In this document: positions 1-64,000 of the stretch, in pieces | Layout of the letters: the number at the start of each line of letters is the position of its first letter | Position numbering within the stretch: position 1 is the stretch's first letter | DNA from: Chlorokybus atmophyticus | Lineage: Eukaryota > Plantae > Mesostigma and Chlorokybus algae | Direction of reading: 5' to 3' | DNA: 64,000 nt | Assembly (NCBI GenBank): GCA_009103225.1 | Contig: RHPI01001616.1 | Span: 560,731-624,730 of the forward strand | Notes under the pieces: generated by a model | Databases searched by the model: none | What the model was told of the DNA's origin: nothing | What the model saw: only the letters and a program-made list of their open reading frames with translations | Translations under genes and position numbers: made by a program

Positions 1-867
1 GATTGATATGGTGGGTTGCACGCACCTGGTAGACGAAGAGGTTGTCCGCCTCCTCGGGCGTCTGCTTCGCGGCGGTGGCGGTGGCGGAGGCGTGATGTGA
101 CAGGGTGGGTGCGGCGGCAGCAGCCCTGCCGTCGGCGCCTTGTAGCTGGAGTGCTTTCTTAAGACTCTGCTGGAAGCGAACGCCGACCAGCCCCGCAAAG
201 ACGCCGCCGACTTCAGCGGCCACACCACCCGCCTGAATGACAACCTAGCCATGCAAAAGCCAGCATCAAGCAACGGGAGAGTTGAGCAAAAGTACACGCA
301 CAAGTCATGCCGGCCCAGATTCGTACTACCAGAGATGGACGCCCCTACCTCCGCCTGTGCCACCGCCGCCGCCGCTTGCACGAAGGCTGCCTTCAACACA
401 CATGTCTGTGCCCTACAGTCACCAGGTTAGTACCTTGCGGGAAAGGGCCGGTGCTCCATCACAATCAGTGGCCAAGGCACCAGGCGCTTGCGGCGGCGGC
501 GGCGGTGGCACAGGCGGAGGTAGGGGCGTCCATCTCTGGTAGTACGAATCTGGGCCGGCATGACTTGTGCGTGTACTTTTGCTCAACTCTCCCGTTGCTT
601 GATGCTGGCTTTTGCATGGCTAGGTTGTCATTCAGGCGGGTGGTGTGGCCGCTGAAGTCGGCGGCGTCTTTGCGGGGCTGGTCGGCGTTCGCTTCCAGCA
701 GAGTCTTAAGAAAGCACTCCAGCTACAAGGCGCCGACGGCAGGGCTGCTGCCGCCGCACCCACCCTGTCACATCACGCCTCCGCCACCGCCACCGCCGCG
801 AAGCAGACGCCCGAGGAGGCGGACAACCTCTTCGTCTACCAGGTGCGTGCAACCCACCATATCAATC
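1..867. repeat. Long inverted repeat: arms 1-375 and 493-867, 117-nt spacer; may extend beyond the window start
   Basis: Position i pairs with 868-i at every stretch checked, e.g. 1-41 GATTGATATGGTGGGTTGCACGCACC... is the reverse complement of 827-867. Pairing stops at the (CCG)n/(CGG)n runs bordering the spacer. Confidence 0.95.
636..842 (+). CDS. Possible isolated exon of an unknown gene (AGGVAAEVGGVFAGLVGVRFQQSLKKALQLQ...EEADNLFVYQ)
   Basis: Open 207-nt segment bounded by TTCAG| and CAG|GTGCGT, phase 0 at both ends. No recognisable family. Confidence 0.25.
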
Positions 868-1774
868 GCATGCATGCACGCTTGTTGTTGTGCCGAGAGG
901 GTGGCACAGGTGCTGTAGATAGGCCTGTGTTGAAACGAACCTGCACAGCTACAACTGCACTAGTCGCATCTTGGTTTTGCAGCGACTCATGACATGCGTG
1001 ACTTTCATCCTAGAGTTTTCTACTCACTTCGTGCAGGGCTCAGCACAATGCTGTCGTACCCGTGCACTGAAGTCAGGTCATTCGATCACTCTTTTATTCG
1101 GTCATCTATCTACGCGGCCTGCACGCGTAGTTCCAGTCTGCATCACAACCCTGGCGCTCAAGTCGTTCGCGATAGTTGAAACAGTGCATGTTGTGTGCGT
1201 ACCAGTATCAAACCTTTCTAGTGCTTGCATCCGTCGTGAGATATGTGGTGCATGGCGGTAGTAGTGACACATCTTTCACTCGTAGTAGTGTTTTTCTGTT
1301 CTAGTTGCATAGCAGTGTAGAAATCTCAGGTACAGTGTGGTGGTGTCGCAGGACGATTGAATGACTCGTTTCCATCTAGCACAGAGGGTTTCAGTCTGTG
1401 TAGTGTCCACTGTGCTGTTGTTCATTCACGCACTGCAGTGCATAGTGAGATATGTAAGGGCGCGGGCAGGTGGTGAATTGTTATTTGGGCAATATAATAT
1501 GTATGTATGTGTGTCTGGTAAGGCAGGCACAAGCANGTGCTGGTGGGATGTAAATCCACACAAACGCCTAACGCTGCCCGCTTCCCCGCCCCTTATTTCC
1601 CCAGCCAAGGCCGTTGCGATCTCCTAGCTGGTAAGGCTTCAATGAGAGAGAGAGAGAGAGAGCGCAAAGCGTAATGTGCCGTGCAAGCTTGTCTCTCTTA
1701 GTGTCACTCTTCTGGCTGCAACCGTTGTGTTGTTGTCATCACACGGCTTCAGTGCACCGCCGCCGCGGTTGCTG

Positions 1775-1975
1775 CGCATGCCAACATGTGGATATAAACA
1801 TTGACCCGGCGGATATACCGGCAAACACAAGAGCGCCTTGGTGCCGGTCTGTACAGATGTGAAGGTGACCCTCGCGTTGCTAAATGCGGAGCTCGCGGCA
1901 CGCCCGCAGTACTAGTCCTTCACTTTTTCGGCCTGTCATGCATCAGGCTGCAGAACCCAGCGAAGGTGTGTTCTA
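1775..1975 (+). pseudogene. Acetolactate synthase fragment (decayed copy of the exon-4 3' part)
   Basis: GCTGCGCATGCCAACATG..GATAT..ATTGACCCGGCGGAT and GTGCCGGTCTGTACAGATGTGAAGGTGACCCTCGCGTTGCTAAATGCGGAGCTCGCG match the [35 protein letters not shown] region of the intact gene at about 16060-16260, with frameshifts and stops. Confidence 0.8.
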
Positions 1976-3998
1976 CGCCGCGGGCCACTTGTTGCCCGGC
2001 TCGCAGCAACATACATAGCATATGCACACCAAAGTACAAATACACCTACAAGCGCACAACCTCAACATGAAAACAGCACCCGCGCGAGAGCACACCCGCT
2101 GATAGATCACACAAACACACACGGTGGTGTTAGTGGTGGTGAAGGTAGAGTAGATGAGCCCGGTGGTGAGCTACTGATTGACAATGACTGCCCGCATGCT
2201 GTGTGCTCATCACATTGCTTGCATGTTCATTGCATGCGCCTTCTTACACCACATTGTATGTACACAGCCAACACCAGCACGCTTGCACACAACACATGCA
2301 CACACATGCAGCACGTACAGTGTTAGCAGTAGTAGGTAGATTGGGTAGAGTAGCCCGGTGGCGAACTACGTGGTAGTGTGAAATGTGAGTGGCATGATTG
2401 TGGGATGGTGATGGTCGCTGTGCATGAGCATATGCCACGCGCATTGTATGTACATGTGCACACAGCACAACGGACACCACACGCACCCAGCCAACATGGA
2501 CACAAACGCGACAACATAGAAAATTACAGCACACTCACGCACTCAACGCACTCATGCGCGACACGCGTTGTAGTGGCTACAGAGACATGTATTCAATTGC
2601 ATGTGCGCAAGGTTTCCATCAAGCATTCTATCACAACCATAACACTGAATTTGCATATGAGCATTGCATCAGTACAGTATGTGTTCTGAATCAGCTCGCC
2701 TTGGATCACGCGCTTTACCTTTAGGGTGTTGTGGATTGTCGTTGCTGCTGCAAGGGTGCAGCCTACATTGGCATGGCATGGTGTTGTCACTGAGTTATGA
2801 CAATGGTTGTGCTATAATTGCTATAATCTTGGTGGAAGATGCGGGAGCAGCGACTGTTGCTATCATCGTTTCTTGTTGATGATGATGTTGTCGTGGTTGC
2901 TGTTGTGTTCCTGCTGTACTCTGTTCTCGTGTTGTAAGTAAGTAAACCCCACCCCACCTCACACCACACCACACACTAGGTGCCGGAGGAGGAGCTTGTC
3001 CATGGGGCCGCTTATTTGCGATGTGAGGAACGGCCTTAAAGACAACAACACAAGCCCAAATGCTTGGCAATTTGTGTAAAACAATGTTAAAGCACATAAT
3101 CCATACACATACTACGCACAGCTGGCTTGCGCACATGCAATTATGCGGTACTGTATGTAGCTTGGTGTGACGATGTTGCTGTTAATGGAGACTAGTACTG
3201 TAGATGTATAGCCGTTTGTGCATGCGTTTAATGTATCCAGCTTAGGGACGTGCTTGTTTGCGTGCAGTTTACTTCCACAGCCACAAGAATGATGTGCACG
3301 TGTCTACCTCAACCACCGACCCACGTAAATGCACCCGCGCGCGCACATGGGGCATGTGCTCCTTGTCACGCACGCATGCATTAGGATTGGGCTATAATTC
3401 TAGCAACTACCTCATAGGCTGCACTGTCCGGTTGCTATCCGTGCGCTCATCAGACCGTACTTACCAGTGTCGCCTATCATAGCCAGCAATGCCTGGTGAG
3501 TAGGTTCCAGAGCTCATAGGCTATGTAAAAGCGCCATAGATTGCGCAGCAGTCTACGACAGTTCCAGTGGTGCTCTTGTGAGTATGCATAACACGCGTGT
3601 GCACAACAGCACGTCATATATCATGTACGCATGGTGCCCCGGCAACATGGACGCGCTCCATCTCTCTCTCGCACGCAAGCACATGTGCACGCAGGTGCTC
3701 GTACCACACACGCCCGCACGTCTCCCTCCCGTATCTTCTACCATGCTTCATTTACCACCTTCAGTGCATGCACCCGCTGCGCGCGCACGCCGCGTGTGCA
3801 TCAAGTAAGCTCCTGCCCAGCTTCTTCACCCACATCGCACGATCTCCTCGATCAGGGACGGCTCTCATGCTTGTGCGTGCATGTGACTCGCTGTTGTTAC
3901 TACTCCCATGTGTCTCACATCCAATGTTTCACTGCAATTACTGTTGGGAGGGGTGCGTATGTTCTCTCCTATGCATGTAAGTGCACCGGGGGGGGGGG

Positions 3999-4136
3999 NN
4001 NNNNNNNNNNNNNNNNNNNNNNNNNNNNNNNNNNNNNNNNNNNNNNNNNNNNNNNNNNNNNNNNNNNNNNNNNNNNNNNNNNNNNNNNNNNNNNNNNNNN
4101 NNNNNNNNNNNNNNNNNNNNNNNNNNNNNNNNNNNN
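3999..4136. other. Assembly gap (N run) flanked by poly-G
   Basis: Seen directly in the sequence. Confidence 0.99.
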
Positions 4137-4784
4137 GGGGGGGGGGGGGGGGGGGGGATTGTACAAAAGATGTTATTCCTCATAGGTTGCATGTGTTGGC
4201 AATTTGTGATGTGCTGCTGACAGACTATTGGATATGTGTGCGCTGTTGTTAGAGTGCATGCTGTGCGACACAACATATGTGTAGTGAGCTGGTTGCCGGC
4301 GGCAAGCCGAGCACTCCATGTCAATTCTATTTTGTCGATGTCTGATTAAACTGTTACAGCAATCCCAAATGTGCAGAACAGTTGACATTGTGTCTGAAGC
4401 TGCTGCAGAGGAAGCCGCACACGAGGCCGCCAGTAAGGCACCACCAACAACAGCAGCTGCAAATGGAAAGAACAGCAATCACGAGCAAGCACATGCGCCC
4501 AACAACATAACAACATCAGATGACTCGCACAGCCACACATGCGCAGCGACTCTGTTGCATCCAAAGCGAGTTCATCACACAACCCTTTTACCTCCTGCTA
4601 ATGCGCCCCACTATTGGGTTCGAACCGAACGGACACAAACACACAGTCACAGTCACAGCTCAGGCATTTGTGTAGGAACGCACGGTGTGGGCAATTCCTG
4701 CTTGAAAAACGACAAAAAGAAATTGATGAGCATGTCTTAACCACATTTGCATGGAGCAATGGATAGCATAACGTAACAACCGCT

Positions 4785-5445
4785 CTATTACCTGGTGATG
4801 CATGATGACACCGCCGTCACCATCGATGTCAATGACAAGCTTGTCAGGGCAAGCCGCCTGTGCACCCAAGGCAGACGGCAACCCAGCGCTCAGCAAGAGC
4901 CCAATCCGCCAGAGCTAGTCCACCGTCTGAAAAGGCATCGTATGTGTACCTGCACCACGGCATAGACGTCGTTGCGCTGCCACCAAGTCCACCCGAAACC
5001 AACCAAAAACCCAGGAAGCTTGCACACGTGGCATGTATCGAGGTGTACCATTGCACTGCCCACATGTGGTGCTGTCTCACCCCCGTTGTGATGACCGCCT
5101 CTCTCCTTCGTCAGCTCACACCTCACAGACTCGCTGAATGGCGTATTGTGGCATGATCATGTCATTGTCGCGTAGCAGGAACTGCAAGCACTTTTTTGTT
5201 GTTGACAGAGCTGGCAACAAGTGGCCCGCAGCGCAGAACACACCTTGATTGGGTTCTGCAGCCTGATGTTGTCTACTTCTGCATGCCAGGATGAGAAATC
5301 AAAGGAGGGGTTTGCTGGTGAGGCGCGAGCTTCGCATTCAGCAATGCAAGGGTCACCTTCACATCTGCACAGACCGGCACTAAGGCGCGCTTGCTTTTGC
5401 CAATCTCTGCTGGGTCAATATCCCGTGCGGTCCACAAACTTGCGC
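4785..5445 (-). pseudogene. Acetolactate synthase partial duplicate with introns retained
   Basis: Colinear with intact ALS exons 4-6 and their introns: [42 protein letters not shown]. The ThDP-binding motif DGDGSFIMN has decayed to DGDGGVIMHH. About 200 nt of exon 4 is deleted and there are frameshifts. Confidence 0.9.
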
Positions 5446-5657
5446 ATGTCACAAGAAACAGATACCTGCAATGCAATCAAACTCTTCCAGCTTAGCATGC
5501 TTTTCTGCGTCCTGCAATACGTGTGTAAACGTGTGTGCATGCGCTCGCGCGTGTATGTGGACGATTGTGTTTGGGTGTGCGCGCCCATGTTCATGTGCGT
5601 CCAACAACATGTGCGCACAACTATAAAAAGTGATGTGTGCCATGACCTCACCTTTAT

Positions 5658-7749
5658 TCACAAGGTGCTGTTCGGGAGGTGATGATGTTGAGGATGCGAC
5701 GACGAGGCCACGGGCTCAGACGGGATCATCCCCAGACGAACCCACATCTCGCGAACGGCAGGAGTCTGCGGCTCAGGCAATGGCGGACCACAACCTGTAT
5801 ACATGTATATGTGTGCGTGAGCATGTTGTGTCAGTCTCACACGAGCTGAATGGCCGACCGAACTGATGAGAGTGAAGAGAGTGTATGTGTGCTTTTGTAC
5901 ACATGCGTACATGTGTGTATGTGCATTTTGTTGCGGTGTTACCCACCTGGTGGGAAGTTGGTGTTAACATTAGGTCCGCGGACAGCACGTACAGCGGCAT
6001 CATACACGGCAGCAGCCTCCTCTGCCGACCCGTATGTGCCAAGCCACACGCGCCTCTGACCGCGTATCTCCGCCGACCACTGCGCAAGAAGAAGACAACA
6101 CAACATCAGTCACATTGATCATGTTTTCAATGACACAAACACCAAAACAGTGTCAATGACCAGCCACTTACCCTTCCACATCGCCGTTGTCTGATGCCTC
6201 TATACCGTCCATTGCGGGCGGATCCGACACCCATGTGACCAATGTTGTTGAGACTGTTGTTACTATTGATGCTGGTGTTGTGGGTGTTGTTGAAAGTGTT
6301 GTTGTTGCTGCTGGGAGGAGGAGGAGCAGTGTGGCTGTTCAGCACACTATGCATCATCAACGCCGCGTTGGTGTGGCCGTCGCCTCTCCGCATGGACATA
6401 TTCCACAGGTACTGCACGTGCGTGGCACAAAACCTGCAAACAGAGAAACATACACAGTACTTGCACGTGTCGACCAATGACAACGACAATACCAGTAGCT
6501 GCGATACCGAGAGTGATACAACACTGACAATGCCAACATCAACAATTATACGCAACAATGCACCCACACGCGCGCACATGTGCACGTGCGTGCCACCGCA
6601 CACACATGCAACTGTTGTGACAGCACACAACAGCACCACAACAACAATAACATCCAGAAACAAGTCAACTCACCTTATGTCTTCCTCTTGCATTGACACC
6701 GCTGCTCTGCACCTCACTCGTGCATTTCCTTCATCCGACACAAAGTCGCACTGCCTGTACGGCGCATTGCCATCTTGCAGTATGTGTTTCAGGCAGTACG
6801 CGTGGGGTTCGAGACACAACTTCCTGCATCTTGTTGCTGCGGATGAGCAAAGGAGCCTCCCTTCCAAGTCGTAATGAGTCCTTGGCATGCGGGTACCGTT
6901 GTGTTGGTGGGGCTGGTGGGAGTTGCTAGTTGTGGTGGTGGTGGGGGAGGTGGTGTTGCTGCTGGGACTGTTGGTGTTGTTGCTGGTGTTGTTGCTGTTG
7001 GTGTGGTTGGTGTTGGGGATGCTCAGCTGCTGGTACTGCCTTTGGTGCCTGGCTGAGGTGCTTTCGCTGTTCCTTCTCGGCCGTGTGGGGTTACTGTTGT
7101 TGTTGCTGCTGTTGCCATTGTTGCTGTTGTTGCTGTTGTCCGTGCTACTGTTGTTCTGTGGCACCTGACCTTGTTGTCCTGGTTGTTGTTGTTGTTGCTG
7201 CTGCTGTTGTTGCATCTGAGCAGCATTGTAATCTCGCTCCCTATACTTGCGGTTGTACAGCCAACTTTGCACATTCATCTCCGTGATGGTGGCAGGAGGG
7301 TGGTTGTTGTTGTTGTTGCTGTTTGCACCAGCCTTATTGCTGTTGCTTGCTGAGGCCGATAAGCACAATGCAGTCAGCCCTGGCATCACCTTTCTCACAA
7401 CATCCTTAACACGCAGCTCGCCAGTCTCAGCCACATACGCCTTTGTGAAAGCCTCCTCAAGAACCTACACAACAACAACCACCATGAGCATGACAACAAG
7501 GATGGGAGTGTGGGTATGTGTGTGGGGGAAAGATACCTCAAGTTGTTCAAATGAAGGCATCCATTTTGGTTTGGATGCTGGGCGGGAGGAAGGAGCGAGC
7601 ACGGGGCTGTTGTTGTGGTTGTAAGGGTTGGAGTTGGTGTAGCTGGCGTAGTTTCTGTGGGGGTTGTTGTGGTGGTGATGGTTCATGGGGATGTGGCTAC
7701 TGGCGTTGCTGGTGTTGGTGTTGAGGTGGGCGGCTGAGCCGTCGTCCAT
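5658..7749 (-). CDS. Multi-domain transcription factor: WOX-like homeodomain + zf-C3Hc3H (KANSL2/INO80D type) + AP2/ERF; about 511 aa, 5 exons (7749-7537, 7464-6674, 6433-6172, 6079-5947, 5794-5658)
   Basis: All junctions are GT-AG and phase-consistent. Homeodomain: [12 protein letters not shown]|VLEEAF...[18 protein letters not shown]. Zinc finger: [38 protein letters not shown]...RCRAAV...IR|FCATH. AP2: [12 protein letters not shown]|[43 protein letters not shown]. Confidence 0.88.
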
Positions 7750-7935
7750 GGTGGTCGTCGTTGTCCCCAGTTCACGACAGCACGCCTCTCGAGTTCTTTC
7801 AGCTATGGCAGCACGGCGTCCCCCAACATTTAATGCAATCGCTGTTGAACCAAAGAGTGAGACAGAAGGCGGAAAGAATTAAGTGGGGTGTTCAAGGGTG
7901 GTATGTCGAATCTGACACGCACGCATGCACGCACG

Positions 7936-8459
<524 letters not shown>

Positions 8460-9409
8460 CACACAGCTGCATTTTGCAGTACATGCCGAGGCGTCTGCTA
8501 GCACCAAGGTAGACGAGCGCTTCTCATGCACGCACGTACATGCGTTGAATGCTGTTGACTTACGACTTACATGTAGCTTATGGTTGTATGCTATGTGGCC
8601 GTATACTACAACTGACAGTAGTAGCAGTAGTGCATGCGGTACACTTCAAAGTGCAAACTTTTATCCCAGAGCGAGGGGGACAACTTGATGAGAGTGTGTA
8701 TTTCGGATATTTGTGTTGATCTGCAGGGTCGATAGAGATTGTTTCTATAATGCGGGCGTTGGACACATTCACGTCATACCAAACGTTGATACATGCATGC
8801 ATGTATGCACTTCGCACTGCATGCAGACGTAGTAGCGGGACATTAAACTTGTCAACGACGGGGACGCGCTAGACAGTGCCTACTCTCACACACACCATTT
8901 TCATGAACAAGTTGTATACACGTGTTTCATATAACAATATCACTTCAGGCAATTCTCCTCTGGACCAAGACAACGCAATGACCGGTGCTGGCCATTGAGA
9001 TGGGCAAGTGTTACAGCACTTGCATATGCATATGGTAACCTTGACACTGCATTGTGTCGGTTGCTTAGATGTCACCACAGAAGTTAGTGCTGAAACGGAA
9101 AACAAAACATATATGACAAAATGCGATGATGAAGGCATTACATGGGAGCATGTGTCTGTCCGATGGTTGCAGCGATAAAAAGCGAGTAATTTGGAGAGGA
9201 ATCAGCAAAGGACATGTGGCGCACTTTGCTCATCTGATTTACCGTTTAGAAAGCCACAACGCTCATGGCTTGAGGCATGAGGGCGGAGGGGTAGCACTTG
9301 GGTGACATTCCACCATGGCGCTGGTCCGAGACAGCAGCATTGCTTGCCCCCGCTCTCCCAGTTTTCCAGCACAAGGGCTATAGCAGATCCACACCAGCAC
9401 CAGGCCAAC

Positions 9410-10220
9410 CTCCTCCTCCCGCCGCCGCCGCCGCCGCCGCCGCCGCTCCTGTATGCACAAACCTTGTTGGGGCCATTGCGGCCAAGGTGCAAAAGCAGGT
9501 AGTCTCAGACGTCGGTGCAGGCGGTGGCAGCCAAGGTGGTGGCGGAGGCGTCTATTTCTGGTACGGCTAGCTACTATCTTCCCGGCTGTTATGCTTGGGC
9601 ACCTACTTTATTAACGTCTAGCGCTTGAAGCTGGCTCTGGTGTGGGCTTTGAAAGCTTCACGCTTCCATCTGGACTTCCAGGCCTCTTGCAGGCGCAAGG
9701 AGCACGACCAAGGCGACGGCCAAACCCCTGCTTCTAGCAATTGCATGCAATCCACCATACCATAAGCATGCATGCAATAGCTCTCTTGCATGCAAGCTTG
9801 TTGTTGTCCGAGAGGCTGGCACAGGGTGGTGGTTGCAACTAAGCTTGGGTTCAGTTCAGTCAGCAAAGCAACGTGCATAAGTACCTACCGCATTATTGTC
9901 GGAAATTGGTTTGGCAGCTCATCTGGCATGGAACTTCACTCTACATGTCACTCAGTTTTGGGGGAGGGGTTTGTCGTAGAAATTTGCTCCTGACCATGGT
10001 ATGTATAGGTCAGGTTCGTTCATCCATGCTACATCCGGTCTGCAAGAGTGACACTAGTCTGCATCCTATAACTAGCATTGGAGTCCTCTACGCTAGTTGA
10101 AAGAGCGCAGGTTGTAAGATACAAATCTTCGTGCTGCATGGTAATGGACCACTTGTGTTACTGTTGGTTCTTTTCGTCTCAAGCGCATAGCAGTGTAGAG
10201 CGCCTGTCGTGTGGTGATAT
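9410..10220 (+). pseudogene. Degenerate paralogue of segment about 360-1330
   Basis: Shared blocks in the same order: (CCG)n, GGCGTC(C/T)AT(C/T)TCTGGTA, CATGCA(C/A)GCTTGTTGTTGT.CCGAGAGG.TGGCACAGG, GCATAGCAGTGTAGA. Confidence 0.6.
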
Positions 10221-12991
10221 CACAGGACATCACAGGACAGGACAGGAAACTCTTGTACATCAGCAAACAGATAAAGCAAACCAGTTTGAATGTATGTGTG
10301 TAAAGTGGACACACATGCACGCGCACGTGCGCAAGTGCGAGAGCATTCGCAAGCGTGTGCATGCGTGTATGACCGCGAGAGACAGAGTTCACCTGGTTAG
10401 CTAACTAGTTGCCCTCTTGCTCCCTCCACTCTCTCACATGTCAGTGATGTTGTGCGTGCACGCGTCATTCCATCCAACATAATGGCGGCTAGGACGCTGC
10501 GTGCTTGCCTGCAGTGCCTCATAATGAAAGCAAGGGCTGGCTGGCATGCGCCAACAGCAACGTCATACAGCCGCAATATCCTTAACTCACATTTACATGT
10601 TGGGTACAAATGGCAAAAGGGATTGGTAGCAGGCGCGCAGGCTGATGCCGGGTTGCCACAGCCAAGGTAAATTGCTGCATTGTTTCTCCAACAACCAACC
10701 ATTGTTGAGTGGTGACATGTATGCACAGGGGCACAAAGGTAGTCCTTTAGGGAAGAAGGCAATGGCCCACAGCTTCAGCTTTGAAGGTGACAATTACAAA
10801 CAATGGCACAGTTACGGACGTGTGCATTGCTGCTGTGAACGGAACGTTTCTGAAGCACGATGACATTGTAATATTGGAGGAAAGGTGCTCTCTACCGCTA
10901 TTTCATAAATTTATGCAGATGGGTGCATGTTTTGCACATGACTGGCATTGTAATGGTTTGTCACTCGCGCCTTAGGCTTTTAACGATAAGAGTGCAGCAG
11001 TGCAGCACGCCACGCCAGTCAAGATACTATTGGACCAAGGTATACTCGTGCTGCACTATAGAGTTTCCACAACATGCACGCTGCTTGTACATATGATTAC
11101 TAGCTTGCACACAAGCTTTTATTATCATATTGTATGTTATGCTTAGGCAATCAGCAAAGGCCCATCCTAGTTCAAGGCCCTCAGTTTCGTATGAAAGCTT
11201 GTGCATATGAGACGAGAAGGGTTTAACTATTAAAAAGATTGCTTCGCGACGTCAGTTGACAGAGTTTTTTGAGCTCAAGGGCTGGAGTGGCATTGTTAAG
11301 ATGCGCGTTGAAGTGCCTATATATACTCCAAACTATATAGTCTCTTTTAAATTGGAGTTGCTCGACGAGTCGAAGGACTATATAGGTGTTACGGCAGCTG
11401 TTACGGGAGCTGGGCGTAATACATAAGAATAGAAATAGCCATAACTACTAACATGGTCTTTTATGGCTTATATGGCCGGACGCTTATCGTAACAATGGGC
11501 AACATTCCCGATGCAACAGTATCAAAGAAGGCTCCACGCACCCTCGACCAGCACATGGCTCACATCACGGGTAACATCAACATTGCAACTCACAGAGCAC
11601 ATTGAGAGCTGTCCCGACGCATTGTGCTGAAGTCGTGGGTAAGGACAATATCTTTTACGCCAAATGGAGAGAGGTGGCAACCTCCTTGCAGAGATTAACG
11701 GATTGTCGCTCCTTGACAAGTTCCAACACCAACGCTTAAACGGCTCTGCAGTACTACTTATTATGAAGACACGAAATTTCCCTGTGCGTCAGGACGTTGT
11801 AAACTTGACCAGCAATGTTACAACCTTCACGACCTAGCATGTGGAAGCTTCTCCAGCCAACATAGCGCGGACAAATGTTCTTGGACTACGTATCTCCACA
11901 CATAAAATGTTTTGTAAACAAGCCGTGTTGTCTAGCCTTTATTTATGTAATTAAGGTGGACATACTTGTGCAGTACAGCAATGTCTATCAAGATGCTGAG
12001 GAGCTTGTTGCTCACAGTATAAGACTGCAAGCAAACGTGGGTAAATATGTTGGCGTAAGGGCCTGCTGATGTGTTGGTTTCGTATTCTTAAACACTATTA
12101 TTGTCGATGGTTTGCAGTGCCATTCTTGGTGACGCAACGACTACATCCGGGCATCTTGGAGGAGCACTTGCATGAGCGGCGCGGGGTGCTTCGAGGTGTT
12201 GGCAGTGGTAGTCGGATGGATATCCTATGATTTAGCCTGCCACATCAGGTAAAGTTGGTAATGCCAATGACAACATGTTCATTGAGGCCTATCAGAGGCA
12301 ACTAATGATTGCCTCTCCGACAACTCGGAGACCATCAATAGTTGTCTCTGCGTTAAGTGGTGTGTCACTCTGACTGCAATGCATTCTGCGGGCTGGTTGT
12401 GGTGCAAGCCCTTCTTTTGCATGGTGTGCGCGTCATAGGGATTGAAGGGTGTGGTGCGTGTCTTTAACCACCCATTGATTGGTAGTTGTATGTGTGTGTT
12501 GACGCTTGCATACGCGATGTCCGTCACATGGTTTGTGATGTTTCGATGTGCCATAAGCCCAGTATTTTCTTGACCTTATGCTCTGGTAAGAGTGTTTCGT
12601 GTCCTGCAAATGCATGTACATGCATAACTGATGGCTTGATGATGATGTGATGGTTTTTCAACTGCACAGCCACAAAGCTTCTCGCCTCGGGCACATGCAG
12701 CAATAATGGTTGTATTAAGCGCCAATCATACTTTCGCATGTATCCCAAGACATAACGCTGGGATGGATGTTGGTAATGCGTGCGCATGCATCAATCTGCA
12801 TGCTTGTCTACATCACGCAAAGTGCAAAGTTCAAGCTGCATCAGAGGTGCGCGGCACCTCAGGCTCTGTTCTCCCTCCTTAACGACCTCAAGCTCCTGCC
12901 CATGCCAGGACATTAAGATCTGACCACACCTCGCTCTCTATAAAGGTGTGAGTGCTTTAACTATCGTTCCTGGCACTCAACCATCCCATCT

Positions 12992-13425
<434 letters not shown>

Positions 13426-15067
13426 GTATNAAGCATGCGCGTGCAATTGGATGTTTGTGCAATCTCTATCCCTCAGTCCAACTCGTTTCCTCCCTTTCCC
13501 TCTCTAACCCGCTAGCAGCAGGGGCGCGGTGAACGTGGCGGGGGTGTTGAAGGGTGCTGGTAAGCTTGTTGGCGCAGATGCACACATCCCCTTGCACGTG
13601 CGCATGCGCGGACAGCCATGCATACACACAGACGCTCACACACATGCATACACGCTCATGAGCGCATGCAAGCCTGCGCAGTTGAGCGTGTGTGTACACA
13701 CGCATGCAAACGCATAGGTATGCATAAGCATGCGTACTAACATGCGAGAGCAGTCACACATACATGTTCGCGCGCGCAGATCGACACATCCATTGACAAG
13801 CACGCATGAAGGCACATACCAGAACGCATGCATGCACGACACAGCTGCGCACACAAGCACGCGTACATCTACACAAGCCCAACATGCGCACGTATGCACG
13901 ACGGCACGTTATACAACGTTGGCAGCAACAAGCTCAACAAGGACAGCTTCACCAGCAACACGACATTACCACCACCGACACTTGCGCAGACGGGGTACAT
14001 ACTAACGGTGAGGGGCCCGTCTCGCCCCCAGCCTCGTTCTTGGGTCGCAGTCACAGCATCGCCTCACGAGTGCTGCTGCTCCTCGTGCGTGAGTAGGATG
14101 AGTATACGTCCACAGGTGGGCGGATACTGTGGGTTATCTTTTCACAAAGCACTGGATGTGGCTTTTGGCCGCCGGTTGGTCATGCTTGTCGCTGTCGGTA
14201 TGTGCACATTGAAACGCATATGCATGCACGTGCTCATGCATGCATAGGCCTAGCGGTAAGTGCACTATACGAGCCTTAAAGTCGTAACCCTTCGACCCGT
14301 TCAAGTGGGAAGATGGCGTACATGGTGAGCGGTAGGTCCTAGACAAGGACATAGCCATGAACAAACACAAGTTGCGCGCTGGTAATGTTCTTTGTCGCAT
14401 TACCATCAGCTCCGATGCCACCAGTGTCATCATGCAGCCTTGTGTACACACACTCAGAGTACGGAGCATCATATCGCTTAGCGGGCAGGTGTGCATTTGG
14501 TTGTCAACGCCAATGTGTGCGGCCATGGCAGGGCCAGCATGCGTAGCATCACATACTGTGCGGACCTTATGGAACACTTGACGGTGATGTATAGAGTTCT
14601 TGCACTTTTCCTGTGGTAGCCTGACCACCATGGGTAGTAGCTTCTGTTTCTCAAACGCTGTCTGATAAAGACATACACGTGATGTGTCATTGTATCTGCC
14701 TCATTCAAACAAGTGTTCCCCACATCTGTTCAGGCTGTACGCATTATGCACAGCTAACCAGCCACCACAAGCAGTTTACATAACGATCTCATTGCCAAAC
14801 AGCTCAACAAGTAGGCAACCTGGCGCGTGACCAAGGAGTGAAGTAAGTCAGACAGCATAGTCTCAAAGTATATCCTGCATAGCAACTCACCAAACTAGAC
14901 GTACAAAATTGATTGGGAAGCACTGCCCCACAGCCCAATGTGGACTAAGCTGCAACTACATAAACTTGACTTACTGACTTAGTATAGACAGGTTCCAGTG
15001 CACAAGTCTAAGTGAGCTTGCCAAAAGCGGTGGGCCCAAACATGGTCCGAGAAGCTGGCAAGTTTGC

Positions 15068-17940
15068 CTACAAAGAATCTCCACCTTGCAAACGACCATC
15101 TCCCTCAGTAATGGTGTCTTTGAATGAGCCTCCTCCGGGAATCATGGGCAGAACATGCTCTTGGTAGGGAACAATGATGTCCAGCAGGTATGGTCCTTCA
15201 GACTCGATCATTCTCTTCAGCGCCGCGTCCAACTCGGATCTCTTCGTCACACGCTCACCAGGGACCTGCATGTAGCCATTGTGGGGACTGTGATTGGGAA
15301 TATAACCACCACTACCCATCTACCTGCTGCTAAGCAAGCAGTACCTTGCAAGATTTGGCCATGGTAACAAAGTCAGGGTAAATGTCATCGATATCCTCAG
15401 GGTCGCCCAGATATGTGTGGCCTCTGTTTGACTTGTAAAATCGATCTTCCCACTGAACCACCATGCCCAGGTACTGGTTGTTCAGGATCATCATCTTGAC
15501 TGGCAACTTCTCAACATACGCTGTGGCCAATTCCTGATCATAGAGAGACAGGATAAGCCTTATTTGAAACAAAATACATAAAATGGATCAACCCATTGCA
15601 ATCCAACTACTCGACTGTTACCTGGCAATTCATGATAAAACTGCCATCACCATCGATGTCAATGACAAGCTTGTCAGGGCATGCAGCCTGTGCACCCAAT
15701 GCAGACGGCAACCCAAAGCCCATCGAGCCCAATCCGCCTGAGCTAATCCACCGCCTGGGAGCATCGTATGTGTACCTGCACCACACGTGGATGTTGAGCT
15801 GCTACAACTGGAGTTAGAACCCAAGAGACTGCACACATGGCATGTATGGAGGCGTACCATTGCGCTGCCCACATCTGGTGCTGTCCCACTCCCGTTGTGA
15901 TGATCGCCTCTCCCTGAGTCAGCTCACAGACTCGCTGAATGGCGTATTGCGGCATAATTATGTCATCATCTCGTTGCGGGAACTGCAAGCACCTGTGTTA
16001 GTTGTTGATAAAGAACGCAACAACTGGACCAGCATGCCACGCGCCGCACAGTACATACCTTCATTGGGTTCTGCTCCCTGATGTCATCTATTTCTGCATG
16101 CCAGGCTGAGAAATCAAAGGATTGCTGGCGAGAAGCAAGCTCGGCATTCAGCATCGCAAGGGTTGCCTTCACATCTGCACAGACTGGCACCAAGGCATTC
16201 TTGTTCTTGCCAATCTCTGCAGGGTCAATATCCACATGTACAATGTTGGCATGCGCAGCAAACGCCTCCAGCTTGCCGGTGACGCGATCGTCAAAGCGCA
16301 CGCCCAACGCCAGCAGCAGGTCTGCTTTGTCAATAGCGTAGTTGGCATAGACAGTGCCGTGCATGCCAAGCATCTGCAACGCCCGCGGGTCGCTCTCAGG
16401 GAAGCAACCAAGACCCATGAGCGTTTGTGCAACAGGGAGATCTGTGCGGTCCACAAACTCGCGCAACTCTTCACTAGCATGCAAGCAGCCTCCGCCTGCA
16501 TAAATAACTGGCCGCTTCGCTGACGCCAGCAGCGACAGGATCCTTGTAATCTGCACAGCCAGAGGCGATGTGGGCTTTTTACCCCTGTACACATGCTGCG
16601 GAGGCAGATGCATACATGTATGGTGTACACAAACCTGTGACTGGGGAGGTGCACCCGGCAAGCGAGAGGTGTATCCAGGGATGCGCATGACAGTGGAGAA
16701 GTTTGGAACAAGCATGGCCTGCTGCACATCCTTAGGTATGTCTATCAACACAGGACCTGGTCGACCGGTCGATGCCAAAAAGAATGCTTCCCGCACAACG
16801 CGAGGGATGTCTGCAGGATCCATCACCAAGTAGTTGTGCTTGGTAATCTGCCGTGTGACCTCAACAATGGGTGTCTCTTGGAAGGCGTCTGTTCCAATCA
16901 TGCGCCGAGGAACCTGGTGCAAAGCATGCTCAGATCTTGCAAACCAGCAGAGCTAATCTTGCAGACAACGCTTCAGGTTGCTGTAGTCGGGGTTATCAAC
17001 TTGATCGCGACACATGCCATCACAACCTCGTTGTGCTTGCAACACACCTGACCAGTGATGGCAACGAGAGGAACAGAGTCCAACAGAGCATCCGCAAGAC
17101 CAGTGACCAAGTTAGTGGCTCCAGGACCCGATGTAGCGATGCAGACTCCAACACGACCAGAAGCTTTGGCGTAACCCTCAGCCGCAAACACTTCGCCCTG
17201 CTCGTGCCGACACAACACGTTGCGGATGGTCTTGGATCGCGTCAGCGCCTGTTCAGTGAATCCAAGTGGAAAACAGCAGCACATGTAAACAAATACAACC
17301 TGTACAAAGTGAGGCACACTACCATCGGTGCTGAGCACAAGATAAACCATATCACATGTAGATCAGTGCATGCATGCTGCCACCGACAAGCACCACACAC
17401 CAAAGTATGCACATGCAAGAAATGTACAGGTAGTTGCAGCAACCAACAATAGTTCCTTACCTGGTGAATTTCCATAGATGCGCCACCAGGATATGCAAAC
17501 AGGACATCAACCCCCTCGCGCTCAAGGGCCTCGACGAGAACATCGCAGCCCTTGCGTGGCTCATCGTCCTTGAACCTGCTCTGAAAGGAGGGCTGCTTGG
17601 CCTCCTCCTGCTGCTGCTCCGCTTCGGAAGTAGAAGACTTCAACCTCATGGCGTCTGCAAGGGAAGGCTCAGCCACAACGGCGCTTTGCGACGTGGCGCT
17701 GCTAGCTGCTTGCGCTGGCGCAGCCGGCCGCTTCGTGGCCGAGCATGTCGCAGGAGAAAAACCAGGCTTAGAAGAAGATGCAGAGCAAGCTGACGCCGCC
17801 CTGGCCGACTTCCCAAGGAAATCACTCCTCCTGCTGCTCCGCCTGGCAGCAGGCGACGGGGCGGCGGCCGACGACGAAGACGAGCAGGCTACCTCCGGCC
17901 TCGCCACCCATGCCGCCGCGGTGGCGATGGCCTGCGCCAT
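15068..17940 (-). CDS. ALS: Acetolactate synthase (AHAS) catalytic subunit, plastid-targeted, 8 exons
   Basis: S/A/R-rich transit peptide, then [103 protein letters not shown]. Exon 1 17940-17461, exon 2 17248-17048, exon 3 16913-16635 and exon 4 16550-16059 are all multiples of 3, with GT-AG junctions. Confidence 0.97.
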
Positions 17941-18988
17941 TGTGCAATAACCTCTCCGGACTGCCCTACTACTAGCACACACTGACCCTCCTCACCACCA
18001 CAACCACAACCACGACGAGGACGCAGCGGCGGCGGCGGCAATGGTGGCGACGTGCTGCGTCTACAGGGCAAGCTATGCCTCAAAACCCTACTGCCAAGCA
18101 TGCCTGCAGGCGATAGACCGTAAAGCGCCTGTGCAGTCATTTGGCATTCGAGACACAGACAGCCTGCAGCCAATGACAAACGTCGCCAGCAAGAAGGCGC
18201 AAGCAGCGGCGGCGGCGGCGGCGGTGGCGGTGTTGGTGCGGACGTCGTTCTTGTCATCAATGAGGGAACAGTAGCTTGGACAGTGGCGCATTGTCCTGCT
18301 GTGGGTTTCAACTTGGTCAACTCTAGCTGTGTGAATTGCAGAGGGCGCTGGCAGGGGGGTTTGTCGCCCGCTCTGCCGCGCGGCAGGTGTTGCCGCTGAT
18401 GACCTTCACAGCAGCTGGAAGCTTAGGTAAGTCTTTGCACCTCATTGTTTCTTGCAATGTTCAGGCTTCGGCTTTTCACACGCTGCACCATCACATCAAC
18501 TGTCTTGCAATGGAGACCACCGAATGGCAGATGGGGCAATGTGCGTCAATTTGTCAGCTCAGGAGGTCATCGCTTGCGTTTGTTTTGCTGTTGAAACTGA
18601 TTTTAACTAATTGAGGCTCAGAGCAATTGATGGTTGGGGTGCACCTGTTTGTCAGCTCGGCAGGCCATCTCTTGCGTTTGTTATTCATAGAAACCACTGC
18701 TAGCACTCGGTAGCCCATTGCCAGCTTCGTGCGAGGCAGTGGGCAACCGCTTATTGCACCACTGAATTGCCTGTACTGGACACAATCTGTGGTTGCGGAA
18801 GGTGGACTGGGCCCATGCAACATTACAACGAGACTGGAAACACTTTGTGCATGGTTGAGCATGAGCGACCAATGTTGTCTTGACACTCCCATAATGAAAC
18901 CGTTACAACACAGTATATTTGTCTGCACGCAAGTTTTCGGCTTTAGTGTGTGCTGGTCAACTTGCCTAAGCACAGTTTGTGCGCACAG

Positions 18989-21900
18989 ACACAGTGTGGC
19001 AGTTCTCGAAGATCTGGAGGCTGCCCAGTGAGGGCTTGCGTGCAAGTCTGAGGGCAGCCTCCAAGCGCTGCGGGGATGGAACACGCAAGGGTGCGGGGTT
19101 CACTGCAGTGGCAAGGCTTGCGTATGTGGAGGACACCGACTCAGAAACTCAATGGCATGGCAACCGCCAGTCAGCAAAGTGAGTCACTCAGACCTAATTG
19201 CTGTCCTTTATTGCAGTTGAATTTGTTGTGCATCGGGTCACGACTTAATGTGACTGCTTTAGACAGAAAACGGGACAGAGCTGACTGCACACTTGTCTTA
19301 GGGCGAGTACTTCTTACAGCAATGTTCAGCGGGAAGGTGTTGGTGTCATCAAAGGAAAGGTTGCGAGCATGGTGTTTCGGAATGAAGACAACTGCTACAC
19401 GGTGTTGAAGATTGCTGTTGATAGCGTCAATGGGCAGTCCTATCGGGGTGTTGAGACTGCCGTTGGCTACCTGCCAGCTGTCAATACTGGCCTGGTGCGG
19501 ACGACTTTCATTGGCTGCATACAGCGAATGTTTGCATTGCTACTTGTTACTTGAGACTTGAGTGTGCCGCCTCTGGTGTGTGCAGGCAGTTCAGTTGTCT
19601 GGCACATGGCAGACACACAAATCTTATGGCCATCAGTTGTTGGTCGACACGTATGAGGAACAGGCTCCAGCTACAGTCAAAGACATGCAGGAGTTATTGG
19701 GTACTGTTACACTATGTGTGTCAATTCTGCAATTGCAAACAAACAATCCAGCTGGCTTCTGCTCATCGTAGTACCGCAGGTGGGGGCACACTTAAGGGGG
19801 TGGGCAAGCATTTCTCCAAGTTGTTAACTGAGCATTTTGGTATGCGTGTGGAAGAAGCATTGGACGCGCCAGATGCGATCAGTCAACTGTTGAAGGTGAA
19901 AGGTATGTGACATGTGCGTTGTTGTTTTGTGTTAATTGCCAATGCAGATTTCCCATTGAGACGGTAACAATTTGGCAAACGAAGGGATTGGGAAGAAGAT
20001 GGCAACAAAGATCAAAGCAGAGTGGGATAGTACGAGACAACACAAGCTAGCTTTGCTATTTTTTCAGAAGCATCAAGTCGAGCTGCGACATGCCATGCGC
20101 CTGATAGCTTATTATGGGTCCAGTGTAAGTGCCGTTTCGTATGGTATCATCTGATTATCATCTTACTTACTATCATCTTACCACGTAAACGTTCTGTGAC
20201 GCAGGTGGTACGACAAGTGAAGACAGACCCGTATGCTGCAACTCGCAGCCTTCCTGGTGAGATTGGCTTGGTTATGAGTATATATCAAAGTCAGCCGTGG
20301 ATATTGAGGTTGGAGGTGGTTGCCATTCGCTGAGCAATGGTGGTTGAGCAGGTATGCATTTCAGGGACCGGGACAGACTTGCACAGTCTTTGGGCCTTCC
20401 ACCAAACTTCCCAAGCCGATACCAAGCTGCTATACTTTTCCAGCTAGCTGCGCTGTCGTGGCGCGAAGGACACATGTATATACCTGCGTTGCAGCTTTAC
20501 AACGTTAGTCTGTTCTTGCTTCATGCTTCGTGCTTGGCTGCAAGTGTAGAGTGTGGCCGTATGCTCATGCGTGTTACTCGGCTACAGGAAGTGGTCAAGT
20601 ACTTGCAGTCCTTGAACTGGGGTGAAGTTGACCATGACAAGCTGCGTACAGTCATGTGGGAGATGCATGGCGAGGAACTTGCTGTGGTCCCTCCAGCGGT
20701 TGCACAAGAAGGGAGGGATGAAAGCGATCATAATTATGAAGTGCAGTCCCTGGGTCAGTGCTTTGCGGAGTTGTTAGGTGGCAGTCAGAGCGTGCGCAGA
20801 GCATCTTTTATACTTACTGCCTGCGAAACCTCAGGTACCACGGACATGGTGTACACCGGTGCCTTGCACGCAGCTGAGGTGGCGACAGCACAAAACCTCA
20901 GAAGGCGTATGCTGCAACCGCGGGAAGAGGTCGACTTGAATCGCATCGAGCGGTACATAGAGATGGTTGAGCGTGACCGCGACACCAAGCTGTCTCCCCA
21001 GCAGCGCCAAGCCGTGATGCAGGCTGCATCATCTCAGGTGGATGCAATGCCTCAAGTTGCATGATCATCGTTATAACAACCTTATTCTTTACAATTGTGG
21101 CCTGCTTCCACGAAAAACGTTGCACAGTTCGCCCTGCACTTATTGATTGTTTTCGGCACTGGCTGGCAGGTTGTTGTCTTGACGGGAGGTCCCGGTTGTG
21201 GAAAGACATTCACCACGCATGCAATTGTAAAGCTGTGGGAACGCCATGGCTCTGAGGTGTGCACTGTTGGGAGCTTGCACTGTCTAACACCACTGCAGGT
21301 ATTAAGTTCATATGCCCATGCAGGTGAAGTTGTGTGCTCCAACGGGACGCGCAGCTCAACGGCTGGGAGAGATGTGCGACTCCTCGGGTTCGACCATCCA
21401 TCGGCTGTTGGAATTTGGTGTGGATTGCGTCAGTATTGACGGCCAGGAGGACAAAAAAGATCAGAAGCAAATTTTCATGGGAACTTTCCAGCGAAATGCC
21501 GAAAACCCCCTTGAGGTATGGTTGGACACCACCTCCACTGCGCGAGTACCACTGCTGTGGGATTTTGTGCTCGTATTGGGTGGTCCCATGGAGGTTAACC
21601 CACTGTGATGTTGGCAGCTGGGTGCACTTGTAGTTGATGAGGTGTCCATGCTGGACATGACTCTAGCGGCAAGCTTGCTGGAGGCACTGCCACCGCACGC
21701 AAGGCTTCTGATTGTCGGCGACATTGATCAGCTGCCCCCTGTTGGCGCCGGTTCATTTCTCAAGGATGTCATCAATTCTGGCAAGTTCAGCGTGGTTCGC
21801 CTTACTGAGGTGCGAGCTGCTTTCCATTGTGCTAGTTGAAACACATGCTTTCAGATCAGGCCCTTCATGCTGAAGCTTGTGCAACACCTGCTGAACGAAG

Positions 21901-23168
21901 GGCCGGGTCTCATGTTGAATTTGCACAGGTCTTTCGACAAGCCAAAACCAGTAACATCGTAGCCAGCGCGCATGCAATCAACAAGGGCCTGATGCCGCAA
22001 ATGGAACGGCTACAGTTACAAGATCTTTACTCCGAGAATGTTGCTGCAACTGCTGCACGCATCAAGACAGATTGCCTGTTCATCGAGGTGGCTAATGCTG
22101 CACAAGCAGAACAGGCAGCTCAGGTATGATGAAACTTGCTGTCTGCCAACAGTCCCAGCGAGGAAAGGCAGCTTGTGCATATCAGTCTTCAGTCTCACTT
22201 ATCTCACTTCACTGACTAACTGACTAATTAACTAACTCACTTGTTGCTCATTGCAGCTTGTAGCATGCACATTGCTTCCCGCTCTGAGGCCTGATCTGGA
22301 TGTGAGAAAAGACCTCCAAGTGCTCAGCCCCATGAAGGGAAAATTTGCCGGCGTCCATCGCTTGAATGAGGTTTGACACAACACAGGCGCTTATTATTTG
22401 AGTAGCAACATGTGGGTCTTCATATGCTGGCTGGTGATGACTGCTTTGTGGCAGTCATTCCGGGAGATCTTGAACCCACAGTCTCCAACACATCGCAAGA
22501 CGGAGATGAGCCGAAAAGAGGGCGATCACTTGATAGTATACAGGGAAGGTGACAGGGTCATCCAAATCAGGAATGACTATGACAAGTGCGTGTTGAACGG
22601 GGAGATTGGCCATATTACAGCCGTGCAAGATGAGGTGAGTACCAGGCGCATAGAATTTGTTTCTTTGCAAGCATAGTCTGGACACATTACTGCATGGACT
22701 TGCACTGAACATGTCTGACTATGCTCGCAGGTTGACCTGGTCCCAAAGGCAAATGGACAGGTTGAAAGGGTAGTCAAGAGGAAGCTGACTGTTCAATTTG
22801 ACGAGAGAGTCATTGAGGCGAAGGACCGCCTGCTCAAGTACGACAGCATGAGCCTCGTGGACTTGATGCCCGCGTTCGCAATGACGATACACAAGTCCCA
22901 GGGATGCGAGTACCCCTGCGTGATCATGCCGGTGTGCATGGAGCACAGGTGGATGCTGAGCCGCAAGCTGTTGTACACGGGGCTCACGCGCGCCAAGAGC
23001 CTCGCGATTATCATCGGAGAGCCTGCCGCCCTCCAGCGCGCCATCAAGACGGTTGACAATGATAAGCGCCACTCGTACCTCCAGCAGCGGTTGCAGAGGA
23101 AGATATCCGACCAGGACTACATGGCGAAGAGCGTTCACGTGGACTATGTGGACCCCAATCCATTTTAG
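18989..23168 (+). CDS. recD2: RecD2 (RecD/TraA-family SF1B 5'-3' DNA helicase), multi-exon; true start upstream, possibly the ATG at 18041
   Basis: RecD2 N-terminus ([36 protein letters not shown] helix-hairpin-helix motifs), Walker [88 protein letters not shown]. The spliced frame is intact from 19320 to the TAG at 23166-23168. Confidence 0.92.
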
Positions 23169-24449
23169 GGCATGCATCCGTGTACATAAGTGAAGATCGG
23201 TTCGATGTCCATCGCATGTTTGCGCAAAGGTTGTTGAGTGGCTGTCAGGTTGATAGACCTTAGCTTGCGGGCTCTATAGTGTTAGGTGGCTGTCGCTGTT
23301 GCAAATTGCAAGTGGTTACTGCGCTGCACCAATGGTATTGCTTGTGTGTAGCATTCAAGTTGGCATGCCGCTATTTCTGGGAACAAACTCCTGGTTGGAA
23401 GGCACTGTTGGACAGACTCTAATAATACGCCAAATCATTGCAACAAGTTATGTGTTTCATATATCAGTGACATGACTTGCTGCATCGCCGGCAGTAGGGC
23501 TGGCGGCGGGGCCAGCGAGGGAAAGGGGGAAGAAGGGCTGTCGTTAATGCCTTGGCTGCCCAGAAACATTGTGCATGATCCTTTGTTGCTCACACACATG
23601 CACACTGCTGACGTCTGCAGTGCAGAGCTGAGGGTTTCAAGGGGTGGGAGAGTGGGAGGAAGCGCAGCGAGAGAGGGTCAAGTGGATGGGGCGAGGCTGA
23701 CGGTGGGGAGAGGGAGAGCGGGAGAGGGAGTCGATCTGCTGTGGGCAATTGCATGGCTGGTGATTATTACTGACTGGCTGCGCGTTGTGCAGGCAACTAC
23801 TGTACGTGTATGCATGACGAATGGGGTGGGAAGGTGGTAGAAGTAGGTAGTGTGTAGGTGTTGCAGCTCGGTGGTAAACCATAGGTGCGTGTTGGGTGTA
23901 AATGTCAATGGTCTGGATGTGTATGCCACTCTGCTCCACTGCTGGAGCGTAGTGGATATGCACATGTAAACCATTTATGTGCATGCTGCATCGGATGTTT
24001 GTACACAGGCCTGTGCATGCACACGCGCGCGCTTACACACAGCGCTTGCACTCAGATACACATACACATACGCACGCACACGCGCATGCACGTACCTACA
24101 CACGTGTGCATACACAATCTGCATGCCAGTGCAATCAACTGTTATGCGTACACACGCACGTGCACACACACGCATGCACAGCACCTGCACACATACACAC
24201 GCACACGGTCGTACATTGCTATAAGGTCAGTGCCCGTGACGTATTTCTTTATGGTGGCATGTAAAGCATGTGGAAGGTGTACAAAGCCTTTGGCATCTTG
24301 CCTGCTCGCATCATCACATACCATTTCTTCAACACAGCGACGGCACGGCCAAAGGGAGTGCGGTGCGTGCGAATGCAAAACCCCAACGTAACAACACAGT
24401 AGCGGCAGGGCGAACGACGGGTGCAGGTAGTGATCACGGCGGCGGAGGA

Positions 24450-24582
<133 letters not shown>

Positions 24583-26177
24583 GTTGAGTAACCTGCTGCT
24601 GCTCAGCAGTAGTACTGCCGCTGTGAGGATTGGGCCGCTAACCAGCAGCCGTGGTGCAGGTAACTGCAACTGGTGCACGCATGCATGTCTAACGGGGCTA
24701 GGCTATAGTGTAGTGTAGTACATGTTAGCCCGGTGGTAACAGTGTGAACCCTTGTGTAAAGGTAATGATGTAGTGGTATTGCGCATTGATGTTGCCTGCG
24801 TGTGCAAAACAGCACTACACATATCCTGTACACTGACAATCACCCTATGCATGCCCCTTTTAAAGCTTTGCTAACTGTGGCGCTGCTATAACAGGTGAGG
24901 CGCAGCTGTTGTTGTAGCTGTCCTTGCTCGTGTTTGGCGTGCCGCTGAGGGGCCCAGCGCACAGCCATTGCTGCTTGGTGCTTGTCTTGCTCTTGTTTAA
25001 CACTAACTTCTTCCCCTTGCACAGCACACAGCACTGCACACTACCGCATGAAAACTGAGTTGCTCACCTAATCTGCTTGCCTACTATACTGCCACTGTAC
25101 TTGCCTATGCACGCGGCATATGGAGCATAAAATCTTTCGTACACACTCTAACTCTGTCTACACGCGCACGCGCACATACGCAGCGCCTCAGTGACGGCAT
25201 GATAAGACTGCTTCAAAGGATGTAAGCATCTACTGCAGTTGTAGCTACTCCGTACAACCCAATGCAAAGCCATGATGGCACTACACACAAGCCGTCACAA
25301 GACCCCATGCAGCACCAATCCCAAGTTCGGAGGGTTTAACAGCCGCTAGAAGCGAAGGCTAATTTTGGACCCGGCACCCGGCACAAGTCCATAGGTACTA
25401 GGACCTGAGACTCCGACACATCTACTGTCAGACTCACTGAGTACTTATCCAGTAAGTGACTGAGTGAGTCGGTCAGTAGTTATCGCTGGTTATCTGAGGC
25501 AGTATTCATCGCTAAGATGGACGTTGGTTTCACGTGAAGACTAACTGCGACCGAGTCACTCGATCTCAGTCAGCATTCCCAACCAGGGCTTGCGCAAAAC
25601 ATACTCCGTCACTTTCAAGTGCAATGTGTGACTTACGAGTAAACGAGTCTATGGTAGGCTTAACTTAGTAATAGCGAGGTAAACGTCATCATACAAGACT
25701 TACGAGTGCAACTGGCAACTCATAACTCTCGTCGTAAGTCTCGTTTCCCTCCGGAGACTGGGGTTACTGCTCCCGGCTGGTCGGCTGGCGGGCGGGGAGC
25801 TGCTCAGGTAACGGGTGAGTTTGTGTGCATGGATGTGTTGCAGCAGGCAAGCAAGACAGTGGCTGCTTGCTTGCGTCAAGCTGGTCGGCAGCTTGACGCA
25901 AGCGAGCGGTTTGCTGGTACTGCTGCTGCTGCGTTGTTCTGTCTCTCTCTCTGCTTCGGCATAGCTGGGTGTCATGCTTATGCATGACATAGCTTAACTG
26001 TACCACGCAAGCAGTCTCGCAATGTGTTGTGTGTGGCAGCCCTCTCGCTTCAGCCAGCGGAGTGGACAACTGCTGCCTCTTGTATAGTACGTTGATCTAT
26101 TGGTCCATGCATTGTGGTCGCTCACCTCCCTGTCGTCATTCCCACATGCTTACTCTTTGGTTCTAGGGTTTGGGGGT

Positions 26178-26633
26178 ATGGCCAGCGGTTGGTCGTTCGG
26201 GGGTCGCCCATTAAGCTTCCGTTTACGTACGACACTGCCGAGAAAGCAGCTACATCGCCCACACTCACAGCAGTCGAGCACTTCAGGCCAATGGCATACC
26301 CCTGTACAGTCGGACCCCACCTCAACAGCCTAACACCTTGACAGCTGTAGCTGGCTTACTGCATGCAAGCCCGCCAGTTGTGCCAATGGCTATGGCTTGG
26401 ATCGCCATCGACCAGGTAAGTGTGTGTAGCCTACACAACAGTGTTGTCATGTATGCAGTGTTGCCTTGCATGTTCATGTTGTGTCTGGTTGTCAGGCATT
26501 CGAAAGATTGGAAGAGACGCAAAAGGAAGTGAAGAAGCTGTGGAAACACATGCACGAGGACTATAAGAGGCTTTCCAAGGACCTTGGGGAAATGTCTGAG
26601 CGTTTTCACGATGACATGCACATTACTCGCTGA
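26178..26633 (+). pseudogene. Gene X copy 1: Gly/Pro-rich N-terminus, hydrophobic helix and amphipathic helical exon; disrupted
   Basis: MASGWSFGGRPLSF..., stop at 26331-26333, then ...PMAMAWIAIDQ|GTAAG intron CAG|AFERLEETQKEVKKLWKHMHEDYKRLSKDLGEMSERFHDDMHITR*. Homologous to 30440-30937 and 40725-41374. Confidence 0.55.
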
Positions 26634-27119
26634 TATCCATAGCTAAGTGAGTAGCTGCTGCTGCTGCTGCTTTGTTCACAGCTTTGCGCATTCATCCCAG
26701 GTTGCAAAGCACGTATACTTTTGCCTCTGCGCGCACGAGAGCTGTTTGCTTTGCTGGCCAGACAGAGCCTTGAGGATCCCTGACAAAGACTTAAGGTAGC
26801 AGAGTTGTTGTGTAACTGTCTGCTCGCTAGGTGATGTAACGGTGCATGTTCGGCATTCGCTGTGATGCAACCATGATTGCGTGTTACTGCATATGGAGTG
26901 CGTATGTGATGTGGTTGAGCACGAACAGAGCAAGTGCACTGCTGCGGCAAGAGAGCTGTCACGAAACCAGTTGAACAGCTCTCAAGGCACGGGGCCATAG
27001 CTCCACACCAGCAGCAGTCAACCCTCCCTCTCCTCCATTTGATCCGCCGCCACCACCGCAAGCGCCTTGTGTCCGTTCCTTCTGCTTCAATCGTTGTTGT
27101 TGTTTACCAATTCTGCTTC

Positions 27120-27720
27120 TCAGATTGCATGTTGGCACCATCGGCATGCAGCATCCGCGTACATCTCTTGGTTCCTACCATTGCTGCAACCGCAACCACC
27201 CCAACAGGCAAGGTACTTGCAACGCTGCTGCTCTGCATCGGTGCCCCAGGGTTGAGAAGTCTTGCATATATAACGCCCAGATGTGCGCTGCTGCGCTCGC
27301 TCAATTGTGCTTGCTAGCTGGCAGGGCAGCACAAGCAAACCAGCACGGACAACGCCACAGGTAGGCCGCTGCGGGTCATCCTTATTGCCTTTTCCGTTGG
27401 TATCGTTGTCGTCCTCCTGTAACGTTTGGCTATGCCTGTTGGCTCGCAACTGTCTCTGCTCTTCACTCTATGACATATTGGTCCTAGCAGTGGCAGCCAG
27501 TAGACATCTTTGGCTTAAACTTTGCTTGCTTGCGCAGATGATCGCCAGGTGGTGTATGACAACCAGGCAAAGTTTCCGGCTGCTTGTGCATGCCGCCGTC
27601 ACCGCCTCTGGTGGAGGTTCTGCCTCAAGGGAAAGCCACTGCAGTGTTGTGGTATGTGTCCTTTGCAAGCATTGTCAACTGTCTCGGATCAGTTATTGCT
27701 TGTTGATCATACGGAGGTGA
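27120..27720 (+). other. Segment Y copy 1, Cys-rich in some frames; coding status unclear
   Basis: Colinear with 31580-32060: TTCAG|ATTG..GCATGCAGCAT..GCGTACATCTC, CAGGTACTTGCAACGC, TGTTGGCTCGCAACTG, TCAAGGG.AAGCC.C.GCAGTGTTGTG|GTATGTGT. Confidence 0.45.
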
Positions 27721-29149
27721 TCTTGACAGTGGCAACTTCGCTGTATTGCACAATTACTCATCAACTTTAGTCCTGTCGTTGATGAAGTTGAGTGCTTTTC
27801 GGGTTTTGACAAGCACAGTGGACAGCAGCGGGCGGATTCAGCCAGAGAGCCAACATGCTTGCTGTCTGCTTTATTATTACACCGTTGTAGTCAAAGCGCT
27901 GGTGGCCTGAACATAAGTAAGCAGTCTTCCTAGCCTGTCATCAAGTAAGTGTTGTGATGTTTGACTAATATGTCATGTGCATGTTGTGTTGTATTGCTGC
28001 GTAGACGCCTATCTGGCAGAATGCTTGCCACCGTCATCATCACACGCGCAGCCTCAGTCTAACCACAGCTCAGACGTCGTGTTGAACACACTGCAGGTCA
28101 GCCATGCCTGAACACTTCATTCCTCGACACGCATGTGTGACCATTTGAGTAATGGTTTTAGGCACTTTTGGTTAAGGTTGCAGTTACAGCAGTGAAGCTC
28201 AAATTGAGACTTCCTCATACTGTGCATTGGCCACTGCCGGGCACCCAGCTCCAATGGGACTGTTATCTTTGGCCGCAAGGTTTTGAGAGATGACCACCAC
28301 CAATGAGGGCGAAGGTCCTTAAAACAAGGCGCCATCACTTCCCCCTTCACACCATCTAGCAGGCGGCTATGCTGTGCATCTGCTTCGTGTGAACTGTCAC
28401 TTGCTGGCCTGCAGTAGCAATCGCTGGACCAAGCCGCTTGCACACGCGGCGTTTTGTGCGTGGAGAAAGGTTTCAAGAGGTGCAGGCACACAAGGGTACG
28501 GAGTTTAGCACAAGTGCGCTTGACCCGTGTAACGGTATGCACATGCGTTATCACCCTAGGCACGGCCTGCGTGTGTCAAAAGGACGTTGTACAGGATATG
28601 CGAGACAATTGGCGACATGCATGACGTCACAACAGCATCGCATACCAACCAGCATGCAAACACAGTCACATATACCACCACCGGGCTATATTGACTGCCT
28701 GTTTACCTACCACACTACCCTACTCTAGACCTCCCCATTAGGCATGCATACATGCGTATTGTTGGTTAATTACCTGTGCAACACACGAGCTGTGTGCACA
28801 GTCGCCTGCAGGTTCAAGCTGCAGTGCTACAAGACGCAATAGACACGCCTTGCTGTATGGCGTACTGCGCAACTATTCCACACTAGGAGTTGCACGAACA
28901 GCTTATGGCGAGATCTGACGGACAGCACTCGAATGTGCATGTTTCACTTCGCGCACTTGATGTATGTCATATGCAACATGAGCGTCCACATTCTTTGATA
29001 TTTGGCCCACTGCACACTTGCATTGCCCTTAACTGACATGTTCATGCCATTGCCTATACTGGCTGGCTGCTAGTCACTGTGCTGCCTAGCCATATAAGTG
29101 CATGCCACTAAGTACGCGCTTTATGCAGCCTTCAAGCATGGGTTGCGGC

Positions 29150-29300
29150 AAAGTGTTGTTGTGTGTGACCTCCGTCCAGCGATTGGCATCGTATCTATCT
29201 ACGTTGTCTCATCTGAGGCCCTTGTTCTTGTCATTCACGTGCCACACTGTGGCACCCCTGGGCTGCACGTGTCGTGATGTAACTTGTGCATGAGCTACGG
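29150..29300 (-). pseudogene. Lipase last-exon remnant
   Basis: Translates to ..ATVWHVNDKNKGLR*DNVDRYDANRWTEV, versus AAWRVTDKNKGLVYDAVNDRWREV in the intact lipase. Confidence 0.75.
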
Positions 29301-30439
29301 GACGCAGCTTAGGTCCATGTGAACATGTGTGTACAAGATACATGCAAAACAACGATGCATGCGTGCATTGCTGCTCTGCAGTTTGTTCCACCGGGGGTTC
29401 AAATTGTGGTTGCACTGAGGTTGCGCGTGCAATGATAGCGACAAGCATTCTGCCACATAGGTTGCTGCATAGCAATACACCACACAATTGTGTGGTGCTT
29501 ATTCCAACACATCACAAACCATCATTACAACCCATACTCAATGACCATCTGGTCGCACGGTAGCGGCGTCGTTATACCCGCGGTCATAAAATTCGCAATA
29601 ATCGTTATATAAGCGCATATACTACACAAGCGGACCTGCAAGGCAATGACTACTGACACATAATGCACCATCAGTGGTACAAATACTATGCAAGTATGGC
29701 ATGGAAGCAACAACCCGTGCCTGTACATATATTCAATGCGTTATCGGTAATGATATGATGGCACAAACGGTGTCGTTTGACGTTTGGCATTACTTCAATC
29801 GGCCTGAATCGATATTATATCATGTTCCATCAATAGCATCCACATTGCTATCTACATGTGCCATCATAGGCACAAGGCTGCTGGTGCCACAGTAAAAGGC
29901 CTATACTGGGCACAGTGCGCCAAAATTGGTGACAAAACATCAAGTTGCGATTGGCGCAATATTCAAGTGAGCCTGTGCACTTGAGACAACCTACAATTGA
30001 TACAGGACCTCATGACTTGCACTACATGTAGTACCCTGACGTTGGGCAAGGGTCTTGGGCGCGGTACTTGTAACCCGAGTGCCCCGCTAAAGCAGCTGAG
30101 GTCGGGCGGGCGGGCGCTGTTTCATTCGTTGTAATGGGTTTGTGTGCGTGAGCTGCTGTCACAGCAAGCCAGTAGTACTGCTTGTTCTCAATCTGAAGGG
30201 CAGCTTGGCCCCTATGCTGCTGCTGTCCCTTTCTGCTTTGGCCTAGGTCGTGCTTGTGCGTGCCATAGCTTTACTGTACCATGTGAATGCACGCCGTCAC
30301 CTTGACTCTTCCTTCCGCTCAGCCAGTCGAGAGGACAGCGGCTACCTCTTGAAGGCACATGGCTGTCGTATGTTGATCCCTGTGCATTAGTTCGTTCCCA
30401 CATACTCTCTTGCTGCTTGGGGCTAGGGTTTAGAGGTAG

Positions 30440-30937
30440 CTCATTTGGTTGGTCGTGCGGGGGTCGCCCATTAGGGTTCTTCTTGGGTACGCCTCCGCCC
30501 AGAAAAAGTCCACAGCCCGCAGTCACAGCACCATGATGTACATATGTACATACATTCAAACAATCCAGGTCAACCCGGACACCCCTGCCCAGCCCAACCT
30601 CCCACCACAGAGGCACCCCCAACCCAATCAGCCTGATACCGTGGGGGCCGCTGTAGCTGGCCCCCTGCAGGCTTTGTTGCCAATTGGGGCATCGACAGTG
30701 TTTGGGCAAGTTATATGTCAGGTAAGTGTTTATAGTACTGTAATGTACGCGAATCCTACATATGGTACATATGCGCCTGTGTCTAGTTGTTGATCTCCTT
30801 TCATTTCAGCCATTGGTGGGAAAATACGGAAAATGATCAAGAAGCTGCGGGCGGACATGAAGAGAGACATGGAGGACCTGGAGAACTGGGGAGGCGGTAG
30901 GCATACGAGCTTGGGACTCTTTAGCGATAAGACTTGA
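30440..30937 (+). pseudogene. Gene X copy 2
   Basis: GWSCGGRPLGFFLGT..., ...LQALLPIGASTVFGQVICQ|GTAAG, then ..KMIKKLRADMKRDMEDLENW. Frame disruptions are present. Confidence 0.5.
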
Positions 30938-31579
30938 CACCTGGTGGTACAACTCTTGAAGCTGACTTGTTAGAGTTGGCAGCTAAGGGAGGTTACCTGC
31001 AGCTGCCTTGCTTACAGCTCTTACATATGAGCTTGAGTTGCGATGATGCACACACTTTACTATTTGGTTCATACACAGTCTTCTCTGCCCACACGTACGC
31101 ACGCACGCACAGTTCACGCGCGGGAGATAAAGTCGGAGAGATGTTTGCATTGTTGGCCCCAGCCAAAGGCTTAGGAACTACCCTATCGCAAGTTGTGAAG
31201 GTAGTAAAGTTGTTGTGGGGACTGTCTGATTCTCAGTTGGTGAACTGTGCATTGTTCATTGCAAGGCATTCCATATGCCCAGCCATGATCGCTGTTGTGT
31301 TGCTGCATGCGAACTCACTTTGTAAGGTACATTTAGCACGAACGGAATGCAGCGCTGCAGCAAGTGAGTTGTCACATGAAAACTGAGTACATGCTTGCAC
31401 TATAGCTACTTGTACTATGCGGCATGCTGGCATTTGTGTCCCAGCAGCGCAGCGCTGCTCGGAGCCTTCTTTCGCCCTCCGCCCTGCGCCCTCCACACAA
31501 CCCGCTTTGCTCCAACCGCCACTTGGGTTCGTTGCTTCTTCTTCAATCATGTTGTTGTTGTTGTTGTTCTCTTTCTTTT

Positions 31580-32060
31580 CAGATTGATTTTGGATGCCAT
31601 CTGCATGCAGCATTAGCGTACATCTCTGTCCCCGCCATGGCTACAGCCGCAACCAGTCCCAACAGGCAACAGGTACTTGCAACGCAGCTCTGCAGCAGCG
31701 GCCAGTGGTTGAAGAGTCTTCAAGCCTATGTTCGGCGCCAAACTGTGCGCTATTGCGTGCTCAAGTGTGCGCGTGCTGTGCTTGCCGGCACGACGACGCT
31801 GAAGGTAGTCCACTGCGAGTCGTTGTCGTCGTCGCCTTGGCCGTTGGTGTCGTTGTTGTCCGCCTAGAGCTTTTGCTATGCTGTTCCTGTTGGCTCGCAA
31901 CTGCCTTTGCTTGCCTGACATCATGATGGTGGTCCTGACAGTGCTCTTTGGCCGAGGCTTGCTTGCTTGCTTGTGTATGCCACCGTTGAAAGGTGGAGCT
32001 GCTGCTTCAAGGGTAAGCCGCGGCAGTGTTGTGGTATGTGTAATTGTCACGAATTTCGGC
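31580..32060 (+). other. Segment Y copy 2
   Basis: See copy 1. ORF 31594-31926 is Cys-rich with a hydrophobic stretch. Confidence 0.4.
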
Positions 32061-32804
32061 CTGACCCACATCAATTACTGCTTGTTAAGCAAAAGGAGGA
32101 GAAAGCGTCCCAGTTGCAAGTTAGCTGTGAATTGCACAACTCTTCATCAGCTTTGTTTCTCACTGCCAATGAGTGATCAGTGAGTACATGTTGAGTGATT
32201 GTTGTGACAGTTGATAAGTGTGTGTGCAGCAGTGGGTGGGTTCCAGCCAGAGACAGAGCCAACACGCTTGCACTCAGCTTCATCATCGCACATGCATGGA
32301 GCACCACCGCAGCTAAAGCATTGGCGCACAAGTAAGCGGTCTTGCCAGCATGTCATCACTCCTTTCAGTTGCTTTGTTCCACAACACAAGGCCACACATG
32401 GCTCAATTACTGCCCTTGTTACCGGGTGGGGAGTCTGACACGCGCATCATGACGTGTATGTGTAACTAACTCTCGCTCATGTTTCTGATGTGCAGGTATG
32501 ATGATGAATTGCCTTGCAAGCTTAGCATTGGGCTGGGCAGCAAGAAAAAGGGTGTGAGCTAGCAGGGGTGAGTGCGCAGACTGGTCCTGAGTTGACACAC
32601 GTGTAGGCAAGTGATAACTATAATCAACGTGGGCACTTTGTTTGTTGATTTTGCATGCGACTTCACGCACTTTGCGTGCAGCATACTTAGCAAGCACAAA
32701 CGCCCATACCGTTTCAAGATTTGTCCCACTATACACTCACACCTTTCTCTGCTGCCCTAACTAAGACAAGACATGTATATGCCGTAATGGATGATCTATG
32801 CACT

Positions 32805-35800
32805 TCATGCGACCTTGTCAAGCACGTGTTGCTGCTGCGGCAAAGTTGTGTTGCTGTTGGGTGTAGTAGACTCCTCCTTGATCACTTCCCTCCAGCGGTC
32901 GTTCACAGCGTCGTATACGAGGCCCTTGTTCTTGTCGGTCACGCGCCACGCGGCCGGAATGCACGTGTCGGGATACATCACGTTGGTGATCTTGTGCATC
33001 AGCGCAGGATCGCGGCTCGGGTCCACCATGTGCAGGTGAACCTGTATGTGTGTGCGTGTGTGCGCTTGCGCGCATGTGTTTGTCATTGTGTGTGTGCGTG
33101 CAGGCATTGGTGCTCATTGCAGTCACATGTGTGCTTTACCTCCAAGTTGTGGCAGCCGGACACGGATGGACCCGGCAGAAAGAAGAAAAGATCGCTGCGT
33201 TCTTTGTTGTACACGTCAACCTTATACATGTCGCGCTTCAACGCCACGCCACCGTGCTGATACCTGATGAACACGCACGCACACGCAAGTGAAGTGAGCC
33301 ACTGGCGATGTATGCAGAATTGGGTCAGGTATGTGGGAAGAGAGTTCAACTGCATCACTTACGGGCTGGAGATGTTGAGCCAGCCCATGGGGACCTGCGT
33401 GCATGTGTAGCAGAGTGCATCACCACATCAGTAGCAGTTGAGCAGTTTAGACAAGACACGAGCTGATAAGTTTAACTCAACAGAAGAATAGCTACATGCG
33501 CATACACGCATGCACACGGCGTGCATGGCATGCACACGCTGACTCACGCACATGCACATGTACGCACGCACCTTTGGAACGATGTCGTGTACGTGAACAA
33601 CGCGCAGCATCTGCCAGCCAATGTCGCTGTCAATATCATCATCATAATTATCATGCCATCATCAGTACCATCATCATCATCATCATCATCATCATCATGC
33701 ATAGCAACGCTTCCAGACTCAGTGTTGACAAGCTGCCTCCAGCAGCAACAACAACAACAAGCACTGTTTGAGCACCTTCAAGTTGGCAGTGGACTCCTCT
33801 GGCACCAACACAGCATCCAGCAAACTCATTATCACTGGCCCGAGCATTGGTGCGGGCCAGCCAATGAGCGCAAGTGCACTCACCAACACTGCCAGCTGAC
33901 CACACCAGACCACAACACAACACAACATGATCAGCATCCCAACAGACAAAGAGATGGGAGAACGCGCTGCTTGACAACCCAACATAACATACCCAGCTGT
34001 CGAGGTGCAACACGCCTGTGGCGATGTGATACACAGCAAGCAGGAAGACGAGGCTGCCAATTGGACCAACCATGTCCAACCCACGCCAGATCCATCCTGC
34101 CGCTGTTGACAACGGTGACTTTGCTGCTGCTGTTGTTGAAGTTGTTGTCGTTGTGCTGGCGGGTCCAAAAGCTCGCGCGAAACGCACGTCGCCTACACGC
34201 GGCGCCGCAAATGTCACCGCAGTCACCGGCGGCGGGACCTTGTGGTTGTTTGTAAAATGGTCACGCAGGTCCTTGATGTTGTCTTTCATGTTGTTCTCGC
34301 CAGCGTCGTGGATGGCACCGGTGACGTCTTTCACGGGGTGCGTGGGTGAGAAGAGTGTGGTGCTGATGTCATATGCGTTCATACACGCCAACGCACCCCC
34401 AAGGCTATGTCCCGTTGTGGTGATGCTGCGTATCTTCACGCCACTATCCACAAGTTGCTTCAAGCATCTGTACACTTGCATGCGCGGCGGGCCCACATAC
34501 ACGTTGCTGTTGGGTTCCTTCTCTTTGCCCTCGGGCCCGAGGATCGTTGGGTCTGCCTCCGTGTACACCTGCTTGAAGCCATACTCCACACGCGCATCAT
34601 GGCCTTTCTGAGTACGCCAAAACATTCTGGCAAAGTAGAGTCCCCACTCTTTGAGCAACACTCCCCACATGCGCACATCGGCCAACAACACATTGCCGAC
34701 ATGGCCACTCTGCTTGTTCTCTGCCTCAACAATCTCGTGGTAGGCCTCTGAGTTGAGTGTGCGTGGCACGCCTACGAGCACGCCCGCCAGCAACGCTATG
34801 AGGAGAGTGGCGGGAAAGCTGTCGAGGAGGGAGTGTGAGTAACCCCCCAACAACAGGTGCATGTGGGGTTTGATGAAGAGGGTGAGGGCGCCCAAAGCCA
34901 ACAACACGGTCTTCCCATCGATGATGTCGGGGAAAGGACTGAACTTTAGAAGCTGGGTTGGGACGCGGTTTTCATATACGGGCTCGCCCTGATTCCATGC
35001 CACCTGAATAGAAAGACGCGTGTGTGTGTGCGTGCGCGTGCGCGTTCGCGTGCGCGTGTGCGTGTGCGTGTGCGTGTGCGTGTTGTACACATCAACGTTG
35101 TTGTGTGTTCAAGAGTTGATATGTGTACACTCGTGCACTCACATGTGGTATCTTGCCGTTTTCAGTCCACTCGTCATGAGTGATGGTCCCTCTCCACGAA
35201 ATGACCACATCCACCCCCTGATCCTTGTCATCCTTCTCGTCCTTCTCCTCAACAGCAACGTACCCAATGAAGTTCTTCCTCTTGTCTTGGCCTCTCTCCA
35301 CCAACTTGTAGAAGCCCGAGTCCGCGTAAAGCACACGCACCGCACGGTACCTCTTCGAGTCGGGACCGAGGGTGAGGAAGTCTTTGGGGTCGTTGTCTAC
35401 CTTGTCGTTGCTGAACAGGTAGCTGCTGTTGTTGTTGTTGTTGTTGTTGTTGTTGAGAGGGTTGATGAGGGTGAAAGGAGTGAAGCGGCAGTCGCCAAAG
35501 TGGGGGCTGTACACGTTGCGGGTCTGTAGGGAGTCGTATGTGGCTTGAGCTAGCTCACCGTACTTGACAACCTCACGCCTCCACTCCTCCTGGACCTGAA
35601 GGTTGAGACAGATGAGTGGGTGAGAGATTGAAAATGCAACACGCATGCACGCACATGTGCTTACACACGCACCTGCGTACGCACACAAAAAACATACACA
35701 CGCACGCGCACGCGCACACGCACACGCACACGTCACCCACAAACTGCTTTACCGAGTCCTTCGGTGGTCGTAAGGTTGTCTCCCTCTCCCTCCTGCTCAT

Positions 35801-35983
35801 GTCCATGATGGCGCGTATCTGGTTGCGCGACGGCTTGCTGTTGGGTTTTGCATTGGCGTTGGTCGATTTCAACGGGTACAACTTGTCGCGCCAGGCCGTC
35901 CAGGTGGCGAGCGTTGCGAGGAGGTTGGGTTCATTCAGGAGCTCGTGGACGGGGCGTGAAGGAGGTGGTGAAGGTGTCGCCAT
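32805..35983 (-). CDS. Class-3 lipase / phospholipase A1 (DAD1-like) with two hydrophobic insertions, 8 exons
   Basis: Exons 35983-35753, 35595-35143, 35003-33993, 33895-33776, 33610-33572, then 3 more. Motifs: REVVKYGELAQATYDS, GYVAV, VVISWRGT, TTTGHSLGGALA (nucleophile Ser), VTFAAPRVGD, LRVVHVHDIVPK (Asp), CHNLE (His), RDPALMHK, WRVTDKNKGLV..RW. These match plant PLA1-I/II family motifs. Confidence 0.9.
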
Positions 35984-37375
35984 TGTGTGGAATAGATGGA
36001 CAATAGAAGGCACCTGCGGGAGGGATGTTGAGGGGATGGTGCCAAGCTGGGGCAGTGATCGGTTTGCAGCGACTGCATCAATCACATGCTCACATGTACC
36101 GCATTGATATCAGAGAGCACGTAGGCAACTACTCGAGATGCATGTGTGGACTCTTGAGTGCTAATGTGGGACTCCCGGTCGTATATACACAGCACCCAGC
36201 CCAGACGCTGTAACAACCACATTGTATAGAAGAACAAAAGGGGACAGACACACGCTTCTGTGCCTACCCACACAGGCAGCAGCTTGTCATGCAGGCACCC
36301 CAAGCCAGGCATAAAACTCTCTGACACCTATTGGAAAAAGGCCCAGCCACCATGAGCTTACCCCTTGAGCTTCAGCAGAGCAGATGCCGGGGAGCTGTAA
36401 CTATGCTGGCCCTTCTGCTGCACTTGTCACCGGCATGCAAGGACGCACACAGCGCTGCCGCCGCTGTATCTCTTCTGGTGTGGAGCAGACAGTCAGTTCT
36501 GCTCTCCGCAAACCGGAGCAAAGCATTTATACTCCAACCTCATGTACATTTCCTCTCACCTGCAAATGGTTCTGGTCATAGCCTGACTAAGTCACTCCGC
36601 CGTGACATGTCAGTAGCGGCGTTTCTTTCACACTCCCTGCGTCAGAGGTCAATGCTACATGGTGATCTAAGAGGGCGTTGTGACGTCGCTGCGTCAGCCC
36701 AAGCGCGGCGAACGACGTCTTTTGGCGGACTCCGGCATTGACGCCGTACTGGCAGTGCTGCGCGATTGCTTCCCGTGCCAGCCTGAGGAAGCCGTGACAT
36801 GTCCTTGGTAGCGGAAGATATCAAGGGAAAACCTTCCGTCAGCACTGAAAGAACGGTTTAAACCAATAAAAGTTTTAAGAGGGTTTTATTGAAAGACCCT
36901 CACATCATGTCACTGTGATTCATCACAAGACCCTCACATGATGTCAGTCCGACCGACCGATTCTGATATGGCACATGAGATGGACTGGTAGATTTAAACA
37001 TATAGGAGGACATGATTATGGGATAATACTTTTTGAATTACCATTTGCAATACTACAAAAGTTATAACATTATTGCAGTACTATCATATGTATATTCGTT
37101 TATCCAATGAAGACGCATACGGTCTTGTATAATACGTCGTACGTAACTTATATGACAAGTACCTTGCTGACACAATCAAACATGCAACGATCCGTTAACA
37201 ACCTTAATTACCGATAAACTTTCATACGGGAGTGCAGTATGAAATGCTGGTAAGGTAAGCGTGGCTTCCGTGGAGATTAATTGATTATTTGTATGTTAAT
37301 CGCTGACTCACTGACAATTGGTTGTTGTGCTACACGACCATTACAATCAATATGCACTTCATTACGTTACATATG

Positions 37376-37404
37376 GCAGGTATCGCATTTAATGCGATAC
37401 CTGC
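37376..37404. repeat. Perfect 14-bp hairpin in an AT-rich island
   Basis: GCAGGTATCGCATT-T-AATGCGATACCTGC. Confidence 0.9.
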
Positions 37405-38839
37405 TTTATACTCATGACACGGTTAGCAAGTGAAACATATCATACAAGCGCATAAACACATGAAAAGAGCGCGAGGGGCTATATGATAAAAATAATCTAC
37501 GTGACGGTGTATGGAAGGGTCAACATGAGCATTGCATGACGCCTGCAACATGCATGCATGTGAATCGCATTACACGTATTCCTACATTCAACATTTCCAC
37601 TCACACGTACACATACGCATGTTGACTTCAAAAGGGTGGTAGTACATATCTTACATTGTGTACTAATTAAAGATAGATGGTTACAACGCTGCCGTAGCCC
37701 CAATTGAAATTTGCGTGCATTTTGCCGTGTGTTTGCAATGCATTGGGCCCCTCCGCGCGGGAGTTGCTTGTTTGCCACTCCTATGTTTGCTATACACGTT
37801 GCAAGATCATCAATTTACGCACTCAATCTTGCTATTACCTCACACCATTCCTCTCCAAAAATAACTTCGGTGAGTCAGTTAATGCATAGCGTTGTCAGTT
37901 ATATGCAAGCGTAATATGGGCCCAAGCAATAGGATATGGAGACCATAATAATTAATCATGTTATTCCTAATTAGAAGCAATGGCAACAAACGCAACCTTG
38001 CTACGATGCAAGGGAAACATTGCTTGTAAGGCGCGTTGCACAATTCAAAGAGACATTGAGCGTTATTAGAGACTTTATCAAGTTTAATCCACTCTTTATC
38101 TTATTTGCATCCGCATGCCATTGGGCCGGTTGCACCGGCCATTAATGTATGGCAACACGATTTGAATAATAAATTGAAAAAGATCTATATATACAGACCT
38201 ATTTAACTTAGCTTTCTAATTACCCGGACCTCACATATGTGTTATCCATTCAATTGCAAGGCTTGCGAGGTTACTTGCTAAACAATCTTGCAAGAAGCTT
38301 TCTTTCGAAATGCAGGTGCCTTTTAGGTGTAGTTATATAATAATCTACTTGATAAGTTTATGTACTCGCGTAGTTAAATGTGAAAACCCATATTCTTGCG
38401 TTTTCGATTATTTACATATTTATCTTATAGATTTTATTACTTACATTGGCATGCCGGCGTCTATTATGACGATGATCAGAGCTCGGAAATTTTATTACCT
38501 AACGCAATTGATTGGCAAGGTCCCCTTGTTCAACTACACGCATGTAAAGTGAGGGAAGGCTTATTATAATGTAAACATATTGACATCGAATGTGCATAGG
38601 CACGTCGGTTGTGTAGGAGGAAAAAAGAGGGGGGAGGGGGGGGGGGNCGCGCAGGCACGCATGCGACAGGTATTTTGCATGTGTGCGTGCACGAGCGTGA
38701 CTGCATGGGTGCACACATAGGCATGTGCAAGTGTGCGCGCGGTGTTGCATGGGCGTGCGTGTGCGCTCATTCGTCTGCGTCAGATGGTGAGCTCTATTTG
38801 CAACAACTTGCACTGCAACACAAGTGCCACTTGCTCACT

Positions 38840-40230
38840 CCACTTGTTCACTCCCCCAGGTTGGTACCATTCCGTCACTCCCTGTTCCTCTCTTGCCGGC
38901 CCATCCATCATCCATCTTGGTTGGGACCCCCCCCCCCCCTTCCGCCCCCCAAACACACACGTTTCAAAGCAGGTGTCCGTACTGGGGACATCATCTACCT
39001 CTTTCCCGCCACGTCCACGAGCTTCTTAATGACACAAACCTGCTTGCAAAGCTGGCGGAGTTGACGGCATGTCGCATGTGAGCGGTGTACGCGCTAAACA
39101 TGGTCACAGACACAACGGTTAGGCCTGCGCCCGACCAATATCTATGTGAAATCCATTGCAGCAAGCCAACGCGCAAACACGTGTATGCGCTTCCCTATGA
39201 GGGAGTGGGAGACTCTCTCATTCTCTCTGGCAGAGCGACGACTATTAAAGGACACAAATACATGGGTGCCAGGGTGGGTGGGAACTCGGGCTTCTACAGA
39301 TTGGTGAAGAAGGGGTATTGACAAAGAGCAAAAGAAACTCATTAGGTACGTCGTTGCGTTCAAGGAGAAGCATGCATCCTTCATATGAGAGCCGAGGAGG
39401 AGGGGACGCATATGGTTGTCACGTGTAGAGGAACCGTTACCACTGATGAGATGGACAGCAAATGCCAATTTGCCACCCATCTCATCGGTGTCCTGCCAAC
39501 GAGTTTACGTTTAAATGGACCGATGTCAGCTCTTAAGCACAAAGTCGCCAACAACAACAGTAACACGCACGCGCACACAGTGACAACAACGTGTCCACGC
39601 AGGTGGCGTGAAACCGCGGCAAACCCATGCTTGAGAAGTACCCGAGATTTTCAAGGAGCGTTTGTTGGCTTTGGGCGACCTCATCCTCCTGGGCAAGCCC
39701 CACATTCACTTGGTGTTGGGCAAGCACGCCTCCACTACCATCTCTCATCGGTGTGTTGGCATGTGTGCTCATAGGCTTGCCATGCAGACTCAAGTCAGAG
39801 GAGTGCTTCCCGGCTGAGAGTGGCAAACACTGTTGGCAAACACTTAAGCGTGTTGCGAGACGTGCGCATGTGGAGCGTGTTGCTCAAAGGGATGGGCTAC
39901 TGCTTTGTGCGCGTAGAGCATGGGTTCAAGTAGGTGTACACGGAGGCGGACAAGGACATCCTCCGGCCGGAGGTAGGGAGAAGGAACCCAACAGCGGGGT
40001 ATATGTGGGCCCGCCGCGCACGCAAGTGGATAGTTGCTTGAAGCAAGGTGTAAACAATCAAACAACTCCAGCGTGTCACCGCCAGTGTCAGTACTGATGT
40101 GTGCAGCGCCGAGTATGAGCACGCGCCTTTGCACCGGCAAACACAACAACAACAACAACGTTGCTGATAACATCGGCGGCGTGGATCTGGCGTGGATTGG
40201 ACAGTGTTGGTGGCATCACACAATATGAGG
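38840..40230 (+). pseudogene. Inverted lipase pseudogene
   Basis: SRHVHELLNDTNLLA, NSGFYRLVKKG*, VVTCRGTVTTDE, GREKEPNSGVYVGPPRTQV..CLKQ parallel the intact gene. It has stops and frameshifts, and the GHSLG segment is deleted. Confidence 0.88.
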
Positions 40231-40252
40231 TACATACACGCGAGGCATGATG

Positions 40253-40679
40253 TTGTTACTGCGACAACGGCGGTTGATTGCTGTTGATATGGCGTTAGAG
40301 CTTTGTGCCTGTCAGGCGAAGGGTGAAATGAGGCTTCGAGCAGCGCTGCATTGGTGGTACGCAAATAACAGCATGCTCGTGCAAGGCAAGTGCACAATTG
40401 GTTCCATGTGACAGCTCCCTTGCCACCGTACCTATGTGAACCTCAGTGCATGCCAGCTGTGATGGCAGGCTGCTACATGTGGAGCGCGTATGAAATGTGA
40501 TTGCACTTTAACAGACAAACTGCTTAACCATCTCACCACCTTGCCATCAGATAGTCCACATTTCAACTACCACAACAAGTTTTCATTGAAGATCACTAGC
40601 CTCTATCGGGTGCCAACAAGGCAACCACATCTGTGATGCACGAGACAATTAGTGTGCACTGTTGCACACTGTTGCCAAA
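40253..40679. repeat. 427-bp direct duplicate of 46477-46903
   Basis: The two copies read the same from TTGTTACTGCGACAACGG to CACACTGTTGCCAAA. The second copy ends at an N (46904). Confidence 0.93.
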
Positions 40680-40724
40680 GGTTAATGCTCAGATCTATGA
40701 ACAAAGTAGCAATATCTACTTACT

Positions 40725-41374
40725 TAGCAACAAATACCGGCGAGAAGTCTTCCCACATCTTTCTCGCCCAGGTGTCTTCAAAAGTGCTCATAGATCTTCT
40801 CAAAGCCCCATGTCCACATCATTGCGCAGCTTCTCGATGTCACTTCACAGCTGTTTCATGTCCTCCCGCAAAATTCTGCCATCTGAGAGTCTTCGCGTAT
40901 CATGCAAATCATTGCCAAAACGCTCATGCAACCATAAAAAGCCCGTGTTCGCGTCTTTTCGCAGCTTCTTCATGTCCCTGGACATAGTCTTCTGCAGCTT
41001 CTCCATCCTTTCATGCAAGGAAACACTGAATGCCTGGCAAGCAGCCACACCATAATCACAGCACGATGTGTTGCAACACTGCGTACATAACACCTGTTAC
41101 AAACACTCACCTGATTAATAGCAATCCCAACCATTGCCGCTGGAACAATTTGCAGCATTGCCTACAGAGAGTTTCCTTATGTTGCCATGGTCAAACGCTG
41201 TTGAGGTGGGGCATTCGCCTGAAGCTGGGTGTTTCATTGAGAAGGGGTGTCCGGTTGGCCCGGGATGCTTAACTGCTGCTGTGCCTGCGGGCGAAATAGT
41301 AGTAAATGCCTTATAAGTGGTCGTCCCCAAGGGGAAGCCTAATGGGCGACCCCGCACGCCCAACCACTAGCCAT
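40725..41374 (-). pseudogene. Gene X copy 3
   Basis: MASGWA.(frameshift)GRPLGFPLGT...MLQIVPAAMVGIAINQ|GTGAG intron CAG|AFSVSLHERMEKLQKTMSRDMKKLRKDANTGFLWLHERF. The upstream region (41880-42060) resembles 25330-25500. Confidence 0.55.
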
Positions 41375-42454
41375 GGGTTGCATCCCCTAACCCAAGAAGC
41401 AACGGAGTATGTGAGAAACGACGACAGTAAGGTTAGCGACAGCAATGCCTGGAACAATAAAGGACAAGTAGCATACCTATAAAGAGCAACCGCTGCTCTC
41501 TCAGCTGCCTACCGCGGCGGGGCAGTTGCCACAACAGTATGAGTCTGCTTGCGTCTTCACATGGTATATTAAGCTCTGGCACGGGCATGCATAAGCAACA
41601 CACCCCGCCCATGCCGAAGCAGAGAAAGCAACTAAGAGAAGCGGGCGACAGCAGCAGCTGCTGCAGCACACAGCTATAGTAGTTGCTTGCTTGCTTCCTT
41701 GCGTCAATTTGCGTAAACAGCTTGATGCAGGCGAGCCAATAGGTGCCTGCTGCAACATGCAAATTCGAAGTCCAATTACCTGCACAAGCCCATCACCACC
41801 CTGAACACAGCGCCCACCAGCCAACCTGAGCTTCTCCGTGGCTACTTTACGAAACAGCGCCCTTGCCTTATACCTTGGTGATAAGTACTGACTCGGATAA
41901 CTGCTGACTGAGTACTGATTGGGACTGCCGAAAACATCAGTTGATAATTTACTTACTACGCTATATAATATGACCTAGCTATTATATTTATCGGAGTTTG
42001 AGATCTTATGGTTTGTGCCAGGTTTTAAAACTCCCAGTCAGACCCGCGGTCTTCAACGCTAATGCTGAAAACCTCTGTTTAGTGCTAGGCTACACCGTAG
42101 GCGTAGGGGCTTTCAGGGGCTAGTGTCAACACGAGTAGTTCTAATGGTATGAAGTCCCAAAGAATGCTGCAGTCAATACTAAAACAGATGTGATCACCAA
42201 TCATAAAACACATGATGCTGCAATATCTTGATATATCGTGTTATGTAACTATGCATTTTGCGATAAAAGTTTTGCCATGATTTATCGAACGACTAATACA
42301 TATATGTATATATACCAACACGGGTAACACCGTTCATAGCACACCAAGTGTGCATGCAACTTATTAACCGAAAATTGAAACGTACATGCCAATGTGTTTA
42401 CATAGTATTGTTGTAAATTATTAACAGTGTATTGATACTAGCACAGGGTGGGCA

Positions 42455-42533
42455 TGCTCCTGGGCCATTATTTCATACACATCGTGGCACACATAATGTG
42501 CCACGATGTGTATGAAATAATGGCCCAGGAGCA
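42455..42533. repeat. Perfect 37-bp inverted repeat, 5-nt loop
   Basis: TGCTCCTGGGCCATTATTTCATACACATCGTGGCACA-CATAA-TGTGCCACGATGTGTATGAAATAATGGCCCAGGAGCA. Confidence 0.95.
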
Positions 42534-43690
42534 ATTGCAACATGTTTATCAACGCAATCGATACATGCGGTTGTTACCAATGACCGCTTATAATTTATCC
42601 GCAATATATGAGACAATATATGGCAATAAAGACATGGATTGTTGGAGAATATAAATGCTATGCACTAGTACAGAGAACTTGTGGCAATATACATTTACAT
42701 AAACAAGATGCAATGCTTTCCCACATAATGCGCGAACCATGCTTACAGTGTGCACACATCATGTGCACCACATATACGTATACGCATATCATATATAACA
42801 TATTCATACGGCACGCGCATGGGGTATTGTGCTGTGGCAATCGCGCGTGTGTGTGTGTGTGGAATGGATGAAAGTCCCATACGAGGAGAGAGTGCGATTA
42901 TCAACCTCTCCAACACCCTCCAACTATAGCCACACTCATGTAGAATCACTATATATGCATGATGCACAAGCCACACACATAACACTTTACCCCATGAGGG
43001 CTGATCGGGAGAGGCCCTAGACAGCTATCACCCAAGCACCCCGGCTGCGTGGCACACAAGTGCCATGCAAGGTGAACGCATGCCATGTAATCCGTGCTTA
43101 AAGCTGCAATTCAACATGTGCATCACTTGCTGCTCCCCGGCGTAGCACATGAGCTCACAAAGCTGTTTAATGAGCTCGATGGCGTAGTAAAAACCTTAGT
43201 ACAAGATGCTAACCTATGACACAACTCTTTCAAACGTGCGCATTATTTGGTTTATTTGTTAGTGATGACTTCATTCAAAAAACAAGATAGTTGTGAGGGA
43301 ATAAAGCGAAGGCTAACCTTGTCCCATTATAAAGCACATCATGTATGCTGATTGTAAAGATATGTAGTCAAGGCCAACCTTGTTCTAATATGAGACATTT
43401 GCCAAATGTACTGTGCTTACTTTACACATGATGACGACGGCCGCAGCAAGTGGTTTAAGCGGCCTCAACAATCGCTTCTCAGCACTGCAGCAACCTGCAG
43501 CCACATTTTGGCATACAAAGTCACCTTGGCTGGGGCAATGTCCTGATGCATTGCATTATTATACATATAGCGACGCAGTACTGCCCAGCAATTCTCCTCC
43601 TGGCTGCCAGCAAGGAGGTAAGGAAGACTACGCGTTGCAAGGCCTTTTAATAATGTTGTGGTCGGGGGAAAGGAGGGGAGGGGGGGGCGG

Positions 43691-44504
43691 NNNNNNNNNN
43701 NNNNNNNNNNNNNNNNNNNNNNNNNNNNNNNNNNNNNNNNNNNNNNNNNNNNNNNNNNNNNNNNNNNNNNNNNNNNNNNNNNNNNNNNNNNNNNNNNNNN
43801 NNNNNNNNNNNNNNNNNNNNNNNNNNNNNNNNNNNNNNNNNNNNNNNNNNNNNNNNNNNNNNNNNNNNNNNNNNNNNNNNNNNNNNNNNNNNNNNNNNNN
43901 NNNNNNNNNNNNNNNNNNNNNNNNNNNNNNNNNNNNNNNNNNNNNNNNNNNNNNNNNNNNNNNNNNNNNNNNNNNNNNNNNNNNNNNNNNNNNNNNNNNN
44001 NNNNNNNNNNNNNNNNNNNNNNNNNNNNNNNNNNNNNNNNNNNNNNNNNNNNNNNNNNNNNNNNNNNNNNNNNNNNNNNNNNNNNNNNNNNNNNNNNNNN
44101 NNNNNNNNNNNNNNNNNNNNNNNNNNNNNNNNNNNNNNNNNNNNNNNNNNNNNNNNNNNNNNNNNNNNNNNNNNNNNNNNNNNNNNNNNNNNNNNNNNNN
44201 NNNNNNNNNNNNNNNNNNNNNNNNNNNNNNNNNNNNNNNNNNNNNNNNNNNNNNNNNNNNNNNNNNNNNNNNNNNNNNNNNNNNNNNNNNNNNNNNNNNN
44301 NNNNNNNNNNNNNNNNNNNNNNNNNNNNNNNNNNNNNNNNNNNNNNNNNNNNNNNNNNNNNNNNNNNNNNNNNNNNNNNNNNNNNNNNNNNNNNNNNNNN
44401 NNNNNNNNNNNNNNNNNNNNNNNNNNNNNNNNNNNNNNNNNNNNNNNNNNNNNNNNNNNNNNNNNNNNNNNNNNNNNNNNNNNNNNNNNNNNNNNNNNNN
44501 NNNN
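43691..44504. other. Assembly gap (N run)
   Basis: Seen directly in the sequence. Confidence 0.99.
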
Positions 44505-45796
44505 GGGGGGGCCCTTTTCCAGAAACTTCGAACACTGCAACTAGCATGATCATGGTCAACATTTGTTGTGTCATTACCACCCACTTATGCAGATCTGTAC
44601 GCTGTGGGAGTGTCAACCATGGTTGACGGGTCGTGTCACGCACTCAGGCATACTTGGCGTGTGGTAGGCAGTGTCCGTGCACACACAAACGCACGCACAC
44701 TTTCACGGATGCTAATGCCACTGTTGCAGGCTAGCAGAAGCGCACATAGATGTCAACAGCTACGCAAGCACACAAACAGACGACACCCGTCTCCACCACA
44801 AACAATCAGACAGGGTTCCTACTGTCTTGAAAATAAAGACAAACAAGAGATGTGCACGCACATGCCCGTGCACACGCACACACACGCACACACGTGGACA
44901 CGTACACATGCGCATGTACACAGCTGCAACTCTCTTCACAAAGCGCACACGCAAACGCGTATGCATGCACAGTGCGTACACGTGTGCGCATATCGTTATG
45001 GGACATATCACCAGGTTGATTCAAGGACACCCCAAGTGGACACATTGAGGACGTGGTTCCGTACATGACTGCGCTTGTGGAGGACGGACAAGCATGGGCG
45101 TGCACGCGTATGCGTGGGGTGAGGTTGTCTAAGTGCATATGCGTGCACACATGTACATGTCAGCACGCTTGCGCATGTGTACGCGCACGTACGAACGTAC
45201 CTGTGCGTGCATACGAGTGCATGCCTGTGGTACTCTGTGCACACGCATGCGCGTGCGTATGTGTGTAAGAGCGTGCCACGGGCGTGTGCATGCATCTGTG
45301 TGTTTGTGCCTGTCTCATACAGTCACTTGCTTGACAACAGAGAGCTCAAAGGCTCGGGCTGACGCTTACCCGCTTGTGGTTGACCTTACCGTACTCCGCG
45401 ACATGAACACCCTCCGCTTAAGTACTACACAACATGCACGCGCACGCACACATGCATCTGCATATGTGTGCAGCTTACGTGCAGACACACCTGATGAGAA
45501 CCAGGGTGCGTGCGTGCGTGCGTATGTGCGCCGGTGAGAAGCGTTTGCAAATACGACAACTATCATGCGTTAGTTGAGGGGTTGCATTGTGATGATGCTT
45601 TTTCTCTCGTTATGTCTGCTGTGCACACACTGTCATACCCTGCTTTGTTGTTATACCTTGCACGAGTTACTCCAATGACAAAAAGTAAGAGCGCCCCTGG
45701 GCCTCATCTCACCCCACAACGCTTTTGTAAGTACAGAGCAACAGTGGGCAGAGACAGCACCAGACAGCAGCCAACGCATGTTGTGTTATGTCATTC

Positions 45797-46260
45797 TCAC
45801 GACACCATAGTTTCTTTGATATGTTGAGCTTCGTATAGTCTACCTTGATCACCCTTACCCTCCCACCTACAGTTGCGCAGAGACTGCTCTTCTTTGAGGT
45901 AAGGTTCATCACGCTCCTGCATGGCCCAAAATAGCTCTCTATTACGTGATACGGCCCCGTGTTTGGCGAATATTTCTCCCAACCAGTTTCTTGGCCTTGA
46001 CATAGTGTGTCTGTGCGCTTCGTCATCATACCCTTCAGCAACCTTCGTATGCCCCTCAGAGGAAATTAGACAACGCACACATGCCTCCGACTAACTCGAA
46101 CTCTAACAAGCTCAGACACGACCTTATCCTGCCTCCTCCGGGTGTATACATGTATATATGTATGTACATATGTATGTCCTCCAGCACACCACTACTCACA
46201 ACCACATATCAAATGCGTATCATCCCCATACACCAAAGGCAGTCAACAACATATGATAGC
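45797..46260 (-). pseudogene. Degenerate class-I SAM-dependent methyltransferase fragment
   Basis: Joining frames gives YGDD-AFD-VVVSSGVLE-(H)IHPEEA-DKVVSELVRV..LISSEGHTKVAEGYDDEAHRHTMSRPRNWLGEIFAKHG, i.e. motif II plus an EHI..ELxRV pattern. It is broken by frameshifts and a TACA-type repeat expansion. Confidence 0.45.
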
Positions 46261-47697
46261 GGTTCCACACTACCTGCACGGTGTTGGAAGGGGAGGAGTG
46301 AGATGAGGTGGGAAGCGACAATGGTAGACGTAAACGTGGGTGGGCGTGCGCGTGGGCATGGGTTGGGGTGGGGGTGTATATGTGTGTGCACCTGTGTGTC
46401 TGTGCGTGCCTGCGCCAATGCTTGCACGTACGCATGCATGTGTGGTGGTGGTGATGGTGTGGGTGGGAGGAGGGGCTTGTTACTGCGACAACGGCGGTTG
46501 ATTGCTGTTGATATGGCGTTAGAGCTTTGTGCCTGTCAGGCGAAGGGTGAAATGAGGCTTCGAGCAGCGCTGCATTGGTGGTACGCAAATAACAGCATGC
46601 TCGTGCAAGGCAAGTGCACAATTGGTTCCATGTGACAGCTCCCTTGCCACCGTACCTATGTGAACCTCAGTGCATGCCAGCTGTGATGGCAGGCTGCTAC
46701 ATGTGGAGCGCGTATGAAATGTGATTGCACTTTAACAGACAAACTGCTTAACCATCTCACCACCTTGCCATCAGATAGTCCACATTTCAACTACCACAAC
46801 AAGTTTTCATTGAAGATCACTAGCCTCTATCGGGTGCCAACAAGGCAACCACATCTGTGATGCACGAGACAATTAGTGTGCACTGTTGCACACTGTTGCC
46901 AAANGACATTCGGCTACAAACGCACAATGACAGTAGTGAAAATGACAAGCATATCTCTTGTGCCAATGTGCGCACCTTGTTAGCCTAGGAGGTGTAGGTT
47001 CACCGGTCTGCGGCCCTAGTAATCATCTGTCGTTGAACGCAGCAATGTGTAACGATGTGTAGAGTAGTCTGATGTCTGGCCTGAGGCGCCGCCGCCTCCT
47101 CCCTTCCTCCCAGAGCTCCAGGACGGCTAGGCAGAGGGCGCTCAGCAGGAAGCTCACAAGCAGGGGGAGAAGAAACACACCGCACTGAGCGGCGGAGTAA
47201 GAGATAGCGCCGCCACTTATGCCGAGGCCTATGAAACCGCCGCCGCCGCCGCCGCCGCCGTCCAGGCCAATGCTCCCAGCGCCATGGCCCACAGCCGTAT
47301 CAGCAGCCACTCTCTCGCCCGTGCTGTAAGAACACTCACACGTCACACATTATTTGCGCGACAACACCATCACTGTACAGTCTACCCTCCATGTACTGAC
47401 CACGGATGTTTTGGGCCGTTTTGTCATTACACAGAGGTGTCATTTCTTCGATGTAGAGACCAGCAGTCACTGGAACGTAAGTATACTATGTAGTGACAGT
47501 TGGTCGTTATAGCGAGGTTTGAGCCAACTGCTGGGTTGTGCTCTATGTAGTGACAACCGGTCACTGCAGCGAGATAAGTTGATGGTGTTGCTTGCAATCA
47601 AGTCATTTCCAAATGCAAACATGCATGAACATAAAGAGCTTTGTATGTGATGCCTCAACTCAAGCTCTCAATTAATACTTAACAACAATACTCCCCT

Positions 47698-49646
47698 CTA
47701 ACCACTAAATGAACAAATGTCCGTTTGCCTCGCGCGTGTTGTGTTGACGTCCGATGCGCGCAACATCTTGGCAATGATGCGCTGCATGACTAGAGCATCA
47801 CGTGGTGTGAATGTGTATGCATGGTCATCAATGATCACTTGTAGACGGCTAGCTATCACACGAGCTTCTTGTAGCGGAACGCACGGTGGGGGAATGTTGT
47901 CAACATCAATGTCGTCGAGATCCTCTTCCTCCATCGTGGTTGAGTCGGGCTCTGTCACCATCTCCACCAGCTCCTCCACACTCAACTCCGCCTCAACTTC
48001 ATCTTCTTCCACCAAGTTGACATACTCTTCCGCCGTCAACTTATCTTCAATGTCGAGGCAATCAATGAGTGCAGCGAACTCGTCGACGTCCTCCTTTTCC
48101 AGGCGTGTTGCGGATCGCTCATCGGCCTGACGAATGTCGGCGTCCCATGATGCTGGAAGAATCCCCGCCTTTCTGCAGCAATTGCGAATGGTTTGTTGCT
48201 CAACCGATTCCCATGCACTCACTGCCCAATACAAGACTTGCTTGATGTTGGCTTTGAGGTTTGAGACTTGGGTGGAGGCCTCCTCACTTTGTGAAAGCAG
48301 CCACTCAACCAGCAACTTCCTGTATCGAACCTTGAGGCACGCGATGATGCCTTGATCTAATGGCTGAATCTTGGAGGTGGTGTTGGGAGGGAGATACACC
48401 AGCGTCACATGTGTAAACCTCGCAACGTTCAGCCCATGAAGCTCTCCTTTCTCTATATGAGCGTCCGGCAAGATGTGACTTGATGCGTTGTCCAGCAGCA
48501 GCACAATGTGCTTCTCCGCCATTGACATGCGTACATTGAGCTTCTTCAACCATTGTAGGAAGAACTTGGTGGTCATCCATGCCGAGGCGTTGTTGTAGTA
48601 GTCCACAAACTTGTGGATTGAAGTGGATTGAAGATGTTGCTAAAGCAGCGTGGTCTTGCATATTTGTGAATGAGGACGATGCGTTCCTTGCATGTGCCAT
48701 CTACATTGACGGCGAAGCCCAGCGTGACGCGCTCTTTGCACTTCTTTCGGCCTCGCACTTGTTCGGTGGCCAATGTGCGGTCTGGTGTTTGTCGTATTTG
48801 CAAACCAGCCTCATCAAACTTGTATGTGGCTTTTCTGGCGTTGCACCAAGCTCGTCCAGGACCAGCGGCAACTTCTCTCGCGCCCTGGCGACCCCTTTTT
48901 CGTCGGCATCAACGGATTCACCTTGGTATTTGAAGCATTTGATGCCATGCCTGACAACACAACATGCTCAGTAGCAAATCTTAATGATACACGAGGTAGC
49001 CACCACTCCAACACATGCCTTACCTTTTCTTGAACTTGTCCAACCAGCCGGAGGACGCCTTAAACGCTGCCTCGTCAATGTGCATCTCATCTCTTATCTT
49101 AATGGCTTGTCCAGTCAGCATGACATCCGAGATGTCCACATTTGCATTACGCTTCTGCAAATGTTGACATAGCACATTCAATTGGCACGTGCATGCAATT
49201 GTATGCATGTGCACGCATGAATACGCTTATGCAATATGCAGTCAGCAACTGGCAGCACAAGAGTAGTGACTGAAAGTGTATGCAAGTGTGTTGAAGTGCA
49301 TGCATGTACACGCATGCATGCAAGTGTGCAATCAGCAAATTGCAGTAAGAGACTATCAAGTACTCACTTGTTGAAATTACAAGAATAATGCTTGCTCTAG
49401 GCGCTCATAGCGTGCACTGCGCTCTGTCATTTTAGCTGCTGCATGCTTGTTTGCCTTGTCAACTCCTAACCATTTCTTTTTGCCTTGAAGGATAACGGAC
49501 AGGGTGTTGCGCTTGATTGCCTTCTTCAACTTGTTGGTGGCCTCCTGTGCCAGCCTGTCGTGAGAGTAGTCTGGATACTTGTCGTGCAACTCACATATTT
49601 GCTTTTTCTCTAGCGCGCTCAGATGCACGCACTTCTGATCTGCCAT
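47698..49646 (-). pseudogene. pogo transposase (CENP-B-type HTH domains + DDE_1), two introns, inactivated
   Basis: Exons 49646-49368, 49154-49024, 48950-47698. Motifs: LSALEKKQIC, RYERLEQALFL*FQQ (W replaced by stop at 49377-79), FKASSGWLDKFKKRHGI, FDEAG, KERVTL, NASAWMT, LLLDNASSH, LPPNTTSKIQPLDQGII (DD44D spacing by my count). Frameshifts near 48830 and 48620 (CTTCAATCCA duplication). Confidence 0.93.
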
Positions 49647-50351
49647 CTGCATAAGCACATACGTGAATGCACTTGCGTGTATAACGGCTTCATGCACGTG
49701 CATGCATGTGTTTGCACGCAGCACAAGACCACACAGTTGTGCAAGCAATGTACATGAACAGCTAAGCAATGATTCGCAAGCATGCAGCAGTGTGCACATG
49801 CTGTGTGCGTCGGCTGCTACATTTAACGATGCACGCAACATGCAGACAACCTGCACAAGGGAAATACACACAATAAACATGATGCGATGTTGGTAAACAT
49901 GCTATTGCAATAGTGCAAACAGTACAAAGTTGTAGTATTACTCATAACCAGTGTTTTTTCCACACTGTGACAAGCTGTACACGTGCAGCAACACATGTAC
50001 GCACATGTCCTGACATCTGCATGCATAACGGCTTGATGCACGTGCATGCATGTGTTTGCACGCAGCACAATTGACCACACATCTGTGCAAGCAATGTACA
50101 TTGATAGCCAAGCAATACTTGGCAAGCATGCCGCAGTGCGCACATGCTGTGTGTGTCGGCTGCTGCAACCAACGACAATGCAAGCAAATTGCAAACAACC
50201 TGCACACTGCACACTGATCAGCAGTGCGATGTTGGTATAAATGTCATTGCAATAGTTGCAAACAATAACAAGTTGTAGTACTCATAACTAGACTTGTTTC
50301 CACATTGTGACAAGCTGCACACGCGTGTCAGGACATGTGCGCACATGTCCT

Positions 50352-50352
<1 letters not shown>

Positions 50353-50404
<52 letters not shown>
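50353..50404. repeat. (CA)n microsatellite inside the pogo element
   Basis: Seen directly in the sequence. Confidence 0.9.
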
Positions 50405-50406
<2 letters not shown>

Positions 50407-50978
50407 TGTATCACTGCCGCCACCTGGATGTGCGGCTAATGTGAGGGGCTGGGGTTGCCACACATGATGACACTCACAACCAATGACGCCGCAGTAGCGC
50501 CGCCACCCTGCCGCCGCTAAAGCGGCCGCCGCCGCCGCTAAAGCGGCCGCCGCCGCCGCGATCGCTCCCGCGGCACTGGCGCCCCTAACTCCTGCTACAA
50601 GCAGCTCTAACCAATGCAATATACATATTACCCTCGCTGTAGTGACGCTCCCTACTGGCGCCACTGGTCATTACAGCGAGTGTGATGGTCATCATAAGGG
50701 TTGAGTTTGCCCGATGTAAATCGGTATGTAAAATAATGGTCACTACTGCGTGGGTGTCATAAGAACGGGGGTGATTACAGCGAGGGTAGACTGTACAGGG
50801 GACCGGAATCGTATAAAGAGTCATGTGTCCACTGCCTGCAATGTCCCATGCTAATAAAGAACGGTGCGCCCTTGCTTGTGTCATCCGCACATGACGTGGC
50901 AAGCAAGATCAAAGAGTGGGCAGAAACATTGTTGCCTTGGGCTATTTTGCTGTCTGTTGCGCTCTGTGCTGCTACGGC

Positions 50979-53306
50979 ATGGCCAGCATGGCGGGCATGG
51001 CGTCGTCGTCCACGGCGGCCTTGCTGGCCCTACCTGCAGCCTTGAGTACCAGTACCGGTTGTGCTCGTCGCAGCATTAGGTCCAGGAGTAGGAATGCACC
51101 TTCGCCGCCCACCACCTCCACCATCACGGTGTGCTCCAGCAGCAGCTCGTCCAGCAGCTCGTCAGCTGCCGGCCGTCGCCAGGCTCTGGCGCTGTTTGCT
51201 GGCGCCGGCGTCGCCGCCGCCACGTGGGGGAGCCATGCCACAGTCGCACTCGCGGACGCAATGTGAGTGCGACTGTGCTTATCTGTTTGCAAACTGGCAG
51301 TGAGAGTGAGCTGCAGAATGCAGTAACAGTCACCTTCACAGGCCTGTTGTGGGTTTGCAAGATTTGACGGAAGAGGCAGTGGAGGAAGCAGGAGGAGGTG
51401 GAGGCAGCGCCGGTCCCACTAAGGTGTGTGTGCTCTGTGCTCTCACGCATGCATTCATGTGTTTACGGGAATGCGCATGATGGACAGACACGCGCAAGCG
51501 ACAGTCAGCGACCAATTCGCTTGTTAAGAAACTACGTCACATATTCTTGCACGTGTGTGTGTGTGTGCGCGTGCGCGCGCGCGCGCGCATGCGCGCTAGT
51601 GCGTGCTCTGGGTTGGACGCGTGCATATGCGCGCGCATGCATGCGCAAAAACACGCGCGCAAAAGTGCATATATCCATGTGCACGCGTCCATCTTGAAGC
51701 ACTGAACATCAACACGTCACCATTCCCGCTCTTCAATCGTTGTCCGCACGTGCCGTTGTGTTTATGTGATGATGGACAGACATGCACTATTACTCAGCAA
51801 CCAAGTCACACTCGTTGATGAAGACAGTGTCAGATGCGCGCGTGCTTCTGGGACCCGTGAGGACTGGGTTCCAAGTCATGCATGAGCACTGCTTTGCAGT
51901 TGATGCGTGCTCTTATCGGCACACATGCACGCGCACGTGTACTCGCAAGCAAACGTGTGCATGTGCGCACCTCAGAGCACCCAACTCTGCACTGCCACCC
52001 ACCCACACTCTCACTCGACTAGAACACGTCACTCAACGTCAGGTCTTTGTCGCCGGCGCCCGCGGCAACCTCGGCGCCCGCGTCGTCAGACAACTCCTCG
52101 CCCGCGGCGTCTCCGTCAGAGCCGGCGTGCGCGACATCGCCAGAGCGAAAGAGACCCTCGGCGAAGACCCGAAACTAGAGGTGAGGGTGAGGATATTGGT
52201 TAATTTGACGATGGTGGTGTGATGGTTGGTCCTGTGTGTAGTATGTTGTGGCGGATGTGACGGAGATGGAGGCGCTGGCGAAGGCGGTGGCGGGCGTGGA
52301 TGCGATCGTGGTGGCGACGGGGGCGAGCGGGGGGAACGTGTTCCAGCAAGCCTACAACGTCGACTGGATGGTGAGACACATCACTTGATTATCAGTATCT
52401 TCTTACTGGTTGTTTGTTCTGCTTATGGTATGTTGTTCTACTTTGTAACCTTCCTCTTGTTGTCGTACTTGTATCGTTGTTGTTGTTTTTATCATTGTCA
52501 GGCCTGTAGCTCTGTCGATCGGCCCCCCCCATTGCACACTTGCACACGCACGTGTACAAGCAACACACAGACCCTCACTCACACCCCACCCCAATGCTCT
52601 AATATCCTTTGTCCCAGGGCACGAAGAACCTGGTCGACGCGGCCAAGGCGTCGGGCGTCCCTCGTCTGGTCCTCTGCACGTCGCTGCTGACGAACGGGGC
52701 GGCGGTCGGGCAAGTGCTGAACCCGTCGTTTATTATACTGAACCTGTTTGGGGGGATACTGGTGAGTGGTTAGTTGTGGGATGTGGGAAGTTCACTGTCG
52801 TTTCGTTACACCACGTGCGTGTGCACACGCACACGCACGCGCACACGCATGCGCACACTCTTTGCTTGTGTGTCAGTTTTGGAAGCGGAAAGCTGAGGAG
52901 TATCTGCTCAGCTCTGGTTTGGACTACACAATCGTGCGGCCAGGCGGCTTGAAAAAGTAAGACATAGCGAGCAACACGCACGCACTTGCAGTTGTGAGCA
53001 TCAGGCATGCTATCTCATCCACATTGACTGTGCTTGTTGTTGTCTCAGCGACCCGCCAGCAGGTGGCATTGTGGCCACGAGTGCCGACAAGACCTTCGGC
53101 GGGAGCATACCACGCGACCAGGTACACACTCCTTCTTCACCACATACACAACACGTGTTTCCGACAACAACACTCCCCTATACCAGGTCGCTCAGGTGAT
53201 GGTGGAGGCGCTGTTCACCCCGGAAGCCAGCAGGAAGATCATCGAGATCGTGGCGACGAACGAAGCGCCGAAAAGGCAGGTGGCGGAGCTGTTCCAGGCG
53301 GTGTAG
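50979..53306 (+). CDS. Plastid NAD(P)-binding Rossmann protein (NAD_binding_10; At2g34460/TIC62-N-like), multi-exon
   Basis: Transit peptide, then VFVAGARGNLGARVV, VRAGVRD, DAIVVATG, VDWM|GTKNLVDAA, TSLLTNGAAVGQVLNPSFIILNLFGGIL, KRKAEEYLLSSGLDYTIVRPGGLK, GSIPRDQVA, KIIEIVA. The spliced frame is consistent. Confidence 0.9.
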
Positions 53307-53889
53307 GTGGTATTGTTGTGTGTGTTTGTGCATACTATTGTACGATATCTTCTCGGTATGAGCGCTGGCAGTGTGTAACAGTACTGGAAGGTGTATCCAA
53401 GGTGTCCACATGCATGACATGGATCGTCCGTAGTTACGCATGCGATAACACCAGCCAACACTTCACGCGCGCATACAAGTGGGAAGAAGGAAACATGACA
53501 TCAGGCATACAGCTTGGGGTTGCTTATCACGTCTGTGAAGGTGGCTGTCATGTGAGTACACACTGTGAGCTTCAGCCTCAGGCTCGCAGTAATATTGTAT
53601 GCATTACACTGGCTGGCTTTGCACTGTGTGCTAGCCAGGAAAAATAGTTTCATCCTTTTCTATAATGTACTGTACCTAAACCCCACCTATAGACTTTCTT
53701 TATGTAGCAAGCGTGTATGCTCTGCACATCTCACCTTGTGTTATTGTACAGCATATATCTACTCAGGAACCCCGCGTACTGTAACCAAGTAACCAAGTAA
53801 TAATAATCATAAGAATGAACCACTCCTCATTGGCGCAGCCGCGTGCACACACCGAGTTGTGGGTACACATGTTGTTGTTGTTCTCTCAT

Positions 53890-56595
53890 TTATACGAAAG
53901 TGAAGCCCATGGGCTGAAGCGTGGGAGCACCCGCGGCAGCGCCGCCCGACGTGGGAGACTTCTGACCGTGCTCAATGATGTTGTCGCTCTGGCCGTCAAT
54001 CCACCCCGCAGCATCAGAAGTAGAGGCTGGCACACGAACAACATCAACACAACATCACGATGCCACACAGTTGTTGCTTTGCGCACGCACACGCACGTGT
54101 GCGTGCGCTGGCATGCGCACACATGCACACACGCATGAGAGCGCGCGTGTACACGCACACACACATATATACACATGCCCATTTACATTTGACTCACCGT
54201 TGTTGTTTGGTTTGGCCTCCGTTGGGCTCACGGGCGCTGCGCCGCTGCTGGTGTTGAGCTTGGCCTTGAGCTGGGTGATCTCCATGACCAGTTTCTGGAT
54301 CTGAGCAAGGCTCTGAGTCGCCTGCTCCTCCACGGAACGCACAGTGCTAAGGCCAGAAGGAGCAACCTGGGACACAACAACACAAGGTGAGTCAGACGCT
54401 TGACATTCGCACAGACACGCTCACACGTGCACACACACAGGCACACAAGCGCACGCACACGCATGCGCACGCGCACGCGCATGCACACACGCACAGATGC
54501 AAGCGCATACAGGCACACGCACGCGCGCACACACACACGCACACGCAGACATACCTGTGCTGTGTTGTTGGTGAGTAGTGCCGGCGCGAGTGGGCTGTTG
54601 CTGTTGTTGTTGCTGCCGTACTCCGTTGCCGTTGGCGCGATGGGGGGCGGCGGGCGCTTGGGTCGGCGCTTCATGATGGCCGTCTCGAGGTCACCACCAT
54701 CATAATCCACACCGAATTCGGGCTTGTCAACATACTCGTGAGCATCTGTGAGACAGATACACGTAGTAAGTGAGCTGAACAGTGCGTGTTAGTGTGTGAC
54801 ACGCACACACACACATACACATACCAATCGGTGGGTCGTTTGGTGATGCGAATGCGATGGTAGCAATCGCCTGCGTCCTCAGGATCCTCACTGCTTCTTT
54901 GCCTTCTTCATTCGCCGTCACAAGCGCACAATCATAGGTCCAATGCGCATTGGCCGCTTGCACCAAGCTCGCGAGCTCATCGAATGAACCCGCCAGGCGC
55001 AAAGTCACATCCAAACGCCTCTGTTGGATTTGCAACTGGACAAAAGGAGCCAAAGACCTCGCCGGGTCGAATAGGAGGACCGTGCGTGGGCCAGGGTTGA
55101 TCATCATGGAGTCACGCTTGTTGGATGATGTTGGTTGAGGCATCATCTGCATGTGCATGTTGGCTGCACTCGGGCGACGTGTGCCTTTGTCGAACGAGTT
55201 GGATGGACGTGCGGTTAATGCGTGCGAGCCGTGTGAGCCGCTACCGCTGCCGTTCTCTTTGTTGGGGTTGACGAACATGAAGGAGTTGCGTGAGGTGTTG
55301 AAAGGATCGTTGCCACCACCGTTGCCAAGGAGATGTTGGGGTGTCTCCACCTCAATAGAGAGTCTTGACATGGATGCACGCGGGGATGCAGCAGGAGAGA
55401 TAAACTCCTCAGGATGGTGATTGCGCATGTTGCGGTAGAGCTCATAAGACGCATCGAGTGTGAACCTATTGCCATGCTTGTCTCTGAAGTTCTGGATGAA
55501 GGCATGATGTCCATCTGAGCCCACTTTAATCCCATGTTGCTTGAGGTACTTCTGTTCAGCACGCCAGAGCTTCCTGTGGTGCTTGGCTACAACCCAACGT
55601 ATGTGCCAGTCCTGGAAGGACCATATGTTTTTGGACACCAGGTCTGCAAACACGTGGCCGATGACGGAGCCCCAATGTGTGATGGCGCCGAAACACTCGG
55701 GACCCAATAAGAACAAGACGGGGAAGCAGGACCAGGAGGAGAAGTAGGAGATGGCCATCCAGGTCACGTACTTCTTGCAGTGGATGGGAACGATGGCGTG
55801 GGACTCACGGAACACCTTGAAAGAAACGAGAGTGAGCAAGAGATCACTACTTGTGGTACAATCTATCAAGTAGTTTAATCAAATGTAGTACAAGATAATG
55901 ATACAAAAAGACGGTTGTACGATTGTAGGGTCACCACAGCTCTCTACTACACCATCACACAGACTGATACACACAGATTGATACACACAGACATACACAC
56001 ACTACAATCTCACCTTGAACACCGTCCAGAACATGTAGGATCCATAGGTGAGTCCCAGTCCGAAGAAAAGTCCCTTGACCCATCCATGTGCAAAGGATGC
56101 AGTGATACCCATGATAAGCGTCCCTTGATTGGAGGTCAACAGAGCCATGGTGGCCTCAGAGTACTCCTCCTTCATGCCGGTGAGGTTGGAGAGTGCAATG
56201 AGCAGCACGGGACAAGTAATGAGCCACTCTCCATAGCGAAGCCATAGGACAAACTTGTGTGTTGGTAGGATGATGAGCCAGGGTGCTCCATGGCCAGCGT
56301 AGAGCTCAATGACGTACTTTGTCGTCTCGATGAAGGCGACGTAGACCACCTCCCAGCCGCATGACTTCTTGTAGCGCTGGTAGGCGAAGAAGACCAGGCC
56401 GAAGATGGTGAGGATGAAGGTGACGTAGATCAGGGCGATGGCGATGGTGTGCTCTGAGTCCGTCCCGAGGTAAGGGTGGAAGGCGTGGTCCGCCGTGGCG
56501 GCGGTGTCATTGGTAGTCGTCGCCGTAGGCGTAGTTGCATGGTCCACCACCGGCGTCGCAGAACTACGGTAGTAGGTGTAGTCGTACAGCCCCAT
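53890..56595 (-). CDS. ChR: Channelrhodopsin (chlorophyte/streptophyte type, MvChR1-like), 689 aa, 5 exons (56595-56014, 55815-54825, 54745-54555, 54366-54198, 54026-53890)
   Basis: CGWEVVYVAFIETTKY, WLRYGEWLITCPVLLIALSNLTGM, MALLTSNQGT, SWSCFPVLFLLGPECFG, DLVSKNIW (retinal Lys256), then a receiver-like domain and the coiled coil QIQKLVMEITQLKAKL. Exon lengths sum to 2070 nt. Confidence 0.96.
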
Positions 56596-57999
56596 CGCGG
56601 ACCAAGGGCGGCAGCGCCCCTCGCCCCCGCACCTCCGCTCCCTCCCCCGCTGCCGCCGCCGTCACCCTTAGAGACACCGCCGCCGCCCGCCCCTGCCTTG
56701 GCCTTGGCCCAACGGCCTCTGCCTCCTGACTTTGGCCACGGCACTATTTTAAGAACGCACGCGCAGATTGAAGAGCTCGCTCCTAGAATACAAGCAACTA
56801 CTACTCACTGCACTGACTGGGCTTCACTCACTTGTAGTTCACTGGTCGCTTGTCGCCAACAAGTTGTTGGGGTTGGGGGGCGCACGTGACTGGAATCCCG
56901 GTCACCACATGCAACGCGACGGCTCCTTTTAGGTCCACCCCTACCCTCCCTGTTGGCCGGCACGCCGCCGGCTCATAAGGAGAGCGCGAGAGTGACTAAA
57001 GTTTAACACCTTTGATAAAGATGGCCAGTGGTGAAGGTCGACAGCAAAATGAACGGTGGCTCTGCCGTTACGCATAGTCAGCGCGCGTGTGTGCAGAAAA
57101 AGCGCAACGAGGGGAGAGGGGCGTTCCCGTCCGCCGTGTCCGGACGCGGGGACGCAGGCAGCATTCCGAGACCGATGTCGACCGACCCATCTGTTAGAAG
57201 TCCATCCACTTGTCGGTCATGGTGTAGCGACTTGCTATGGTATCGGGAGCCGGTCCAGTTCCGGTGCAATTAAAAGATAGGAAGTTTCACCCTTCGGTGC
57301 GGGAGAGGACATGCTATTTTCGACGTACATGTGTCCCCCTACGCAAGTACAGTTGTGCTGGTTAGGCTGAACCGCCAAAACTGTTGGTTCAAAAGCGTCT
57401 GGGCGCGATATTTAATTTGCGGGTGACTAATAATACTGAGATGATTGCATGATGGTGGCATGATGAGAGGTTGAGCATCAGCGCCGATCTACCGTGACCT
57501 GACAACTCGATCTACCGTATGCTGCCCCCAAAATAGTTGCGCGGCGCAAGGACCGGTCATGCGGTACCACACTGCCACAGTGACACTGCTTGTGAGCCGT
57601 TACAGCGTGCTATACACAAGAACGTACTAGCGAATCAAGTGACAGCAAGAACCGTACTAATGTAGAACCAGATAGTACCAGTCTGGTGCTATACACTGGT
57701 ATTTGTACAAGTACAGTGTCCTTCGAGTGTTACATTTCAACAACCATCATTTTTGACCTGATTAGCAAGTCAAACGTGATAGTCGTTGACTCCAAGGTAA
57801 AATACCTTTGGTAATCCTACACTTAGAAAGCAATACATGAACATCGTCGCTTGTCAACAGTCCACACGTGATCTTGTAACATAGCTGAAAGGAACCAAAC
57901 CTTCGCGCATCTCAAGCATTCAAACTGCAATTTCAGTTCCATTTACTAATCTATAAGGAAGCAATATGTACTGTACTTATTATTGCATAACAAGTTACG

Positions 58000-58065
58000 T
58001 ATAAAATCATATTGAGTTAATGACACCGAGAAATCTCGGTGTCATTAACTCAATATGATTTTATA
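58000..58065. repeat. Perfect 32-bp inverted repeat, 2-nt loop
   Basis: TATAAAATCATATTGAGTTAATGACACCGAGA-AA-TCTCGGTGTCATTAACTCAATATGATTTTATA. Confidence 0.95.
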
Positions 58066-59289
58066 TAGGTGAGCGTTTTTAAAGAGTACACAATTATGCA
58101 CAATGTGATGGATGCGTATTGTAATAATTTACATAAGCATTGCATGCATGCTTACGTGTGCAATTTTTGCGTAATAGTTGAGTAATGCCAAGAATAGTTG
58201 CGATATAAAGCTATTACATATTAAATAATATGGTACAAGCCGTAAATTGCACCATTAAGTGACTCATTGCCAAAACATTACTAATTAAACACGTCACATT
58301 TTACACGTGGGAAAAATAAAAAGGTTTTTACATGCCGGATATAGCATGCACAATGTTGACTGTACATGGTTAATGCTAGCATATGCACGTACAACTATAT
58401 TACTCATTACTCATTACCTTAGCAATCATACATGAAGTGCAATTGCAGAACATGTGTAAACTCAAAAATGCTGATCAGCAGTTTGAAGTTTACAACAAAA
58501 TTTAAGGGCAAGTATGTCGAACATTTAAATAAATGTCATGTGTAACACAAAGCTTTATAACAAGATGGGAATTTCATATTGACAAGTTGATTGTGTGGTT
58601 GCATAACCAACAATTATAGTGAACTTAAAATTGCTTGTGCAGTTGTTGATAAATTTAAATATATTAAAAACTTGCATCATTACTGCTTGCATTGCTTATT
58701 TTACTTTGGCCTAACACTAATTTAGACATTAAGCAACCACCTCAACCCTGACTATGACACCCGCCGTGTGGATTGTATTGTTCATGACTATTTGCAAGTG
58801 TGCATGCTATATATTAGTATATATATACAGCTGTGGTTATACTTATTCGTAAGCATAATATGACTGTTAGATTGACACTAGCCAACAAGCCAACATATAA
58901 ATAAAGCATTTTACACATACATACACATTATTTCACACATGCAAGTTGCACCATGACATGATTAAAAAGCGCTTTACATTAATTATTGTAATTTTACAAC
59001 ATCTATTGATTTTGTGTGAGAAGTAGCACAAGTATCCATACAAGCCATATTGATCGAGAACGGTTTGAAGCCTTTGTATGGCCTATCGGTAACAACCCTT
59101 ATGTTTGAACTGCATTTGCAAGCACCCTTATCATGTTTGCATATATGCATCCACAAGAATGCAGCATACAACACCATTGTCGCAAAATGTTTCCCCTGCC
59201 GGCCGATTAAATACTGGTAACGGCCGTGAACCTGAGGATACTTATTTAGACTGTCATGGCTTAGTTCACCTGTAATCTCGATATAGAGA

Positions 59290-60780
59290 CCTGAGTATAA
59301 CGGCCGTCCCCGGCCGTTTACACAAAGGGGCTGACCTAGCCTGACAGGTACCTGTCAGGTACTTATCAGTCAAGTCAAAGGGACTTGATTTAACTAACTT
59401 GTACCTGTAAGATACCTATCAGTCAAGCAAAGGTGACTTAGCTTAACTAACAGACTATCTGACCGGTACTTATCAGTTGGGTACCGGCAACTTTGTGGTA
59501 AGTGTCCCTAACTGCTAGGTATCTGGTTATGACTAACGGTACCTTAGAGTACCATCAGTAATGAGTAGGTACCGCGTTTGTGTGACATCGACTGTGCAAG
59601 ACGGCAATCATATATCACAACTTGATTACATTACAGTCATATACATGTCACCTACACAAGACAAGCCTCACTACTAACATACTACGGTATACTACTACAC
59701 TACTACGGTAGTTGTACTACCTACTACACTACAGTCTGCCGCCGCTAAGACTTGTGCTGCCGCTTGCCTGCTGCTTCCGCCTTGCTAGCCTAGCCGTCCT
59801 GAGGAAAGAGGGGCGGTCAGCTAGGGCGGCGCAACACATTATATACACAACACCACCACCACCACCACCACCACCACAACAACAACAACAACAACAGCGC
59901 ACCTGCTGGCGGCCGCCGCCACCGTCGCCGCCTGGCCTGGTGGCCGCCCTGCAACACGAAGAGTGGAAGGGCGGTCAGGCTGCGCTGCTGCGCACTACAC
60001 GACAAGACATGCACAAGCACACAAGCACATACCTGCCGCCGCCGCCGCCGCCGCCACCGCCACTGCCGCCGCCGCCGCCGCCGCACAACGCTCAACTGCG
60101 CAAACTCACGTGACCTTGCGCAGTTGAGCGTTGTGTTGCGGCTTAGCGTTTGGATTCACAAGGGGACCGTTAGACTTAAAAACTCAACGGCTTCCCTTAT
60201 GACACCATTGTACCATTACGATGATACTTATACCATCGTAATGGTACAAAAGTATCAATACAATGGTACCATTGTAAAGGTACTGCTGTACCACATCGAT
60301 GGTACGATCGTATCATTGTATTAAGAGGAAACTTCCATCGTATCATGAATCGATACTTGTCCCAACTCACCGCCACCGCTCGTCCCTAAGTTGGGACTGA
60401 TAAGTCAATTGCTTGCCATTTTAATACGTTATCGTCGTAAAATGCTATACGACTGGCGGTCGATCGTATTAACTACGTAAATATTCCGTACCATTCGTTG
60501 AAATTAGGGGACTGAGAGGTGACTTTATTGCCATGACAGGTAGGTCGCCGCCGCGGGTGCTGTACGATCGGCGGTCGGCCGTCGACATATATTACAAGCA
60601 GGTTATGACAGGCAGGCAGCAGTCCATTATATTGTACGATAGGCAATCGGCCGTTGATTGTTATCCACAATATACACCGGCAGCCCAGTCAGTCCTGTTA
60701 TGGCCCAAGTCGTCAGGGTAAGGTACGGTCAGGTAGGGTCAGGCACTCGTCAGTCCCTTAGTCCCTGGTCAGTCACCGTG
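59290..60780. repeat. Cluster of palindromes and short tandem repeats, possibly subterminal repeats of non-autonomous DNA transposon(s)
   Basis: 20-nt palindrome 59340-59359; three about 53-bp units starting TAC(T/C)TATCAGT at 59360, 59413, 59467; 20-bp hairpin 60084-60135; 16-bp hairpin 60208-60249; 18-nt palindrome 60259-60276; 72-nt tandem at 60533/60605; recurrent GGGACT/AGTCCC. Confidence 0.6.
59745..59990 (+). repeat. GC-rich dispersed repeat related to 47080-47230 (-)
   Basis: Shared GCCGCT.AG...CTGCTT...GCCTAGCCGTCCTG...GAGGAA.G..GGCGG order. CTGCCGCCGCTAA also occurs at about 50510. Confidence 0.45.
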
Positions 60781-63189
60781 TAATATTTGCAACGATAAAC
60801 GTCGACTTGCATCGACGTGTGTATTGCAACAAGATTGAGGTCTGCGCTAGATAAAGCACCCGATTCATGACATTGCAAAACATATGAGCCCTAATTGATT
60901 GGTTCCTCACATACAGATGCTCAAAAAGAAAGGGTCGTGTAGGTTAAATATGCATAGCTATAGCATGTTAATTACAATTGCCCTAGTTACAAAACATTTG
61001 CATTTACGTTATCATCACGCAAATAATGTCACTAGTCAACATAACATATTATCGGTACGCAGACGACATCCTAAGCCGCCACATGCATGTTTTATGAATT
61101 TGGCCGTTTATGTTAGCATATATTCAAAACGCAAGCTTGGTGGAGTGCACCAAATCCTTACCTTCGTATATAACATTGAGAGTGCAACACATTACTTTAT
61201 AAATATGTGTGATGCAAGTTGATATGCATACATGTTACAATTCCCACGTTCGCATATTACAGTGTGCAAACTTCATCAGTAACCGTTAAGCCGGCGTCCG
61301 CATCTCGGAATCACTCAAACAATAAGCTGCAGTTTTTTAAGTTGCTACCTTGCGTGGAAAAACATATTATTCATGCGGTCTTGCCATGTATATGTTACAA
61401 CAATGTTAATGTTATTGCTACTTACAATAACATCTTACATTTATCAAGGTCATCATAACTGGTGTCACCAAACATCATTGCAGCTATCTTATGTTATATT
61501 GCATATATGACATGTTATGCTATATGATGTATATAGTATATATACTATATAGCATAACATTATGCATCTTACATGCGCATGTTATCACATGATATGCACG
61601 CAATGCTGCTAGTCGCATAGTAACAAAATAATACGCAATAGTACGCGTACAACAAGCAGTCATTAATCATACGTTGAAAGTACGTGAAAGCGTACGTTAT
61701 TGGGCTACAATAGGTCATTTTCGTAAATGACCGCGGATTGCGCAGCAAACGGCCTTTGGTGACGTGACGCGCGACTTGTCACGCGGCGGGTAGGTCGCGG
61801 CAGCGCCGTGCGACCCACCTCACCTACCGGTATTCGCACTGCAAGTAATAAAGCATCTTTTGAAAAATGTTATGAAGTTGTGTAATAACATGTTATGCGA
61901 AAGCATTACCATTAATAATGACATTGATTATATCATGTAATTGGTGGGATCAAACATGTATGATTATAATGTACAATGAGTTGCCCATCATCACTTGTTA
62001 GCACACATATTGCATCTTAGACATTATCAATATTTATTAATCGTGCGCATGAATAGAATATAAAATATGTACTGGCCGACGTACTGTGGAAAAAGTACGA
62101 CAAAGCACGCGTACTTTGCATACCACGTACTAGTACGCATACTGCGTACTTTGTAACTATGGCTAGTCGTGCTATTAATACATCATAGTAGTGCGTCTGC
62201 TTATGGTATCAACACTTAGTGTTTATGGTATAAGCCAAAGCTAGGTTGACCGGTAATGTCTAAACTGTTAAGTTTCAGTAAAGTTTAAGCAGCATGCTAC
62301 GATAGATGTAAATCCTCAACAACCACACGCGTGCACCCTGTTGCAAAAAGCATTCCTTATGATGTGTAGATTTATAGCCAATCACTCAATGAGCTGATTG
62401 GCACATGAGTGTGGCACAAAACATCTAAACTTGCTGTACCGGGAAGGTGCATTGAGTAATTACAAATCAACCATAAAAGCACCAAGTCCTTTATGGTCAA
62501 GTGGGCTGTGACACATGCATATGATTACGCATTACTGTAGCTGTGCAATGGTGCTATTACTCACATAACATTTTACACTTGACAATGTGTTTGCAAGTGA
62601 AGATAACATGTATGTGTTAGCACGTGTTGATGCCACTGCAAGGTAATTAGCCTAAGTTATGCGTAATACACAATATGTAATTTTATGATTGCGCACTGAG
62701 TCATACTAAGCTTTAGTGTAAATGTACTTTTGAATGTGTAAGTCTTGCACCGTAAACCCATAAATCTCAACACTAATTCTCTTGTGTCGTCCTTTGAACT
62801 TTCGCATGGAGCATTCTGCGCTTTTAAGTTTTGAGGCTACTAACATATGTGACGAAGCTGCTAGTGTGTGCATGTACTTTAGCCACACGCATGTATGCGC
62901 AGTCCATGTCGCAGTAATGACAACATCACAAGGCAAATGCGCACTCCCCCTCCCTCACCCCCTCACGCCATACACACAACTCTCGGTGCAGAGAGCCGTG
63001 GTTGTGCAAGCCCAAGTGAACAAACAGTTTACATGAGTTATACAGTGTTCTCCGTTGATTCGGTTTCAAACCTTATAATTTCATACACAGTGCATATGCT
63101 ATGCATGTTTCATGCATGTGAGGGCGGATCTGTTTTGATAATGGTCGAGTGGTAGCAAGCGTTAGTAAATCAACAAGCAAACCATTTGC

Positions 63190-63300
63190 ATGTGCTAAAC
63201 TCTGGGGACAGGAAGATTGGCATGGATGTTGGAGTGATGCCGAAGTGAGCATAGCAGCAACAGACCTGGCCGAAGCCCTAGCGCATAATGCTGATTCCAT
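63190..63300 (+). pseudogene. Possible degenerate coding fragment with a calpain-like WGxxEWxGxWSD motif
   Basis: KLWGQEDWHGCWSD. The catalytic NP that precedes WG in calpains is absent, and no other calpain motif was found. Confidence 0.2.
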
Positions 63301-64000
63301 TTTGTACGTGGCTTATTCATGCAGATGTCATGCTTGTGTTGCGAGTCACAATCACAGCCATGAGTTCTATCATTTGTGCCCGGCAATTTTACACTCGCAT
63401 AACTGCTCGCGCACTGTGGCGTGGGCAGCCCTGCGAGTGCGAAATAGCACGCGGCACTATCTTGTCATACAGTGCCAAGCGCGTGGGAGGATCGAAGGTG
63501 GGCGGGAAAGATCATGTATGTATACGCGCGCATGTGACGTGCGTGGAGAGCACCGCATCACATGCCTTGTACATATACATGGACAAACATGTGCACTCTC
63601 TAGCGCGCTCTGTGCGCTTTCACACTAATCAGCGCGGGGCAGGATAATTAGATAAAGATCTCTCTGTCGCGCGCAACTGCACGCGCAGGAGATCAAGGCC
63701 AAAGCAGGATGCACCCATCAAGGATTGCAGCTCACGAGTACGCGCGTGGGAAGCCAAGCTGCTGCAGTTTTTGTGCAAGTCATCTGAGAAACAGTTGGCT
63801 GCCATACATGGTAGGTAAACCGTAGCCAGTATCCAGCCACTAACAAAACAGAATCAATATGTACCTAGCGCACCATACAAGACAACTCTACTACAATAAC
63901 AAAGTCTCCAACAACACATATCTGCTACTGGGTGTAAATGATGGGAGTGCGATAGCAGCGCAGGTCCAGGCGCAGCTCAAGGTCCGCCAGCGGGGGCGGC

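Follow-up and report, generated by a model that had tools for sequence, protein, structure and literature searches.

The locus at 7749..5658 on the minus strand of a 64,000-nucleotide stretch of Chlorokybus DNA (hereafter the window) raises two questions: whether a WOX-like homeodomain, a zf-C3Hc3H zinc finger and an AP2/ERF domain are truly carried by a single protein, and what kind of factor such a protein would be. The sequenced strain was described as C. atmophyticus; its present name is C. melkonianii.

Reverse-complement translation and mapping of the splice sites gave five exons and an open reading frame of 511 amino acids, an exact match to the predicted model. The 511 codons contain no frameshift and no premature stop, and the splice sites are all canonical. 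The parts of the gene are as follows.

7750..7842, minus strand: 5′ UTR, taken from a transcript contig, with a probable splice acceptor (..CAACAG/C) at about 7842
7749-7537, minus strand: coding exon 1, with the ATG at 7749, an N/H-rich N-terminus, and the N-terminal arm and helix 1 start of the homeodomain
7572-7537, minus strand: the 12 residues of that arm and helix 1 start, as translated
7465..7536, minus strand: intron 1, 72 nt, GT-AG, interrupting helix 1 of the homeodomain; junction 7537/7464 seen in an X1 contig
7464-6674, minus strand: exon 2, with the rest of the homeodomain, a linker and most of the zinc finger
6434..6673, minus strand: intron 2, 240 nt, GT-AG, phase 2
6433-6172, minus strand: exon 3, with the last zinc finger ligands (FCATH) at its start and the first AP2 strand at its end
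6080..6171, minus strand: intron 3, 92 nt, GT-AG, phase 0, within the AP2 domain
6079-5947, minus strand: exon 4, the remaining AP2 domain
5795..5946, minus strand: intron 4, 152 nt, GT-AG, phase 1, seen in X1 and X2
5794-5658, minus strand: exon 5, the C-terminal tail, with the stop codon TGA at 5660-5658
5466..5651, minus strand: an intron in the 3′ UTR that begins 6 nt past the stop codon, with spliced contigs in X1 and X2
4785..5423, minus strand: a DNA copy of acetolactate synthase, 78% identical to 15615-16233, forming at least part of the 3′ UTR

In transcript contigs from two independent studies (runs X1 and X2), all four coding introns are removed at the predicted bases, with no differing letters. 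One X1 contig connects exons 5, 4 and 3 with exon 2 up to 7169, while a second has 7218-7462 spliced to exon 1 and extends to 7842. The contigs are interrupted solely at the CAG/poly-Q repeat (7170-7217), a stretch passed over as repetitive in the mapping, into which the unplaced ends of both could reach. Because of this break, the linkage of the homeodomain to the zinc finger and AP2 domain rests on the unbroken reading frame of exon 2 and on a paralog, not on a single read. The locus is a real, transcribed and correctly spliced nuclear gene of Chlorokybus. The five-exon chain and its phases, as proposed in the earlier note, were thus reproduced, together with the layout claimed there, in which exon 2 holds the homeodomain with most of the zinc finger and exon 3 holds FCATH with the first AP2 strand. 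The accompanying claim that the fusion involves no guessed joins is borne out by the spliced contigs and by the single reading frame of the paralog.

It is hardly credible that the three domains come from different genes or transcripts. They are indeed left unjoined in the public gene model (Chlat1/2825), a chimera in which exons 3-5 only are attached to the neighbouring acetolactate synthase gene and the homeodomain exons are omitted. However, this model requires an 8.4-kb intron that ends inside exon 2, and it skips a stop codon that is retained in the RNA, which the spliced contigs of X1 and X2 contradict. The exon of the zinc finger is joined to the AP2 exons in one contig, and exon 2 is a single open frame containing homeodomain and zinc finger, with RNA contigs on both sides. 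In the paralog, Chrsp187S08761 (1463 aa), the same three domains lie within one reading frame and are followed by two Agenet (Tudor-like) domains.

At the 5′ end, the transcript contig holds 201 extra bases from further upstream of 7842, so a 5′ exon, and perhaps a longer N-terminus, is possible; an in-frame stop at 7881-7879 is valid for contiguous genomic DNA only. Nothing convincing was found for the N-terminal 130 residues of the paralog upstream of the gene within the window. At the 3′ end, use of the 3′ UTR intron means that the stop codon stays in the mRNA. The 3′ UTR contig reaches 139 nt below 5400, into the acetolactate synthase-derived copy, and the 3′ UTR comes from this duplicated fragment. 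Another acetolactate synthase fragment lies inverted at 1800-1996.

Within the coding exons, the domains are placed as follows.

7228..7464, minus strand: rest of the WOX-like homeodomain, in which a low-complexity insert of 24 aa (7365-7294) separates helices 1-2 from recognition helix 3 (18 residues)
7183..7215, minus strand: poly-Q (CAG repeat) inside exon 2, from which a long Q/N/S/T-rich linker extends to about 6880
6674..6849, minus strand: zf-C3Hc3H zinc finger (PF13891), closing exon 2 with the first seven of eight Cys/His ligands
6418..6433, minus strand: last part of the zinc finger (R-FCATH), opening exon 3
6172..6207, minus strand: first AP2 strand, 12 residues, at the end of exon 3
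5951..6079, minus strand: remainder of the AP2/ERF domain, exon 4

Recovery of these domains by profile models had been named as a test of the fusion, and two of the three were recovered. The zf-C3Hc3H finger scored 43.5 bits in the translated window exon against a cut-off of 27. A single ERF-type AP2 domain (PF00847) scored 32.3 bits on exon 4 alone and 40.7 bits on spliced exons 3-5 (residues 700-886 of the public model; profile positions 2-53/54), against a cut-off of 33.3. The identities given earlier to both of these domains were therefore correct. The homeodomain fell short: PF00046 matched residues 205-330 of the paralog with 20.7 bits (E = 3.6e-4), under the gathering cut-off of 22.9, and the insert divides this match into two stretches. 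When the window exon translations were taken singly, Pfam gave no homeodomain match, because intron 1 splits the domain and the insert splits it again.

For this reason, the homeodomain was assessed by several further comparisons, with scores and folds taken from the paralog region, where the window copy is 87-95% identical (76% across all 511 residues). Among solved structures in the PDB, the best sequence matches were STENOFOLIA, in two collinear stretches (E = 0.004), and WUSCHEL. An AlphaFold model of the paralog region contains three helices at pLDDT 85-92, with the insert disordered, which corresponds to the three-helix fold of a homeodomain. In a Foldseek search with this model, WUS homeodomains occupied ranks 1-4 and the top 50 consisted almost wholly of homeodomains, with E-values of 0.36 or worse. 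VIA-align gave Z-scores of 6-8, with an rmsd of 1.8-3.3 Å over 53-82 aligned residues (58-75 in most rows); Z-scores below 8 are common for small helical models, so that these values alone are not decisive. Homeodomains also dominated a structural search without the Foldseek prefilter, in which the HNF1 homeodomain came first. The identity in structural alignments was 33% to STENOFOLIA and 30-31% to WUSCHEL, and it was also 33% to the Pax-3-type homeodomain 3cmy. The WOX type is the closest among characterised homeodomains, a closeness judged mainly against animal classes, as few non-WOX plant homeodomain classes have solved structures.

Residue by residue, W48, N51, K53, R55, E56 and R57 align with their counterparts in WUSCHEL and STENOFOLIA, so that the tryptophan, the asparagine and the basic residues at 53 and 55 are all in place, and an 11-residue stretch of helix 3 aligns to YWFQNHKARER. 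The Chlorokybus domain has a helix 1 that begins with W-x-P-x-x-E-Q-L and a helix 3 with the pattern N-V-x-x-W-x-x-N-x-K-x-R-E-R, both as in WOX proteins. It differs from them in that F49 is replaced by Leu and Q50 by Tyr, in its fusion to two further domains, and in the insert between helices 2 and 3, which is 24 aa long in the window copy and 40 aa in the paralog. A typical WOX homeodomain is compact, with about 60-66 residues, and the Chlorokybus domain is not. Its WOX likeness is a matter of similarity and not of placement in a clade. In the HNF1 homeodomain, too, helices 2 and 3 are separated by a long insert, which offers a precedent for an insert-bearing homeodomain that binds DNA. The likeness is limited to the insert, however, as HNF1 is an animal POU-like factor with just 15-16% identity to the Chlorokybus homeodomain.

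Could the homeodomain be a chance resemblance to WOX in a helical region interrupted by low complexity, so that the true protein would consist of a zinc finger and an AP2 domain behind an unstructured N-terminus? The sub-threshold Pfam score, the weak Foldseek E-values and the Z-scores below 8 all fit such a reading. The same is true of the searches outside Chlorokybus, since neither the word-based homologue searches nor a feature search of the ESM Atlas found relatives of this region. On the other hand, three independent kinds of test agree on the fold and on the subfamily, both halves of the domain match in the correct order, and the key residues of helix 3 stand in register with those of WUSCHEL and STENOFOLIA. 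In addition, conservation between the paralogs is 95% in helix 3, while the length of the insert varies from 24 to 40 aa. Chance resemblance is therefore considered unlikely. A divergent homeodomain, closest to the WOX type and with a predicted disordered insert of 24 aa between helices 2 and 3, is supported by sequence comparison and by modelling, and the description "WOX-like" given in the earlier note holds as a description. Since the public model is chimeric and the homeodomain scores below the Pfam threshold, transcription-factor censuses of this genome probably misclassify both paralogs.

The paralog is found on the same scaffold at a distance of about 283 kb. Its domains are 87-97% identical to those of the window protein, its linkers 65-78%. 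The tail encoded by exon 5 is conserved with the paralog up to HHHLP and divergent beyond, and the window protein does not have the C-terminal 760 residues of the paralog, which include both Agenet domains. The window contains no Agenet part. Relative to Chrsp187S08761, the gene at this locus is a truncated paralog of recent origin that has lost the Agenet half.

This history invites the view that the locus is a young truncated duplicate with little or no function, assembled from the 5′ part of the long paralog and an acetolactate synthase fragment in a duplication-prone region, and expressed only because it retained the parental promoter and splice sites. The missing C-terminal residues agree with this view, as does a 3′ UTR made from a 78% identical acetolactate synthase copy, with a further inverted fragment in the same window. 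The AP2 domain also gives some reason for it. The position of the canonical AP2 Trp, which contacts DNA in the ERF1-DNA structure, is occupied by Cys in the window copy (Tyr in the paralog), and relative to the paralog three amino acids are deleted from the hairpin between the second and third strands; these two changes could mean relaxed constraint. Nevertheless, the reading frame is unbroken over 511 codons with canonical splice sites, the domains are more alike between the paralogs than the linkers are, and all eight zinc ligands as well as W48, N51 and R55 of the homeodomain are retained. The Pfam score of the AP2 domain is higher in the window copy (40.7 bits) than in the paralog (34.6 bits), and transcription is seen in two independent data sets. 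A largely functionless duplicate is accordingly given a small, though not negligible, chance, and a gene with a presumably functional product is preferred.

A combination of the zinc finger with AP2 is known from land plants. A zf-C3Hc3H-containing AP2/EREBP subgroup, with B3 and Agenet domains, was published in 2019 from Taxus, Ginkgo, Physcomitrella and Marchantia (PMC6781369). Its members are Taxus TcA3Bz1, Ginkgo Gb_05581, Marchantia MARPO_0093s0032 (PTQ32953.1) and two Physcomitrella proteins; some of them, such as the Physcomitrella proteins, are without B3, and the subgroup was reported to be absent from angiosperms (PMC6781369). In public protein sets, B3, zinc finger, AP2 and Agenet were found in various combinations in Marchantia PTQ32953.1 and in Physcomitrium and Adiantum proteins, the Adiantum members having been found in the present analysis.

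The Chlorokybus proteins resemble this subgroup in several respects. As in TcA3Bz1, one chain carries both finger and AP2, with the finger on the N-terminal side, and the two kinds of finger are related. Agenet also occurs in the family, N-terminally in Marchantia and C-terminally in the Chlorokybus paralog. The differences lie mainly upstream of the finger and in the number of AP2 repeats: land-plant members have B3 or nothing upstream and up to three AP2 repeats (three, together with B3, in the TcA3Bz1 type), whereas the window gene and its paralog have a WOX-like homeodomain, one AP2 domain and no B3. The window copy moreover has no Agenet domain, and its AP2 domain is just 47-49% identical to those of the land-plant fusions, compared with 58-59% to ordinary ERFs.

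A careful tree of zinc fingers with 60 rows united Chlorokybus and the land-plant fusions in one clade (ultrafast bootstrap 94, SH-aLRT 77), in which both branches are long. A quick tree with 158 rows did not recover this clade, but when the tree of the larger set was constrained to contain it, the likelihood was better by 39 log units and the constraint was not rejected (p-AU 0.86). Given the low AP2 identity to the land-plant fusions and the long finger branches, a single origin of the zinc finger-AP2 fusion appears likely, short of proof. By sequence, the zf-C3Hc3H + AP2 subgroup known from liverworts, mosses, ferns and gymnosperms is represented in this alga by both Chlorokybus genes.

The homeodomain is the new element, standing where land-plant members have B3. 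A word-based search with the zinc finger/AP2 region returned only the paralog, the chimeric public model and one land-plant protein, and the same search with the homeodomain returned no matches. With the whole conserved part, only generic AP2 proteins were retrieved, as low-complexity words swamped the candidates. No other protein uniting a homeodomain with AP2 was found in the sequence searches, in which the homeodomain fusion was found only in Chlorokybus. The earlier statement that no protein with this architecture is known has to be narrowed considerably: the three-domain paralog with its two Agenet domains is present in public protein sets, zinc finger + AP2 proteins with B3 and Agenet are published (PMC6781369), and only the homeodomain part is unreported.

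It had further been supposed that the zinc finger, as the N-terminal finger of KANSL2 and INO80D, makes the protein a direct link to a chromatin complex. The finger is indeed of this family. All eight zinc ligands are present, in columns that are invariant or nearly so across an alignment of 59 sequences, and the finger shares with KANSL2 (NSL2) and INO80D the HIL-x-D-x-x-AP-[YF]-x-x-C core. No further likeness to these two proteins was seen, and the remaining finger proteins matched through the finger alone. KANSL2 and INO80D have two fingers, and in an orthologue of theirs the finger would be expected at the N-terminus of a chain with no other DNA-binding domains; the Chlorokybus protein has a single finger in mid-protein, between homeodomain and AP2. 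When the other PF13891 proteins were scanned, none of the 72 carried AP2 or a homeodomain, and many matched the finger profile in two stretches. Orthology to KANSL2 or INO80D was considered and rejected, as the tree puts the Chlorokybus finger with the plant AP2 fusions.

Structural comparison gave few further clues to the role of the finger. Its predicted structure is confident (pLDDT 87.6), yet Foldseek returned no significant match for the model, the sole sensible neighbour being the zinc finger region of MCM10 (probability 0.5). Weak Pfam matches to primase and MCM10 zinc fingers were found in some members of the family. By sequence, no PF13891 domain was found among solved structures, where only chance matches to WDR5 appeared, and an ESM Atlas feature search with exon 2 yielded weak leads only (0.86, PF13891 clusters).

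If the finger were a docking module for NSL- or INO80-type complexes, it would recruit them directly to the sites bound by the homeodomain and AP2. Elsewhere PF13891 is characteristic of KANSL2 and INO80D, and a review of C. elegans SUMV-1 suggested that it may serve contacts with proteins and not binding to DNA (PMC4588387). Against this, neither experiment nor a solved structure has assigned a docking role to PF13891, and, according to an NSL review, KANSL2 binds WDR5 through a distinct C-terminal motif (PMC6607013). The Chlorokybus protein has one finger and not two, this finger clusters with those of plant zinc finger-AP2 factors, and its only mildly sensible structural neighbour is the zinc finger region of MCM10. 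Docking to NSL- or INO80-type complexes is thus unlikely, and the notion of a "chromatin-complex module" cannot be upheld in this form.

Taken together, the locus is probably best explained as a transcribed and correctly spliced gene for a protein of 511 residues with a WOX-like homeodomain, a zf-C3Hc3H finger and an AP2 domain, a recent truncated paralog of Chrsp187S08761 and an algal member of the zf-C3Hc3H + AP2 subgroup, which presumably functions as a transcription factor. The three domains are set apart by long Q/N/S/T-rich linkers. Such a protein would act in the nucleus as a sequence-specific factor, with the homeodomain and AP2 reading composite sites on flexible linkers and the zinc finger supplying an additional contact, with nucleic acid or with protein. 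In the long paralog, the Agenet domains would add a capacity to read histone marks. The short copy has no such reader and so would work independently of it, or be a competitor of the long form at sites that both bind. RAV proteins, plant transcription factors that pair AP2 with B3, offer an analogy for two-part site recognition, since they also carry AP2 and a second, unrelated DNA-binding domain in one chain. In RAV, however, B3 is this second domain and follows AP2 on the C-terminal side, and there is neither a zinc finger nor a homeodomain.

A wider scheme can be put forward tentatively. Zinc finger, AP2 and Agenet may form an ancestral streptophyte chassis on which the N-terminal DNA-binding domain was exchanged, with a WOX-like homeodomain in the Chlorokybus lineage and B3 in land plants. 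The Chlorokybus genes would then be the sole known natural DNA readers with homeodomain and AP2 in a single chain, and the short copy could be a natural antagonist devoid of Agenet. This scheme is possible rather than probable.

The locus had also been thought to bear on the origin of the WOX and AP2 families themselves, a suggestion that does not stand. Both families are also present in chlorophyte algae and would therefore predate the Chlorokybus lineage, and the homeodomain fusion is limited, as far as found, to Chlorokybus. The finding has no bearing on the origin of WOX or AP2, and its meaning lies instead in the history of the subgroup. As Chlorokybus is an early-diverging streptophyte alga, the origin of the zf-C3Hc3H + AP2 subgroup would shift from the land plants to the base of the streptophytes, and the presence of a homeodomain instead of B3 suggests that the DNA-binding "head" of this subgroup was exchangeable.

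One open reading frame of Chlorokybus atmophyticus, supported by transcripts, encodes a homeodomain, a zinc finger and an AP2 domain. The five-exon model proposed for this gene in the earlier note was reproduced exactly by three-frame translation of 7900-5400 together with exact mapping of junction strings.

Exons of the window gene, each located by translation and junction mapping
7749-7537, minus strand, exon 1
7464-6674, minus strand, exon 2
6433-6172, minus strand, exon 3
6079-5947, minus strand, exon 4
5794-5658, minus strand, exon 5, ending at the stop codon TGA (5660-5658)

The introns (72, 240, 92 and 152 nt) are GT-AG in all four cases and their phases are consistent, which gives a predicted product of 511 aa. 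The homeodomain-like stretch is split between the last part of exon 1 and exon 2, where seven of the eight zinc-finger ligands are also encoded. Exon 3 carries R-FCATH at its start and the first AP2 strand at its end, and the remaining AP2 is in exon 4. Immediately upstream of the 5' UTR, a 4.5-kb segment is flanked by two very long, near-perfect dinucleotide arrays, (AG)258 at 7941-8457 and (CT)215 at 12997-13425, which are mutually reverse-complementary. They may be signs of a mobile element, belong to a promoter or be artefacts of assembly.

All or part of the locus was found in three sequencing runs from two studies under a single organism label. The best run contained 0.59 of the sampled words, which equals the exonic share of the queried stretch (1536 of 2601 bases). 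The contigs of four runs (X1 to X4) were compared with the locus, and spliced contigs were present; since they are spliced, they derive from RNA. In these contigs all four coding introns are spliced out to the exact base of the prediction. The 3' UTR contains a fifth intron (5466-5651), which starts only 6 nt past the stop codon and is removed in the RNA of both data sets. One X1 contig (1003 nt) connects exons 5, 4 and 3 with exon 2 as far as 7169, and a second (789 nt) joins 7218-7462 by splicing to exon 1 and continues to 7842. The same 3' junctions recur in X2, which comes from the other study. The contigs are interrupted only at the CAG repeat (7170-7217), which was skipped in placement; the unplaced ends of the two X1 contigs (42 and 35 nt) are long enough to enter it. 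Because the second X1 contig has 201 more bases past 7842, where the genome offers a good splice acceptor, an upstream 5' exon and perhaps a longer N-terminus are possible. X3 and X4, which share the organism label and study of X1, contain almost none of the locus (5400-8000), with only short low-complexity matches at 95-99%. These two runs may come from another strain or from a cryptic species, or the gene may not be expressed in them.

The public model of the gene (P0157, Chlat1/2825, Chrsp187S02968; 1007 aa), which spans 15083-17940 (minus) and 4656-6705, is a chimera. A complete acetolactate synthase is connected in it, across an 8.4-kb intron, to the end of window-gene exon 2 with exons 3-5, and these are followed by pseudo-exons from an acetolactate synthase fragment. 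The model bypasses a stop codon that is retained in RNA, and it lacks the homeodomain as well as the greater part of the finger. Both of its joins are contradicted by the RNA contigs. The acetolactate synthase gene itself is at 17940-15083 (minus). A partial DNA copy of its segment 15615-16233 lies downstream of the window gene at 4785-5423 (78% identity, same orientation), and the window-gene transcript extends into this copy as 3' UTR. An inverted partial copy of the same segment is found at 1800-1996 (77% identity), and fragments seem to be duplicated readily in this region. Elsewhere, a run of N at about 43692-44540 is an assembly gap, which accounts for an apparent low-GC block with ORFs stacked on both strands at 43413-44643. 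A homopolymer of 128 G occupies 24450-24577.

When the finger was used as the query of an exhaustive HMMER search, one close relative was retrieved, Chrsp187S08761 of the same alga (P0001; 1463 aa), whose finger is 91% identical and which shares 76% identity with the whole 511-aa model. Besides the zinc finger and AP2 it has two Agenet domains; no Agenet part was found within the 64-kb window. The similarity stops at HHHLP, five residues ahead of the window gene's stop. The window gene is a recent truncated paralog.

The homeodomain is the weak point of the domain assignment. Pfam gave no homeodomain match on the separate window exon translations, and the corresponding part of the paralog (P0001:205-330) scored 20.7 bits (E = 3.6e-4, two stretches), just below the cut-off of 22.9. 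In a PDB-wide sequence search with the paralog region, the best non-spurious match was the WOX protein STENOFOLIA (E = 0.004), in two collinear stretches that correspond to helix 1 and helix 3, and WUSCHEL came next. AlphaFold modelled this region as three helices, with pLDDT of 85-92, and an insert that is disordered. Foldseek placed WUS homeodomains at ranks 1-4 and nearly only homeodomains in the top 50, with E-values of 0.36 or worse. VIA-align gave Z of 6-8 and rmsd of 1.8-3.3 Å over whole homeodomains, at identities of 33% (STENOFOLIA), 30-31% (WUSCHEL) and also 33% (the Pax-3-type entry 3cmy). Homeodomains were again at the top in an unfiltered structure search of 48,161 chains, where rank 1 was HNF1, whose homeodomain has an insert between helices 2 and 3. 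Between the window copy and the paralog the helices are 87-95% identical, and the insert measures 24 aa versus 40 aa. The region is a real but divergent homeodomain. The label "WOX-like" fairly describes a likeness in sequence and fold, as distinct from a placement within the WOX clade.

The zinc finger (zf-C3Hc3H, PF13891) was recognized by Pfam in exon 2 with 43.5 bits (cut-off 27). All eight zinc ligands are retained, and AlphaFold modelled the finger with confidence (pLDDT 87.6). None of the solved structures contains this domain, and a Foldseek search with the model gave no significant match, the only sensible neighbour being the MCM10 zinc finger region. The literature reports no evidence that this domain binds DNA and regards contacts with proteins as just as possible (PMC4588387), and KANSL2 contacts WDR5 through a different motif (PMC6607013). 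On these grounds, the role of "chromatin-complex module" previously proposed for the finger is a guess. In this family, the two tandem Agenet domains that the long paralog has and the window copy lacks are a better candidate for a chromatin link.

For AP2, exon 4 alone scored 32.3 bits in Pfam. P0157 includes window exons 3-5 correctly spliced, and its part 700-886 reached 40.7 bits (cut-off 33.3), with profile positions 2-53 (of 54) covered. The position of a canonical AP2 Trp, which contacts DNA in the ERF1-DNA structure, is Cys in the window copy and Tyr in the paralog. The window copy also has a hairpin shorter by 3 aa. Its AP2 may therefore differ in DNA binding or bind less strongly, although it receives a higher Pfam score than that of the paralog. 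The AP2 of the Chlorokybus protein is 58-59% identical to ordinary ERFs, versus 47-49% to the AP2 of the land-plant zinc finger-AP2 fusion proteins.

Apart from P0001, the finger matches that also contain AP2 are all land-plant proteins; 72 other matches have the finger alone.

Domain combinations among the finger matches
Marchantia PTQ32953.1: Agenet, B3, zinc finger and AP2
Physcomitrium protein: zinc finger and AP2
Adiantum proteins: B3, zinc finger and AP2
Several fragments: B3 and zinc finger

A 2019 paper described this land-plant zinc finger-AP2 group as a new subgroup of AP2/EREBP factors, with members in Taxus, Ginkgo, Physcomitrella and Marchantia and reportedly none in angiosperms (PMC6781369). 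In a careful finger tree (60 rows, 79 columns), two Chlorokybus and seven land-plant fusion proteins fell together (ultrafast bootstrap 94, SH-aLRT 77), and for a 158-row set the tree constrained to this clade beat a quick free search by 39 log-likelihood units and was not rejected (p-AU 0.86), in both cases with short columns, long branches and a group partly named after a tree was seen. The finger is akin to that of the land-plant subgroup. Nothing similar to the homeodomain-like region was found in any land-plant member, the homologue searches returned no other proteins with it, and the literature searched made no mention of a homeodomain-AP2 fusion in Chlorokybus. The pairing of zinc finger and AP2 is known (PMC6781369). 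As far as the searches reach, the homeodomain head is the new part.

Overall, the observation made in the earlier note was confirmed and its interpretation is supported in part. The protein would be a nuclear transcription factor in which flexible linkers rich in Q and N carry two separate DNA-reading domains. The long form, the paralog, would in addition read histone marks, and the short form encoded in the window may act without such reading or compete with the long form. The evidence for the window gene corrects the public gene model, places the origin of the zinc finger-AP2 subgroup at the base of streptophytes and provides, in the homeodomain head, an example of DNA-binding-domain exchange.

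Follow-up and report, generated by a model that had tools for sequence, protein, structure and literature searches.

A single channelrhodopsin gene is present in the window, by which we mean the whole 64-kb stretch of Chlorokybus atmophyticus DNA that was analysed. It occupies positions 53890–56595 on the minus strand and comprises five exons coding for a 689-residue product, and all of its introns have GT..AG ends. In the direction of transcription, its features are:

56014–56595, minus strand: exon 1, starting with the ATG at 56595; residues 1–194, containing the N-terminal tail and TM1–5 (ORF translation)
56212–56214, minus strand: codon 128, TGT, the conserved Cys of the DC pair (alignment and translation)
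56128–56130, minus strand: codon 156 (numbered from the ATG at 56595), ATT on the plus strand and AAT on the minus strand, which places Asn where ChR2 has Asp156
55816–56013, minus strand: intron 1, 198 nt, GT..AG; X1 contig junction from 55812 to 56011
54825–55815, minus strand: exon 2, residues 195–524 and the first base of codon 525
55642–55644, minus strand: D252, the second counterion (alignment to ChR2 D253)
55630–55632, minus strand: K256, the Schiff-base Lys in TM7 (alignment to ChR2 K257)
54699–55083, minus strand: receiver-like ('con2') cytoplasmic domain, residues 439–540, located by profile iteration and split by intron 2
54746–54824, minus strand: intron 2, GTATGT..CAG, phase 1, interrupting the receiver-like domain
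54555–54745, minus strand: exon 3, residues 525–588, comprising the last part of the receiver-like domain plus a linker rich in Pro and Asn; X1 piece 54556–54746
54367–54554, minus strand: intron 3, with abundant GTGTGC-type simple sequence; X1 junction from 54367 to 54556
54198–54366, minus strand: exon 4, residues 589–644; X1 piece 54198–54367
54027–54197, minus strand: intron 4, 171 nt; the X1 junction from 54026 to 54198 skips 171 letters
53890–54026, minus strand: exon 5, residues 645–689 and the TAA stop at 53890–53892; X1 piece 53700–54026

The gene is intact, and it is transcribed and spliced as modelled, because contigs from a public run (X1) sit on the exons with all four introns removed. 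Introns 1, 3 and 4 are skipped explicitly and intron 2 by the depth pattern, X1 depth being zero from 54746 to ~54832 with the same contig's depth of 10.6 on either side. Exon 1 is followed by a GTGAG donor at 56013 and is spanned by X1 contigs at 56011–56120 and 56124–56386; a 9-letter ambiguity at the intron 1 junction also permits 55815 to 56014, with CT..AC ends on the plus strand. The 3' UTR extends to at least 53700 in an X1 contig. Two other runs of the same study (X3 and X4), searched at ≥90% likeness, match the window on intron simple repeats only, with no exons and no orthologue.

The product is a green-algal-type channelrhodopsin by fold, key residues, phylogeny and domain layout. 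As in other seven-transmembrane (7TM) microbial rhodopsins, Pfam PF01036 is found in the products of both exon 1 (E 1.5e-18) and exon 2 (E 1.4e-9), the TM6–7 of the latter align to the C1C2 and ChR2 sequences of the PDB, and K256 corresponds to ChR2 K257. When the exon 1 product is searched with phmmer against all PDB sequences, the best matches are C1C2 (E 8e-39) and ChR2 (6eid, E 2.4e-37). ChR2 residues 44–192 align to residues 44–192 of the query with zero gaps; the sequence-only reading had claimed such shared numbering for TM2–TM4, and it holds across TM1–5. The TM5–6 loop is one residue shorter than that of ChR2, so that ChR2 D253 and K257 become D252 and K256. Searched exhaustively with HMMER, a set of 1.84 billion cluster representatives yields 195 relatives, none more than 58% identical. 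The neighbours that carry names are two proteins of Cymbomonas tetramitiformis, ChR2, Tetrabaena channelopsin 1, Chrimson and Mesostigma channelopsin 1. A tree of 77 representatives, made by a quick search with SH-aLRT support and without bootstraps, puts the protein inside a 36-row green-algal cation-channel clade (SH-aLRT 100) as sister to Mesostigma ChR1 (MvChR1, here MChR1; SH-aLRT 95), a placement that fits the position of Chlorokybus as the sister lineage of Mesostigma. BLASTP of exon 2 against MChR1 gives 41% identity over 162 residues (E 4e-36). The PDB matches, PF01036 and the tree placement all agree with the original assignment to the ChR2/ChR1 family.

The usual layout of the family is also present, with the 7TM part followed by a basic stretch next to the membrane, a disordered linker, the receiver-like domain and finally a helical tail. 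Exon 2 codes for TM6–7, the basic post-TM7 stretch, the disordered linker and most of the receiver-like domain. In exon 4 lies a heptad-like helical stretch, EEQATQSLAQIQKLVMEITQLKAKL, whose putative coiled-coil character is read off the letters. In many channelrhodopsins, MChR1 and Tetrabaena ChR1 among them, profile iteration finds the same receiver-like domain C-terminal to the 7TM part. The AlphaFold (AF2) model of the MChR1 counterpart has a pLDDT of 88.7, and PhoP/CheY receiver domains are its top Foldseek matches. Pfam does not detect the receiver-like domain, and BLASTP of the C-terminal parts against Tetrabaena ChR1 returns zero matches. The 'con2' domain of green-algal channelrhodopsins was already described by Rozenberg et al. 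2020, and residues 439–540 are this known domain.

The predicted retinal pocket has the same residues as ChR2 at W124, T127, C128, L132, T159, G163, G181, L182, G185, F219, W222, F225, P226, F229, S255 and K256, and the exceptions are the conservative I131L, I160L and A186S, plus position 156. The counterions E123 and D252 are present together with R120. Among the TM2 glutamates, E82, E90 and E97 are kept and positions 83 (Val) and 101 (Gly) are not carboxylates; the central gate reads T63/E90/N257 (S63/E90/N258 in ChR2). The full set of TM2 glutamates is not required, because MChR1, a proven channel, has only three of the five (PMC3119535). All residues listed in the sequence-only reading (E82, V83, E90, K93, E97, G101, R120, E123, C128, A134, N156, T159 and D252) are as it gave them, and the retention of both counterions and E90 that it noted is seen in translation and alignment. 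Of the DC pair, C128 is present and position 156 is Asn, such that D156 is lost within a ChR2-type pocket that keeps T127, C128 and T159. By comparison of residues, N156 is the one functionally notable change in an otherwise ChR2-like pocket. The DC pair is not strictly family-defining because Chrimson is also without the Asp, and this Asp, missing from both proteins, appears to be the sole family hallmark that the window protein fails to carry.

Position 156 is one of nine departures from the clade consensus among 52 columns that are ≥85% conserved: G113H, R148A, D156N, A167S, T188M, A192V, Y196F, G235C and L266I, with G235C replacing the otherwise invariant Gly of the GPEGFG motif. This count equals that of Chrimson and the most deviant members and is above that of MChR1; the departures may reflect rewired gating, changed function, relaxed constraint or lost conductance. 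E83V, E101G and H134A had also been singled out as special, and here the sequence-only reading does not hold, as these are lineage traits. V83, A134 and W264 are common to MChR1 and both Cymbomonas channelrhodopsins, of 105 representatives 49 have V83 and 20 have A134, and G101 recurs in other members.

At position 156, Asp is present in ~95 of ~100 sequence clusters of the green-algal cation-channel clade. The column reads Asp in 29, Cys in two (the Chrimson pair) and Leu in one of the 32 clade representatives; a further 70 clusters at 90% identity, which include CoChR, CsChR, BsChR1/2, CnChR2, NsChR, HdChR, AgChR, Chronos, SdChR, TcChR and the C1V1 chimeras, have Asp in 66, Cys in two, Val in one and Asn in one. 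The single Asn belongs to a sequence of anion-channel-like type with Gly123 and Met159. Asn156 is common only among the family members with Gly or Ser at position 123, which make up its other half, and the sole other Glu123-type sequence found to have Asn156 comes from a 1-kb metagenome contig and is 87 residues long (P0043/L004). A count of Asn156 across channelrhodopsins had been proposed as a check on its significance, and the residue proves rare in the clade and absent from every named, characterised cation channelrhodopsin sampled. Because Asp fills this column in 29 of 32 representatives and 66 of 70 further clusters, N156 is not a chance feature of the column. The TSNQGT motif here is the TSDQGT of Cymbomonas and Tetraselmis-type relatives with one G-to-A change.

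In ChR2, the C128–D156 pair connects helix 3 with helix 4, and the Schiff base is considered to receive its proton from D156 as internal donor (PMC6158191, PMC9271052). The D156A substitution lengthens the off-time ~20,000-fold in ChR2 and 5,000–6,000-fold in C1C2-type chimeras (PMC4366085). D156N was introduced into slowChloC and iChloC 'to stabilize the open state', and the decay time constant of iChloC is 5.3 s (PMC4595828); its set of substitutions, E83Q/E90R/E101S/D156N/T159C, had been correctly given in the sequence-only reading. Phobos-CA is likewise greatly slowed by D156N or D156C (PMC9271052). MChR1 has Asp at the DC-gate site, as was also claimed, and the D175A substitution there slows current decay, from which its authors concluded that even so distant a member requires the helix C–D bond to gate properly (PMC3119535).

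By analogy, the Chlorokybus protein would bind retinal, absorb blue-green light and act as a light-gated cation (Na+/H+) channel. Without the Asp156 proton donor, reprotonation and channel closing would be slowed by orders of magnitude relative to ChR2 and MChR1, and the outcome would be a long-lived open state with high sensitivity to dim, integrated light. For an alga that is subaerial and mostly non-motile, a slow channel of this kind would be a better fit than fast signalling for phototaxis. Chlorokybus zoospores are not known to have an eyespot. Because published D156 and D175 substitutions slow closing, a light-gated cation/proton channel with markedly slowed closing and high integrated-light sensitivity is the most likely reading, although we hold it tentatively and give it a little under an even chance. 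The stronger form, in which this is the first natural step-function-like cation channelrhodopsin, open for at least seconds, perhaps with two-colour switching, and used by this early-diverging streptophyte for dim-light integration rather than steering, is possible but somewhat unlikely. The sequence-only reading took N156 to suggest unusual photoreception, of which it is not yet evidence.

An error of assembly or sequencing, or a rare allele, could in principle account for the Asn codon. Contigs of X1 (56124–56386) and X2 (56127–56304) both span codon 156 and have zero differences from the window; codon 156 lies 2–5 letters from the ends of these covering contigs, the X1 contigs leave a 3-letter hole at 56121–56123, and X2 may be the assembly's own source. 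Nevertheless, two runs from two studies match the window at every letter aligned around the codon, and X1 is independent of the assembly because its letter at 55221 is not that of the window (A393P in the linker, at low depth). AAT at codon 156 thus agrees between the window translation and both sets of contigs, as the sequence-only reading expected, and an artefact, which we consider extremely improbable, is rejected. Anion selectivity is nearly as improbable. The neutral residues V83, G101 and N156 echo the E83Q, E101S and D156N of iChloC, but the key ChloC change, E90R, is missing, and E82, E90, E97, E123 and D252 are all retained. Natural green-algal relatives of the anion type carry Gly or Ser at position 123, and the Asn156 sequences with Gly/Ser123 occupy the other half of the tree; the window protein keeps E123 and lies inside the cation-channel clade beside the cation channel MChR1, where V83 and A134 are common among the cation channels. 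We therefore reject an anion channel on the retention of E90 and both counterions and on the placement among cation channels, in accord with the sequence-only reading, which had judged anion selectivity less likely on the basis of E90, E123 and D252.

Two other readings are harder to set aside. It is rather doubtful, but conceivable, that the protein is a working cation channelrhodopsin with ordinary millisecond closing, which would use another reprotonation route and a gating that is independent of the C128–D156 link. Chrimson provides the precedent, as it has a natural Cys198 at the site of position 156 and is not a step-function channel; its C170A substitution has minimal kinetic effect, C198D, which restores the Asp, nearly abolishes the current, and the authors of that study deduce that it gates in another way (PMC6158191). 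In natural anion channelrhodopsins this site is Ser, and S130A has little kinetic effect (PMC9271052). Several further conserved positions are changed in the Chlorokybus protein and could compensate, and its basic post-TM7 stretch resembles the one in KnChR, where basic residues directly after TM7 speed closing ~10-fold (PMC7902849); truncated constructs could therefore mislead. However, T159 is kept (M201 in Chrimson), the pocket is otherwise ChR2-like, and removal of the Asp slows decay in MChR1, the closest characterised relative. Slightly more weight goes to another unlikely reading, in which the photoreceptor conducts weakly or not at all, or the gene is under relaxed constraint, and any signalling passes through the cytoplasmic domains. 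The altered 9 of 52 clade-conserved columns match the most deviant members, a homologue from the streptophyte Coleochaete and several core chlorophyte homologues give no channel currents when expressed (PMC8406140), and C147A and D175A strongly cut both expression and current in MChR1 (PMC3119535). Against this stand an intact frame of 689 codons and four introns that is transcribed and spliced, and the retention of the Lys, both counterions, R120, E82/E90/E97, N257 and the pocket aromatics.

The protein is a previously uncharacterised channelrhodopsin of a known family and carries, at a site central to the mechanism, a substitution that is natural and rare. Within the literature library searched, no paper connects Chlorokybus with a channelrhodopsin. 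The Chlorokybus entry in one rhodopsin survey is a histidine-kinase rhodopsin only, a 2020 survey of green-algal channelrhodopsins, for which the 1KP transcriptome was the only Chlorokybus data set screened, reported no channelrhodopsin from it, and the Chlorokybus genome paper does not mention rhodopsins. The gene would be the first channelrhodopsin noted for this lineage. If the slow-closing reading is true, nature has already arrived, within a scaffold that selection has shaped, at the change by which engineers obtain slow, highly light-sensitive optogenetic actuators; the protein would offer a new backbone for such tools, and an N156D revertant would cleanly test the DC-gate and proton-donor model in a natural protein. 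It also bears on the role of channelrhodopsins in algae that seldom swim. If the channel is fast or silent, the protein is just another divergent family member. Either way, it is a worthwhile and cheap candidate for expression.

Among named systems, the sister protein MChR1 (593 aa; PMC3119535) shares with the window protein Val at the E83 site, Ala at the H134 site and Trp at the H265 site, as well as the post-TM7 motifs (HHRKL..., SYELYR...HPE), the basic stretch and the receiver-like domain, but the two 7TM parts are only ~40% identical. MChR1, a fast, red-shifted channel, has D175 and, at the E97, 101, T159 and N187 sites, Ala, Glu, Cys and Trp, whereas the window protein has N156, E97, G101, T159 and Y187. 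The Cymbomonas tetramitiformis proteins (P0001 and P0008) are among the most similar over TM1–5, at 48% and 45% identity, and keep the Asp. KnChR of Klebsormidium nitens (PDB 9j7w; PMC7902849) is also a streptophyte cation channelrhodopsin from a non-flagellate terrestrial alga, and its closing is tuned by cytoplasmic basic residues; unlike the window protein, it retains the DC pair, its C-terminal region is FimV-like, and its match is weaker than that of C1C2 (E 2.4e-33 versus 8e-39).

ChR2 and C1C2 (PDB 6eid, 3ug9) share identical numbering over residues 44–192, 43% identity and a near-identical retinal pocket with the window protein. They differ at the inner gate, which is E83/H134/H265 in ChR2 and V83/A134/W264 here, and the window protein also has T63 and F70 and is without the N-terminal Cys pair. 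Chrimson (CnChR1, PDB 5zih) is likewise a natural green-algal cation channelrhodopsin without Asp at position 156, but it has Cys rather than Asn and Met at the T159 site, and its pocket is rigid and red-shifted; it is a member of the chlorophycean branch and gates independently of the DC pair. The P0043/L004 metagenome fragment shares Asn156 and E123 and differs in having Met at 159 and few TM2 glutamates within its 87 residues. The engineered DC-gate mutants (D156A/C/H/N; slowChloC, iChloC, Aion) provide a parallel for position 156, as engineers put in the same Asn to lengthen the open state; in Chlorokybus the substitution is natural, and the likeness to these mutants is one of residues.

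Besides the Asn at position 156, the predicted channelrhodopsin is changed at eight residues that are conserved among green-algal cation channelrhodopsins, namely 113, 148, 167, 188, 192, 196, 235 and 266. One of these eight changes puts Cys in place of the otherwise invariant Gly of the GPEGFG motif, which lies in the stretch from TM6 to TM7. These departures, the other features of the locus and a metagenome contig are as follows.

Window 47698-48606, minus strand: DDE_1 transposase-domain ORF, 302 residues (PF03184, E 7.7e-27)
Window about 51950-53300, plus strand: multi-exon NAD(P)H-binding / NmrA-like gene, three exon pieces with weak PF13460/PF05368 matches
Window 54137-54180, 54508-54555 and 54790-54831: GTGTGC/CACACG-type simple sequence, introns 2-4 of the channelrhodopsin gene
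Exon 2 around window 55891-55893, and other sites: departures from clade-conserved residues
L004 1-1033: pieces of a second green-algal-type channelrhodopsin

The NAD(P)H-binding / NmrA-like gene runs convergently towards the channelrhodopsin gene at its 3' end, and the transposase-domain ORF lies about 5 kb downstream of the channelrhodopsin gene. About 1.5 kb upstream of the gene start is an AT-rich stretch (58000-59000; GC 0.32 versus about 0.5-0.6 in its surroundings).

The simple sequence constitutes most of introns 2-4. Unrelated contigs of high depth from sequencing runs X2-X4 fall on it, and these stretches were left out as repeats during contig placement. Within the coding sequence, position 55221 is C in the window versus G in run X1, which changes codon 393 from Ala to Pro in a disordered linker; this difference, seen in one X1 contig of depth 4.3, could reflect variation between strains or an error.

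The metagenome contig L004 contains a CA-rich intron, and the exon edge 'ARYFEWLITC' is present twice. Its channelrhodopsin carries E123, C128, A134, N156 and M159; apart from the window protein, no further sequence of the green-algal E123 type with Asn-156 was found.
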